DNA of 63,945 nt, filler included, from Bipalium vagum (taxonomy: Eukaryota), in the NCBI GenBank assembly GCA_037834085.1. It is 4 parts of 4 records of this genome, joined end to end, with 100 filler letters (N's around TTAATTAATTAA, not from the genome) between each part and the next. Parts side by side here need not be neighbours in the genome. Positions count along the whole stretch, not along the records: positions 16,214 to 32,033 come from JBBMKC010143833.1; 3 more parts are not named here. One strand, written 5' to 3'. The notes under the pieces were generated by a model. It saw only the letters and a program-made list of their open reading frames with translations. It had not been told where the DNA came from and did no database searches. The stretch's first letter is position 1. Every line of letters starts with the position of its first letter. The translations under genes were made by a program, and so were the position numbers. Shown here in pieces: positions 1-63,945 of the stretch.

Positions 1-73
1 TTCAATTTTAGATTTATAATTAAAAATCATCAGCCGCAGATTAAGAACCATTCCAATCTGCTCTTCAATGCTG

Positions 74-121
74 TCACCTTTCACATGCGCATGGAGTGCT
101 CTACCGCTGAGCTACGTCCCC
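74..121 (-). pseudogene. tRNA-Ala-derived relic (5' two-thirds, degenerate CGC anticodon arm, no T-arm); possible SINE head
   Basis: Minus strand reads GGGGACGTAGCTCAGCGGTAGAGCACTCCATGCGCATGTGAAAGGTGA: tRNA-Ala 5' acceptor strand plus A-box/D-arm; GTTCGA B-box and 3' acceptor strand absent. Confidence 0.7.
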
Positions 122-313
122 CATTCATTTGTCATATAAATTCCTTACATATATAATTAATAATTGCAATCAATAAATAAAAATTTCAAAATACGATTGA
201 GAATAAAACCATAAAGTCACAATAGAAAATGAAGTTAAAAGAAAATTAAAAACATAATATTTTTCAAGTTCTTATTTAAACAAAATATTTATTGTTTTTA
301 AAAAAAATAATTA

Positions 314-2580
314 CAGTCAAATCCGAATGTAAAAGACCCACATATAAGAGTATAAATTATTTGTACTAATAATGATTGTGTAAAGCATTTTACCCGCGTG
401 TAAGAGATAATTATATAGTCACCTAATTCTGTTAATAATTTTTCACTACACAAAAAATTATTTTTTAAAAAGTATATAATAAAACAATGTATGTATTTCT
501 TTCACATGGTTACAATTATAACTAAAACTTGAAATTATTTTGACAAAAAGTTGAGCTTTTGAAGTGAAAATTATAAATAACTAAATACATAAAGTTCTAA
601 ATTTAAAGTAAGGATTTTGATTACATTAGTATTACATTGTTTTAAAAAAATTAGTACTTATAACTTAATTGAAATTCAAATTGTTTTTTTCAAATAATTC
701 CGCCTATATGACCTAAAAATGCAAGGTTTTCTCCTTGAAAGACAAAATTAACGTCCTTCAAGTAGTGAAAGATAAAGTTAAGATAAATTTGATTCTTACG
801 CGCTTTTTAATAGAATTGTCAACATTACACAAAATAAAGAATAAAAATAATAGAAAATGCCTCGCTAACGAATAAAAATTGGAAATCCAAGAAAAATAAG
901 TCCAGGTCCCACGATTCATTAAAAAATGTACTGTGCCAAAAATGACAATATCTCTGGTTCGACCCTGATGGAAAAAGCTAGACAACACGCTATGTCAATG
1001 AATCTCAATTTTGAACCATCCAATGACTGGTTGCAGCAGTGGAAAGAAAATGAAAATGTAACATTTCATACAATACAAGTAAAAAAATATAAATAAAAAC
1101 AGATAATATTCCTTGTTATTTATCTTGTGTGATGTCCTATCATTTATGGCAGAAATGTTATGCTGACGTTGAAATGGCAAAAGATTGGATTACGAATGTT
1201 CTGCCAGCAGTCCTAGCGGGTTATGAAAAGAAAGACTGATATAATGCTGATGAATCCTACCTATTCTTTAAAGCCATACCTCGAGGCACTTTAGCTGTGC
1301 GAGGTGATCATCCATTCGGAGGGAAGAAACAGTAGGAGCGTTTCACTGTATTATTTCTTTGTAATCAAGATGGATCAGATAAAAAGGCATTTGTTATTGG
1401 AAAATATGTTACGCCTCGTGCATTCAAGAACCTGATTAGCTTGCCTTTATCATAGTACAGCAACAAGGAGATGTGGATGGTCAGTGAGTTGTGGACTGAA
1501 ATCCTACTAAACTTCAACAGGTATCTTCAACGACAACAATAGCATGTTCTACTTTTGACAGATAATGCTGCATGCCATAAGTTGGTGAATGCAAAGTGGT
1601 TTAATGTTTGCCTCGTTTTTCTCTCCCCAAACACTATTTCTCTGATTTAGCATCTGGATCAAGGAATCATTCACTACATCAAAGTATACTACTGGCAGCA
1701 ACTCATGCGCAAACAGCTCACCAGCTTGGAAGATGGTGAAAACATTAATGATTTCAACAAAAATATCATAATCTTGACGGGTTGAAATATGCATGTCACA
1801 ATTAAAAAAAAAACTTTTCAAAATTGTTTTCGTAAAACCAGCTTTGAATGTGAAGTTAACGAAAACTTCCATGTGTCAAAGAAGTTGCGGTCAAAATTAA
1901 TTGCTTAACAGAAAATGAATTGAAAGAATGAATGAAAATGGACAATGAGATACTTTGCTATAGTGAATTGACAGACATTGAGATCATAAATCAAGTGATG
2001 AACACCTCAAGCACTGAGAATATTGAGGAGACCGATGAGTAAGATTTTTCTGTCATTCACAATTATCGTCGATGTGTGGTATTGGTTTTTCTGAAAACTC
2101 TGCTTCAATACAATGATACAAAATTCAGTGATCGTGTGAAATTGTTAGATATTGATCAAGAACTTCTTCAGCACATCCAGGTTATGGTCTCCAATAAATT
2201 AAAAATTACAGAATTTTATTAAGTGTACAACTATGACTCCGGCTTTATTTAAAATGATAATAAAAATTTTGTTTGCATATATATCTAGATTATATTGATT
2301 TGATTTATAAGCAAAAATATCATATTAATAATATCACGAGACGATAAAAAATATTTTAGTGAATTCAATATTCTTTGTCGTTTAATTATCTTACTTTATG
2401 GAGTGGAAACAAAATATTTTATTAATATCACTATATCGATATGTAAGAATGGCAATAAATATTGATAATTTAATGTTAAACTACTTACTAATATTTTTTA
2501 AGTAGTAGGAATGACTAAACCCGCATGTAAGAGACATTTACGCAGGTCCCGTCCTATCTCTTACATCCAGGTTTTGACTG
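314..2580 (+). mobile_element. Full-length decayed Tigger-like pogo DNA transposon
   Basis: TIRs CAGTCAAATCCGAATGTAAAAGAC (314) and revcomp CAGTCAAAACCTGGATGTAAGAGA (ends 2580), TA on both flanks, subterminal CCCGCRTGTAAGAGA repeats (~393, ~2520). Disrupted transposase ~708-2220 with psq-HTH start and NADES, ERFTVLFLCNQDG, LLTDNAACH, LDQGII motifs. Confidence 0.92.
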
Positions 2581-2589
2581 TATATTAAG

Positions 2590-2970
2590 TTTAATCATAT
2601 ACAATAAATATTAACTGCTGATAACAATAAATAAGAGAAAAATTAAATACTTTCATTTGTGCTATTGAAGAAATGATTCTCGCCATTAAACAAAATATCT
2701 CTAATAATATTTTCGAAAGAATTTTCAATTTTTTCTAATAACCAATTAAATATTTTTCAAAATTTTCAACAATTCAAGAAATTATAAACTCTTTTGAAGT
2801 GCTTGGAATCATTACACAATAACAGGAATCTACTTAACTTATACTCAACTAATTTTTGCAAATTTTTAATAAATCAATTTATTTTACTATCATCCTCAAG
2901 GGAATACATAATTCAGCAAGTTTATTGGTAGCTCTTTTTTTCTCATTAAAAATAAAATAACCATTTATCA
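2590..2970 (+). repeat. Diverged inverted copy of ~6045-6490
   Basis: Shared blocks such as TTTTGAAGTGCTTGGAATCATTACAC, TTTCGAAAGAATTTTCAA and TCTCATTAAAAATAAAA occur here and as reverse complement at 6050-6490. Confidence 0.85.
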
Positions 2971-3250
2971 ACTCATGAGTTGGGATATTGTGTAACCAGA
3001 AAAGAGATATTAGCACTGCATGAATTCATTCTCCATTTCAAATAATATTTATACTAGAAACGTTTCATGACCCGTACGGATCATAAAGCTCTACTTTTAA
3101 GCATTCTATAAAAATCCAATTAATCCACAATTTCAAAATTGGCTACCTAACTTGTCGAAATTCAACTTTGAATGAAAGTATAGTAAAAGAAGAAGAGTAC
3201 AAAATACTGAAGGCTTGTCAAGAATATCAAATGTTTTGTGTTCTTGTAAG
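2965..3250 (+). mobile_element. Ty3/Gypsy RNase H fragment
   Basis: HELGYCVTRKEILALHEFILHFK*YLY*KRFMTRTDHKAL...FQNWL matches the Gypsy RNase H C-terminal motifs. Confidence 0.8.
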
Positions 3251-3497
3251 ATCTAACGAATTTCATTAATCATAAATAATTTCTATAAATATTATACAAT
3301 TCGAAAATTAAATTATTTTTAGCTCCAAAATTTACTCTTATATTCATTTTATATTCAAGTTTATCTATAACTAATATTATTGTAAACTCATTTTTCAAAG
3401 AAACCAATTTGTTCTTGCAAAAATCTTAGTTTATTGAAATGAATTTAATTAAAAACGTCATAAATATTCTATTAATAATCAATATCTCAAACTTTTC

Positions 3498-4360
3498 TTA
3501 TCTTCGTTTCAGTTTCAATATTACATACAAACTTATTCTTTTTTCTTTATGACAACCTTTTGCTTCCAGGCATTTGATCCATCGATTTATCACAGAAAAG
3601 AGATCATTTTCGAAGAAAGTTGTAGGCTTTTCAATGAAAACATCTTGAAATATTCGTATGAGATCATTTTTAGACTCAATTCTCTGACTTCGCAAATGCT
3701 TCATTAAGTGATGAAACAAGAACAAATCACTGGGAGCCAAATCAGGGCTATAAGGTGGATGTGAAACCACAAAACTTTTTTCCAGTATAACATCCACAGT
3801 TCGGTTAGCTTTATGAACTGGAGTATGAAGAGAAATAGGCCTTGATTCTTTGCCTTCCATCGCAGCTTTCTCAGATCACTAAGCAGTGCATAATAGTAGT
3901 GAGAGTCGTTGTTTCTTTGGACAAAGTCAATTTTGATCACATCTTTTGCATCCCAGAATACACTGAGAGTCAGAAATTTCCAATGAGATGTCCCTGAATG
4001 AAGCACCTTTGGTGCCTTTTCCTCAGGAAACACCCATTCACGAGACTCAGGCTTACTGTATAGAATGTAAAGGCTCAATGAAGTCTCGTTCTATGTTACA
4101 ATATTCTTCAAAAAACTCTGTTCAAGAAAATGAAATAGGTCCAAAATTTCTTGACATGTTTTCATTCGATTTTGTCGCATCTCTACTGTCAAAAAACGCG
4201 AAAACTCTGGCATACAATTTCCTGACTCCAATACTTTCTAGCATGTTCTGTACAGTCTTCTTAATTAAATTAAGTTTAGTTGAAAGATATCTCTGGATAA
4301 TTTGTCTATCTTCTTTGACGATTATTTTCAATTTTTGTCAACAAAAGCTTACCACTTAAA
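3498..4360 (-). mobile_element. Decayed mariner (DD34D-type) transposase
   Basis: Frameshifted pieces: ESREWVFPEEKAPK, SVFWDAKDVI, SHPPYSPDLAPSDLFLF, RWIKCLEAKG. Confidence 0.9.
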
Positions 4361-4889
4361 AAAATATAATAATGCTTACTTATATATATTAATTAATTTA
4401 TTTTAAAATTTCATGAAATTCCTACTTGTATTTCTACACGAGTCTAAGGACTTTTAATCCACATCATGTTCGGTATGGTACCGTTCATATGTTTGAAGTC
4501 CTGTAAAAATTTATATAATAATGGATTACGAATTAAATTTTGAGCTTTATGATTTGAACTATTTTAACTGACATACATATTGATATTCGTCTTATATTTC
4601 ATTAAAAAAATATTAATTTGTTTGTGTATAATTCTTAAATTTTATTTGTCTAATAAAGATTTTTTAAATATATCATATTATTGAAATTTATAAACTATTA
4701 AAGTTCTCATTAATTTATTAATTAAAACTACATGCACAATGTAGTACTCATTGTCACCCTATATATTTTATAGATTTAGAAAATTTATTGTTAAATTTGT
4801 CTGTTTTAGATAGACATTAGAAAATTAGTTATTCAACAATTTAAAGACGACATCCTACTTTTTAGAATGCCATTTTTATTTTTGAACAC

Positions 4890-5260
4890 CCTATGAAAAC
4901 GTTTTCAAAAGGAGGATTCAGATGGATTCTTTTTCCTGTCAAGACGTATTAAAGAAAGGGTTGTTACCGGTAAATGAATCAAAACTTATATTTCAGGAGT
5001 CCCAAATACCAATCCATAAATGAAAATTCCTTTTTTCAGTTTTAAACAAGTCACAGTTGTGTCGTCAATAACTGGCCGATTTAATCACCAAATCTGAATA
5101 TAATTGACCCATTGTGGACAGACCTGAAAGCCAGGGTTTTTAGATGTAGGGAGACAAATATTGAGACTCTTTGGAGGACATTGACTAAGCATTGGGCTAT
5201 GATTCCTGCATCTAAAATTAAAAATCTGTATGCAAGCATGCCGAGAAGGATCTAAGAAGT
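4890..5260 (+). mobile_element. Tc1 transposase C-terminal remnant
   Basis: NWPI*SPNLNIIDPLWTDLK...WAMIPASKIKNLYASMPRRI matches the Tc1 WPxxSPDLNxIE..W and SMPRR motifs. Confidence 0.8.
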
Positions 5261-5624
5261 ATATATTTTTTAATAATCTATACATTTTTATTCGTTTTAT
5301 TGAAATTTAATAATTTTAAATCGTTAAGTTTCTAAGAATTAGTTAAAAGTTCAATTTCTTTTGATTTACTAACAGTAAGTAAACGTTTTTTGACTTTTAA
5401 CAGAATTATTAAAAAATGTTACACTGTTTATTTGATATTATAAATTAATAAAATAGTAAAATAAAAAAGGTTTCTTAGATCTTTAGGAATATAACTAATA
5501 ATTTTAAAAGTTTTGAAAACCCAAACAGAAAGTAAACAAGTGTACGTGAAAAAAAGAAATTAATTATTCTAATGTAAAATAATTTTAATATATAAATTTA
5601 AGTTTGTTTAAATATTATGTTCAA

Positions 5625-5813
5625 ATGACCAGGTACTACTGCGATTATTGTAATGTATATTTACAATCGGAATCTCTAAAATGTAGAAGAAAACACAATG
5701 TCGAAGATTTTCATATTAAAAATGTTCAAAGTTATTATACAAACTGGGTGGTGACCACATCTATGAAGGCGGCATTTGCTGCTTCTCTCAAATCAAAAAA
5801 TTTTAAATTTTAA
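5625..5813 (+). CDS. Divergent intronless U1 snRNP C (U1-C)-like matrin zinc-finger protein, 62 aa
   Basis: MTRYYCDYCNVYLQSESLKCRRKHNVEDFHIKNVQSYYTNW aligns without gaps to the U1-C N-terminus (C6, C9, H24, H30, NV..YY..W41 conserved); ATG at 5625, AATAAA near 6003. Confidence 0.8.
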   Translation: MTRYYCDYCNVYLQSESLKCRRKHNVEDFHIKNVQSYYTNWVVTTSMKAAFAASLKSKNFKF

Positions 5814-7269
5814 ATATTTTTTATCCAAATTTTTACAATGGTTCACAGGAATATTAATTTAATCTTAATGCTTCTTGGGTTATTTACTTAACTGTGAGTT
5901 TTTAAGTTGGAAAAGATGACAAACCGAATTAAAGGTATAGATTTTATTCGGAATATGTTTTGTAGTTTTATTTAAACGATCAATTTGTCAAGAATTTTTA
6001 CAAATAAAGAAGTTTATTTTTTATGGTGTTACAATTGATTTTAATGATGAATTTTTTATTTTTAATGAGAAATAAAGAGCTACTAATAAAGTTACTGAAT
6101 GATGTATTCTGTTGAGGATGACCGTGAAAAAAATTTTTTTAATAATAGTTTTTGCAAATATTAGTTGAGTTTAAGTAGATTCCTGTTAGTGTGTAATGAT
6201 TCCAAGCACTTCAAAAGATTTTAAATTAATTACTTATTTAACATGTCAAGTGATTTTCAAATGTTTTACTTAAAGATATTTTTATGTAGAAATATATACA
6301 CTTGAAAGTCATTCATCTTTAGAGAATATAATTTCTTGAATTGGTGAAGATTTTGTAAAATATTTAATTGATTACTAGAAAAAGTTGAAAATTCTTTCGA
6401 AAATATGATTAGAGATATTGTGTTCAATGACGAGAACCATTTCTTATTTATTGTTATCAAAAGTTAATGTTCATTCTATATGATTATACTTGTTATAATG
6501 AAATATTTGTTCTCTTTCACTAAAAAAATTGGATTTTAATCTTCGTTGGCCTCTTTTGAAGCTGGAGTAATTTATTTTCTGTGATATATCAAGATCTTGA
6601 GTTTTCTATGAATGTCATCGTCATTATATTAATCTTTTGTAGTCTTTGAATTGCAGAAATATTTTGTATTTTTTAAACAGATTTTTCTAAAATTTTAAAA
6701 TAATTTATATCATATCGGACATAAACAGAATGGGTTATTGCTGTGTAATTTAAATTTAACTTACATTTCCTAATTTTTTTCAACAGTTCTGAGTAGTTTT
6801 GTTTTAAAATGTTTGAAGTTTTTATTGAAAGAAGCCCATCAATTTTATTTAAACTCCGTTTATAAATCTGTATTTAAAAAAAATTACCTGATTCCAATAA
6901 AGTTTTTAAATATCATTTGGTTAAACCTTGGTGTTTAAATAACAGAACCCTAGGTTACCAGGTTATGTTTGTTATTTTAAAATAAGTTACTTTTTTTTGT
7001 AATAATAAAACTTTGAGATCGCAAAATTAAATCAGATCCTGACTTTCATTATTTTTTGTGAATGTTTTTCTATCCATCTGGTCTCGAATATTTATCTGTT
7101 GTCTGCTATCTAATATTATATTTGTTTGATGTCTTTCAGGGCTTTAACTAAAAATTTGTGTTTGGTTGAACTAGTACACCATTCCTCAAAGCGTAAAATT
7201 TGTCATTAAATTCAATAGGACCAAGTGCACAATGTGTTTATATTTTTAAAAATTTATTTTTATTTCTAA

Positions 7270-9290
7270 TATAGAAAATATAAAATGATCCCTCAAATAG
7301 AGAAATTAAAGGACATTTCATATATTAAAGAAAAATAAATTGAATTTATAAAAGAAGAATATTATTTGTAAGGATAACAGAAGACTATGAAACCATTGGA
7401 CGCTGAGGACGAATAGTATCAGACCCACAAATATGGATATGATTGGAAACTACGACATTACGACCTACAACTATAGTGAAGTTGACGAAAAGTTAAAGAG
7501 GAAAGTTAGGGACGAGACCCCAGATGGAAGGACTCTGTAGACGAGTTGATATTAACCTTGTGTTGTAACACCATGATTGTAACTTGCACGGCGGTTTGTC
7601 AGAAGAAGCATTTTGATGTGAAAATTACAAAATACAAATTAAATTCTTAAAGAAAAAATAGAAATAGAAAAGGAATTTTAAATACTAATGCCTACTGGAT
7701 ACAGGATCCAAAATAAATGTATTGAACGATATTGTTTTCAACAAACTGAGGACTGCTGACCACCTAAAACAGATATAAGATTAAAATGCTCGAATAATAC
7801 GATGCTAGATACTTTAGATGATTGCAACCAAGATTAGAGGGAGATAGGAACTAGTGGTACATATCGTGGAATTAGGCTTATGTCCAGACATCATAGGCAA
7901 GATCAACCATCGGATTTCGGGTATTTAAAATGACAGATAGTGCCATGGACACAACAAAGGCTTATAAATTTTGTTTTAGAAACAAAATTTGAGAAAGTAG
8001 GATCAGATGTGAAACATGTTAGAATAGCATTGAAGCTTCTAAGGGCAGCGATAACCTAGTTAGAATGATAAAAACAATTGAACAGCCTTAATGCGGACGA
8101 ATGGGATATCAAATGCACCAGGCTTGTAAAAAACCAAATAGTAACTAACGGGGATCCGATCAACATGAAAGCGTTGAGGTTGCCCATTAACCTGGCTGAC
8201 CAGATAAATGCAATGATACTACATCTTGGGAAAAATTGTATTGTTAATATACAATTAAATATTAACCAAACTGAATTTAATTTTGATTTCAAATTCCAAA
8301 ATACTGGTATGTTCGAATCAATTCTTTCAGCACAAAAGAAAAATCACTTCACAATAATATCACTTCGAACCAATTCGCTTAATTCTAGTTTTTGTTCTGT
8401 TTGAATTTGTTCTCTTGCTTTATTTTTGTTATAGTTTTGTCCTGCTAATATTGTTCTGATTGCAGAAAATCTAGTAGTTGCTTATGTATTCTCCAGTTTT
8501 CCTCAATTGGCTAATCATTAATCATTGCAAGGATAACTTCCTTCGTCTGACTTTGCCTACGCAGCAGCCCAGAGCTTTCAATTATCAAGCTAAACCAGAC
8601 CTTAGTCACCTAAGCTGAATAATTGACTCTGCGGCTGCTCTCAACAAAAAACCCCACGAGCTCTTCTTCTCTGCGTGGGCCATCCGCTCCCCCTTCCATT
8701 AAGAAAATGACAATTCGGGAGCTTAAATTAATTATTCAGATCGGCCCAAACGTGTTCACTCGAGCTGAATAATTGAATGAACTAGGTTTCCTAAAAAATC
8801 CTCAATGAGAATAAATTTTGGAAGAAATACAAAATAGAAACAATGAGAAATTAATTTTGGCACAGAGTGACGATGCTTTCCACTCATGTAAAAAGAATTA
8901 ATGAAAATTCCAGCTCTAATTTTTCAAGATTTTCGAAAAAATTCCTTTCAAAAACGGATGCAAACTTTGATACTATAGAGGACTGTTATCCTAAGAAGAC
9001 AACGACGGGAACGCGAGGGTAATTGGTTATAGATCACAAGAAATGAACACACATGAAATTGGATTCTGCATCACCAGGATGGAATTGTTAAGCATCTATC
9101 TTTTTAAATTTACAAGGAGCAGTAGTAAAGATGACAAATCATGTCCAGCATGCCAAAGAAACAAAGTGATAACAACAAAACAAAGAAACCAACCATACAA
9201 TTCATAGCTGGAGAAGTCCTCGAGAAAATATACACATGGATATGTAGTCATTCAAAGGAACCTTCAAGAGGAAGAAATATATTAAAAATA
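7270..9290 (+). mobile_element. Fragmented Ty3/Gypsy gag-pol remnant (protease, PR-RT linker, RNase H, integrase N-terminus)
   Basis: CLLDTGSKINVLN (~7689), DIKCTRLVKNQIVTNGDPINMKALRLP (~8105), VIGYRSQEMNTHEIGFCITRMELLSI (~9020), SCPACQRNK..EVLEKIYTWIC (~9140), in canonical Gypsy order with internal deletions. Confidence 0.85.
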
Positions 9291-9579
9291 ATTATCCGCT
9301 TAGCAAATATGCTGATCGTCAAACACCACATAATTATTTACATTCATTTTAAATAATTTTATTTATATATAATGTCAAGTTCCAGGGTATTGTACATTAC
9401 TTCAAAGTAATATATCTTTCATTATATTAGAAATCTCGTTAAGGATTGTTTTACAATCTTCATTTTAAATTAAAGCATAATTTTTCAAAAAGTTAATTAT
9501 TAAGCATTTCCTAATATTTTATTAAATGTTATGTAATTATTTTTTATTTGTGCACGATGTTTTTATTTTTAGCAATTAA

Positions 9580-11390
9580 ATGATAAGTTTGGCTAAAAAA
9601 ACTGAAGCCTTTGTTTAAAAGGAAGATGGATTAAATTACGCCAAAATAGGGTAAATATTTTGAAATTTCCAAGAAACTCAGAAATTAGTTTATGCAGATA
9701 TGTAAAGAAAGATATCTGTAAGAAACGGGGACAAAAGTTGGATTTGATTGTGATTTGAACATTTCTTTATCGGCTATTCAAAGGCACATGAGAAGAAGTG
9801 GAATGAGATATAAAAAAGTACATCTGATTTATTTAAGTAAGAAACATAAGGAAGACTGATTGTCAAAAGTAAGTAACTGGGTTAGTGAAAACCATGTATT
9901 GGAATAAAATGTTTTCACTGACGAAAAAAAAGTTTAGTCTGGATGGCTCTGATCATTGGCGAACATATGTTTCAAAAAATGAACATATTTGTCAACAGTG
10001 CCGAAAATGCGGAGCGGCGGCAATATAGTTTGAATGATGGCATTGCAAAATGGCTTATTGCCAGAATGTTATTAAAGAAAAATTTAATTTTGCAATATAC
10101 ACAATATCAATAAGAACTGATAGATTACTCAAAAGAATTTCAAGAGCAAACAATAACCTATCCGTGGTACAAGTAACCAATGACTTTTTATCTCAAAGTA
10201 GTACTACAATATCATCGAGTACAGTAAGAACAATCCTAAAAAAATTTGGAATTCATGGTTACAGAGTATAAGGAAACCTTTCTTATCAATAAGACAAAGA
10301 CAAAAGAGAATGTTATGGGCCAACAAGTATAAGAACTGGGATTTTAATAAGTAGAAAAATGTTGTCTTCAGTGACGAAAGCATTTTCCAGTGTTATAGTC
10401 AGCATGGGAAACAATGGGTGTTACGGACAGAAAATGACAAAGGCAAACCAGGAAATATACACCCAACTATGAGTCACGGACTTAAAATAGATGTATGGGG
10501 ATACTTTTCTTCAAATGGTGTGGGATTATTAAAGAAGATAGAAGGTTTCATGGATGACAAATTATATCAGAGAAGAAAAGAAAATGACATTGATGTCGTT
10601 GGTAAATGCTTAGTATTCCTCGAGATTAATTTCATATTCCAAAAAGACATGAAACCTCCACATAGAGCTTTGAGCACGTATAAAAAGTTTAAAAGTAAAA
10701 ATATTGATGTGATAAATTGGTCAGGAAATTCTCCGGATGTCAAACCAATTGAAAATATTTGGGGATACCTTAAGCATTCAATGCAAAATGTTCCATACCA
10801 TTCCAAAGAACAATTGTGGAAAGAAGTTTTAAAAAATTGGTATTTTTTGAATAGAAAATATTGTCAAAATCTCGTGGAATCAATGAAGATGCGAGTCAAA
10901 TCTGTTCTCAATATGAAAGGGCATCCAACTAAGTATTAGAATGTAATTGTGGTGCATATTTGATAAGCATATCTTGACTTACATTCGTTTTTATTTATTT
11001 TGATAGGGGGTGAACAAACCTTTGGAGGGTACTGCATATATACATATATAACTGTAAAAGTCAAGTACTGTGCAAATTTTGACTCAGATTTTTGACTACA
11101 ATTCTCTTGTTCACAAATCAAAAAAAGTCAAAGAATCTAGTGACATTAAGATTTTAAGTTGGTCAGCTAAAAGTCCTGATCTAAACATTGCAAAAGCCAT
11201 TTGGAAATTAATTTCAGATCAAGTCTAAGACGCTCCTCAATTTCAAAATGTCAATGAATTAACTACCAAACTGAAATATGTTGTGGACGACATTGTTCAA
11301 TCCTAACGTACAAAAATCACAAAATTGTTTAAATCTTACAGAAGACCTTTATGTAAAGTTTATTAAAAAGAAGTTCCTCATGTAACAAAT
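9580..11390 (+). mobile_element. Decayed Tc3/Tc1-like element interrupted by a second Tc1 insertion
   Basis: KKFSLDGSDHW (~9930) before the inner element and WSAKSPDLNIAKAIWKLISDQV (~11160) after it. Confidence 0.7.
10100..11034 (+). mobile_element. 5'-truncated Tc1 (DD34E) element
   Basis: STVRTIL, VVFSDESIF, FQKD(34 aa)E in WSGNSPDVKPIENIW, KGHPTKY stop at 10939; right TIR revcomp CAGTACCCTCCAAAGGTTTGTTCACCCCC ends 11034. Confidence 0.9.
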
Positions 11391-13837
11391 AAAATGTTCG
11401 TAATAAATATTAAATTTTTGAAAAATTATGATTTTTTAAAAAAATTTACATTTGTTACCTTTTTCATTTTATTTGCAGTACATAACAAATATTACATGGG
11501 AAACATGATATTTGCAGCTTTCAAAATTACTTCTATCATGTAGGCACAATTTGAAAAAAAATTAAACATAATACTTGTATAATACTAAATTATGTCCAGT
11601 AATATATTTCTCTATCTCGACTTAAATTTTTTAAAATAAAGTACTGTAACTATGAAATTTATAATAAATTAGTCAGTTTTATTTTGTCCATGTTTAGTTA
11701 CGATTCTACTGTTGTATTTAAAAGTTGTCCAAAAAATAACCAACATTTTTATCATACAAAAATCTGAAGGATATTTAAAATTACATTTTTTTGAAACATC
11801 ACTTTTATTAAAAAATGACATTTGAATAAGAAATTATCATTTATTAACGCTCTTAAATTTAATTTTAAGGCTTGGTTACAGATATTAAATTGGTATTAGG
11901 TAGCTTAAAATTTAAGGTTGTATTTCATAAGGATATGCTTTATAAAATTTCAAAACAACAACTTTTTTTTTCATTAAAACAATTATCATAATCATCCATG
12001 GCTAAACCATTTTAAGTTAGCAAATTAATTACCCTAGAATAAAACATCACTTTTTGAGTAAAAAAAATTATGATATATTTTCAATATCCTCCCCCTCCTT
12101 CTCCCAAAATGATTTGTCATTCAAAAAATTCTCTCTAACGGAATCTGTTAAAGTCTGATTATTATTCTGATTATTAACTTATTCCTAGTTAAGTTTCATC
12201 ATTTTTTCTCCCATAGTCTTAACGACAAGAGGTCAGCAATATTGGATGCACAATAAAACCTTTCCTGTTATGGTAGTACTGGACGTGAGTATTTAAGTTT
12301 TTTGATTTTAAATAACAAAGGAGTACATCAGACATTAGCGGTAATGGTTTATTCTAAAGAAATAACTAATGATTAACTTGGCTTGATTTGGTGCTTCTGA
12401 TGAACAATATTCGCTTTTTCACAATTTCCAGAAAAACAGAATCATCAAAGTATTGGATGATATTGTGAGTTGTAAAGAAAGGAAAAAAAAATGAAATTGA
12501 AAATGAATTTTCTGTGGTAATGATTAATTTCGATTTTGATGAATGAACAATTTGAGCCATTGGTTACCCAAAGAGTACAACCTGAGATTAAGTTACAAAA
12601 TGAAGAAAGCAACTATTACTTTAATATTAATGTTTTCCTAAATTAATAAATATTAATACATTTCAAGAAAAAAAATATATTAAATAAAAAAATAATTTTA
12701 ATTTGAAAAAAATAATTCTTTTATAAATTTCTAATTTCAAGAACTTTTTGAGTATATAATATGAGATAAGAAAATTCAAAAAAGTATTAAATTAAATATT
12801 AAAAATAGTATTTTTTTTAAAAAATGGTTATTAAAGCTTTAAAATTTAAATAAGTAATAAAAATAAAATGAATAAATACTATTGATTGGTTGAAAAATAT
12901 CTTTTTGAAAAACAAAATATGCTTTTTATTAGGGCAAACAAAAAATGCAAAATTTCTTAAGAATAATACAAGTTATTTTAAAAAAATTAATTACTTTGAA
13001 AAAATATTGCAAAAAATTTCAAAACGTATTTAAAAAATTTTTTTAAAAATTAGTTATCGATTGCAAAACTTTATTCAGTTGTACAGGTACCAGTATTATT
13101 CAATCCGTTAAAATAGGAAATAAAATAACTCCCGAGATTTTCTGGTTTAAAATAAATTAAAATATATAAAAAAATATTTTTCAATTATTTAACAATTCGT
13201 TATAATAAATTATTATTATTAAATCAATAATTATTACATACAATTGTTTAAAATTGCATCTTTTAATATTTATTATTTAAACAAAATTGCATTTATTATA
13301 TTTGAATAGCTATAATTAACTGTTATAATTTATAATAGTTTAATATTTGAAATTAATTAAATTAATTTTATTCTGAATGAATAAAAATGGAAACAGAATA
13401 TGACATTATAATAGTGCATCTTAATATTCAAATATGACCGAATTTATTTTTATTACATTTCCCATAATATTATTTAATCTTAAAACATCTTCAAAACTAT
13501 AAAAATATAATCAAGGTCGAAGAAAGATAACCAGTACATTCGCAAAGCCACAAAATTTTCTTTTGTGAGTATATTTTATTTCAAAAGAATGAGCAGAAGA
13601 ACAAACAAAATAGACATATTGAATAAATAAAATATCAATTATTGTACGATAAGAAAACAATTTAAATGATTTTATCGTAAATGACCAACAATTATAAATG
13701 TTTGTAAACAATGATCTTCATTAGATTTTTATTAGGAAAACATTAAGAAAGTCTATAACTATAAGCAATTATAAGATAAGGGTCAAATAAATAAATATAA
13801 TTAAATTTTCATCAGATTTAGAAATTAACTTTATAAA

Positions 13838-13979
13838 NNNNNNNNNNNNNNNNNNNNNNNNNNNNNNNNNNNNNNNNNNNNNNNNNNNNNNNNNNNNNNN
13901 NNNNNNNNNNNNNNNNNNNNNNNNNNNNNNNNNNNNNNNNNNNNNNNNNNNNNNNNNNNNNNNNNNNNNNNNNNNNNNN
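13838..13979. other. Assembly gap (N run)
   Basis: Run of N flanked by low-complexity AT repeats. Confidence 0.99.
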
Positions 13980-15469
13980 ATAATAATGATATCAATAAAA
14001 TAAATAAAAATAATAATGACATCAATAAAAATAATATAAATAATAATAATAAAAAAATAATGACAGAAAATTAAAAAATATCTAATTATTCTAAATTCAA
14101 AAAACAAAACAAGAACCTTAAGAACTGGACGTTTTACAAACCTTTAAGCCCCAAGAGAAACCATTAATAAGGAAAGCTTTTTTTTAACAATAAAAACTAA
14201 TTTGTCAGATTTGGTTTCGGTCAGCTCAAGCTTAATAATGACAGGAACGATCATACGCTCTTTTCAGTCAACTTTCGGTTCTTGATAAGACTGAACTTTG
14301 GTTTTGGTAAGATTTAAAAAATGACCGCAATAATTTTTTGAAATTTTTATTGTTGAAATGATAAAATTTTTTATCTCAACTGATTATTATTATTATTATC
14401 ATTTATTAAGAATTATTAAAATGGGAAGACCGCTTGCAATTGGTTGATGCAACGACAGTTTTTGCCAACAAAGGACAACCAATAAAATCTCCATCAGCCA
14501 CGGACTTAATAAATGAAAACAATTTCTATTTTCATTGAGACAATACGAGTTCTGTCTGAATTATGGCTGAGGTATTAATGGATGTTGCAATATTTTTATT
14601 ATTTATTTATTTATTTATATTTTATTAATTCTCTTTTCCATTTAGAATCTTTTCAAGGATCTCCATAAATGCATTTGCATCAGTGCCGATTTATTGCCGC
14701 ATTATTTTTACATAACGTTTAACAAGGAGACCAATGTAAGTCGTTTTGATCAATTGATTTTCTTGTTTGATCTGCAAAGGGTCAAGTGTTTATTCGAACT
14801 TTTCTCTTGACCAGAGTGAATGTTGGGAAAATATTAACGCAATCTTCATTGTTAATTAATTATTATTATTATCATCATCATTTTTTTGTTTTAATTCTCA
14901 AATCTGAAACATTGCCTGATGCAACTACATCTTCAGTCGGAAGTGGCAATGTATAGTGTCAAAAACATTGTTTTCTACTTTTGATTTTCACAATTTTTCA
15001 ATTCACTGTCACGCAAATCTTTTTTCCAGCTTGATTTTCTCCAACTGGTTTTTATATTTAACTTTAGAGAAATTATATTTGTAATTTTTCAATCGAATCT
15101 CTTTTGATTGTGGAAGAAATTATTTATTCCTAAGCATTTATCACACAAAGAAGGTGAGCGATTAAATATTCGGACATAAATTAAAAAATAAATTAAAAAA
15201 ATTAAATGAAACATATAAAATCTTGGTTTTATTTCTGCTTTATTCAATATTGTGTTTTTGGTTTATCAATGGACGTTTAATTATTTTTTAAAATTTTATT
15301 TAAAATTTTGAAAATTTTTTAAAAAATAAATATATTTAAGGATGCCATTTTTTAGTTTTAACGCCTTTGATCTCTTTTTCCCTTTCACAAAGAAATATTT
15401 AGAAAAATGACGACGTTAATTGTTATTATCATTATTAATTTATTTAAATGATATGTAATGTTGATAATG

Positions 15470-15596
15470 GTAATATCAATAATAATAATAGTAATAACAA
15501 TATTAAAAATAATATTAATATTATTAAAAATAATATTAATAAAACTAATATTAAAAAATATAAAATAATAATAACAATAATGATAATAATAATAGC

Positions 15597-15633
<37 letters not shown>

Positions 15634-16113
15634 TTATTATATTAAACATAAAAATAAAAATAATTATATTATTATTTATATGTTGATTGGGAAATAATAA
15701 TAATTAATATAAAAATATAATTATTATAAAAAAATAATGTGTTTATTTTATTCTTAAGGAACTGTTAAGAAATTTAAAGTTATTTTACCAATTTTTTTAT
15801 ATTCAGAAAGTTTGTTTAAAATTTTTAAAATATAATTTAACTTAAATATTTTGAATTTACTGTAATATTAATCAATATTATTTTATATATTATTGTGCTT
15901 ATAATAATTATAATTATTTTTTAGGCACTCGTATTATCATTTTTATTACTATAAATATAAATATAAATAACTATAACTATAAATGCCATACGAAAATAAA
16001 TGAAAATAAAAATAAAAATAAAAAATAAAAATATAAAAATAAATAAAAATTATAATTATATAATTATAATTATAAATAAAAATTAAAAATTAATAAAAAT
16101 AAACATAAAATCA
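15470..16113. repeat. AAT/AT-rich low-complexity microsatellite region
   Basis: (AAT)n and TAAAAA-type repeats. Confidence 0.9.
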
Positions 16114-16213
16114 NNNNNNNNNNNNNNNNNNNNNNNNNNNNNNNNNNNNNNNNNNNNTTAATTAATTAANNNNNNNNNNNNNNNNNNNNNNNNNNNNNNN
16201 NNNNNNNNNNNNN
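16114..16213. other. Artificial 100-nt contig spacer (44N-TTAATTAATTAA-44N)
   Basis: Identical spacer also at 32034-32133 and 48183-48282; the 12-mer gives stops in all six frames. Confidence 0.95.
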
Positions 16214-16420
16214 ATGTGAATGTCTTATGTTTCCTAAAAAGGACTTCATATTTCAACAGGATCTGGCTCCTCCTCACAGAGCACAATCAAAAAAGATTTT
16301 TTTTAAAGATCTGAAAATCAATGTTCTGGATTGGCCTGGAAGTTCACCTGACGCAAATCCTATAAAAAATTTGTGGGGATGGATAAAGAAATCCTCTTTG
16401 TTGCAACGCTCTCATTAAAA
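16214..16420 (+). mobile_element. Tc1 transposase catalytic-domain fragment, related to the element at 10100-11034
   Basis: CLMFPKKDFIFQQDLAPPHRA...WPGSSPDANPIKNLWG. Confidence 0.88.
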
Positions 16421-16749
16421 CCCGATCGAAAATGAAACAGTATGCAATGACGTAAATTTTCCTCACTTGGTTGATTCTCCGCCATTTTATATCAGAATAA
16501 TAAAAACTTTTGAATTTAATTATAATCAATATTCAAGGTTCAATGGTCTGGGGTCTGAGTTAGAATGAAGCAAACACTATTTACTAAAAATAATTGATTA
16601 CTTATGGGTATCCCTAATATTTAAAATTCTATTTCATTGAAAGTTTTTGTAATTTAGGATGATAAATTGGAAATTTTGGTCTTTCAATAATTCTATAACC
16701 TCTTGGAACATTGTTTGATGGAGACTGATCTTCTTAGAGAAGTCTGTCA

Positions 16750-18360
16750 CTACAGTTCTCATCTCCTTTTCCTTCTTTCATGCTTTTCTCTCGTCATCAT
16801 CGGTTCAAAGTCATTATCGCTATCGTCCATATCGATAGGCGGAGATTAATATATTTCTGTGTACTTCTTGAATTGGTTTGTCAATTTCTTTGACTCCTCG
16901 TTCTCGGATTCTTCGCTATCTACGTCCATTATATCTGACCAGCGTCTTTTGGTTCTTACCTCTTCTTGCTTTCTTTCAAATATTGGTTTGGAAACTACTT
17001 TCCTTGAGTTTCTCTTTTCCTCAGATCTCAACCTTCGTTCCGTATCCTTACTGCCTAGTTGCTCAGGTGGGTAGTTCCTTTGTTTCTGGATTTCCTTCCC
17101 TGGGCCTACTAGCTCTTTTGTCAGATCATCTATGCATCTATCTCTGAGTATTATCCATACCTTCAGCATAAATGATACTTCCCGCTGTAGCGCAAAGGAT
17201 CCTCTCTGATCTATCATCTTCCGGTTGGTGTAATATTGGATCAGCATGTGCAGTGATACTGTTCCATCTCTTCATGGACTTCTAAGTTCATCTGTCTTTA
17301 CTACGGGCTGTGTCGCTAGATCTCAGTAGCCTCTGAACCAACTGTGATCCACTCTGACGCTATGAGACATAAAATTCCGTCATAGCCTACTACTACTTTT
17401 CCTTATAATAACTTCGTCAACTTCTTCTTCGTTTCTAGGTCATCCTCTTGGCCTTCTACCATTTCAGCTACAATGCTGTGATCACATGCTTGATAATCCG
17501 TCACCTGTGCTCGCGGAGTTATCAATGGTCGGTAGGCAAAATTCCCACTAGTATCCGTTAATGTATCTCCAAGTGAGAGCATCTTGGTGATGAATTGAGT
17601 CACTCTCCCATTTTCATCTATTAACAATACCTGGCTCATATCCGGATTCCTGAGCCACTTCTTGTCTACAAAAGGTTGTCTTCTTGACCATCTCTCTTCC
17701 GGGATTACCTCCCACTCTGCATTTTCCTTCTTTGCAGGTTTCCATGAATCCTCTGCGCCGCTAGAAACCTCTACTATTATGGGTTGGGTTTTCAACAAGT
17801 AGCATTCCATGCCATCTTCTCCCTTAATCTCGTTCGATGTTTGCGTTTCTGCGAGAAATTCTTCTACTCTAACTTCTTTTCCTCTATTCTCTAGGATTAG
17901 TGACCAACATAATACATTATTATACATAACTCTCTTCTACTCGCTTGAAACATGAAATTTGATTGATCAGCTTTATCTTCCAACACGGTTCCAAAATCCA
18001 TCCTACTCCATTGTTTGGTAACGGTTGTATCTCTGTTGACAGCTTCAAACTTGATAGCTTCCTCATCTTTCTTCTTCGCTCTCTTCTCCATCGCTTCTTG
18101 ATATGGCAACACAACTCTCCTGTTGCCATGATAATCAGTACTGCTCCACACGTTCCTGTGGTCATGACCCAATTGGTCATTCTCTCAATTGACTGAAATT
18201 CTTTTTTTTCCTTCTCGAGATTCTCCAAGTTTTCGTACTAACAATCTTTTAATGTTGACCACAATATGGTACTGAAACGTCTATGTGCCGTCAATGCTCG
18301 CCATCCACATCTCGGAGTAAATAATGCTTCTTCTTCATCCATGTTTACCATACCCATTTT
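16750..18360 (-). pseudogene. Retroelement-like accessory ORF with degenerate DEDDh (REX/ISG20/RNase T-like) exonuclease fold
   Basis: Purine-rich, higher-GC frameshifted ORF; core 17150-17660: VLLIDE..TLTDTSG..YRPLITPRAQVTDY...IVAEMVEG..LL*GKVVVGYD..GY*DLAT..SLHML..QRG; acidic/basic low-complexity tail. Confidence 0.6.
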
Positions 18361-18739
18361 GTAAGTGGAATTAAACCATATTATCAATAATTCCACTATT
18401 CGGTATCTTTGTTAATTTAAACTTTCTTTTGCAATTCTATAACTTTTTCTCTGATTTGCCATATAAATTCAACTTTAAAAGAGAAGGCCTTGTCAGGAGC
18501 TTGCCGCCTGATAAATATACTGTAGTCGCAGATGAAGGGTTCGTTGCTTTGCAACTTCATCTTTGATTACTTGTTTAATTACTTTTTATTAAATTAAAGT
18601 TTCCGAAATCATCATGTTAATCTGTTCAGTATTATCGAGAAGAAAATCCATAATACAAAAATATATTTCAAAAACAAGAATTTCGTTTCTGTTCTGATTA
18701 TTTAAATAATAATCATTAATAAAATTCAATTATTTCCAT

Positions 18740-19730
18740 TACATCTCTCGAAGAAATCAAGAATTACGAGAAAATATTTTTGGCCAAAAATGGAACACGA
18801 CCTTAGAAATTGGTGTCAGTCGTGTAAAATTTGTCAAATCCCAAGAGGAACAGGAGCAAGAACAAAAGTACCACTAAGACCAATTACAACTCCTGCAGCA
18901 CCAATAGAAATGGTGGCAATGGACATCGTTTCTGTTGCCAGAAGCGATATTGGGAAGCAAATTTATAATTGTTTTATGTGATTACTTTACTAAGTGGCCA
19001 GAAGCGTACCTAATGAAGGATCAAAAAGCAGCGACCATAGCCAAAAGCTTTGTGGAAGAAATCATTTTTAGGTACGGCGCACCAAGGAAATTATTGACGG
19101 ACAAAGACACTAATTTTATGAGCTAGTTGATCAAAGAGATATGTGTGCTATTTGCGATTTTGAAACTTAATACGTCACCGTATAGACGACAGACGGATGG
19201 AGTAGTGGAGAGATTCAATGGGCCTCTATTCAAAATGTTGTCATCATACACAAATAAACAGCAAACTGATTGGGATTTGCACATTCCATCGTGTTTATAT
19301 GCGTATCGTAACGCAGTACATCCAGTAACAGGGCAGACGCCTTTTTAACTGATGTATCTTAGGAATAATAATATGCCAATTGATTTGGATTATGTCAAAG
19401 CAACATCACAATATTTGGAAGAGGAGGATTATAAAATTGTGATTCAAGAGAGACTGCAGAAAGCCTGGGCAAAGACAGGACTCAATATAAAATATGGACA
19501 AAAGAAGTACAAAGAGCGTTATGACAAATCGGCAAAAGGATACAATTTCAGAGTTGGTAACAAAGTGATGGTCGAAACACAGAGCTGATTAGAGGCAAAA
19601 CACAGAAGCTGCAAAGAACGTTTAAAGGTCCGAATACCGTGGAGAAAGTGACACCAACAAATTTGGCATTAATAAGCACACGAAAATCAGGATCATCGTC
19701 TATTATGCATTCAAATCGTTGTAAGAAATG
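18740..19730 (+). mobile_element. Ty3/Gypsy integrase (HHCC tail, DDE core, GPY/F region), pseudogenised
   Basis: FWPKM..WCQSCKICQ, EMVAMDIV, CDYFTKWPEAY, RYGAPRKLLTDKDTNF, TSPYRRQTDGVVERFN, YAYRNAVHPVTGQTPF, KLQRTFKGP. Confidence 0.95.
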
Positions 19731-19749
19731 GGTGAAACAGGTCAAGGAA

Positions 19750-20400
19750 CGATACCCGTTACGATCCAGAAAGCAGAGGAACCTAGTAACAAGTGTTAAA
19801 CCATCAAGATGGCTTTGGCTACCATTCATAATGCTATGTGGAACAGCAGGAGGAGCAGAAACGAAGGAAATCAAGGTCAGTGTGAGAATTTCCGGCATCA
19901 GGATAACAGGGATTTTAATTTTAATATTTTAGGTATTTTAATTATTTGGCATATTTAATACATTATGTATATATTTTTTATTTTATATTTTATATATTTT
20001 TATCTTTATTAAATTCATATTTTTCTTGTTTCTGTATGTTACTTTTACAAAGAATGTTTTTAGGTCTATCCTCTATGACCTATTTTTTTATTTTAAAAAG
20101 TTGGGGTCCTGTCTTCAAAATAAAAGACCAGGCTGTTTTTGCAAGAATGATGGGAAAAGTCATTTACAGTTATAAAAGCGCAGTAGTAAATGTTCCGTTG
20201 AGGAGACCTGAAGAGTGCACAAAAGAATTACCTGTCATTTTGCAGAAAAAGCAACGATTTGTGGCACTAGTCACCAAAATTTTGAGCAAGACTTCAAATC
20301 GTGCGAAGATGTCATAATTGGATCTCTAGATGGTTCGTCTCGAAAGCAGAAAAGTTCTTTTGGGATAACATCCAAAGATTGACGGAAGAAATGTGTCAAT
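19750..20400 (+). pseudogene. env-like glycoprotein remnant (signal peptide in frame with integrase plus chuvirus-glycoprotein-like fragment)
   Basis: RYPLRSR then RWLWLPFIMLCGTAGG-AE (19807-19857); 20126-20317 AVFARMMGKVIYSYKSAVVNVPLRRPEECTKELPVILQKKQRFVALVTKIL resembles the recalled chuviral G motif GEVxxxxKCxxVxVxxRxxxxCxxELPV...FxxPxTxIL. Confidence 0.65.
19915..20115 (-). repeat. Partial inverted copy of the mini-element at 22581-22834, lying within the env remnant
   Basis: Revcomp GACAGGACCCCAACTTTTTAAAATAAAAAATAGGTCATAGAG...AAAATATGAATTTAA matches 22607-22750. Confidence 0.85.
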
Positions 20401-20549
20401 AACAATGGCCATTATTTTGAATAAATTATTTTTCATTTTTGTTTCGAAATTACTAGGCTTCGGTTATTAAAAATTCCTCATTATTTATTTGTACTCATAA
20501 TAGTTCTTCAATTAGTAATAAAAAAAAGTATGGATTTTTCTCTAATCAA

Positions 20550-21125
20550 CACAGGAAACCAAAAACGAGAAAGAAGAAAAAAGTGGTACCAACGGCGAAA
20601 TATATAAAAATTAAACGAAAACCAAAAATGGTACCAATAAGATATACGTTATTAACAGGATTGCGAACACAAATATAACTAGCATTATATTCTTTTTTAT
20701 ACGATGAGATACCATGCGAAGAAAAGGTAGTAACTGAATTTTCAGATGAGAAGTTACCAGAACAAGAATTAGATAAAGATAAAGTAACCATATTGAATAT
20801 CCCCGAATATAAACATCGTGTTAATATGCTGAAAATGAATAATCAAAGGAAATACAGAAACGACTATAAAAGCGTGGTAAAAGTGAAAATGAATCGTCGA
20901 GTTTTATTACCGTTAATAGAATCAGGAGCAACAGTATCGATTATTAATAATAATGTTTTGACAGAGAAGAATAGGATGCAATCAGAATCAGGTGCTCAAA
21001 AAGTATCATGACAGAATTTTGAGTTTTGAGGTAAAGTATTATACCAAGTAGAACTGGGAGGTCACAAAATAGGGTATGGTCTGAGAGTGATGGCCAACTG
21101 TTCATATGGCCGACTGAATATTGAT
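20550..21125 (+). mobile_element. Gypsy gag-end/retropepsin remnant
   Basis: VKVKMNRRVLLPLIESGATVSIIN (degenerate LIDSGA protease motif) followed by GKVLYQVELGG. Confidence 0.65.
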
Positions 21126-22072
21126 CTGGATGGATATTCTATTTCAAGCTTAAGAAATTTCAACTACCGTGCTACGTAAATTTAAAGAATAAATTAATAT
21201 TTTTTAAAGACAAAGTTAAAAACCAAAATATTTATAAGAGATTTGATCAGAAAGAAGATCAATAGCAATAATTATGTCCTAATTCGAAATAGCATCTTTT
21301 GTTGCAGCATTCCTTGACGCACTCATGTCGTGGAACCTGCGTATGTCTTAAGTAACCTGAATATTATTTGGCCATAAAATACCATAGGCAAATATAAAAT
21401 CGCTTACAAAGCGATCCATGTGTCACGTCAAGTATCCCAAAATTAAGTACCAAAATACAAATTTTTATATATATATATATTAAAATACAATTATTTAAGT
21501 AATACTGAAGTTGATTAAGTGTTTTGGTACAATTTTGGTACAGATTTTTATTAATTTAAAAAAAATAACCAATAATTTGAATAGAAAATTAAATATATCA
21601 GCTTCTAATTTTAAATATTGACATATGAAATAGTCCATTTAAAAAAATAATATTTGTATTGTGTAATTCTGCTGCTTGAGTATGAAGCTAAAGAAATTTC
21701 ATTTAGCGTCGTACGTAAATTTAAAGAATAAATGAATATGTTTTTCAAGACTGACATAAAATTTTATTTATCAGTTTCAAACTGTAAAGCTAATATTTAT
21801 TATTTAGAAAATATAAATTATATAAATCGTAAAAGATATAAAAATGAATTTTTAAAACTAAATTGACAACTTTGGTTTTAGGCAATAAAAAACAATAGCA
21901 AGTCAGTTAAAAACCAAAATATTTAATCGAAACTTGATCCAAAATATCCATCAGTACAAAAATTAATTCTATTTAGAATATCACATAATTTACTGCAACA
22001 TTTTGTTCTGCACTCATGGTATTGAACTTGATAAATAGTAAAAATGTAAAAAATGTAAAATAGACATCTAAA

Positions 22073-22510
22073 CATTTACCAGATCGTCATTTTGCTGATT
22101 TTGAAATGATAAATGAAATGAGAATTATTCAAAATCTAACCTCAACAGAAAAACTTGAAAGAGCTTTAGTAAAATTAATCGTGAAGAGTAACCTAACAAT
22201 AAACTTCAAAGATCAATTACTATTTCTCTTAATGAAGCGAGTTCTGATCTAGAAAGCCATGCTTTCGCATCTAAAAATTAAACAAAGTTTGCAAAGGCGA
22301 AGCCTCGTTTCAATATTGGTAATAAAGTTCTAATTGTTAAATATAAAAAATTAATTTTAAAAGGTTACACAATAAAACGGACAGATGGAATATTTATTAT
22401 AAATAAAATTTATTATATAAATCCTATTGTTTATGGCATTATGTATTTAAATGATGAAAGTTTATTAGGGAGATTTTATGAGAATGAGTTGCAACAATGT
22501 TACTTGAGAT
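22073..22510 (+). mobile_element. Polinton/Maverick relic: PLA2-like protein C-terminus joined by deletion to integrase C-terminus
   Basis: DRHFADFEMINEMRIIQNLTSTEKLERALVKLIVKS (22073-22195); KPRFNIGNKVLIVKYKKLILKGYTIKRTDGIFIINKIYYINPIVYGIMYLNDESLLGRFYENELQ (pattern of Polinton integrase C-terminus). Confidence 0.85.
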
Positions 22511-22580
22511 ATAAAACTGAGTTTTGAAAAAATATTTTTTTATAATTTAATTTGCGAAATATTCATTTATATTAGTAATA

Positions 22581-22834
22581 AGTAGCTAGTTAAACCAGAC
22601 TTTCATGACAGGACCCCAACTTTTAAAATGAAAAACAGGTCATAGAGTAGACACTTAAAAAATATTTGTAAAAAAAACATACAAAAACACAAAAATATGA
22701 ATTTAAGAAAGATAAAAATATTTAAAATATAAAATAAAAAATATACCTAAAATATTTTTTCACAAAATTCAGGATGTTTTTTATAAAAAAAAGATTGAGA
22801 ATCCTCTCCTTAAAGTCTGGTTTTACTATCTACT
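22581..22834. mobile_element. 254-bp TIR-bounded non-autonomous mini-element
   Basis: Left AGTAGCTAGTTAAACCAGACTTT vs right revcomp AGTAGATAGTAAAACCAGACTTT (21/23); second partial copy at 19915-20115; no clear TSD. Confidence 0.7.
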
Positions 22835-23233
22835 CTTTTTTCATTACTTTTTTTTAAACACTAAAAAATCAAATTTTTTATTAAAAAATGGAAAAAATCT
22901 TAAAACTTAGAAAAAATCTAGATAACTTATCTGAAGAAGACTTAAATAAAATAGAAAGTAAATCTTCACAAAATAAATATTATGAAATACTTTTAAGAGC
23001 AAAAAATTACAATTTAAAAGAAAAAGATTTATTATAATTGCTATAATTAAATTATTGTACATTTGAACCATATAAAAATAAAATAAAACAACAAAATGAA
23101 ATTCTAAATGCTATTATTATTTATAATTACTTGAAAATAAATGCGAGCAAAACTCTTAAAAGCACAGCTTCCGAAAATTAAAGAGTGAAAATATTTTAAT
23201 TTTATCAAAATAAATTAATAAAATTTTTAAATA

Positions 23234-23341
23234 ATGACTGCAAAATGGTATTGTGTAATTTGTGAAAACGATATTTCTAAAATAAATAAAAGTCATCATG
23301 AAGATACAAAAATACATGAAAAAAATATTCAACGAAAATAA
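23234..23341 (+). pseudogene. Small C2H2-type zinc-finger ORF, probably a Polinton accessory gene
   Basis: MTAKWYCVICENDISKINKSHHEDTKIHEKN (CxxC...H...H), located between two Polinton integrase relics. Confidence 0.5.
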
Positions 23342-23599
23342 TAAAAAAGCAACGATATCAACAAATAAAAACAATTACATCAATAAAAAAACAAAAACTG
23401 AACAAATTTTATCAACGACTAATAATAAAATTTGAATATCCAAAATATCCAAGAAAAATTTCCATATTTTGTTCGAAAGTTGGGGGCGACTTACAGTTTT
23501 AAATTACAAATAATAATTTTTTTTTAAAATTTACAACAGGAAAATATTTAGGAGAAATTCATTTAAAATCTTTAAACCCATTTAATATAAACAAACCCA

Positions 23600-23950
23600 G
23601 TTCACAAATTCATTCATCAATTGGTATTTCTTCTAATGAAATAAGTAAAAATTCTGAAAAACTATAGACTGAAACAAATCGATAAAATTTCTACTCTTTT
23701 TCAATTATCCTTTAAACCAAAAGACCAGCAAAGTTGGCAGGAGACAAAGCGTCCTTTTCATATTGGTGATAGATTTCGAATTTTTAAGTATGAAAATAAA
23801 TTCGAAAAAGGTTATACAGCAAAATAGAGTGATGAACTTTCTATTATTCATGAAATTTATTATACAAATGCAATTGTTTATGGAATAATAGATTTAAAAG
23901 GAGAAAAGATTTTAGAACGCTTTTATGAGTGAGTTACAAAAACCATTATT
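23600..23950 (+). mobile_element. Second Polinton/Maverick integrase C-terminal relic
   Basis: IHSSIGISSNE...PFHIGDRFRIFKYENKFEKGYTAK*SDELSIIHEIYYTNAIVYGIIDLKGEKILERFYE. Confidence 0.85.
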
Positions 23951-24899
23951 TTAGTAACAGTGTGCGCAGGATGGATTTTTTTCATCAAACCATCCTTATT
24001 ATTCTAATTTATTTTTATCTTTTGAAATCAACTTTTTTGATAATGTTATTTAAAGGTTAGTTTTAGTTTTGATTATAATTAACCTGAGAATGTAAAACCT
24101 TTAAAATAGAAATGAAAAGGTTAAAAATAATTAAAATCTTTTGTTAAGTATCACCATACTAACTGGTAATGATTATAAATAAGGATGACAATAAGATTAA
24201 AATTTAATCATCTTGTAATAAAAAATAACATCAAAGCATATTTTTGGAACAGTGCTGTTCCTGAAAATTTCTATTTAAAGAATTTTTACGTTCATAATTT
24301 ATTTATCTTCTTTTTAAAATGACTGAAGCTGGAAAGTTTTTTTAATTTATTGGAAAATATTCCAAAGCAGAACTATCTTTTGCTGCTAGTTATTTTTCTG
24401 ACCAAGATATAAATGTTTTCCTTAAACTTCGTGAACAATTAGAGAAAAATATTCAACAAGATCATTCAAATTTCTCGAAGTTTGATAAACAATCACAGAA
24501 AAGAGCATCTTCTGATTCTATGTTTGCAACAATTATTGTACAAATAAAAAGAGAGCTTACAATATATGAAAGAACAGAAAATATGGACAATATTTCTCTT
24601 TCTTTTGATACATGTTCATACTATTCAATTTTTTAAATGAACAAAATTATCGATCTTCATTCCAAACTAATTTCAGTTGGGTTGGCTGCAAACCATATTA
24701 GATTATTAACATTTTTTAACGTGGTAAGCTTTATCATCAATTGAAGACTACAAAATTTGTGAATTCATGGAATGAAGTATGTTCTTCTCAGAAAATAAAC
24801 TACAAAATATTATTGAAATTGGTAAGCCAAAACATATTACATTTAATGGAGAAAATATTACCTTTCCAACAAAAATTAATTACTGAAATTAAGGAACTG

Positions 24900-25331
24900 A
24901 TTAATAATCAAACTGAAGAACAAAAATCAGGTGCAATTATTCCATTGATACCAATAATTGGAGCAGTATTTGCAGGTTTAGGAGCAGCTGGTGAAGTTGC
25001 TGGAGGAATTGTAAGAACTATTTATAAACCAAAAAAAGAAGCAGCAAAAAATAATGCAGAAAAGGAAAAAATATAATTAGAGAAAAAGAAATTACAAGTT
25101 CAAGTTTAAAAACTAAACCCACAAGAAACATTTACAGTTGAAGCTGGACTTTGCGGAACAGCCGCTGCAAGCACCGGTGGTGGCTTATATTTTGATTATT
25201 TTTATCTGATTATCCATTAATTACTAATTATCAAAACACAAATCAAAAAGAAATTCATTGGATTGGATATTATAAAACTTTTTACTTTGATTCTAATGGT
25301 TTACCATCACTTGAAAACATGTTAAAGAATA
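24900..25331 (+). mobile_element. Polinton/adintovirus morphogenesis relic: GG-rich amphipathic (pVI-like) protein and adenain-like cysteine protease
   Basis: KSGAIIPLIPIIGAVFAGLGAAGEVAGGIVRTI; TGGGLYF; ITNYQNTNQKEIHWIGYYKTFYFDSNGLPSLE (HW...YFDSxGL protease motif), cut by the Tc1 insertion. Confidence 0.75.
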
Positions 25332-25333
25332 TA

Positions 25334-26530
25334 CAATCCCCGCCAAAAGTCATTGGTCACTCTTAAAATTTTAGAAAAAAGCATTTATATGATTCTAGTC
25401 ATTAATATTTATTAAGGACAAATATAAAGAACGTTAACGACATTAGAAATAAGTTCATAAGAACATTTATAATTATATTTTAATAATTTATATGATGTCC
25501 ACGGGCTGAAATGACAGCTTGGATGCCATTGGGCATAGAATCAATCAGCGTTCTACAATATTCTGCTGTTATCTCAAGTATCGATACTTGCCTGATTGCT
25601 TCTTTGAGTTGTACCAATGAAGTTGGGTGTTTACTTGCCACTTTTTTCTTAAGTAAGACCCAAACATTTTCTATAGGGTTTTGATCGGGAGAAGAACCAG
25701 GCCATGGTGATAGAACATCAAAGAATTGGATATCAAACCACCACATAAACTTCTTCGCACGATGACACGGAGCCCCATCCTGCTGAGAAACACTTGTTTT
25801 GTGCACCATCATTCACTGCGGTAGTATATCTTGTAACAATTGTAAATAGTTGTCAGCTTTCATGGTTTCATTTTGTGGGACAATATGAAAGCCTCCACAC
25901 CCTGCTGCAGATATGCTCCCCCAAACCATGACCTTAGGAGAATTTTTGACGGTTGTAACCACATATTTGGGATTGTATCTCTGTCCAATAGGTGGACGAA
26001 CATGCTGACAGTAGCTGTTGAACTGAGATATCATTGTTTCGTCGCTGAACTGCACCTTTTGCCATTCATCTACTCCCCAGTGGGCATGAGCTTTAGCAAA
26101 TGATAAGCGATCACTAATATTTTTAGGAGATAACAATGGTTTTTTGGAAGGTAGACAGCATTTTAGACCACTTTCATACTGCAAGCGACCCTGAATGGTA
26201 CGAACACTATGAGCATGTGGAATTTGCGAGAGGGATGATTGTATATAAGATGCTGTAGTAGTAGGATCGATTACAACTGATCCGCGGATGACTCTGTCTG
26301 TCTGCTTGCTTGTCACACGAGGTCTTCCAGATCGTTGCAGTGAGTGAAAGCGGTCAGTAGTACCGTAATGACAGACATCCTTCTGCAAGGTATAGCCAAC
26401 AGTAGATCGCGGAATTTGGAGTTGAATAGAAATATCGCGATTTGATAATCCTATCTCATGCAGGGCAATGATGTGTGCCCGTTTTTCTGGCAATAATTCC
26501 TTACCTGGCATATTTATATTTCTCTACAAA
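25334..26530 (-). mobile_element. Nearly intact Tc1-family element with DD35E triad
   Basis: TA + TIR CAATCCCCGCCAAAAGTCATTGG at 25334; transposase 26511-25480 (343 codons) broken by one in-frame TGA at 25813-25815; RSGRPRVTS, FSDET, QQDGAPCH(35 aa)E in WPGSSPDQNPIENVW; other TIR missing. Confidence 0.93.
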
Positions 26531-26559
26531 ATATATTAAATTATTAATCAAAATTATAT

Positions 26560-27070
26560 CATTGCCCACCTTTTTTCAAGAATATTAACCCAAACATATA
26601 TTTAATGCAAATGAGACTGGTTTATTTTATCGTTTATTGCCTCATGAAACACTGTCTTTTAAAGGTAAATCGCACCATGGGAGGTAATTGTGTAAAGAGC
26701 GTATTACAGTACTTTTATGTACGAATATGGCGGGAACATATAAGATGAAACATTATATTATTAGTAAATCGGCTCACCCAAGATGTTTTAAGTATGTTAA
26801 AACATTGCCATTGGATTATAAGACAAATAAACGAACCTGGAAGAAATCCGAATTATTTAATGAATGGCTAATTTTCTGTGACAAAATAATACAAAAGGAA
26901 AATCGAAAAATTCTCATGCTCTTTGATAACTGTGGTGCTCACAATGTTAAAGTCAGGCTTGAAAATATCAGGATAATGTTCTTATCACCGAATACAATGG
27001 CCAAACTGCAGCCACTTGATCAAGGTATTATTTGAAATTTTAGAGTATTTTACCGTAATTTTCTAGTATT
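26560..27070 (+). mobile_element. Tigger-like pogo DDE fragment
   Basis: IFNANETGLFYRLLP, KERITVLLCTNMAG, LFDNCGAH, SPNTMAKLQPLDQGII. Confidence 0.9.
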
Positions 27071-27811
27071 GTATTTATTTTTACAATATTAAATCGAGAC
27101 ATTTTTTAAAAATAAAATTTTTAATATTTGGATTTTTTTGTTTATGATCATGTTTAATAAATAAATCATTACTTAAACCTTTTAAAGCTACCAACTATCC
27201 AGACAACATATGTTAATAATTTAAACTCAAATGATATATGAGAAACAAAAATTTTGATAACAAGTTTTGTAATCTTCCTTAAAATTCATGAAACTTCCTT
27301 TTTAATTGATTATTATAAATGCTTATTTTTTTATTATTTCTGTTTACCAATTTTGATTTACAAGTGTGAAATTAAAATTTTAACTTTTTATATAGGGGAA
27401 AATTGTAAAATATTTTTTGTTACAATACTCTGTAATGTGGAGCATTATTTTATATATGAGCATAAATGATATTTTCATTTCAAGATTGTTTTCTTAACAA
27501 TCTTATTTTGTTTATTTAAACTAAATATATTTAACTTTATAAATATTAGCTTATAAATTCAAATTTATTTTATTGTTTACATATTTTTTATTGAAAAATA
27601 GTACATTATCCATATCTATTTAATAATAAAGCCACAAAAAATTTAAGAAAAATATTTGAAAATTAATTTTATACTACTGATTGTTAATATCCTCGAGATT
27701 TAAATATCTCTAAACTTAAAAATTATTCTTAAATTTCTTTTTGGTAATTTTGAATGATAAGAATGTTCATTTTAGAAGCAGATTTGTTTTTTCATTCAAT
27801 AACAACCAGTT

Positions 27812-28333
27812 ATGTCACAAATTAATGCAAACTTTCAAGACTTAATATCAACCAACAACAACAATAATTCTTCTAATAACCTTGAAAATGTTACTGGAAC
27901 GACTCTAATAACTTCCGAAGCTTTGCAGCAATTTTCCATGGCAAATCAATTTGCCATTTGTGCTAATTCCGGCAGTGGACCCGTTATATTGTCTTGTCTG
28001 ACTCCTATGCTTTTACCCACCCTTGCTTCAACATCGAAAGGTAATTTTGATCTCTCTAACCAAGACAATCGAGGACAAAACTCAAATCACGCCATCGTCC
28101 AACCGCAGACCGTTCAAATTCAACTTGCCAGCCCATTCAATTTGACCAATAATGTATGCAGCCCGAATACTGTACAATCCTTGCCGTCTCTCGGGCTGTC
28201 CTACATAAACCTGTCTTCACTTGGGAACGCAGGAAACGCGTTTCCCATACAAATCACGCTAAGTAATCCCAATAACAACCAGCCGATCACCATACCGACT
28301 GCAACCCTTAACAATCTAAATCAGGAGCTGCAG
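27812..28333 (+). CDS. Host coding exon, Q/N/S/T/P-rich low-complexity N-terminal domain; candidate upstream exon of the RBMS-family gene
   Basis: 174 open codons with higher GC than flanks, upstream TTTTAG acceptor (27775), CAG|GTAAAA donor in phase 0 at 28333/28334. Confidence 0.7.
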
Positions 28334-28869
28334 GTAAAAAATATTTTGAATATTTTCCGCAAAAAATTAATTCGTTAATTTTTCTGGAGATGTCTGTATG
28401 AATTAAAGATATCAAAAGTAATTTATTAAACTAATTATTAATGCATAATTGAGTTTTATATTTTGAATTAAATCAATATATTTTAAAAATTCAATATTTC
28501 AATATTAATTACTTTTGAAGTAATAATAATAAACGTCGAATCTCTCCTTTAGATTATTTGAAAATGAAATTCGAATAAATTATTGAAGGTCAAATTTTTG
28601 TTTTAAGGCATATATCTGATATTTAATAAATCCTAGTTAAAGAAGAAAAATGTATATTATTTTTATTTGAACCAAATTTTTTTTCCAATTGCCAAATGAT
28701 GCTTCTGTTGTTAAAAGTTTGAGAATACCGAAGTACAAACAGAGAATTGCAGGCAAATACTATCAATAAAAAACGATACTGTTTTTTATTAAGGTTTTAA
28801 ATTAAGTTTAAAATAAATTATAATTATCTGGTAAAAGTTATTATTTACAAATATTAGTCATTTCTTGTG

Positions 28870-29160
28870 CGAAAAATGCGAACTCGTGAGATTATTTCCA
28901 TCTCTAAATGTAGTTTCCATACGGTTTGAACCTTCCAAGAGATCTACCTGGTCTATTATTTAAATCGCTTGAATCTGAAATAAACCATTATTGAAGGGCA
29001 AGGCATAATCTTTGAAATTGACGAAATCAAATTGAGAAGAAGTTATAACCATGTAGAAAGAGTTTGGATTTTAGTTTGAGTGGAGCATACCCCTCAAAAA
29101 CGTTTTCTTGGTCAATGTCTCTGATACTCATAAACAAACAACATTGTCAATCACATTGAA
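28870..29160 (+). mobile_element. Merlin/ISXO2-like transposase remnant
   Basis: IIEGQGIIFEIDEIKLRRSYNHVERVWILV*VEHTPQKRFL resembles IGGPGxxVEIDESK..KYNRG..V.GVWV.G.VERT. Confidence 0.7.
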
Positions 29161-29708
29161 ACAAAAGCCCATCTGAAATATCATTGGGAAAATAATGGAA
29201 TGTCAATGGCTGATAAAGACGGTCATCTCTCAAATTATGAGTGTTAAAGGTGATTGAAGAGGACAAAAAACCATTTCATTTAAGAATTATTAAGTTCAAT
29301 GGTTGTGGAAGAACTAATAATAAATTCTTTATTGAGTATTTTGTTAAATTGTAGTTTAATGTCTCTTTATAAGCTCGGGAATTACTTTTATGTACATTAT
29401 AAATATTTTATTGAATTTCCATTTTTTATAGATATACTCTTCAAAACTAACTCATATATAGACGTAACAATGGTTAATCATTTTTAATTGTTATATAAGT
29501 TTTAGAAGAAAAATTACATGAATTAAAGATTTAAAATCAAAATGTAATTTAAATCAATTATAATACCAGAAAACAAGTGTGAGATCAATGATTGGATTTT
29601 GTAAAATTCAATAAAAATATTTTTATTTATTTGAATGGTTAATAATTCGAAACATTTTAATTTACAGTTATTATTTCTTCATTTCATCATTTTCTCATTA
29701 CTGATGTT

Positions 29709-30480
29709 ATCAGGTTGTTCCACACGACATGGTGGTTTTTAAAGTGTAACTAAACTAAATCAACAATACCTATGAAAAATATTTATTTTTCAAAATATTT
29801 TCTATTGTTCTCAATATACTTCTGATATCGGGACAATGAATCATAAATTCCCTTTTCATAGAAATTATGATTTGGGGACTTAAAAATCTGAATGATATTT
29901 TGAACGTCACCTTGATTCCGAAATATTTTATTGGTCAGAAATGTGTTCACATATTTGAACATATGATAATCTGATAAGTCCGGTGAATAAGCTGGGAAAA
30001 GTAAAACTTCGTAGATCATATTATGTAATTGTTGTGATGTTAATTTCGAAACATGTGGCCTTGCATTATCGTGAAGAAAAAAAGGTCCCTTTCTATTAAA
30101 TGTAACGCTTGATTCTTAAGCAACTTCTGGTTTGTTACTTCGATTTCGTTGCATGGTGGTTGAGTTGTGATAGATTCACCAAGTTTTAAAAATTGACAGT
30201 GGATTAATCCATCCGCAGACCACTAACCTTGATTATAATATTCTTTTCGTTTAAGTTTTCATTAGGCTCATTTTTAGGATTTTCATTCGCATCCAATCAT
30301 TGTACTATTCTTCGCCGATTGTCATACAAGACCCACTTTTAATCACAGATTGAAATTCAATAAAAATAGTTTATTTTGGTTCCGAATAATCAAAGAAGAA
30401 CAAATTTCGAATCTTCTACTTTCATGGTTATCAATTAATTGGTGTCGTTATGAGTTTTTCCAATAAACACTGATGATAGA
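29709..30480 (-). mobile_element. Decayed mariner
   Basis: HDNARPHV, PAYSPDLSDYHMF, SADGLIH; TIR-like TATCAGGTTGTTCCACACG at 29709. Confidence 0.85.
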
Positions 30481-32033
30481 TATACGGTAATGATCATTTT
30501 TCAAGACAATTGTTATTGTATAGAAAGATTTATTTTTTAAGAAAAATGTAAAATTTGAATACATTTTTTTCCTGAACAACAAATTATTTTATGTAAAAAG
30601 AATCTGTTTTGAGAATAAAAACAGTCCTTAATTAAGATCCCCTCATTCACGTACACATTAGGATTCAAGGAAAGTTATAATAAAACGAACTAAATTAAAA
30701 ATATTTTCATAAAGTTTTGAGAATTAATAAAAATAAATGCGATTAAATGTGATTGGTAAATAGAAAATCAATTTGTAAATTTATTAAAAAATAAAGTTCT
30801 TTAAGAGAACATAAAAGATGAATAGATAATAATAAAAGGGGTGAATAAATTAATTATTTAAATGTCAATTAACGGAGAATATTTTATCTGATAATTTTGC
30901 TGATGGGTTTACCGGATAAAACTTTCACTTATTTTTGCTTAGAAAAGCTGAGAGGACCTGTTTTTTTAACATGGTTCTAATAAAGGGTTTCATAATTCAC
31001 TGAAATCAAAATCGAGTTAGAGCTTTGGATAGTAGAAAAGAAGACAGCTCTTTGTAAAAATTTACTCAGAACTTATATTAATAAATAATAAATAATAACG
31101 GTAGTAATAAATTAATAATTATAATTATTAATAATAATAATTATAATTAATAAAAAAATAATAATAATAATAATAAAAGATCATAATCTTACTTTCAGTC
31201 AATCTCCTTTGTATGTCTGGCTTGAAATCTTAATAATCTTTTGGTCTATTTCAAACCTTTCCAAGTGAAATATCTTCTTTTTCTTCAATCAATTTAACAA
31301 TTTTCATTTTTCTCTTCGATGTTGTTGCCTTGCTAAGTCTCACTTCTCGTTCATTACTTAAAGTATTTTTACGTTACTACTGAAAATCCTTTCCGTAGCA
31401 TGTTAACAATTTCTCAATTATCTGCTACTGAGTGTCCTGACACATGCAATGGTGACTTAGCTGAAAAAAACTTCACTTCGTTTTTATTGATTTCCTTAAG
31501 CTATGAAAATCAATTTTTCAGACATCGTATAGACCAAAATATAATAATATCTCATGACCTTTCTGCAACTGCACTAACCTAAAAACAGTTTTTAAAATCA
31601 TCTTGTTCCTTTTATTGATACATAGACTAAATATTGACATCGGCGTAAATAATACCGTTTTAATTCATCAAAAGAAAAAAGTCGATTTGTGAATGGTACA
31701 AGAAAAACAAGATCAATTTATAACTTCAGCTTTAGCTAAGAAGGATTTATTTCGAAATGAAATCGGAAAAAATAATCTTTTGTTATTGTAAAAAAGTTGA
31801 GGTCGTCAAATAAAATCCTTAAAATCGATTTTAATTTTTCAAACCCCTAAAATCGTAAGATCCACAATGTACACAATTTCATCAGTCACTAAAACAGAAA
31901 ATAAATAAAAATAATAACATTAGTCCATGCATAACATTTACAGCTGGAAATAAAGGTGTTGAGTTTACCAAGACACCCCCCGGGGAAAAATAAATAATAA
32001 AAATGATAAATAATGCATAAATACTAATGATAA

Positions 32034-32133
32034 NNNNNNNNNNNNNNNNNNNNNNNNNNNNNNNNNNNNNNNNNNNNTTAATTAATTAANNNNNNNNNNN
32101 NNNNNNNNNNNNNNNNNNNNNNNNNNNNNNNNN
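32034..32133. other. Artificial contig spacer
   Basis: 44N-TTAATTAATTAA-44N. Confidence 0.95.
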
Positions 32134-32600
32134 TCTTCTATTTTTCTCATTTTAACCTCTCTTTTCAAATTTACATTCTCCGCACAATGTAACAAGAATT
32201 CTTTCTTGAGGGCTTCTTCATTCAGATCATGTGCCAAGATTCTTTTCACCATCCTTTCAATCTTCTTACTGAATGTCTCAGCATCTTCTTAGCCTTTCTT
32301 GTATCACATCTTCTAATATCATTATCTTCTAAGTCTTTTATTAAAGACTTTGGTTTACCAATGCTTTTCGAAGCCTATCCTCGAATCCACTGACTTTTTT
32401 CCCGTTTTTTCATAGATATCGATGAGATCTCTGTCCAATAAGGCTTTTACCATGAATTCCCTTGTCTTTTTGTCCATTTTAGAAGCGTTGAAAAATCTCA
32501 CACAGTCTGCAATAAACTCTTCCAGATTGTCATTTTTCCTAAATGTCTCCGGCATTAATCTGCTTAATAACAGATCCGTAGTTGGTGTGGTCGCCATGTT
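32134..32600 (-). mobile_element. Gypsy gag N-terminal remnant
   Basis: MATTPTTDLLLSRLMPETFRKNDNLEEFIADCVRFF (PxxF..xxxEFxxxxxRFF gag start pattern), truncated at the spacer. Confidence 0.55.
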
Positions 32601-33630
32601 AGCTACAGCTATTTCATTTTTAATATCTGAAATCATAAAAAATAAATACGCTTTCAAAATATATTTCAAAACAACTTATCTGCCGTCAACCGTATTATTT
32701 AAACAACAAATGATTTTTTAATTGATTAATTAATATTTTTAATAATCCTCACAATGTACCTGTCAGTCGCTGATTATAGTAACTAATTCTTAAAGTTTAT
32801 ATTATCTGATAGATCACATTTTTATATGCTATTGAAACAAGTATGGCTTATGGGTAACGAGAAACTACATATAAGTTTTTTCTGTTGCTTTAAGGAAAAA
32901 AAAGAAAAAACCCTATCTTATCATACATTGTAAAATTGACACTACAATTGGTAGCATAAAAATTTCCATCTTTAGGCTCATTTCATAAATGTTTTCCTGG
33001 AAATTTTGGAGGTTGAAATTTGTTTTGGTTTAACAGAAATGTGTCGAATTAAAAGACTGTTTCATGATGATTAATAAATGTTTTAACGGAGTTGCAAATT
33101 TTGAAATTGAACGAATTTGGAGCAATCTAACGTTTACTGTAAACAGTCAAATAATAGACTGTAAATATAAAAAGAAAAATAAAAAATAAAATTCCAATTA
33201 TATTTTAATTTATTACTGTTAGTAATTGTAATGTCTTCACTCATAAAAAGGTGTTTTCAATAACTTTTATTTTTCTTGTTATTAAACCCTTGTCTAATTT
33301 ATCATAGACAAATTTTGAAGAGGTAAGAGGTCAGTTGATTTTCAAAGACATTAATAAAAATGAAATTCAAAATAAATTTTGTTTGATATTCTAATTAAAA
33401 GTTATCCTTATACGATTTATTGGCTTAACTTTTTAAATAAAATTTCAAGGAATTTGTGAATTTGTTTATTAGGAAAAACCTGTCAAAGTAATTCGTAAAT
33501 CAGGCAAACAATTATCAAATAATAATAACTTTCTACAATGTTTATCAGTTTAAATTATATCGTATTGTTTATATTTATATTGATAAATATTTATATAACG
33601 GACCTGTGTAAATGATTACTGAACTTGTAG

Positions 33631-33778
33631 AATGATTTCAATGGGAAATGATAGTGAAAATAACAATGAAGCATTTTGCAAAGGAATGGCGATTGCTTAT
33701 TTTATTTATGGAAGATGCTTATATTTTGGTCTCGGGGTGAAGTCAAATTTATGTTTTTCTCAATTAGTGAATAACAAA
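33631..33778 (+). other. Orphan host exon, Sel1-like repeat resembling the LRP2BP C-terminus
   Basis: TGTAG acceptor, AAA|GTTATT donor; EAFCKGMAIAYFIYGRCLYFGLGVKSN resembles recalled LRP2BP [23 protein letters not shown]. Confidence 0.6.
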
Positions 33779-34242
33779 GTTATTTTTTTTTACTATTTTA
33801 ATGATTTATATTTATTTCACATCATTTTTAATTCTCCCTTTATATTATTGCTTAAAATGATTACGACTCCGTTTTGATGATATTGACTCTTGAAATAATT
33901 CAATCAATAAAAAAATTACAAATACCTTATTATAAAATTAAGATATTCACCTTATTCCCCGTATTTTTCACCAGCACATTATCGTCTGTTCAAGCATATT
34001 ACTTGTTAATAAATTTTTCCGTGACCCAGGTATCATTGAAATGGCATACACCAGCTTTTCGATACCAGAATTCATGAGTTTTATCAAAAATGAATTACTA
34101 AATTTTTATCCAATTGAGAGGAGTACATGAAGAGAAATGAAATTTAATTTAATTTTATATGCTATAATAAAATTTTCTCTTTGTGCAAAATGTCATTATA
34201 TGTTATTGTAAATAAACGAAGACTTTTCCGACAACCTAATAT

Positions 34243-35116
34243 AGAGAGAGCGGTATTTGAGGACAAAAATTGTTAAAATATATCATGATAATTTTTTTAA
34301 TGGCACTAAAATTGATTTGCAATATTTATTGATACAACATTAAATAATTATTTTTTAATTTAGAAATGGAAGAGATAACTTTTGAATTAACACAAGAAAT
34401 TAAAAGGCATGCAATATTGTTGCATTAGCTGCCTGAAACAGTAACAGAAATTTCTTTCTTTATTAGAAAGGAATATTTGGCATCTGATCGAAATGTTTCC
34501 TCTATATCTAAAAAAAAAACACATTCCTCACGTTCAGACATTGTTAGAAATGTTAATTTTGTTCAAAAAGTCCAGGATGTTGTTTATGAAAGTCCCGGAA
34601 CATCAATGAGAAAAATTGCCCATCGACTATCAGTTTCTGAGTCAACAGTAAGACGAACGGTACACAATGATTTAAAATACATCCTACGTCATGAGAAGAG
34701 GACATTTTGTATCGGCAAAAATACAAAAATGGCTATCGCTAAATTTTAACAACCATGTTACTCCAAACTTATGGCCACCTAACTCACCTGATTTAAATCC
34801 TTTGGACTATTTCGTATGGGGCGTAGTAGAGAAAGAGACGAACAAACATCCTCATAATACCAAAAATTCGTTACGTGCTTCTATAAGTTCTGCTATGATA
34901 AATATGAACAAAAACCATTTTATCGAGGCTTGTAAGCTTTTCAGAAGCCATCTTGAAGCTGTAATTGACAGTGAAGGCGATTTTATTGAATAAATAAAAC
35001 TTTTGTACTTAAAACAAATAAAGTTTCTAATATTGCTTAAAAATATACATTTTTTCATTAAAAATATAACTTACCTTTAATATCAATTTTTGTCCTCAAA
35101 TAGCTGACGCACCTTG
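34243..35116 (+). mobile_element. Internally deleted maT (DD37D)-like element
   Basis: TIR core TATTTGAGGACAAAAATTG at both ends; SMRKIAHRLSVSESTVRR and WPPNSPDLNPLDYFVWG..FRSHLEAVIDSEGDFIE; abuts a mariner TIR at 34217-34241. Confidence 0.88.
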
Positions 35117-36539
35117 TACTTATCAAATATTTTTTATATGAATTTCTTAAAAATTATTCAATTGTAAAGACGTTTAGTATATGTTGCTAAATTTATTACA
35201 AGATCAAAAGAAAATAATACTATACAAAGTTTTTAACAAAAATATTTTAAGCTATTAACTCTTTAAAAAAGGCTTTTTGAAAAATGAAATTTAAAATTAG
35301 TGCTTATACAAATACATCTTTATTTAATAAGTATATTATGATATTCTAATTTAGATGACATAAATATTGAAAGCCAGGAATAAGAAATGCAATCAGAACC
35401 GCCCCTTAATTTTCTTATCCCAGTAAACAAAATCAAAAATATCACATTCAACCTAAAATAAAATTACGATAATTAAAAAATGAGTTGAATTAAAACAATA
35501 ATACTAATACGTATCTCCAAAAAAAAAATTTTTTTTAACTAAATTTACATTTTTAATCATCTAGTGTCAATGAATTTGGAAACTATAACTAGTAACTACA
35601 ATTTTTAATTATACTTTTAATACAATAAACGAAACTAGTAAAATGATATACGAAATCTGAACCTAACCTTTAAAAATTCTTTTAGTTTAGCGGATATAAT
35701 CAGTTACCTACTTTGTCTACTGCATCATCATACATACAAATCTTAGAAGTTCAAAATGTTTAGTTACACTCAATTCAACATTTATATTATGAAGGATTCA
35801 TTTATTTTGAAATGCATTAATTCTAATGTTTACTTTCAATAACTCCTAATTTTAATGAATCCTTTTCAAAAATAGTTCGAAATGGAAAATCGTAATTGTT
35901 ATTATTCTTTTTGATGATCCTGTACCACATACATTTCTGCTTTTTTGATTTTTACTGCATTCATTGTAGAGATGATGTTGTCACAACGATTTTCGCTTAT
36001 TTCTGCCATGTAAAATACTCGCAGTCTGACAGGTTTTTGGATGAAAGATAATTTCACTAAATTGAGATTAAAAATGTATTTTTATTAGAATTATTTTTTT
36101 AATTTTTGGTAAGAAACATGATATCTTTTCGAATAACCGAATATGTTATCTATTCAATAAATTTATAAAAATTTGGACCTGGAGTGTTAATCAGGGATGT
36201 ACATAATTTTTTTAAATTAATAACTTGATTTTAATAATATAAAAATTTTTATATAAATTTTTAGGATATACATTTGAAAACTTTCTGGGGGTTATTTTGT
36301 ATAATACCTTTTATACTTTTTAATAGGATCGGAAATATTTTCTGCTAATCTGGTCGACATTATTTTTCTTTTATAAAAATAACGAAAAACTTTTATTGAA
36401 CTTTTAACATTATAATTTTTTAACTAATTCTGAACATTCAATTGAAAAATGTTATTAAAAATGAAATATTTGAAGTGTCAATAAAATAAATAATATCTTT
36501 TATTTTATGAAGACTTATTTTGATACTATAACAGGAATA

Positions 36540-36932
36540 TTCAAAATTCAGAAAGTATTTTTAAAATATTAATGCTTGACCACATGTTTCCATGAAAACG
36601 TTGAAAAACTTAAGTGAACTGGTTATTAAAGTTTTGCAACATCCTCCATATTCATCAGACTTAGTTCCAATGGATTATCATTTTTTAAGCACTTAGATAA
36701 ATTCTCAAGTAAAAATGTTTTGCTTATCTGTCAGCTATCAAAATTGCCATCTGCGACTTTATAAATTCCAGAACGGAGAACTTCTATTTAACCGGAATTA
36801 AAAGTCCTAAATGGCAGAAATGTTTTTCATCGAATTGTGACTAATATTAGTTAATAAAACTTATTTTTGTCATGTTAATTTGGTTTTGAAAAAATACAAT
36901 TTAATCGGACATTTCATGTGGTAAAATCTAAT
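36540..36932 (+). mobile_element. Mariner C-terminal remnant
   Basis: NA*PHV, VLQHPPYSSDLVPMDYHF, terminal CGGACATTTCATGTGGTAAAATCTAATA. Confidence 0.8.
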
Positions 36933-37032
36933 ATTTTTTTCGTTGAATAATTATTTTAATAAATAAAAATGGTTACTGATTATTTCAAGATCCTGTTCAT
37001 GGAAAATGTAAATGAAATTGTAAATATAAATA

Positions 37033-38644
37033 CCGTAAAATCCCACGTATGATACGCAGCCAAATTTTGAAAAAATAATAAGGTTAAATAAGTGAGATTT
37101 TCATTTTTTATAAACAAACCATATATTTTATGAAAATACAGATAATTAACAAGTCAGTGAGACATCTTCGTCTTCAGAGCACCTAGAAAGATGTACTCTA
37201 AAATCATCCTCTTCAATATCTTCTTTCTCTCCATCATAGTAGACTTTCACCATCATCATCTTCTGAGAATTTTTTCCTATACTTCTTCGAATAAATAAAA
37301 GTTCTCAGTCCCGTCTAATTTATTTGAAATTCCACATTTTAAGAATCCCTTCCGAATGATATCTTCATCGAAATCATTCCAGCATGTTAGTATCAACTCG
37401 GTAATTTTGTGAAGTAAAATTTTACTCATGCGGTAAAAGTATGTTCCCCATCACTAAGCCAATCACTCAAACGCATTCTTAAGACATCCTTTAATAGCTT
37501 GTTGATAGATACGTCAAGAGACTGCAGTATTTTGGTCATGCCACCTGGAATGATTACTAAATCTGATTTAATTGCTTTGATCTTTTCTTTAAATGATAGC
37601 ATCCGATGAGTGTAGAAAGAGTCCAGGACTAGCATTGATCTTTCTCCTTCTTGATGCCATGGACAAACTCCTCAGACAGATTTCAGCCAGTTCAAAGTTA
37701 AGGTTTAGTCCATGCACCCTTTAGGATGAATTTTTACATAAATACCTTTTGGAAATTTTATCCCTTTTGGGAGAGTTTTTCTTTTAAAAATTATTTAAGC
37801 AGTTAGCTTTCCACCGCTAGTACTGCATACAAGTATAACTGTGAAACGTGATTTTTCACTCCCTATAAACCTTGTTGAATTTTTTGTTGTCAATTGTTAA
37901 GTGAGGTAAGTGAAATCTGGTCAGTATTCCAGATCTGCATAAGATCATAATTGTTATTTTTCCTTAAATTAATAAAATACAATTGAAGTTTATCTTCATG
38001 ATCGTCTGGAAGACATTGTGAAATGTTTTTCTTCGAACTGATAGATTAAAAGGCTTCATAAACAGAATTACCCATCCATAAGAATCTTTAAAAATAGCGT
38101 TGTTTGGAAAGCTTTTTTGTAATTCTAAAGCTTTTTAACCCAGCTCTGTGCCCGAAATTCATATAATATGTTGTCTTTTGGCACAAACCCATTTTAAGTC
38201 CGGAAAAATTCATTAGCTCATCAATTAGCCATTTTTTGAATGGCATATGTACCTTTTTCCCATAGAAGTACGTTTGTTTCATTTACGGAAAAATGTCGAC
38301 TTGAAGCTCGATTACTCTAGGTTTCAGAAAATTAAAATTCGAGAATTTTCGGCGGCAGAGTTATTTCTTGTATTTACTTTCTTACTATAACAAAATAACA
38401 GTATAAAAATTATTAGAACTAAAATAACTATCTTACTTTCAAATTTCAGCTTAAAACAATTAATCAAAAAGTAGTTCAAAAATATTTATAAATAACCCAA
38501 TATATTTAAATATATGTGCTCTAAAGATTTAATAATAATTATGATTCAATGTTTATGATTTCAATGATTCATTTCACTCTTGTATAATAATAATGAGGGG
38601 AAAATGAGATAAAATAAGTGCGTATTATACCTAAGATGTTACGG
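37033..38644 (-). mobile_element. Decayed POGK-like pogo element
   Basis: TIRs CCGTAAAATCCCACGTATGATACGCA and revcomp CCGTAACATCTTAGGTATAATACGCA with TA flanks; LVLDSFYTH, IPGGMTKILQSLDVSINK, KCGISNKLDG. Confidence 0.9.
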
Positions 38645-41363
38645 TATTGCTATAATTATATTATTTAGATTATAAAAGATATTTCATAAAAGTTGAATAT
38701 TGCTAAGCATACAAAGAAAAAAATATCATTGAACTTAATTTTCAATAATTAAAAATTGAAAAATCTCATTGGCAAAAAATACATGATTTTGAAAAATATA
38801 TTAAATTTTTGAAGATTTTATTATTTTGCCAAATAGCAGAAACATTTCATTATCCGTAGTTATCATTTTATGATGAAATATTTTAAGAGAAATTTTTATT
38901 TAAAAATATATAATATTTTAATTTTTCTTAAAAGAAATTATTTAGCTTAGTAAAACAATCACTTATTTTGAATTTAGTCATTTATTTGGAATGCTGAGGT
39001 TACAATGTACTTCAGACGATTAGTTGGTTCAGGCCAAATATGATACTTATGAATGTTGTAACTGTACTACTGTATTGAGAATTTAAAACTTAACAATGAA
39101 GTCAGTCGAAAATGTTAAAATTTGAGAAATTTGTGATTTTTTCATGATTATTTATTTGTTTGTTCCATTTTCAAATAAATCCAAACAGCAGGCAAATTTG
39201 AACATAAGATTTTTGATTTGTTTGTTTAAATAAATAATAACTATTGACTTATTTAGTAAATAAACGTGAAAATATATCAGATTACCAAGATACAATATAT
39301 TGGTTTTCAAAAGGACAAAAGAAAAACCTTTTTTGTTTTTCAAGCAGTTCTGCATATTTATTGTCCCAGGATATTAGAGATTAGAGCATAAAACATTTCA
39401 TTATAAAAGTATATAATTTAAAATAAACATTCTTCATTCAGTTCTTTTATAAAATTATTTTCATCTTGTTTCATCAAAAAGATGTGTTCATAATACTGTT
39501 GTCATTCATGTCACCAACATTATATACGAAGATAGTAATTAAATAAATTATCAATCAAAAGAATTTTGAAATGATTTTTCCTTTTAGAGACAGAAAGACT
39601 AAAAATCTCTTTTCAGAGTTAAAAAATGCTTTTCTTAATATGTAGAAAGACTAAATAAATAGAGGAATATGAATGAATGGAAGATATGAAGACCTGATGA
39701 CATAATTTTAAACATCTTTTCATTTCTTCAATTTTGATAAATGATTACAAGAAAACACTAAAATTATATAATTTATATTTATATATTTTTTTTATCGATT
39801 TTAATATTGTATATTTTTTATTTTATAAAAAAATAGGTAATATTAAAAAGATTTAAAATAACGAATAACAAGAATTGACATATTTTCTTAATATTGTCTT
39901 AAAAATTTTGATAACTTTAAACTTTATGTTAACTTTAAAAATTATAAAAATATGATGGAAAACTGGTAGAGTAGAAAAATTAAATAAAATATTTGAATAT
40001 ATTTAAAAAATAAATTTGGTGACATTTTTACGTTCTGTACCTAAGTTCTAAGGACAGAGACTTACTTACTTTCTGTACTGTCATTTTTGAGTTTATATAG
40101 GTCGTAATTTTTGTTTTTTTATTATCAAAAAATATTAAAAGGAACTTACTTTTACAGTTTCACTAAAAAATTTATAATAGGTCATTGAAGAAGGATATTT
40201 GTTTGATTTATCTTACAAACCCAACATCATGAGTGTCATAAAATGACATTGTGTATGAAAGATAATTAAAGAGATCTGATAACCTCTACTTTATCCTCAA
40301 ACTCTCAAGCTGTCAAGTGGTAATTATTGTAAACATCAAAAATAAAAGTTTTATTGTTTTATTTTATTTTATTATTCTGACATGTTTAAAGAAGATTGAA
40401 CATTAAATTATTAGTAATATCATGTAATTGATTTAGGCAGGTTTAGTCTTTTGTGATTTATTTTTAGCTTTCTTTACTTTTTTCTTACATTTATTAATTT
40501 TTTCGAAGAAATTTTTGATAGTTTTTTTTTTTAAGATTTTACTGATCTGAAAACTGAATATAATAATATTATCAGTTATTTTTTATTTAATATTGATGTT
40601 GAGAAAGGTTAAATGTTTATTGTAGAAAAAGCAAATGATAAAATAAAAATAAAATAAATATTCAGAAAATATATTTTACAATTGAAGTTATGATTATTCA
40701 TATCATTTATTTTATTTATTATAAGAAAAACGAAATCATAAAGTAGCTTCAAGGCTCACGGGAATATATTAAATTAAAAAATATTTAATTTATTGTTTTA
40801 TTAAAGTCAAAAGAGTGGGCAGAGTCTTTCAAAATTAACATTGTTTATTTTTGCATTTCATAATAAATTTTTCTTCAAATCTCACTTTATAATTTTGTTG
40901 GATATTTTTGGGAACGGGAAAAGAGAAAATTGTTTTAATTTTTGTAAGCAATATTTAGCTTGATAAGTTAATTTGATTCGTTCGTTATCAAGTAAAAATG
41001 AATGATTTTTTTGGAAACATTTATATTTGCATTATAGTAATAAAAAAAGATTTTCTGCATCTGTCTACCAAAAACTAACAGAGTGGAATGGCTTGAGATC
41101 TGAAAATTTTATTCAAGTAAGTGATGCAAATATATTTTCCATTCAAAATTTGATTATATTTGTATTGTTTAAATATCATTTCTAACTTTTATTTTTATAT
41201 AGAAATATTTTATAATTTTATTAAGATTGTTTCATTAATCATTTATCTTTATTTACTGATCATTATATATGAGAATTTTAAAATATTTCTCAATAGTCTG
41301 TATTTTTGTCCAAAGATATTTACATGAATGAAAGAATTATTTATTGTTGAAAAATTGTATTTA

Positions 41364-42300
41364 CAGTGGGGTTCGGATAATTTCAATTCATCTAATCCAT
41401 ACAGTTTCTAAATTCGCATTTTGTAATATGAGTTTATTATTTGAATGATTTAAAAAATCCGTATTTTCTTCTAATCCAGAACGAAAATAAAAAATATTAA
41501 TTAAATTATTAAGAAAATTGACAATATTATTCAAAATGAAAAATAATAAAAAAAAAGATAATAATTTAATTTAATATTTTAATTAATTTAAATATGAATT
41601 AGAAACCTCAAAAAAATAAAATATCCTTGAAATGTAAATATGAAACTATTCAATATATTGAGAGTCTTGGACTTAATAATAATAATAATAAAAGTTTAAA
41701 TGAAAATATTGCTCAAAAGTAAGATATAAAATCGACGACTTTAAGTGATTTACTGAAGGCAACAAATTACAAAAAAATTAAAGTCTCATACATGGGGAAT
41801 GTTTATCTTGTTCTTTACAAAGAATCAAATATTCCAAATATAAGTTGACAAACAAATCCGTTTATCAATGATTTTCTGAAGAAATTATGGACCAGATAAA
41901 AATATAACTGTGAAAATACTAAGAATTTATCTGCCAAAGAATTAAATAAATATGTTAAGGGAAAGAAACAGATGTGGATTGGATTAATCAATGGAAAATA
42001 AAGTAGTAAATTATATCCACAAATCTTTTTGGATGTAATTTCATAATTCCTCTGTAATGCCAGAATTTGTAGATACATGATTGTTGTACATGCCAAAATA
42101 AAAAAATATCTTCTATTTTGCAAAAATTTGAATCAATCAAAATTTCAAATTTTGATGAATGTGGACTGACGATTTATTCCTGAAAGAATCTTATCACTTA
42201 GAAGGATTGCTGGAATTCTGAAAACCATTTATGAACGCAGCTTTTTGATGATGATTCATTCGGAAAGAACAAACGAAGTCGATCAAAATATTGATTTGGT
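41364..42300 (+). mobile_element. 5' part of a Tigger-like pogo element
   Basis: TA+CAGTGGGGTTCGGATAA TIR-like start; psq-HTH-like KISLKCKYETIQYIE..IKSTTLSDLLK; NFDECGL..IPERILSL..ERSFL. Confidence 0.65.
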
Positions 42301-43282
42301 GTAAGGCTAAATTTAAAATCATTCTAAACTATCAAATGATAATTTTCCCTTTAAAGTTTCATTTGATTTATAACTCCTTTTTCAAATGTTTACTTATTTA
42401 AAATAAATTCATTAATTAGATTGATTAAAATGATTTATATTACTTCGAGGTCGCAATTGATGATTATGTCAGTTATATACTCGAATATCGCCTAAAGTAC
42501 CGGCCTCCACAAACTTTCCAGCACACACGTATTACCAATGTAATGGATAACCTAACATTATTACACAGTACTTTTATTCTATATCATCTGTATTTTATGA
42601 GATCAATTGAATCATACAGTTTTCACAGTCAGTTTTAGAATCTAATTTTAGACCATTAAGAATTATGTATGTGTAACATATTCCTTGACCTCTTCAATCG
42701 TATCAATTGCTAAAAGTAAAATATGGAATCAATCTTTAGACTGCATTATTCTTGATACTTTTCTAATCTATATACATATATTTCCATTTACTTTTAAATA
42801 AATTCAGAACTTATTTCTGCTTAAATATGGTAGTTTTAAGACACTTGTTGTATTGGATCTATTTTCATTTCTCGTTTAAAATCTCTTACAAGTAGACTTC
42901 ATTTAGTTTTATCAGCAAATTACAAATGAATGTTTGGTATGATTTTTATTTAAATATTTTTTTTATACTTTATTTTATATTTTAAGCTCTGTCACTGTTA
43001 CAATTGATGATAAGATTATCTTGCTTGATTTCGTTATATTTTTCATCTAAAGTTAGACAACTGTAGGTAAATCATTGACAAAATACAAGGAATTATTTTT
43101 TTAATAAATGAAGCCGCAAAAATATTTTGGAGTTTGGCCAAACTTTTCCTGTTATCAAAGTTAGAAAAAATTAATTTTTGTCTTTAAAAGATTAAAATCA
43201 TTTTTTAACAATAATTTATATCATTTGAATAAATTCCATATTCCTACTTTTAAAAGGTTGGATAATTATTATAACTATATTG

Positions 43283-43305
43283 TTATTATTATTATTATTA
43301 TTATA

Positions 43306-43362
<57 letters not shown>
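43283..43362. repeat. (TTA)n microsatellite
   Basis: Direct reading. Confidence 0.95.
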
Positions 43363-43618
43363 TTAATAAGATTTGAATATTTACCTGATTATTTAATCTC
43401 AGCTTTTAAATTTAATATTTCCACAATTTTTGTTATTTGTTAATCTCCAAATATTAGAATTTTCTTGATTGAATAGAATAAGAAATGTAATTCACTCTAA
43501 TATCGGAACAGTTTACCGTTCTATTTTAATAAATTCAAAATAATTTAAATTATTGTTTGAAGCATTTGATCGAGAATTGTTGAATTATATTTATTTATAA
43601 AGGAATAGACTTATAATA

Positions 43619-44852
43619 TTAGGTGTATTATTATGATTTCGGCTTTTGCAAAAATGAGTTAAAATTTTAAAATAAATTAAATTAGTATCATATCTTATTT
43701 GTAAGATCATATATTAATAATTCAATAAAAACATTCAATAACTTTATTTAAACAATACAGAAATTCAAAGTGGCCAATTTTTTTCAAAATAAACCTCATT
43801 TGTGGGAAATAATGTTTCATTGCTTTTTTGCAAAGAAAACATGTACAAAAACACACCACTTGTTGATAGAAGCTTAGGACAAAATATGCTCCTTCCGCTA
43901 CGACATGCATAGAATAGTTTTACCGATTCAAGAATGATGATGATGACGATATCATGGACAAAGAGCATGGTAAACCACAAGTGTTTGAAGATAAAGAATT
44001 GGCCCAATTACTAATTGAAGGCCCATATCAAACGCAAACTGAACTGTTCGTTGTGTTAATGTGAATCAAGGATGCATTTCCCGACTTATCAGAATTATGG
44101 AAATGATTAGGAAATTAGGTAAATGAATCCCACATATATTGACGGAAAGAGATTTTGAAAGGCAACTTACAATTTATGATATCCATCTTCATAGCAACAA
44201 AGAAAAATTATCTTGTTCAGGATTGTAACTTGAGACGAGACATTGATTCGATATGACAAACCAAAATGTAAAGCATCTTTGGTGAAGCGTGGCGAACCGA
44301 GTACATCAACGTCCAAATAGAATATCCATGGATCTAAAGTGATGCTGTGTATCTGGTGGGATCAAAAAGGTGTGATTGTTGAAACCATCTGAAAAGATGA
44401 CTGATGAATGTTATCGATCTCAATTAATTCATTTGAAGGAGTTCTGAAAGAGAAAAAGTCAGAATGGGCTGACAGACATGATAAGATAATTTTACTACAC
44501 GATAACGCCAGACCGCATGTTCATTCTATTGTAAATAATTACTTAGAAGTTTTACATCACCCACTATATTCACCAGATATTACTCCTTCGGAGTTCCATT
44601 TGTTCCGCTCGATAAATTTAAGCGATTTCTGGGAAGGTGTTCAGTTCCGAGGAAGACCTTCAAAAATGTATTAATACCAAATGGACTTCTTCAAAAGAAC
44701 CAGAATTTTTCGTGGAATCCATTCGTTGCCTGAAAGATGGTCCAATGTCATATCTATAAATGGAAAATATTTTGATTAGATATTATTAAATAAAACTTTA
44801 AAAATGTATTTTTTTTATTTTTAAAAAAGCGGGAATCAAACTAATACATTAT
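43619..44852 (+). mobile_element. Full-length decayed mariner (Mos1-like motifs)
   Basis: TA+TTAGGTGTATTATTATGATTTCGGCTTTT TIR with degenerate partner ~44823-44852; IPHILTERD, IVT*DE, KVMLCIWWDQKGVI, HDNARPHV, HPLYSPDITPSEFHLF. Confidence 0.9.
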
Positions 44853-47800
44853 TTATAAAAATTTTCTGACTCAAAAAATAGACTGGTTAAAAACGAATAA
44901 TTGGAGATGAATTATAAAAAATGTGGAATTTAAAAACTTTATTAAAAAAATTATATAATTCATTTTTATAATGTTTATTATCAACAAACAAAGATGTCAG
45001 ATCATGTACCAGAAATTGTATATTATATTTCAAAATCCATAAAAAGAATTCCAAAGCTTATAATTGAACATTTTAATCTGTGCGCGAAACTTGATATTAA
45101 TTATTGATATTAATAAAATTGATATTTTCAGTCCACTAAAAAAGCCCAAAAATTGATAAAATTTTTATTTTCCATATTCTTTTTGAAATAGTATAATCTT
45201 AAAAATTGTAAAGATGCTGTTGCCCTTTGATTTTAATAAGGTTAATTTGATTATTTGTTTTTTTGCAATAGCTAAAAAATCAATGGACATGTATAAGAAA
45301 TACTCATTAGTGTGAAATTATTACCATAAAATAATTTTTTAGAATTCAATTTTTTATAAACCAAGAAAACCAACAAATAATTAATTTTATCAGAAAAAAA
45401 TAAATAATAGTAATAAAAGCCTATTATTAAGTTTTGAAATCAAATTGAAATTTTTATTATTATTAATATTAATATTATTATATATCATTACATAATTTTC
45501 TGAATTTGATCAAACCTTGGAATAAAAGTTTTTCCTTTTAACACAAACATTCTTCTGTCTGTTATTTTTTATTGTCTGAAATTGAAACAATGAATTTACA
45601 GTCAACAATAGAAGTTTCGGAAAATTGTGGATATTATGTGATTATTATATAATTTCACGAGTGAAAAATATCAACAACTCTTCGAGAAATTAATATTGTT
45701 TTCAACTTTTTTCAAAATTCCCAAGAAAAACTTTATTGTTAAACTTTTAAAACTCTATAGAAATAGTTAAAGAAGATTATCAATTGATTTTAGTAGACTT
45801 GCAAAGTGATATTGGAAAGAGTTCTGACCTGAAATTGACAAATATTTATATTTGAGATCATTTTTATTTTTTAACCAATAAACCACTATTTCTTTAATTT
45901 CTTCCTTTAATATATTATACAGAATGCTTATAAAGTAGGTAAGCAATTCTAAAATGTAATACCGTAAAACATATTTGACATAAGACTGCTTATTTTTGAC
46001 ACAGTTACATTTATTTATTAAAATTTAATATTTTTCTACAGAATGATTTAATTACTTAATTTTCAACTAATACACTTAAACGTATAAGTGATTATGAAAG
46101 TCATTCATAAAATTTTCATATTTCTGGTGATATTCTAGTTGCCTCTATTTGAATTCTATTCAGATCTTATCTTTTATCTTTCAGATCTTGGATATCTCTG
46201 TTTTCTTCTATATAACTGTCTTTAGATGTCGCCACAGGAAGAAATCAAATGGTTCTAGGCCCAATCTTTAAAAAATTCCTTCGAATTAATTGTCCTAGTT
46301 GCACAAAATACTATATGCAGCGTTTATTAAAGAATATTTTTATTTTTATTTTCAGATTTTCTAATTTGAGTTTAAGCTTCATGAGTTTGTTATCCTCACA
46401 AGACTTTATGATAGTAAGTATCAAATATCAGTATCAAATTGTATTTGTTTTACATTGTTTTTATAATTTTACTTAGTTTTAGAGATCATATTAAAAAATA
46501 TATTCGCTTTATCCACAATTTTCATTGTTACGCTATTAAATTACTATGAACCTTGTCGTAACACTTAGCTCGTAAAGTTTACTGACCCCTTCACTTTTGT
46601 TAAAACGTTTACGCAAATGAATGAATCAAAACAACTAAAAATAACACTTTATAATCAAAGTTATTACCACAATGAATCACTAAAGAATAATAATAAAATT
46701 TTTACAATCACACAATCAAATTTTTCAATAATCGATCAAACTAAAACCAAAATGTCTTAATAAAAAAGAATAATCAATTAAACAATTAAATTAAAATGTT
46801 AATAAAATATCAATTAAATTATAAAAAGAACAAAGAAAATTACAATATCCTCACGAATTCTGTCAACGGCGGGTCCAAAGGGTGGTTTGCTAAGCCCAAT
46901 TCGGTTCGCTCAGAAACCCCCTAAAGCGCAGGACCCATCGTAAACTCCTGTGGCATAGTTGAGGCATAAAATAAATAAATTACAAATTTCTTCCAAGATA
47001 ATGTTTCTTCTGACAAATATCTCCGACAATATAATATGCTTCTTCCGACAAATTTCTCCAAATAAAGTTTAAGTCAAGATTTCTTGTTGTGGCAATCCGC
47101 TGCGGATTCAAACTCTTTAAATACTATTCTGGTCAAACTATCAATCAATCGTAGACTAGTTTTATCACTGGGAAATGCCAATTCTCTTTTTAGATCTTTA
47201 TTCCTAAATCGGTCCCTTTTTGTGGATCCTGGTCTAATCTTGGCAATTTAGCTTCGTCATTGTCAAAATTAGATCAGTTTTTGAAAAAAGATAAATTAAT
47301 ATTTTATTATTAATATTATTATAATTAATTTTTCCACTTTTAATTAATTATAATTATTATTTTTAGTATTATTATTATTATTTTGCTTCTGGCCATTTTG
47401 CGGTCTTAATAATTAATTTATAATAATTATAAATATTCTAGACCCTTTTGCGGTCTTTAACATATTGTTTCTAGGATTAACAAGGATGTGTTCTTGTCTA
47501 ACCCAAAAATTGGAAATTAAAGGTTTTCATTGTGTATATAAATATACATCATCTTACCAGATTATCCGACGACTTATAATTCAAACAAAATATAAGTCTA
47601 AAAATAATTTGTTGTTTTAAAAATCAATTATAGTTTTTTTATGATATTTATTCGCGCACATTTTTAAATTTGAATTATCCATCTTTTTAAGGTTATTTAA
47701 TAAAAATTGACTCATTTCGGCAATCTAATTTATTTTATTTAATATATTTTTTTATATTTTATATTTAATTTTTACTATATAGTGAATTTGGAAAAAATCA

Positions 47801-47949
47801 AATATCTCTCGATTAACGATGAAAGAAAAAGAGCTGATCGAAGTCTATAAGAAGAAAAAAATAACATTATTATTTATAATATACAATCTCTTATAACAAC
47901 AATTAAAAAAAATTCTATATATTATCAGTGATAAATAATGAATGAAATA

Positions 47950-48182
47950 ACGGGTGATGTATAAAAAAGTGCACGACTTTTATCTTTCTAAAATTTGTAT
48001 TTATGCATTTTACTTTAATAGGCTAAAACTTTTGTAGCTTCGTGAAGAGTATTTAAATTATATAAATATATTTTAAAGTTAAAAATCATTATATTTAGTA
48101 TTGATTTATTCATGAAAGAAACAAATCAAAAAACACGTCGAAAACAGATTGTGGAATTTTTTCAAATGCATTCAGATAAAGC
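47950..48182 (+). mobile_element. Left end of a Tc1/mariner element truncated by the spacer
   Basis: TIR-like CGGGTGATGTATAAAAAAGTGCACGAC and ORF start MKETNQKTRRKQIVEFFQMHSDK. Confidence 0.5.
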
Positions 48183-48282
48183 NNNNNNNNNNNNNNNNNN
48201 NNNNNNNNNNNNNNNNNNNNNNNNNNTTAATTAATTAANNNNNNNNNNNNNNNNNNNNNNNNNNNNNNNNNNNNNNNNNNNN
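48183..48282. other. Artificial contig spacer, followed by (AAT)n to ~48347
   Basis: 44N-TTAATTAATTAA-44N. Confidence 0.95.
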
Positions 48283-48348
<66 letters not shown>

Positions 48349-48909
48349 TTTAATAATAACTAATAATATAATACAATTAAATCTGTCAAAGCTGGAAATT
48401 GTAATAAAATATAATACTTTTATTTATTATCTTTTTTTAAAAATAATAACTACACGTAAATTTGTTCTAACAAGAACTATAAAAAAGAATTAAGTTTTTT
48501 TATAATTGAGTATTTTTAAAAATTTAAGGTAAATGATTTTTCTGTTAACTTTCATCACAATTTTTACTACTTAATAAACAAATTTTATTCGTTTTTCAAT
48601 TAATTTTTTATTTAAATTAAAAATAATTTGAATAAAAAATTTTTTTTGTTTATATTGACAAATCAATATAAAAATGTCAATAATGGAATTTATACATGAT
48701 CGCTTGAAAATCTGCATTTAATATTACTGCATGGGATTCTTTGATAGTACTGGAAAACTTGTTAATTAAAAACATCTGCAAGATCAATTTAATCTTGAAA
48801 CTAAAAATTCAAAATCAATTGATAATTTCTTCAGAGCTTCTTGAAAATTATACGTGAAATAAATAATAATTTTCCTTTTATTTGTTTTATTACGAAGTTA
48901 GAAAATGAG

Positions 48910-50440
48910 ATTTTACATGTAGAAAAATTAAATATCAATTTTACACTTATTGCTGGAGAAATTTGTTATAAAGTAACCTGAAATATATTTTGTTGTTTAA
49001 ATCGTCATTTACTTGCTTCTCCTAACAATAAATTGTAAAATATTTTAAATTTGGAATCAAAGGTCGAGAAAAATGTCAAAATTATACAGAAAGTCTTATT
49101 TAACAAGATTTTTTTTTCACCAAAATATTGATCAAGATGAAAGGTACTCAATTCATAGAGATGTGCAATTTAACAGATTTCTCTGTATTCTGTTAACTTT
49201 CAATCCATTAACAAGATCAATAAATCAATTTAAATTAAAATTTTCCATTGTTTCTTATTGATTTAATAATTTTTGAAAAGCTCTCTATTGTTTGTGTAGG
49301 CAAAATATATTAACCAAGATTTAGGAATAAAAAGACCAGTCTAGTTTTATCATACCTCGTACCTCAGGCATTTGAAAATGTAAACATGTAGTCAAATAAC
49401 AAAAAAGTCATAAAAAAAACAAATGAAATATCCTATATAAAAATAAATTTTTTTATTGCACCTACATTAGAATAACTTCAAGGGCTAAAGATTGTTCCAT
49501 GTACATGAATGCTTGAAATCAAAATATTAAATCGTTGAAAAGAGGAACTGAGATATTCAAGCAATAAAATAAAAAATAGGAAATTAGTTAAGAAAATTCT
49601 GATAATAAACTAACAGATCCCAGTATACTTGATTATACTAATTTTGTAAAGAAGAAGATAATGATCAAAAAATGACAGCTAAATCTTTCTCTTATCAAAT
49701 GTTTATTAACAATTAGTAACAATTATTTTTTTGTAATTATCTGAATAACCACAGTACCTCAAGAAGTCAATCAGCCATCAAATAAATATACAGGGTAAAT
49801 TCATGTGAGTATTGTTGTACAACATTAGAAATAGAATTATAAAGCATTCTTACTGTCAAAGGAAATTAATTCATAGTGAAGATAAACCTCAACAAAGGCG
49901 ATAACCATTGCAGTTATAAGTTTCACATTACTCTGATCTTTTGTGGTTATTATTATTTCAACTTGGTAAAATAATTCAGAAACAATTATGTCCATCTGTG
50001 TTTGAGGCTTTGCATAATTCAAAATTTGACTTTCACTTTTATTCAAAAGAATGTTATTTTCATAAAGACTAGACAAGCAACTAACGTTATACCACCATAT
50101 TTATTCCAGGTCATGAACTTGATTCATTATTTCATATTCAAAAGTTTGAAATCCAAGAGCATTCGAAGTATGTTTCTAGAATAGCTCCTCGAAGAACATT
50201 TAACAAGGTTTTCCGAAATATTTAATCCTTTTTTCAAAATAATTAATCATTTTTTATGTATATTATGTAAAATACAACCTGGCAGAAATGAAAACTATAT
50301 ATATACGACATGAACTTAACATCATTATCTTCTGCTACTGTGAGTATTTGTAGCAAATATTATTCATTAAAATTTCTCTTGCGTGTTGAACAGAATCTTT
50401 CAAAAAATGTGGTTCCATCTGTCCTTCGTATTCGCACATT
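48910..50440 (-). pseudogene. Multi-exon decayed host gene, tentatively RMC1/Mic1-domain-like
   Basis: Several GT-AG-bounded pieces with stops; KLITAMVIAFVE, NVVQQYSHE, KDLAVIF*SLSS, QSLALEVIL, NFSSNKCK appear in the order of recalled RMC1 motifs (KFVIAVLMEY, VQHYLHE, KPLACLLLSL, QLSLDML, NFTPGEHC). Confidence 0.35.
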
Positions 50441-51022
50441 AATAATAAATAAATTAATATTATTTAAATAATTTGTATTTTTATTGATAATTTATTTATT
50501 TTATTGATAAATGACAAAAGATATTCTCAAAAAAATTGTGGAATTGACAAAAGTAATATTTTTTATCAAATTTTTTATGGACCTAATTTATGAAATTCTA
50601 ATTTATTATTAATAACCAAAATGTGATAAATTATTTAGGAATTTTCAAGTCGTTTTATTGGTCAAAATAATTTTTATTTTTAACAAATTTATTGATTCTA
50701 TTTTTTTATACCAATTTAATTTGATGAGATTATTAAATTTTAATTATTCTATTTAATTCTCAAAGTTTGGCATGATAGTTCTTATTTAATTGCCAATAAT
50801 GAAATTTATTATTTTTTCAATTTCTGCAATTAATTTTTTCTAAGATTTTAAATAAATTTAAACCAATTATAAATATATTTATTAACATGCTATAATCGTT
50901 CCAAATTTTTATAAAATCCTATTTTTAAAGTATATTTTTTTTTTGTTTGAAAGGACGAGGAAATAGTCTCATTTAAAATTATCTTTTATTTATAATTTTT
51001 GTGTTACACAGTTTTTTATTAA

Positions 51023-51926
51023 ACGTAGGTCAATCGAAAAGTTTCTGAAATGACACACAAACAGCATATATTTATTATAATTAACATAATTGTTTTTCGA
51101 AGTATTCACTCTCATAATCTATACACTTTGCATTCTGTCAAATTAGTCATTGAAACATTTATTCTAATCCAAAGTCTTTATGCCAAAAACATGTGATTTG
51201 AATATTTCTTCAGTCTGTTCAAGGCACAAAAACAGCTGTCCATACAATGGAACAAAATGTGAAGAAGTCATTTGGTGCCAAATCAGGATTATGAGATGGA
51301 TGGCTTAATAATTCATTCCCTGCTTAAATTTATCGACCGTAGCTTTGAAACAATTACCGCGATCTCGTTTTTGATTGATTGTAAGAATATGCGGCATCCA
51401 ACGAGAACATAGCTTTCTGACACCCAGGTGTTCATGTAAAATGGAATGGATTAAAGTCTGAGATATGTTAAACGATGCCTGATTTTCATTATATGTTGTC
51501 CGATGATCTTCTTCAATTAATTTCCGAACGACTTCAAAATTTTAATCGGATACACATGTTTTTGGACAACATCCTCAGAAATCATCACCCAAAGAGACAC
51601 GCCCAGACTTAAATTCATGAAACCATCTATACACTGTAGTATTTGATGAGCATCATCAGGAAATGCAAAATTTCAGCAATCGAGACATTGCTGCTATATC
51701 AATCCGTATCGGAAATCATATAAAATCATTGCTCAATCATTATAAAGTTTTGCATTGATAAATTCATATTTTCCGCTTTGTATAATATTTTTTTAAACAA
51801 ATGCGATTTTTATTATTAGATAAAAGAAATATAGTATTAAAATAACGCATCATATGTTTAATTTAATTTATTTTTTATTCAATCTTTCCATATAATGCAT
51901 TCATGAAACTTCTTAACTGCCCTGTG
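51023..51926 (-). mobile_element. Internally deleted mariner
   Basis: DFRYGL, IEEDHRTTYNE, LHEHLGVRKLCSRWMPHIL; degenerate TIRs at ~51023 and ~51926. Confidence 0.85.
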
Positions 51927-52139
51927 TATTTTTCATTTCATCAAGATAAATAAACACAAAATATTCTTTATATAAAAATATATTCTTTAATCAGAAAGAG
52001 ATACTTTTGAATTACATTTAAAAATATTAAATTTTTTAAATAATTAATTTTATTTTCCATTAAAAATTTGTTTTTTCAGAATAATATTTGTTAAAAAAAT
52101 TTTCCATAACATTTTTTATCATATATTTTCCAAAACTCA

Positions 52140-53480
52140 CCAGTGGTTGGGGAACCCGGAAAACGGTTCATGATTTTTATTATATCAATTATACATTGAT
52201 TAATAGAAAAAATTGTTTTCATATACGATCTCTATCTACATAATTACTACAATGTCAACGAATAAATGTCGTAAAATATTGATTTCAATGCAATTATATC
52301 TAGAAATGTTTCCAGTTGTAATTATCTGGAAGCGCACCAGAAAAATTCTGAAAATCATTTCTAATAATTATTTTGGAGCAAAAGACAACAATATATACTG
52401 GAATCAATTTTTCAACAATATATATCTGCACACTGGAGACACTTATGATTATGAGAAATAAATCTATAAACTATATCAATACCAATTAATTAAAAAATAA
52501 TAATTTTCAAAAATAGTACAATTTGATAGGGTTTAAGAGTGTTTTGAGTTATGATTAATGAGAAATATTAATTATCAAAATTAATTTGTTACGATTTGAT
52601 TAATAATTATTATAATTAATGGGGTGTGATTAATTCCTTAAATTAAATTTATCATAGCTGTAAACTGCGTTAAACAAAAAATTCATTCGGGTTTTTTTGA
52701 ATAAATTCACATTATTATTTTAAAAGATTATTAACAAAGTCATTAACTTTAACGTAAGTAACATAATCCATGACAGCCAGATTTCCTTATAAATTCTATT
52801 TCCATCTTCATCTATAAATCGCTTTAATACCTTGTATCGTTCTTCTTGACATATTTTCTGCAAAAAATACACAATTGTCAGTTTACGATTTCTATGATTT
52901 CCTTGGAAATATTCAATTATTGGGACAGCTCTATCTTGATAAAAATTAAAGCTCATTTTTACAAAAAAAACATGTTATATATGAAATTAAAGCTTACTCA
53001 ATCTTCTCTTAGAATACAGAAATTTTCAATCAATAATTTAATAATTGTAAAAATTATGATTGTTTAAAGTATGCACTAATACTTTTGAAACACACTATGT
53101 GCACTGTTGTTTTTTGATTGTGTATTTAATTTTGACTTGAGATTCTTCCAATTTCTTTCTTGCTTATCCTAAGTATTGTTTCTGCAAGATAAATTTATAT
53201 TTTAAAATTTTATATCAATTAAATTTTATACATCATCATCGTATTTTACATTTATGATGACGGAATTTGAAACAGGAAAAAGCCGCTTATGGTAAACTTT
53301 ACTTTCAGGTTCAATTTGAGAATATACACAATTGTGCGTAGATGCTTTTGTTAACAGTGGTTTTCCGAAATAACATGACTGGATTGGTTTCAATGATTAA
53401 ATACAGTTTATTTTGATGTGATCCTTATAGAAGAATATAGATGGTAATAAGCTTAAGTCTGGAAAATATCTAAAATCACC
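52140..53480 (-). pseudogene. Multi-exon decayed host gene, possibly cyclic-nucleotide-gated-channel-like S1-S4
   Basis: Short GT-AG introns; FIDEDGNRIYKEIWLSWIMLLT, IFLVRFQIITTG..LFVDIVVIM*IEIVY..IIKIMNRF; in-frame stops. Confidence 0.3.
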
Positions 53481-55039
53481 TAGAAAAAGGTTTCACATAA
53501 AACTCGAAATAATTCTTATCATGAAATAGAGACAAATTATCAAACAAAGTGGTAGCTTTATTTTATAAATTAATTTTTAAAACTGATATGATTAAGCAAT
53601 GTGCCAATTTGAGGGCCTTAATTGTGATAACAGGATAATAGTAATAACAATAATAATACACATTAATTATGAATTATCAATAATAAGTCATGGTTAGAAT
53701 GACAAAGATATTTAGTTAACACAGAAAATATCGAGTTTGTTTCATGGTAATTTATTTGCTAATAAATTGGTTATTTGATTTGTTAAAGAAAAATTATATA
53801 TTACTCCTGTCAATTTCTCAAAATGAAATCAGGTTCAACGCGTAAAGGTATTTTAAAACTAACTTTTGAAGTTTAAATGTAACTTAAGATGAATGTGTTA
53901 ATAAAAAATCTTAAAGTGAAGATATGAAAAGTAACTTCAACTTTTAGAATATATACATATTAAACGAATTTTTAAAAATCTAATTGAAGTAAGACGCTTT
54001 TACAGTGAAACTAAAATAATAAGTAAATAATACTTTCCAGAAAAATAACAATTAGAACTTTGTATTTGAATATCAGAAATGTAGGTGGCGAATTCGAAAG
54101 AATTAAAAACATTGTTATACAAATAGAAGTGATTGGAAAAGCTTTATTATGTATGAGAGAGTAATTATTAACAGACCAGATTATGGAAGACTGCGATTGT
54201 AAATAAAGCGTCCAAAATCAATAGAGTCAGGTAGTTCGAAGATTTTTTTAAAGTACAGTCTTACAGCCAAGTATTGAAGATATAATAACTGTTGATTAAG
54301 TGAAGTTGATAGTGATTATTGATCGGAAACCAGGACAAGAAGGCAAGAAGTAGTTCAATCTAAAGTTCAATCGATATTGTTTATTATTTCCGAAGGTGTC
54401 ATGATTGCTTTATAGACCGTCCAAGATTTAGATCTTCATTAAATTAGTTGTAATGTCATTAGTTCATAGTAATGGCTCGATTATTTATCAAGGATTACGT
54501 TCCGATCTGAGATTTTGTGTCAGTTGAACAACAATAGAGCTCGGAAACATCCCCAAGGAATCTAGCGCAGAAAGATTGATAAGACTGTTTCATTTCTTTA
54601 TTTTATTTTTAAAATTTTGAGATAATTCACATTTATTCATTTTTCATATTTTCATTAAATCAATTGTGTACTTAGGATTTTTTAAAATATTTATGAATTT
54701 TGAAATAACCGTAGGACAAAGGAATTTACAGTTAAATTTTATGTAATTGATTGAAACCTTTCTTATAGGATTAATAGAAACTTTAGATTTATTTTCATTG
54801 ATTTTGAAAGGATTTGTTAGAATAACAGATACAACAATTATTGAAATTGAAATTAGGTTTTAGCAGGCAAGGTTCATTTAGTAAAATTGTTCTAAAAACT
54901 AAACGCTAAAAAACTATATTTTAGAACAGACAGTAACTCATAAAGTATATTATTGATAATTAAATATTATGTATGTCAATTAATTCTGTCTTTTAAAATC
55001 GTTTTTTAAAAAACACTTTATTATGAAAAAACAAGTACA

Positions 55040-55330
55040 TGCACAGTGGTGGGTTGAAAAGTTCGGTTAAATAAATATGAAAAAAATAAAATCAAAAGAT
55101 AAAAAATTTATTCTTCAATGTAATCTCCAACAGGCTGAATACGCTTTCTTAAACGTTTCTCAAAATCTTTGATGCCAATTTTGTAGGCCAATTTGGAGAG
55201 GTCTGCAAAATAGCCAGCCATAGAGGTAATCACCTCACTATTTGACAAAAATCTTTGTCCAGCGAAATTTTTTTCAGGTTTCTGAACAGAAAAAAATCTG
55301 ACGGGACCAGATCTGGAGAATAGGATGGGA
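55040..55330 (-). mobile_element. Mariner C-terminal remnant
   Basis: PYSPDLVPSDFFLFRNLKK; TIR-like GGTGGGTTGAAAAGTTCGG. Confidence 0.8.
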
Positions 55331-55619
55331 ATAGAAATAATTCTGCTTTGACGTCGATTTGGACAATTGGTCGGAGTTGAATATGGAGTTTCCTTGCGTA
55401 GTATTATGGAATGACAAACTTCTCATCTCTAGTCAAAATGCGGTGTAAAAGACTTTCTTATTTTCCTTTCAATTTAGATCTCACCCATTATTTTTCTCCT
55501 CTCTGTGTCTCTTTCTTTCATTTTACATGACAACCATCTTCTTTCTTTATAAATCCTTCCCATGGCCGCAAACGCACAGAAATATTTGTTCTGTCAACAT
55601 TTAGAAATATGAAATTATT

Positions 55620-55930
55620 AAACAGGACATTATTTCAAGTACTATAAAACCCAATCTTGTGCTGCAGAATAATAATGCAAGGCTGCACATTTGAAAAATA
55701 GTGGCTGATACTTTGTGTGCCAGTTCTTCCATGGTCAGCGCGATCTCTTGATATGTCTCTTACAGAACATGAATTGGATAATCTTGGCGACATGTCAATG
55801 CAAAATTATAATCATATGGCAACTTCAACAGATTAAAAAGCAAAATCTATTACCACAAAATATTTTCAAATTTTTTTTTAAGCATTGGGAGAAGAATACT
55901 GGAATGTATTAATAAAAGAGGCAATACTAT
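55620..55930 (+). mobile_element. Tc1 C-terminal remnant
   Basis: LQNNNARLH...VLPWSARSLDMSLTEHELD (degenerate DNARPH / WPARSPDMSPIEH). Confidence 0.65.
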
Positions 55931-56880
55931 TAGTTATTAATTGTGAAATAATAAGTGTTCTGTTGAAATCTTGTTTTATAATGTAATACTTTTTGTGTAT
56001 ATATAACAGTTATACTATTTGTTAATATCATATTTAATATATGTTAATGTGTAACATCCAATTTTAATGAAATACATGTACATATAATGTCTGATTCCAA
56101 TAATTTTATCGTGAAAAATACAATTCAGTAATATATATAATTTTATCAAGAAGACCGATCAAAGAATATATGTAATCAGTTATTTTGAAACCTTGCTTCA
56201 GTTTTTTAAGATTACGCATTATCCAAAGATCATACTGGTAAACCTAACAAGTGGTGTTTGGAAGTTATTAAAATATGAAAGAAAATTTCAAGAGTAATGG
56301 CTATTGCGGAATTTACTAGAATAAATAAATTAAGTGAAAGACCAGTTATATTTTTATTATCCAAAATTGAGAAAGTTATCTTCATTTAAAGTTTTCTAAG
56401 AATAAAGAATAAACAAATAAACATTAAATATCGTGTTTGTTCTATCACTGATAATATGAATGAAATAGAAAAATAAAAGTTTACTAACGAAAAGAAATGT
56501 ATTTATTACTAATCCCATGAAGTTCTCCTTTAACACCATAAAACTTTTAATTTCAGAATATCCTTGAGGAATTTAATATCATTCTATTCAAAATACAATT
56601 TCTTTTTATACATGGAGTCCTGGGAAATTGAGCTGTCGGATACATTTAGTGATATTTTCGTTTTATAACTGATATGATCATAGAAATCTAAATTGAATCA
56701 CAGTACATCATTTGAATAAATCTAAATTAATGAATTTGTTTTATAACTGTTTACAAATATACAGGTATAATAATTAAACATTTTAAATATGAGTGATAAA
56801 TAAAATAGAACACTCAAGGTAAAATTATTGTTCCATGATTTATTGTGATTTTGAATGTGGCCTAACACCGATGTAGTTTA

Positions 56881-58151
56881 TCAGGTGAGTCAGAAAGTAA
56901 CCTCGTTTTTCTAATTATTCAAATTAATTGCTAAATATTGACAATTTTATTGGTGTTTTAATAATATTGATACAGAAATATTTGAAGCGCAATATTTGAA
57001 ATATAAGAAATCATATTTATTTTTTAAATTATAATTTATATAATTCAGTGGCTACATTTGTCCCGACTAAGCAAAATGTTTGAAATTGGCTCCTGTACTA
57101 ATATATCCGTGGATCTACGGCCACAGTACCTGCCGTTAATATTAATGACATAAATAAAGGATTCATTAATATTCGCCAAGCACAGGAATGGTTTTCCAGA
57201 TTCATGTCTGGTGACTTCAATCTCAATGAACATGAAAAAAATGGACGTCCACCAACGACTGACGACGCATTATTGGAAGAACTCATAAGTAGCGATTCAC
57301 GATTAACGACTGAATAGATATAAAAAACCCTCGGCTGTAGTCCTACTACAGTTAAGACGCACTTACATATGATTGGAAAGTCATATAAGGCAGATGACTG
57401 GGTACCTTATGAATTGACCGAAAAAAAGAAGCTGTTAGACTATCTGTTTGTCAATCACTGATTCTGAAGAACAACAGTGATCTGTTTCTTCAACGTATTG
57501 TCACGGGGGACAAAAAGTGGATTCAGTACCACAATCCAAAAAGACAAAAGTAATGGTTATTTCCTGTGAAACCCCCATTCCAACACGAAAACCAGGTCTT
57601 CATCATAAAAAACCTATGCTTTGCATTTGGTGGGATTGTCGTGGGGTAATCTATTTGGAATTGCTCGAATCAAATCAGACAATTGATGGCAACAAATACT
57701 GTGATCAATTGGACAAATTAAATGAGAACTTGATTAAAATTCTTTCAGCTTTAGTCAACAGAAAAGGCGTCATTTTCATCAAGACAATGCCAGGTCACAC
57801 ACCTCGAAGATCACATCTAAAAAAAATTAAAGACTTAGGATGGGAAGTTATGGCTCACCCACAATATAGTCCAGACATTGCTACAACAGATTTTCACCTC
57901 TTCAGATCTTTGCAGCACTTCTTATCTGGAAAAGGATTTCAAAATGAAGATCAGGTCAAAAAGTAGATCTAATCATTTATTGACTTTTAATCTTCCTAGT
58001 TCTTTGAAAAATGGATGAAATGCTTGGTTGACAAGTGGCAGGCTATAGTAAAAAATAATGACGATGTGATTGATTTATGATAAATTTAAATGTAAAAATT
58101 TGTAAAATAAAATTTTGTGATAAAAACGAGGTTACTTTCTGACTTATCTAA
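56881..58151 (+). mobile_element. Full-length decayed mariner (Hsmar1/cecropia-like motifs)
   Basis: 30-bp TIRs TCAGGTGAGTCAGAAAGTAACCTCGTTTTT / AAAAACGAGGTTACTTTCTGACTTATCTAA; AQEWFSRF, WVPYELTE, IVTGDKKWI, MLCIWWDCRGVI, HPQYSPDIATTDFHLF. Confidence 0.93.
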
Positions 58152-58169
58152 ATACAAATCAATTTCATA

Positions 58170-59070
58170 TAGCCTTTAGGGATTGAGCACTGTTAAAGAA
58201 TTGCACTTACTCACAAAATTCCAGCGTGAATGCACAAATCCGCAGGATGAATTTCATAAAGGTCATCAGTCATCATCCGTTTTGATGATTTACCTGAGAG
58301 ATCGACTTATCACATACATTGACAATGAAGCAATCGTTCATATTTCTTTTCATGAAAGCAATTGAAATCATGTTACAGGATAACCTGAAGATGCGAAACC
58401 TATGGAGTTGTTGAATCCCACACAATTTGACATCTTTTGCAATCTCGTTTTAAATAATGATAAAAAATGATGCAGAAATTTAACAGAGTTCATTTAAATT
58501 TAATTTAAAAAATCATCACTGATTAATAAAACATGGATGTATTCGTACGACAGTGAAAGTAAATAACTGTTTGGGAATTTAAAGATGATTTTAAACCATC
58601 AAAAGTTGTTAGGTTCCACAGTGCCTCAAAGTAAATGATTACTGGTTTCTGTGGTTTTATATAATCAAAGGAATATCTATGCTGAATGACATACAACAGT
58701 TTTTCTACTACATATGATTTTAAAAATTAGCGAGCTCGACCGAAATCAACAAAATATTCTTCATCGTGACAATTCCAGTTCTCATATAATCATCATTGCA
58801 TCGATTTCGAATTTACGAAAAATGTAGAATTAATGAAACAACTTTTATTCAATTAACTTGCCACCTTGTGACTTCCTTTTGTTTTCAACCATCACACGGT
58901 AATCGCTTTTCATTGCCTGAACTATTTCTGAATGGAAAAATGTTTCAAAAACCGGTTCAATCGCATACAAAATCACGTTGACTTAAAAGGCGATTATTTT
59001 GAAAAACCTAAATGTATTTGTCCTTTGGTTTTTTTCTTTTTTTGAGGCACTAAACCTCCAAGCAGCCTAC
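58170..59070 (+). mobile_element. Heavily decayed mariner
   Basis: QDEFHKGH, RDRLITY, IPHNLT, LHRDNSSSH. Confidence 0.65.
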
Positions 59071-62000
59071 ATACCTACTTAAATTTTAAAGTACATATAA
59101 GACAAAGAGAATAAATTGAGAATAATGAATGTTTATTTTGTAGGTACAAAATTTAATTTCTTTTTTATTTGTTGATGTTCTAAATATAATATGATATCGT
59201 TGATATTAAATTTCAGAGCCAACGATAATTAAGAATGAAGAACTGACAAAAGATTTAAAAGGTGTTTTTTTCAAAGTTATTAAAAATGTTAATGATGACA
59301 GTGTTAAGATTATTTAAAGTTGTAGAAATAAAACAAGGAGAACTTGAAATATCGGGATTTAAAAATTATTTTTATTTTTATTCCTTTTTATTATTTTATT
59401 TTTTATGTGAAGTATCAATGTTACACCTCAATAATCTTGAATAAGAATTTTTCTTTAAATTAAACAGGGTTATTGTAGCCATCATTCAACAGTTCCCATG
59501 AAGGATAATTAATGTTGCCATCAATTCCTTAATAGAAAAACAAATTCATAGTTTCTTTTCCTATATAAAATATCATTGAAAATTAACAAATTTTCTTTCA
59601 ACAGTCAGAGCAGGGACATTTTTGACAAGGATTGAATGAATTTGAGTCCACATCCTAAGCGAACGTGAAACCCTTTGTTAATTTGTTATTTTGATAAAAT
59701 CGTTGTTTATTTTGTCTATTTTATTCATCGTTTACTTTTTCATTGGTTTGGAACAATCTGTACATGTAACCTCACAAGCAACTTTATTTATGATCAACCT
59801 AGGATCGGATATCCACGAAAAATTAATGGTGTAACATATAAAATTTCTTATTCCAACCAAATAATACATTTTATTATTAAATAACCGTCATAACTCAAAA
59901 TTTACATAAATATCAAAAATATTTTGTAAAAGTCTATAAAAATGGTAATTAATGGTAAACAAAAGGCTTGCTATTCTTTCTGATGATATTTTTGGAAACG
60001 TTCAGATCAATGTAATGTGAACTTTTAATATAATTTTTCCGTTGAATATTTATTACCAAACATATTTCTAATTGTAAAGGATGTTCAATTGTAGAGTAAT
60101 TATTGTCATTAGTCTTGAGTAGGATTGTCAAACAATTATTATTTTTGTGTTCGAAATTTTCAAACTTATCATTATAAAATAAAATAATAATAATAATAAT
60201 AATAATAGTAATAATAAATAAATAAATAAATTGTGAAAGACCCTTAACTTTTTTATTTATTAAAATATTATTAATTCTATTATTGGTTTTACAGAAACAG
60301 ACTATGATATTAAGGGTGTCTACCAGAACCATCTTGTTTTATTTTCAATTGATTTTTAATTAATTTTCAAATAGTTTCAATAACATTTCAATTTTCGTAA
60401 AATATTCACATTTTTTTGGAATATATACTTCAGAATTCACAAGTTTAGCTGAAAATAATACCAAAAAATAAGACTATCTTAACCTGAAATATTATATTAT
60501 TTATTTATTGCTGTATTTATTTTAATTTTACATAAATGGAAAGACAAGTTTTAAAATTTTCAAATAAACATCAATATTTTGTTTTAATCAAAACGTTCAA
60601 AATTTTTCATCAGTAAATTAATAGTAAATTTTGATTTTATAGGATCAAGTTTTGGACTTAGTGATCATTTATATGAACTTTTAATAAGTTGGAAAAAGAA
60701 ATTCTAGATTACCTAATTTTTGAATGTTAAGATAAAATATAATTATGACATCCATTATTCTGTCAATTAAATAAAACAAAATTACTGAACTGTTATTAAT
60801 TGATTTTATTTCTAATTATATTTTATTACCGTGTTTTCAATAATAAAAAAATTATTTTAAAATAATTATTATAATGTATATATTATTATATATATAATTT
60901 TTATGAATAAAAACATTGATGTGTATATACTTATGAAAGCTTTCACAAAAAAGTGCTATACTTTCTCAAGCCAAACATAAATATATAATTTCTGTGTTTT
61001 CACCAAAATTTATATAATACAATATTATACCTGATGTTAAAAATAAAATTTTCGTAGAGAAAAATATAAAAAATATACATTTTTTGTGTTTCCATTGTGA
61101 AAACGAATCTGTGATTAAAATTTTCCAATCAGTGATACTTTCTTCGGCGTCGTGTTCGTCGCGAATTTATTTTACCAGATGTTCTAAGTATGAAACCATC
61201 TTTTAATGATGATATCTTGTAATTTCCACATTATTAACAACAATTATTTCTTTTTTATTTATTTCTATTTTTTATATTTTTCAAAGTTTAATTTTTATTA
61301 AATTTAAAAATTATTTTTCGTATTTTCTCAAGATGGTTCTCTCTAATTTATCTTGCCATACTATAATGCTGAATAATTAAATTTTAATAATAATAATTTA
61401 TTAGTAAACGCATTTAAATTAAAAGAAATGAAAGATAAAATTACTTATAATAATAAAAATATAACATATAAAAATATAATAATAATACCAATAATAATGA
61501 AATAATAATATAAATAATAAATATATTAAAAAAATAATTAAAATATAAAAAATAATATTAATAATAATAATAAAAATATAAAAATAATTATAATAAATAA
61601 TAATAATAGTAATATTATTATTAATAATAAAAGATATAATGAATAATTTTATTAAAGGAAAGTGTTTTGCTTTCATAGATTCAAAGATAAATAAATGATT
61701 TTCACAAATTTCCTGCATCAACAAATGATGCTTGACTTGCTGCATTAAGTAAACATATTTGGTCATTGAAACGATTGCTGGTCATGATTTACTGAATGAA
61801 CTACCAAAACGTGCCAAATTGACATAATTAATGAAATCAACATTGAGTGGTGGTGCGAAAATAAAAATTGTTTGTAAAATTTATTGCTAAAATTACCAGA
61901 AACAATGCCACAAAATACACAGCATCAACATCAGCACCTATATCAGAAACTACGAAAAAAAAATAGTTTTCAGGCCAAAAACACACCTCTCAGTGAAAAA

Positions 62001-62772
62001 GTTAGAAATTTTAAAAACTGATCTCGTTGTGTGATTGTTATTGAAAAAAAAACTACTGACAGAACAGCATTGTGAAAAACTTTCTCTTGATAAATTCCAT
62101 AGAAATTTAGAATTGAACAAGTGACAATCAACCAGATCTGGCACACGCACACTCACACTCAAACAGCAAACTAGATCAATAAAATCGTATGAGACTCACA
62201 AATAGTGTTGGTATGTAAGTATGTGACTGAGTATGTAGCACACTGGATTTCTTTAACATACCTACTTTGATTGGCCAATACCTGTGCAACGCACTGACAC
62301 AACTCACAGATTACAACAACAAAATCGAATGGCACGAAAACTGATTGTCTTGCAGAACCGATATTGTGTAAGTTAATCTGAAAAGCACAAATTCGTTTGT
62401 TTCTTCCATCATTTGTTGAAGAGACAACATTTTTTTCCAAACGACAGTTTTCATTGGTCCTTTAAAAATGAGTGTACCATGTTACTATTTTTATTGACCA
62501 GCAAAATCAGACAACAAATTGTTATTTTTGTTCTGGAAACTTAATAATTATTTGGATTATTTTCAATAATAACAACAGCACAAACTAACAGCGATATCAA
62601 CCGTTACACAAATCGACTTGTCGTCAGTTTGAATAACATTGGAAAATAAAGATGAGACAGGACAAAGTAAATGTATGATGTAAAACGTGTTTATTTATTT
62701 TCTATCCTTGGACAATATCGACAATCGACAAAGCAGTATTTTTTGTAATAATTTCTCTTTGTAAATTTGCAG

Positions 62773-63803
62773 ATGAACGGCAATTCCAATGGTCACATAT
62801 CTCCGAAAGACTTTTCTTCAGGAAATCAAATCAAAACGTCCAAAACCAATTTATACATTAAAGGCTTGCATAGCAACTTTACCGATGAAAACATTCTTGA
62901 TTTGGCACCGGACAAAAGTCTGGTGCGTTCCGTGAAAGCTGCCATAGAAGACGACAAGAAATGTAAAGGTGAATAGTGAATATTTGTTAATTATTCCAAG
63001 CAAATAAACGTCATACAGGATATGGATTTATTGAATTTGTCACACCCGAAGATGCTCTCTATGGACTGGCATATATCCAGGAAAGACATCCTAATTTTAC
63101 GATCAAATTTGCAAAAGTATGTCATTACTAATGTCAACGTTTGAGGAACCAATTCTGATCTGACTGTATTTAATTTCAGGAAAACGAGAAAGATAAAACT
63201 AATTTGTACGTCACAAATCTCCCCAAATCCTGGACCAGCAAAGACAGCGACAAATTGAAGGTCATTTTCGAAAAATATGGAGAAATTCAGTCTGCTTTTA
63301 TTATGCTGGAAAAATATGCCAATAAACCCCTCGGTTAGTTTTATTTGAGGAATTTTCTTTTGGTTTGTGAGAAAAATATTCTTGAGGATAACATTTTTTC
63401 TCTTGGTTGTCCACATAAAGCTTCACAATAAATGTTTCTCATAAGTTATTAAAAGCATTTTTGATAATCTCAAATAATATCCAATGTTATTAAATGAACG
63501 CAAACAAATTCTCATAACATTAAATATTTTGTTCTTGGATCAAGGTGTGGGATTTGTCAGATTTTTCCAAGAAGAATCAGCTCAACTAGCAATCAGCGAT
63601 TTGGAAACCAATCCACAAGTATTGCTGGAAGATTCTTCCTGTCCTTTGGAAGCAAAATATGCTGACAAACATAGCACGGATTCCCGGCGCAAACATTCAG
63701 TTCTGAAATCTGGAGTCAATGGAAAATTACAGAGCTCAAACCAAACGCCGCTATTGACAAGTCCGAATGGTTCTCAAATTCTGACGGCTTTAGTCGATAA
63801 CAG
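62773..63803 (+). CDS. RBMS: RBMS/MSSP/alan shepard (shep, sup-26)-family two-RRM RNA-binding protein; exons 62773-62968, 63019-63116, 63180-63333, 63545-63803, continuing beyond the window
   Basis: Spliced frame: SKTNLYIKGL..KAAIEDDKKCK|GYGFIEF..IKFAK|ENEKDKTNLYVTNLP..|GVGFVRF..PLEAKYAD; all introns GT-AG (50, 63, 211 nt) and phase-consistent; motifs match RBMS family. Confidence 0.9.
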
Positions 63804-63875
63804 GTACTGCATTGATTATTAAGTTTAAGGTTCAGAGAATCTTATTTGATTTTAAAATTTGTATCATTTTATTGA

Positions 63876-63876
<1 letters not shown>

Positions 63877-63945
<69 letters not shown>
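63877..63945. repeat. (ATT)n microsatellite
   Basis: Direct reading. Confidence 0.95.

Follow-up and report, generated by a model that had tools for sequence, protein, structure and literature searches.

Does the stretch of Bipalium vagum DNA analysed here (the window; 63,945 nucleotides, assembly GCA_037834085.1) carry a Gypsy element whose pol gene is fused to a chuvirus-type envelope gene, as an earlier note on this DNA had proposed? We propose that the locus is very probably a dead, rearranged relic of a giant Gypsy element, likely of the Burro type, and that its order of integrase and envelope glycoprotein (G) is likely a secondary rearrangement. The apparent integrase–envelope fusion is then likely a by-product of that rearrangement. 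Stops, frame changes and large deletions interrupt the GAG, ENV and POL frames of the window copy, which is inert and encodes nothing functional.

The Gypsy integrase relic spans 18742–19785 in three frame segments, all on the plus strand. It opens with a 5′-truncated H2C2 zinc-binding domain (18742–18933; Pfam PF17921, E 6.2e-9, and tblastn of relatives), continues with the integrase core (18935–19585; Pfam rve, E 1.4e-5, and 53–62% identity to P0001–P0013 and L001–L011), and ends with the C-terminal GPY/F region and a basic RYPLRS motif (19591–19785; tblastn and phmmer to relatives), a motif common to the window integrase and its relatives. Frame changes near 18933 and 19585, at both ends of the core, and two in-frame stops within it mark the integrase as a pseudogene. 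The H2C2 domain, the rve core and the GPY/F region bear out the assignment of this backbone to Ty3/Gypsy rather than BEL/Pao; the PR–RT–RH–IN order is seen in the relatives, and no Pao-type Pfam domain occurs in those scanned. Neither RT nor RNase H was detected in the relic part of the window by tblastn of relatives or by family profiles. No long direct repeat that could represent a flanking LTR pair surrounds the relic in the window, as expected because only a fragment remains.

A protein search with the integrase core returned 29 proteins, 13 of which (P0001–P0013) match at 53–61% identity over more than 90% of the query. A metagenome scan with the same core gave at least 69 loci, at least 11 of them (L001–L011) at 54–61% over the whole core; these best 11 among the at least 69 are referred to below as the close loci. 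Identity to the closest intact relatives is only 53–62% (window core against proteins and metagenome loci), and the comparison set is made up of protein and metagenome relatives rather than other copies of the window's subfamily in the host genome. In an integrase tree of 77 rows, the window falls inside a 27-row clade together with the giant Gypsy relatives (SH-aLRT 93, which is below the tool's mark of 95, in a quick version of the tree). The source of one integrase relative, P0001, assigns this protein to a bacterial MAG (Turicibacter sp.); eukaryotic DNA has probably been binned there with a metagenome assembly.

The closest relatives are giant single-ORF Gypsy elements of 3,184–4,844 aa, which encode one polyprotein in the order (Gag)–G–protease–RT–RNase H–integrase. 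The fuller order is Gag, signal peptide, gB-type fusogen, transmembrane helix, at least one retropepsin, RT, RNase H and integrase. The 3′ part adds a second signal peptide with an ectodomain and a transmembrane helix, in some cases preceded by one more retropepsin; a DEDDh exonuclease is then encoded in an ORF of its own further downstream. The single ORFs of L004, L007 and L010 measure 3,184, 3,703 and 3,426 aa, with a Gag carrying CCHC knuckles in L004 and L007 and a later start in L010. The longest relative, P0037 (4,844 aa), combines G, six retropepsin stretches, ankyrin repeats, RT, RNase H and integrase, and has a C2H2 finger too. The env region lies in frame between the Gag region and the protease in L004, L007, L010, P0031, P0036 and P0037.

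When the G proteins were compared with the 69 metagenome loci listed, matches were confined to L004, L007 and L010, each time ahead of the integrase; the other 58 loci beyond the close set gave none. These three are all of the close loci with more than 3 kb before the integrase (3/3), and P0037 also carries G upstream. Downstream of the integrase, G was found in 0 of the 11 close loci (2.3–7.8 kb after the integrase). The idea of a Gypsy pol with a fused chuviral env therefore holds in part: that integrase and G fragment belong to one element family with env in frame with pol is supported by these sequence comparisons, and the proposed pol-to-env order is not.

The window holds three pieces in a non-native order, namely A (exonuclease, minus strand), B (integrase and peptide, plus strand, starting with the H2C2 domain) and C (G and protease, plus strand, starting with the G fragment). 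Piece A contains a broken exonuclease-ORF relic of the DEDDh/RNase T-like type in two frames (16804–17705, minus strand), which was recognized with a profile of 11 related ORFs (17705–17379, iE 1.6e-8; 17358–16804, iE 1.3e-5) and by single-sequence matches; Pfam alone gave no match over 16804–17705. The rest of piece A (17706–18312, minus strand) is likely the end of the polyprotein region, judged from strand skew, with its breakpoint at 18312 taken from a contig joint. Near 18171–18076 (minus strand), a hydrophobic stretch ends in a basic tail; this is suggestive only, as the transmembrane profile score there is non-significant (iE 0.82). The strand skew is −0.28 in piece A, +0.16 to +0.22 in the other pieces and +0.17 to +0.27 in the sense strands of the relatives; piece A is read on the minus strand, and its skew therefore agrees with the relatives' sense strand. 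Between the inverted pieces lies an AT-rich segment (18313–18741) of very high copy in sequencing run X1, of which 18313–18740 is not part of the MITE described below by local alignment.

In piece C, the G fragment is followed by a degenerate retropepsin (20841–21107, plus strand; family protease profile iE 5.8e-8, Pfam RVP E 0.078), and residues 1641–1748 of L004, the protease after env, align at 20778–21101. Piece C keeps the native env-to-protease order, with a spacing of 257 codons versus 365–561 in the relatives. Pieces B and C meet at a truncated MITE copy (19910–20119, plus strand), whose left edge is a probable rearrangement breakpoint. Its inverted matches begin at 19923, and 19970–20119 is 86% identical, over 150 nt, to 22601–22745 on the minus strand. 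The second copy is complete (22581–22834, minus strand), with 33-nt terminal inverted repeats at 22581–22613 and 22802–22834. The mini-element that had been suspected between peptide and glycoprotein is thus real; the first copy has no outer terminal repeats and is therefore not a clean insertion. One contig of run X1 joins 18312 to 19910 on opposite strands (depth 24, shorter side 95 letters), a pattern that fits an inversion reaching to the MITE edge on one side; this is a single joint of ambiguous direction, and it is not independent evidence if X1 is the window's own source. The present order of pieces would result from deletions and from an inversion that broke the DNA near 18312 and 19910.

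A mis-join by the assembler between repeat copies at the MITE could also produce this order and would leave the family assignment unchanged, but we regard it as improbable. The window does contain seven N runs, repeats abound in this region in run X1, and 19910–20126 is spanned by none of the eight contig pieces listed. However, no N run falls between 16213 and 32034, and 17683–18108, 20424–20836 and 21013–21450 recur as contig pieces without differences, which bears out the assembled sequence locally, with the reservation that X1 is possibly the window's own source. Among the sequencing runs listed, one carries the sequence and no RNA run does, which gives no information on expression.

A single stop-free frame (19561–19932) leads from the C-terminal GP(Y/F) region of the integrase by way of RYPLRSR to RWLWLPFIMLCGTAGGAE, which confirms that the integrase frame continues into a hydrophobic, signal-like peptide. 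This peptide and about 17 further codons (19795–19909, plus strand) align with the post-integrase peptide of L001. Profile scores over 19795–19909 are iE 0.084 for the signal versus iE 2.1 for the protease N-terminus, both non-significant, and the window residues after the integrase resemble the first strands of a retropepsin. The post-integrase tails of 23 relatives, sorted partly by eye, begin with a signal-like peptide in 12, a retropepsin in 8 and neither in 3; a transmembrane helix closes most of them, and PF24664 is found in none of the 23. We take 19795–19909 for the likely beginning of the membrane protein that follows the integrase; the start of an extra retropepsin is a rival of clearly lower probability. 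As judged from the sequence, it is not the start of G under either reading. The peptide thus probably once opened the second membrane protein; profiles of the post-integrase tail, the transmembrane helix and the single fibronectin-III module found nothing significant in the window.

The earlier note had taken this peptide for the signal peptide of G, which is not supported, since G lies upstream of the protease in the relatives. The proposal also fails on the structure of G itself. In all seven full-length relatives, a conserved cysteine motif (the G N-terminal motif) follows the G signal peptide, and 353–373 residues separate this motif from the matched block, so that some 360 residues of G would be expected before the block. 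In the window, the motif is absent after the peptide, and only 95 codons, MITE included, lie between the peptide and the G fragment. It is nevertheless conceivable that the window represents a true pol–env fusion subfamily, in which the peptide would be the G signal peptide and most of the N-terminal half of G would have been deleted around the MITE. Peptide and G do lie 265 bp apart on the same strand, proteases and membrane modules occur on either side of pol in the modular relatives, and GAG-POL-ENV elements with a gB-type env exist in other animals (PMC13524379). We consider such a subfamily very improbable, because G follows the integrase in none of the 11 close loci and is present in none of the 23 tails, the G N-terminal motif is missing from the residues left after the peptide, a protease follows the G fragment as it does in the upstream position, and the downstream exonuclease ORF is inverted on the other side. 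The locus also serves as a caution that neighbouring fragments in a shuffled relic can mimic a gene fusion.

The internal G fragment (20126–20314, plus strand) comes from a chuvirus-type, herpes gB-like fusion glycoprotein of about 650 residues, of which some 60 are left. It starts about 265 bp past the end of the hydrophobic peptide and beyond the mini-element, close to the 270 bp noted before; it lies in a different frame, and there is no continuous reading from peptide to G. The block matches Pfam PF24664 (Monjiviricetes_fusion; E 8.7e-7, 27.7 bits against a cutoff of 27, profile positions 368–423 of 653), the kind of match to a viral glycoprotein profile that had been called for, and it also scores at iE 6e-17 against a profile built on six related G proteins; because of these two scores, the similarity is not due to chance. 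A phmmer search with the fragment in 1.84 billion proteins gave seven matches, five of them with PF24664, to which the fragment is 43–59% identical; the other two, P0030 and P0032, are repeat-rich, without PF24664, and were dropped as chance matches. A word-indexed search with the 63-aa fragment yielded 0 of 14 candidates and the ESM Atlas no usable match, both weak blanks. The G profile gave 2 matches among 7,998 longer proteins scored, neither with an integrase, and none of five pattern matches in viral contigs was confirmed.

The window fragment aligns to the G of L010, whose structural model (low confidence, mean pLDDT 58) matches chuvirus/xinmovirus G (E 2e-27; 16–22% identity among the top matches) and herpes gB (E 2e-9) in structure searches. 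Read through this gB-like model, the fragment is a predicted class III fusion glycoprotein, and its description as chuvirus-type and class III is upheld. That it might instead be an endogenous chuvirus element of non-retroviral kind, inserted next to a Gypsy fragment with which it has nothing to do, as the Monjiviricetes name of the Pfam family and the Gypsy fragments that often flank such elements in insects (PMC10084718) might suggest, is hardly credible and already largely refuted: the two longest of the five PF24664-bearing matches run on into retropepsins, none of the seven matches bears a viral name, viral G proteins among the top structural matches are only 16–22% identical to the L010 model versus 43–59% for the fragment's own matches, and a retropepsin follows the G fragment in the window.

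With the family established as giant Gypsy elements with env before pol, the closest described system is the planarian Burro/GYPSM1, whose 4,873-aa ORF places env, in the same frame, after a BCL2-like region and before the protease; this env matches mononegavirus fusion proteins (PMC6431247). The likeness extends to a single huge ORF (4,873 aa versus 4,844 aa in P0037), a CCHC Gag, an in-frame env before the protease, ankyrin repeats in some members, accessory ORFs, and decayed copies, reported for Burro in Dugesia japonica (PMC6431247). Among our relatives, ankyrin repeats occur in L005, L006 and P0037, a RING ORF in L008, and a weak Bcl-2 match, below cutoff (E 9.6e-4), before G in P0033. 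The window copy differs in being fragmentary and shuffled, and no BCL2-like, ankyrin, BIR, MATH or RING cargo was found in it. BIR and MATH domains, reported in Burro1, are likewise missing from the Pfam scans of the relatives, and the accessible text of PMC6431247 mentions neither a fibronectin-III membrane protein nor several retropepsins nor a DEDDh ORF such as the relatives have. An expansion of Burro1 in Geoplanidae and Dugesiidae is cited in PMC13465017. The window element is likely Burro-type by architecture, rather than by direct comparison with the Burro1 sequence, and we do not file it under Burro1–4.

Flatworm elements of the GAG-ENV-POL type with a gB-type env, including Smed_errantivirus_1–6 from Schmidtea (1–215 copies), are described in PMC13524379, where such elements do not form one clade. 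According to supplement 6 of the same source, pol matches in three triclad genomes number 0, 0 and 0 for POL-ENV elements versus 16, 59 and 830 for ENV-POL elements. The Smed elements share gene order and the gB-type fold with our relatives, and 7–10 of 10 short motifs of their domains I–II recur in order in the relatives' G proteins, compared with at most 3 in shuffles; the motif patterns were written with both sets in view and are supporting rather than blind evidence. PMC13524379 retained only intact elements, with uninterrupted GAG, ENV and POL frames as the rule for inclusion; the broken window copy is a relic of this lineage instead. The window fragment lies outside domains I–II, and the link to Smed_errantivirus_1–6 runs through the relatives.

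The same source lists 114 arthropod GAG-POL-ENV gypsy elements with a chuvirus-like G (PMC13524379). They combine a Gypsy pol with the same glycoprotein class in the arrangement first proposed for the window; however, env stands after pol there and before pol in the window's family. In insects, the Gypsy association of chuvirus elements is only fragmentary (PMC10084718). The mosquito element Anakin also uses a chuvirus-like G as env (PMC7642597), but on a BEL/Pao backbone, whereas the window has a Gypsy GPY/F integrase and relatives without Pao-type Pfam domains; an Anakin-type BEL/Pao pol is ruled out by the Gypsy-type integrase. Troyka was also rejected, as a group described without env and without GPY/F (PMC12440569). 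Gypsy elements with a chuvirus-like env are thus already in print (PMC6431247, PMC13524379), the claim of a new lineage is not supported, and the locus is an ordinary decayed repeat.

The env-before-pol order has a further parallel. Nematode non-canonical ERVs with env before pol in a metavirus were reportedly described by Sacco in 2022; they share this order with the window's family in a different host phylum.

The chief interest lies in the cargo of the relatives, namely a fibronectin-III membrane protein behind the integrase, repeated retropepsins and a DEDDh-exonuclease ORF. For these features of Burro elements, no description was found in the searched literature, and an earlier description may exist. 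The model of the L010 post-integrase ectodomain shows two beta-sandwiches (pLDDT mostly above 80 over residues 1–220), and every match listed in a Foldseek search of the PDB is a fibronectin-III tandem (best E 7e-7). Atlas features of P0003 agree with fibronectin-III (scores 0.81–0.84) and serve as a lead only. A single-domain module of signal peptide, fibronectin-III-like domain and transmembrane helix is also found between env and the main protease in L010 (4802–5100) and at the P0007 N-terminus, so that such a module occurs on both sides of pol; Burro-type relatives shuffle modules freely. Pfam recognizes a DEDDh/RNase T-like exonuclease in the downstream ORF of 5 of the 11 close loci, and BLAST similarity ties together the ORFs of 10 of the 11 (L011 weakly). 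Examples are L005 8592–9920, L006 9043–10371 and L010 10617–12104, with the ORF doubled in L005 and L006. The RING-finger ORF of L008 lies at 2684–4135.

Class III proteins such as gB fuse membranes. In intact elements, internal signal peptides and transmembrane helices would route G and the fibronectin-III protein into the ER and secretory pathway, where host signal peptidase, together with the element's retropepsins, would cut the polyprotein, the retropepsins freeing its cytoplasmic portions. Through G, particles would acquire an envelope capable of fusion. A more far-reaching scheme, which we consider doubtful, is that Burro-type elements form two-glycoprotein enveloped particles from one polyprotein: the class III fusogen before pol would be complemented by a captured fibronectin-III type I membrane protein after the integrase acting as an attachment factor or receptor decoy, up to six retropepsins would do the cutting, and the DEDDh exonuclease would counter host RNA defence. 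If true, this would make them infectious retroviruses of flatworms with a surface of herpes-like complexity, and with the fibronectin-III protein on particles, cell-to-cell spread of Burro elements would become directly testable.

The window is AT-rich (27% GC, with AAT repeats), which, like its many Tc1/mariner relics, suits the planarian host that the element family makes likely but is not diagnostic of it. Relics of Tc1/mariner and pogo-like (DDE_1) transposases are numerous in the window (10355–10939, 25480–26523, 26688–27035, 37426–37671, 57481–57966 and others). Two more degraded Gypsy RNase H fragments on the plus strand (2965–3250 and 8980–9105) are nearer to distant relatives than to the Burro-type clade. 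Integrase C-terminal-like fragments at 22283–22497 and 23729–23942 are 74% identical to each other, and an ORF at 24720–25076 (plus strand) has a hydrophobic Gly/Ala-rich stretch; Pfam found nothing in these three segments, which presumably resemble Polinton/Maverick debris. Finally, two probable host exons were recognized by eye on the plus strand (27803–28378 and 63478–63822), containing a Gln/Asn/Ser-rich stretch and the end of an RRM-like domain.
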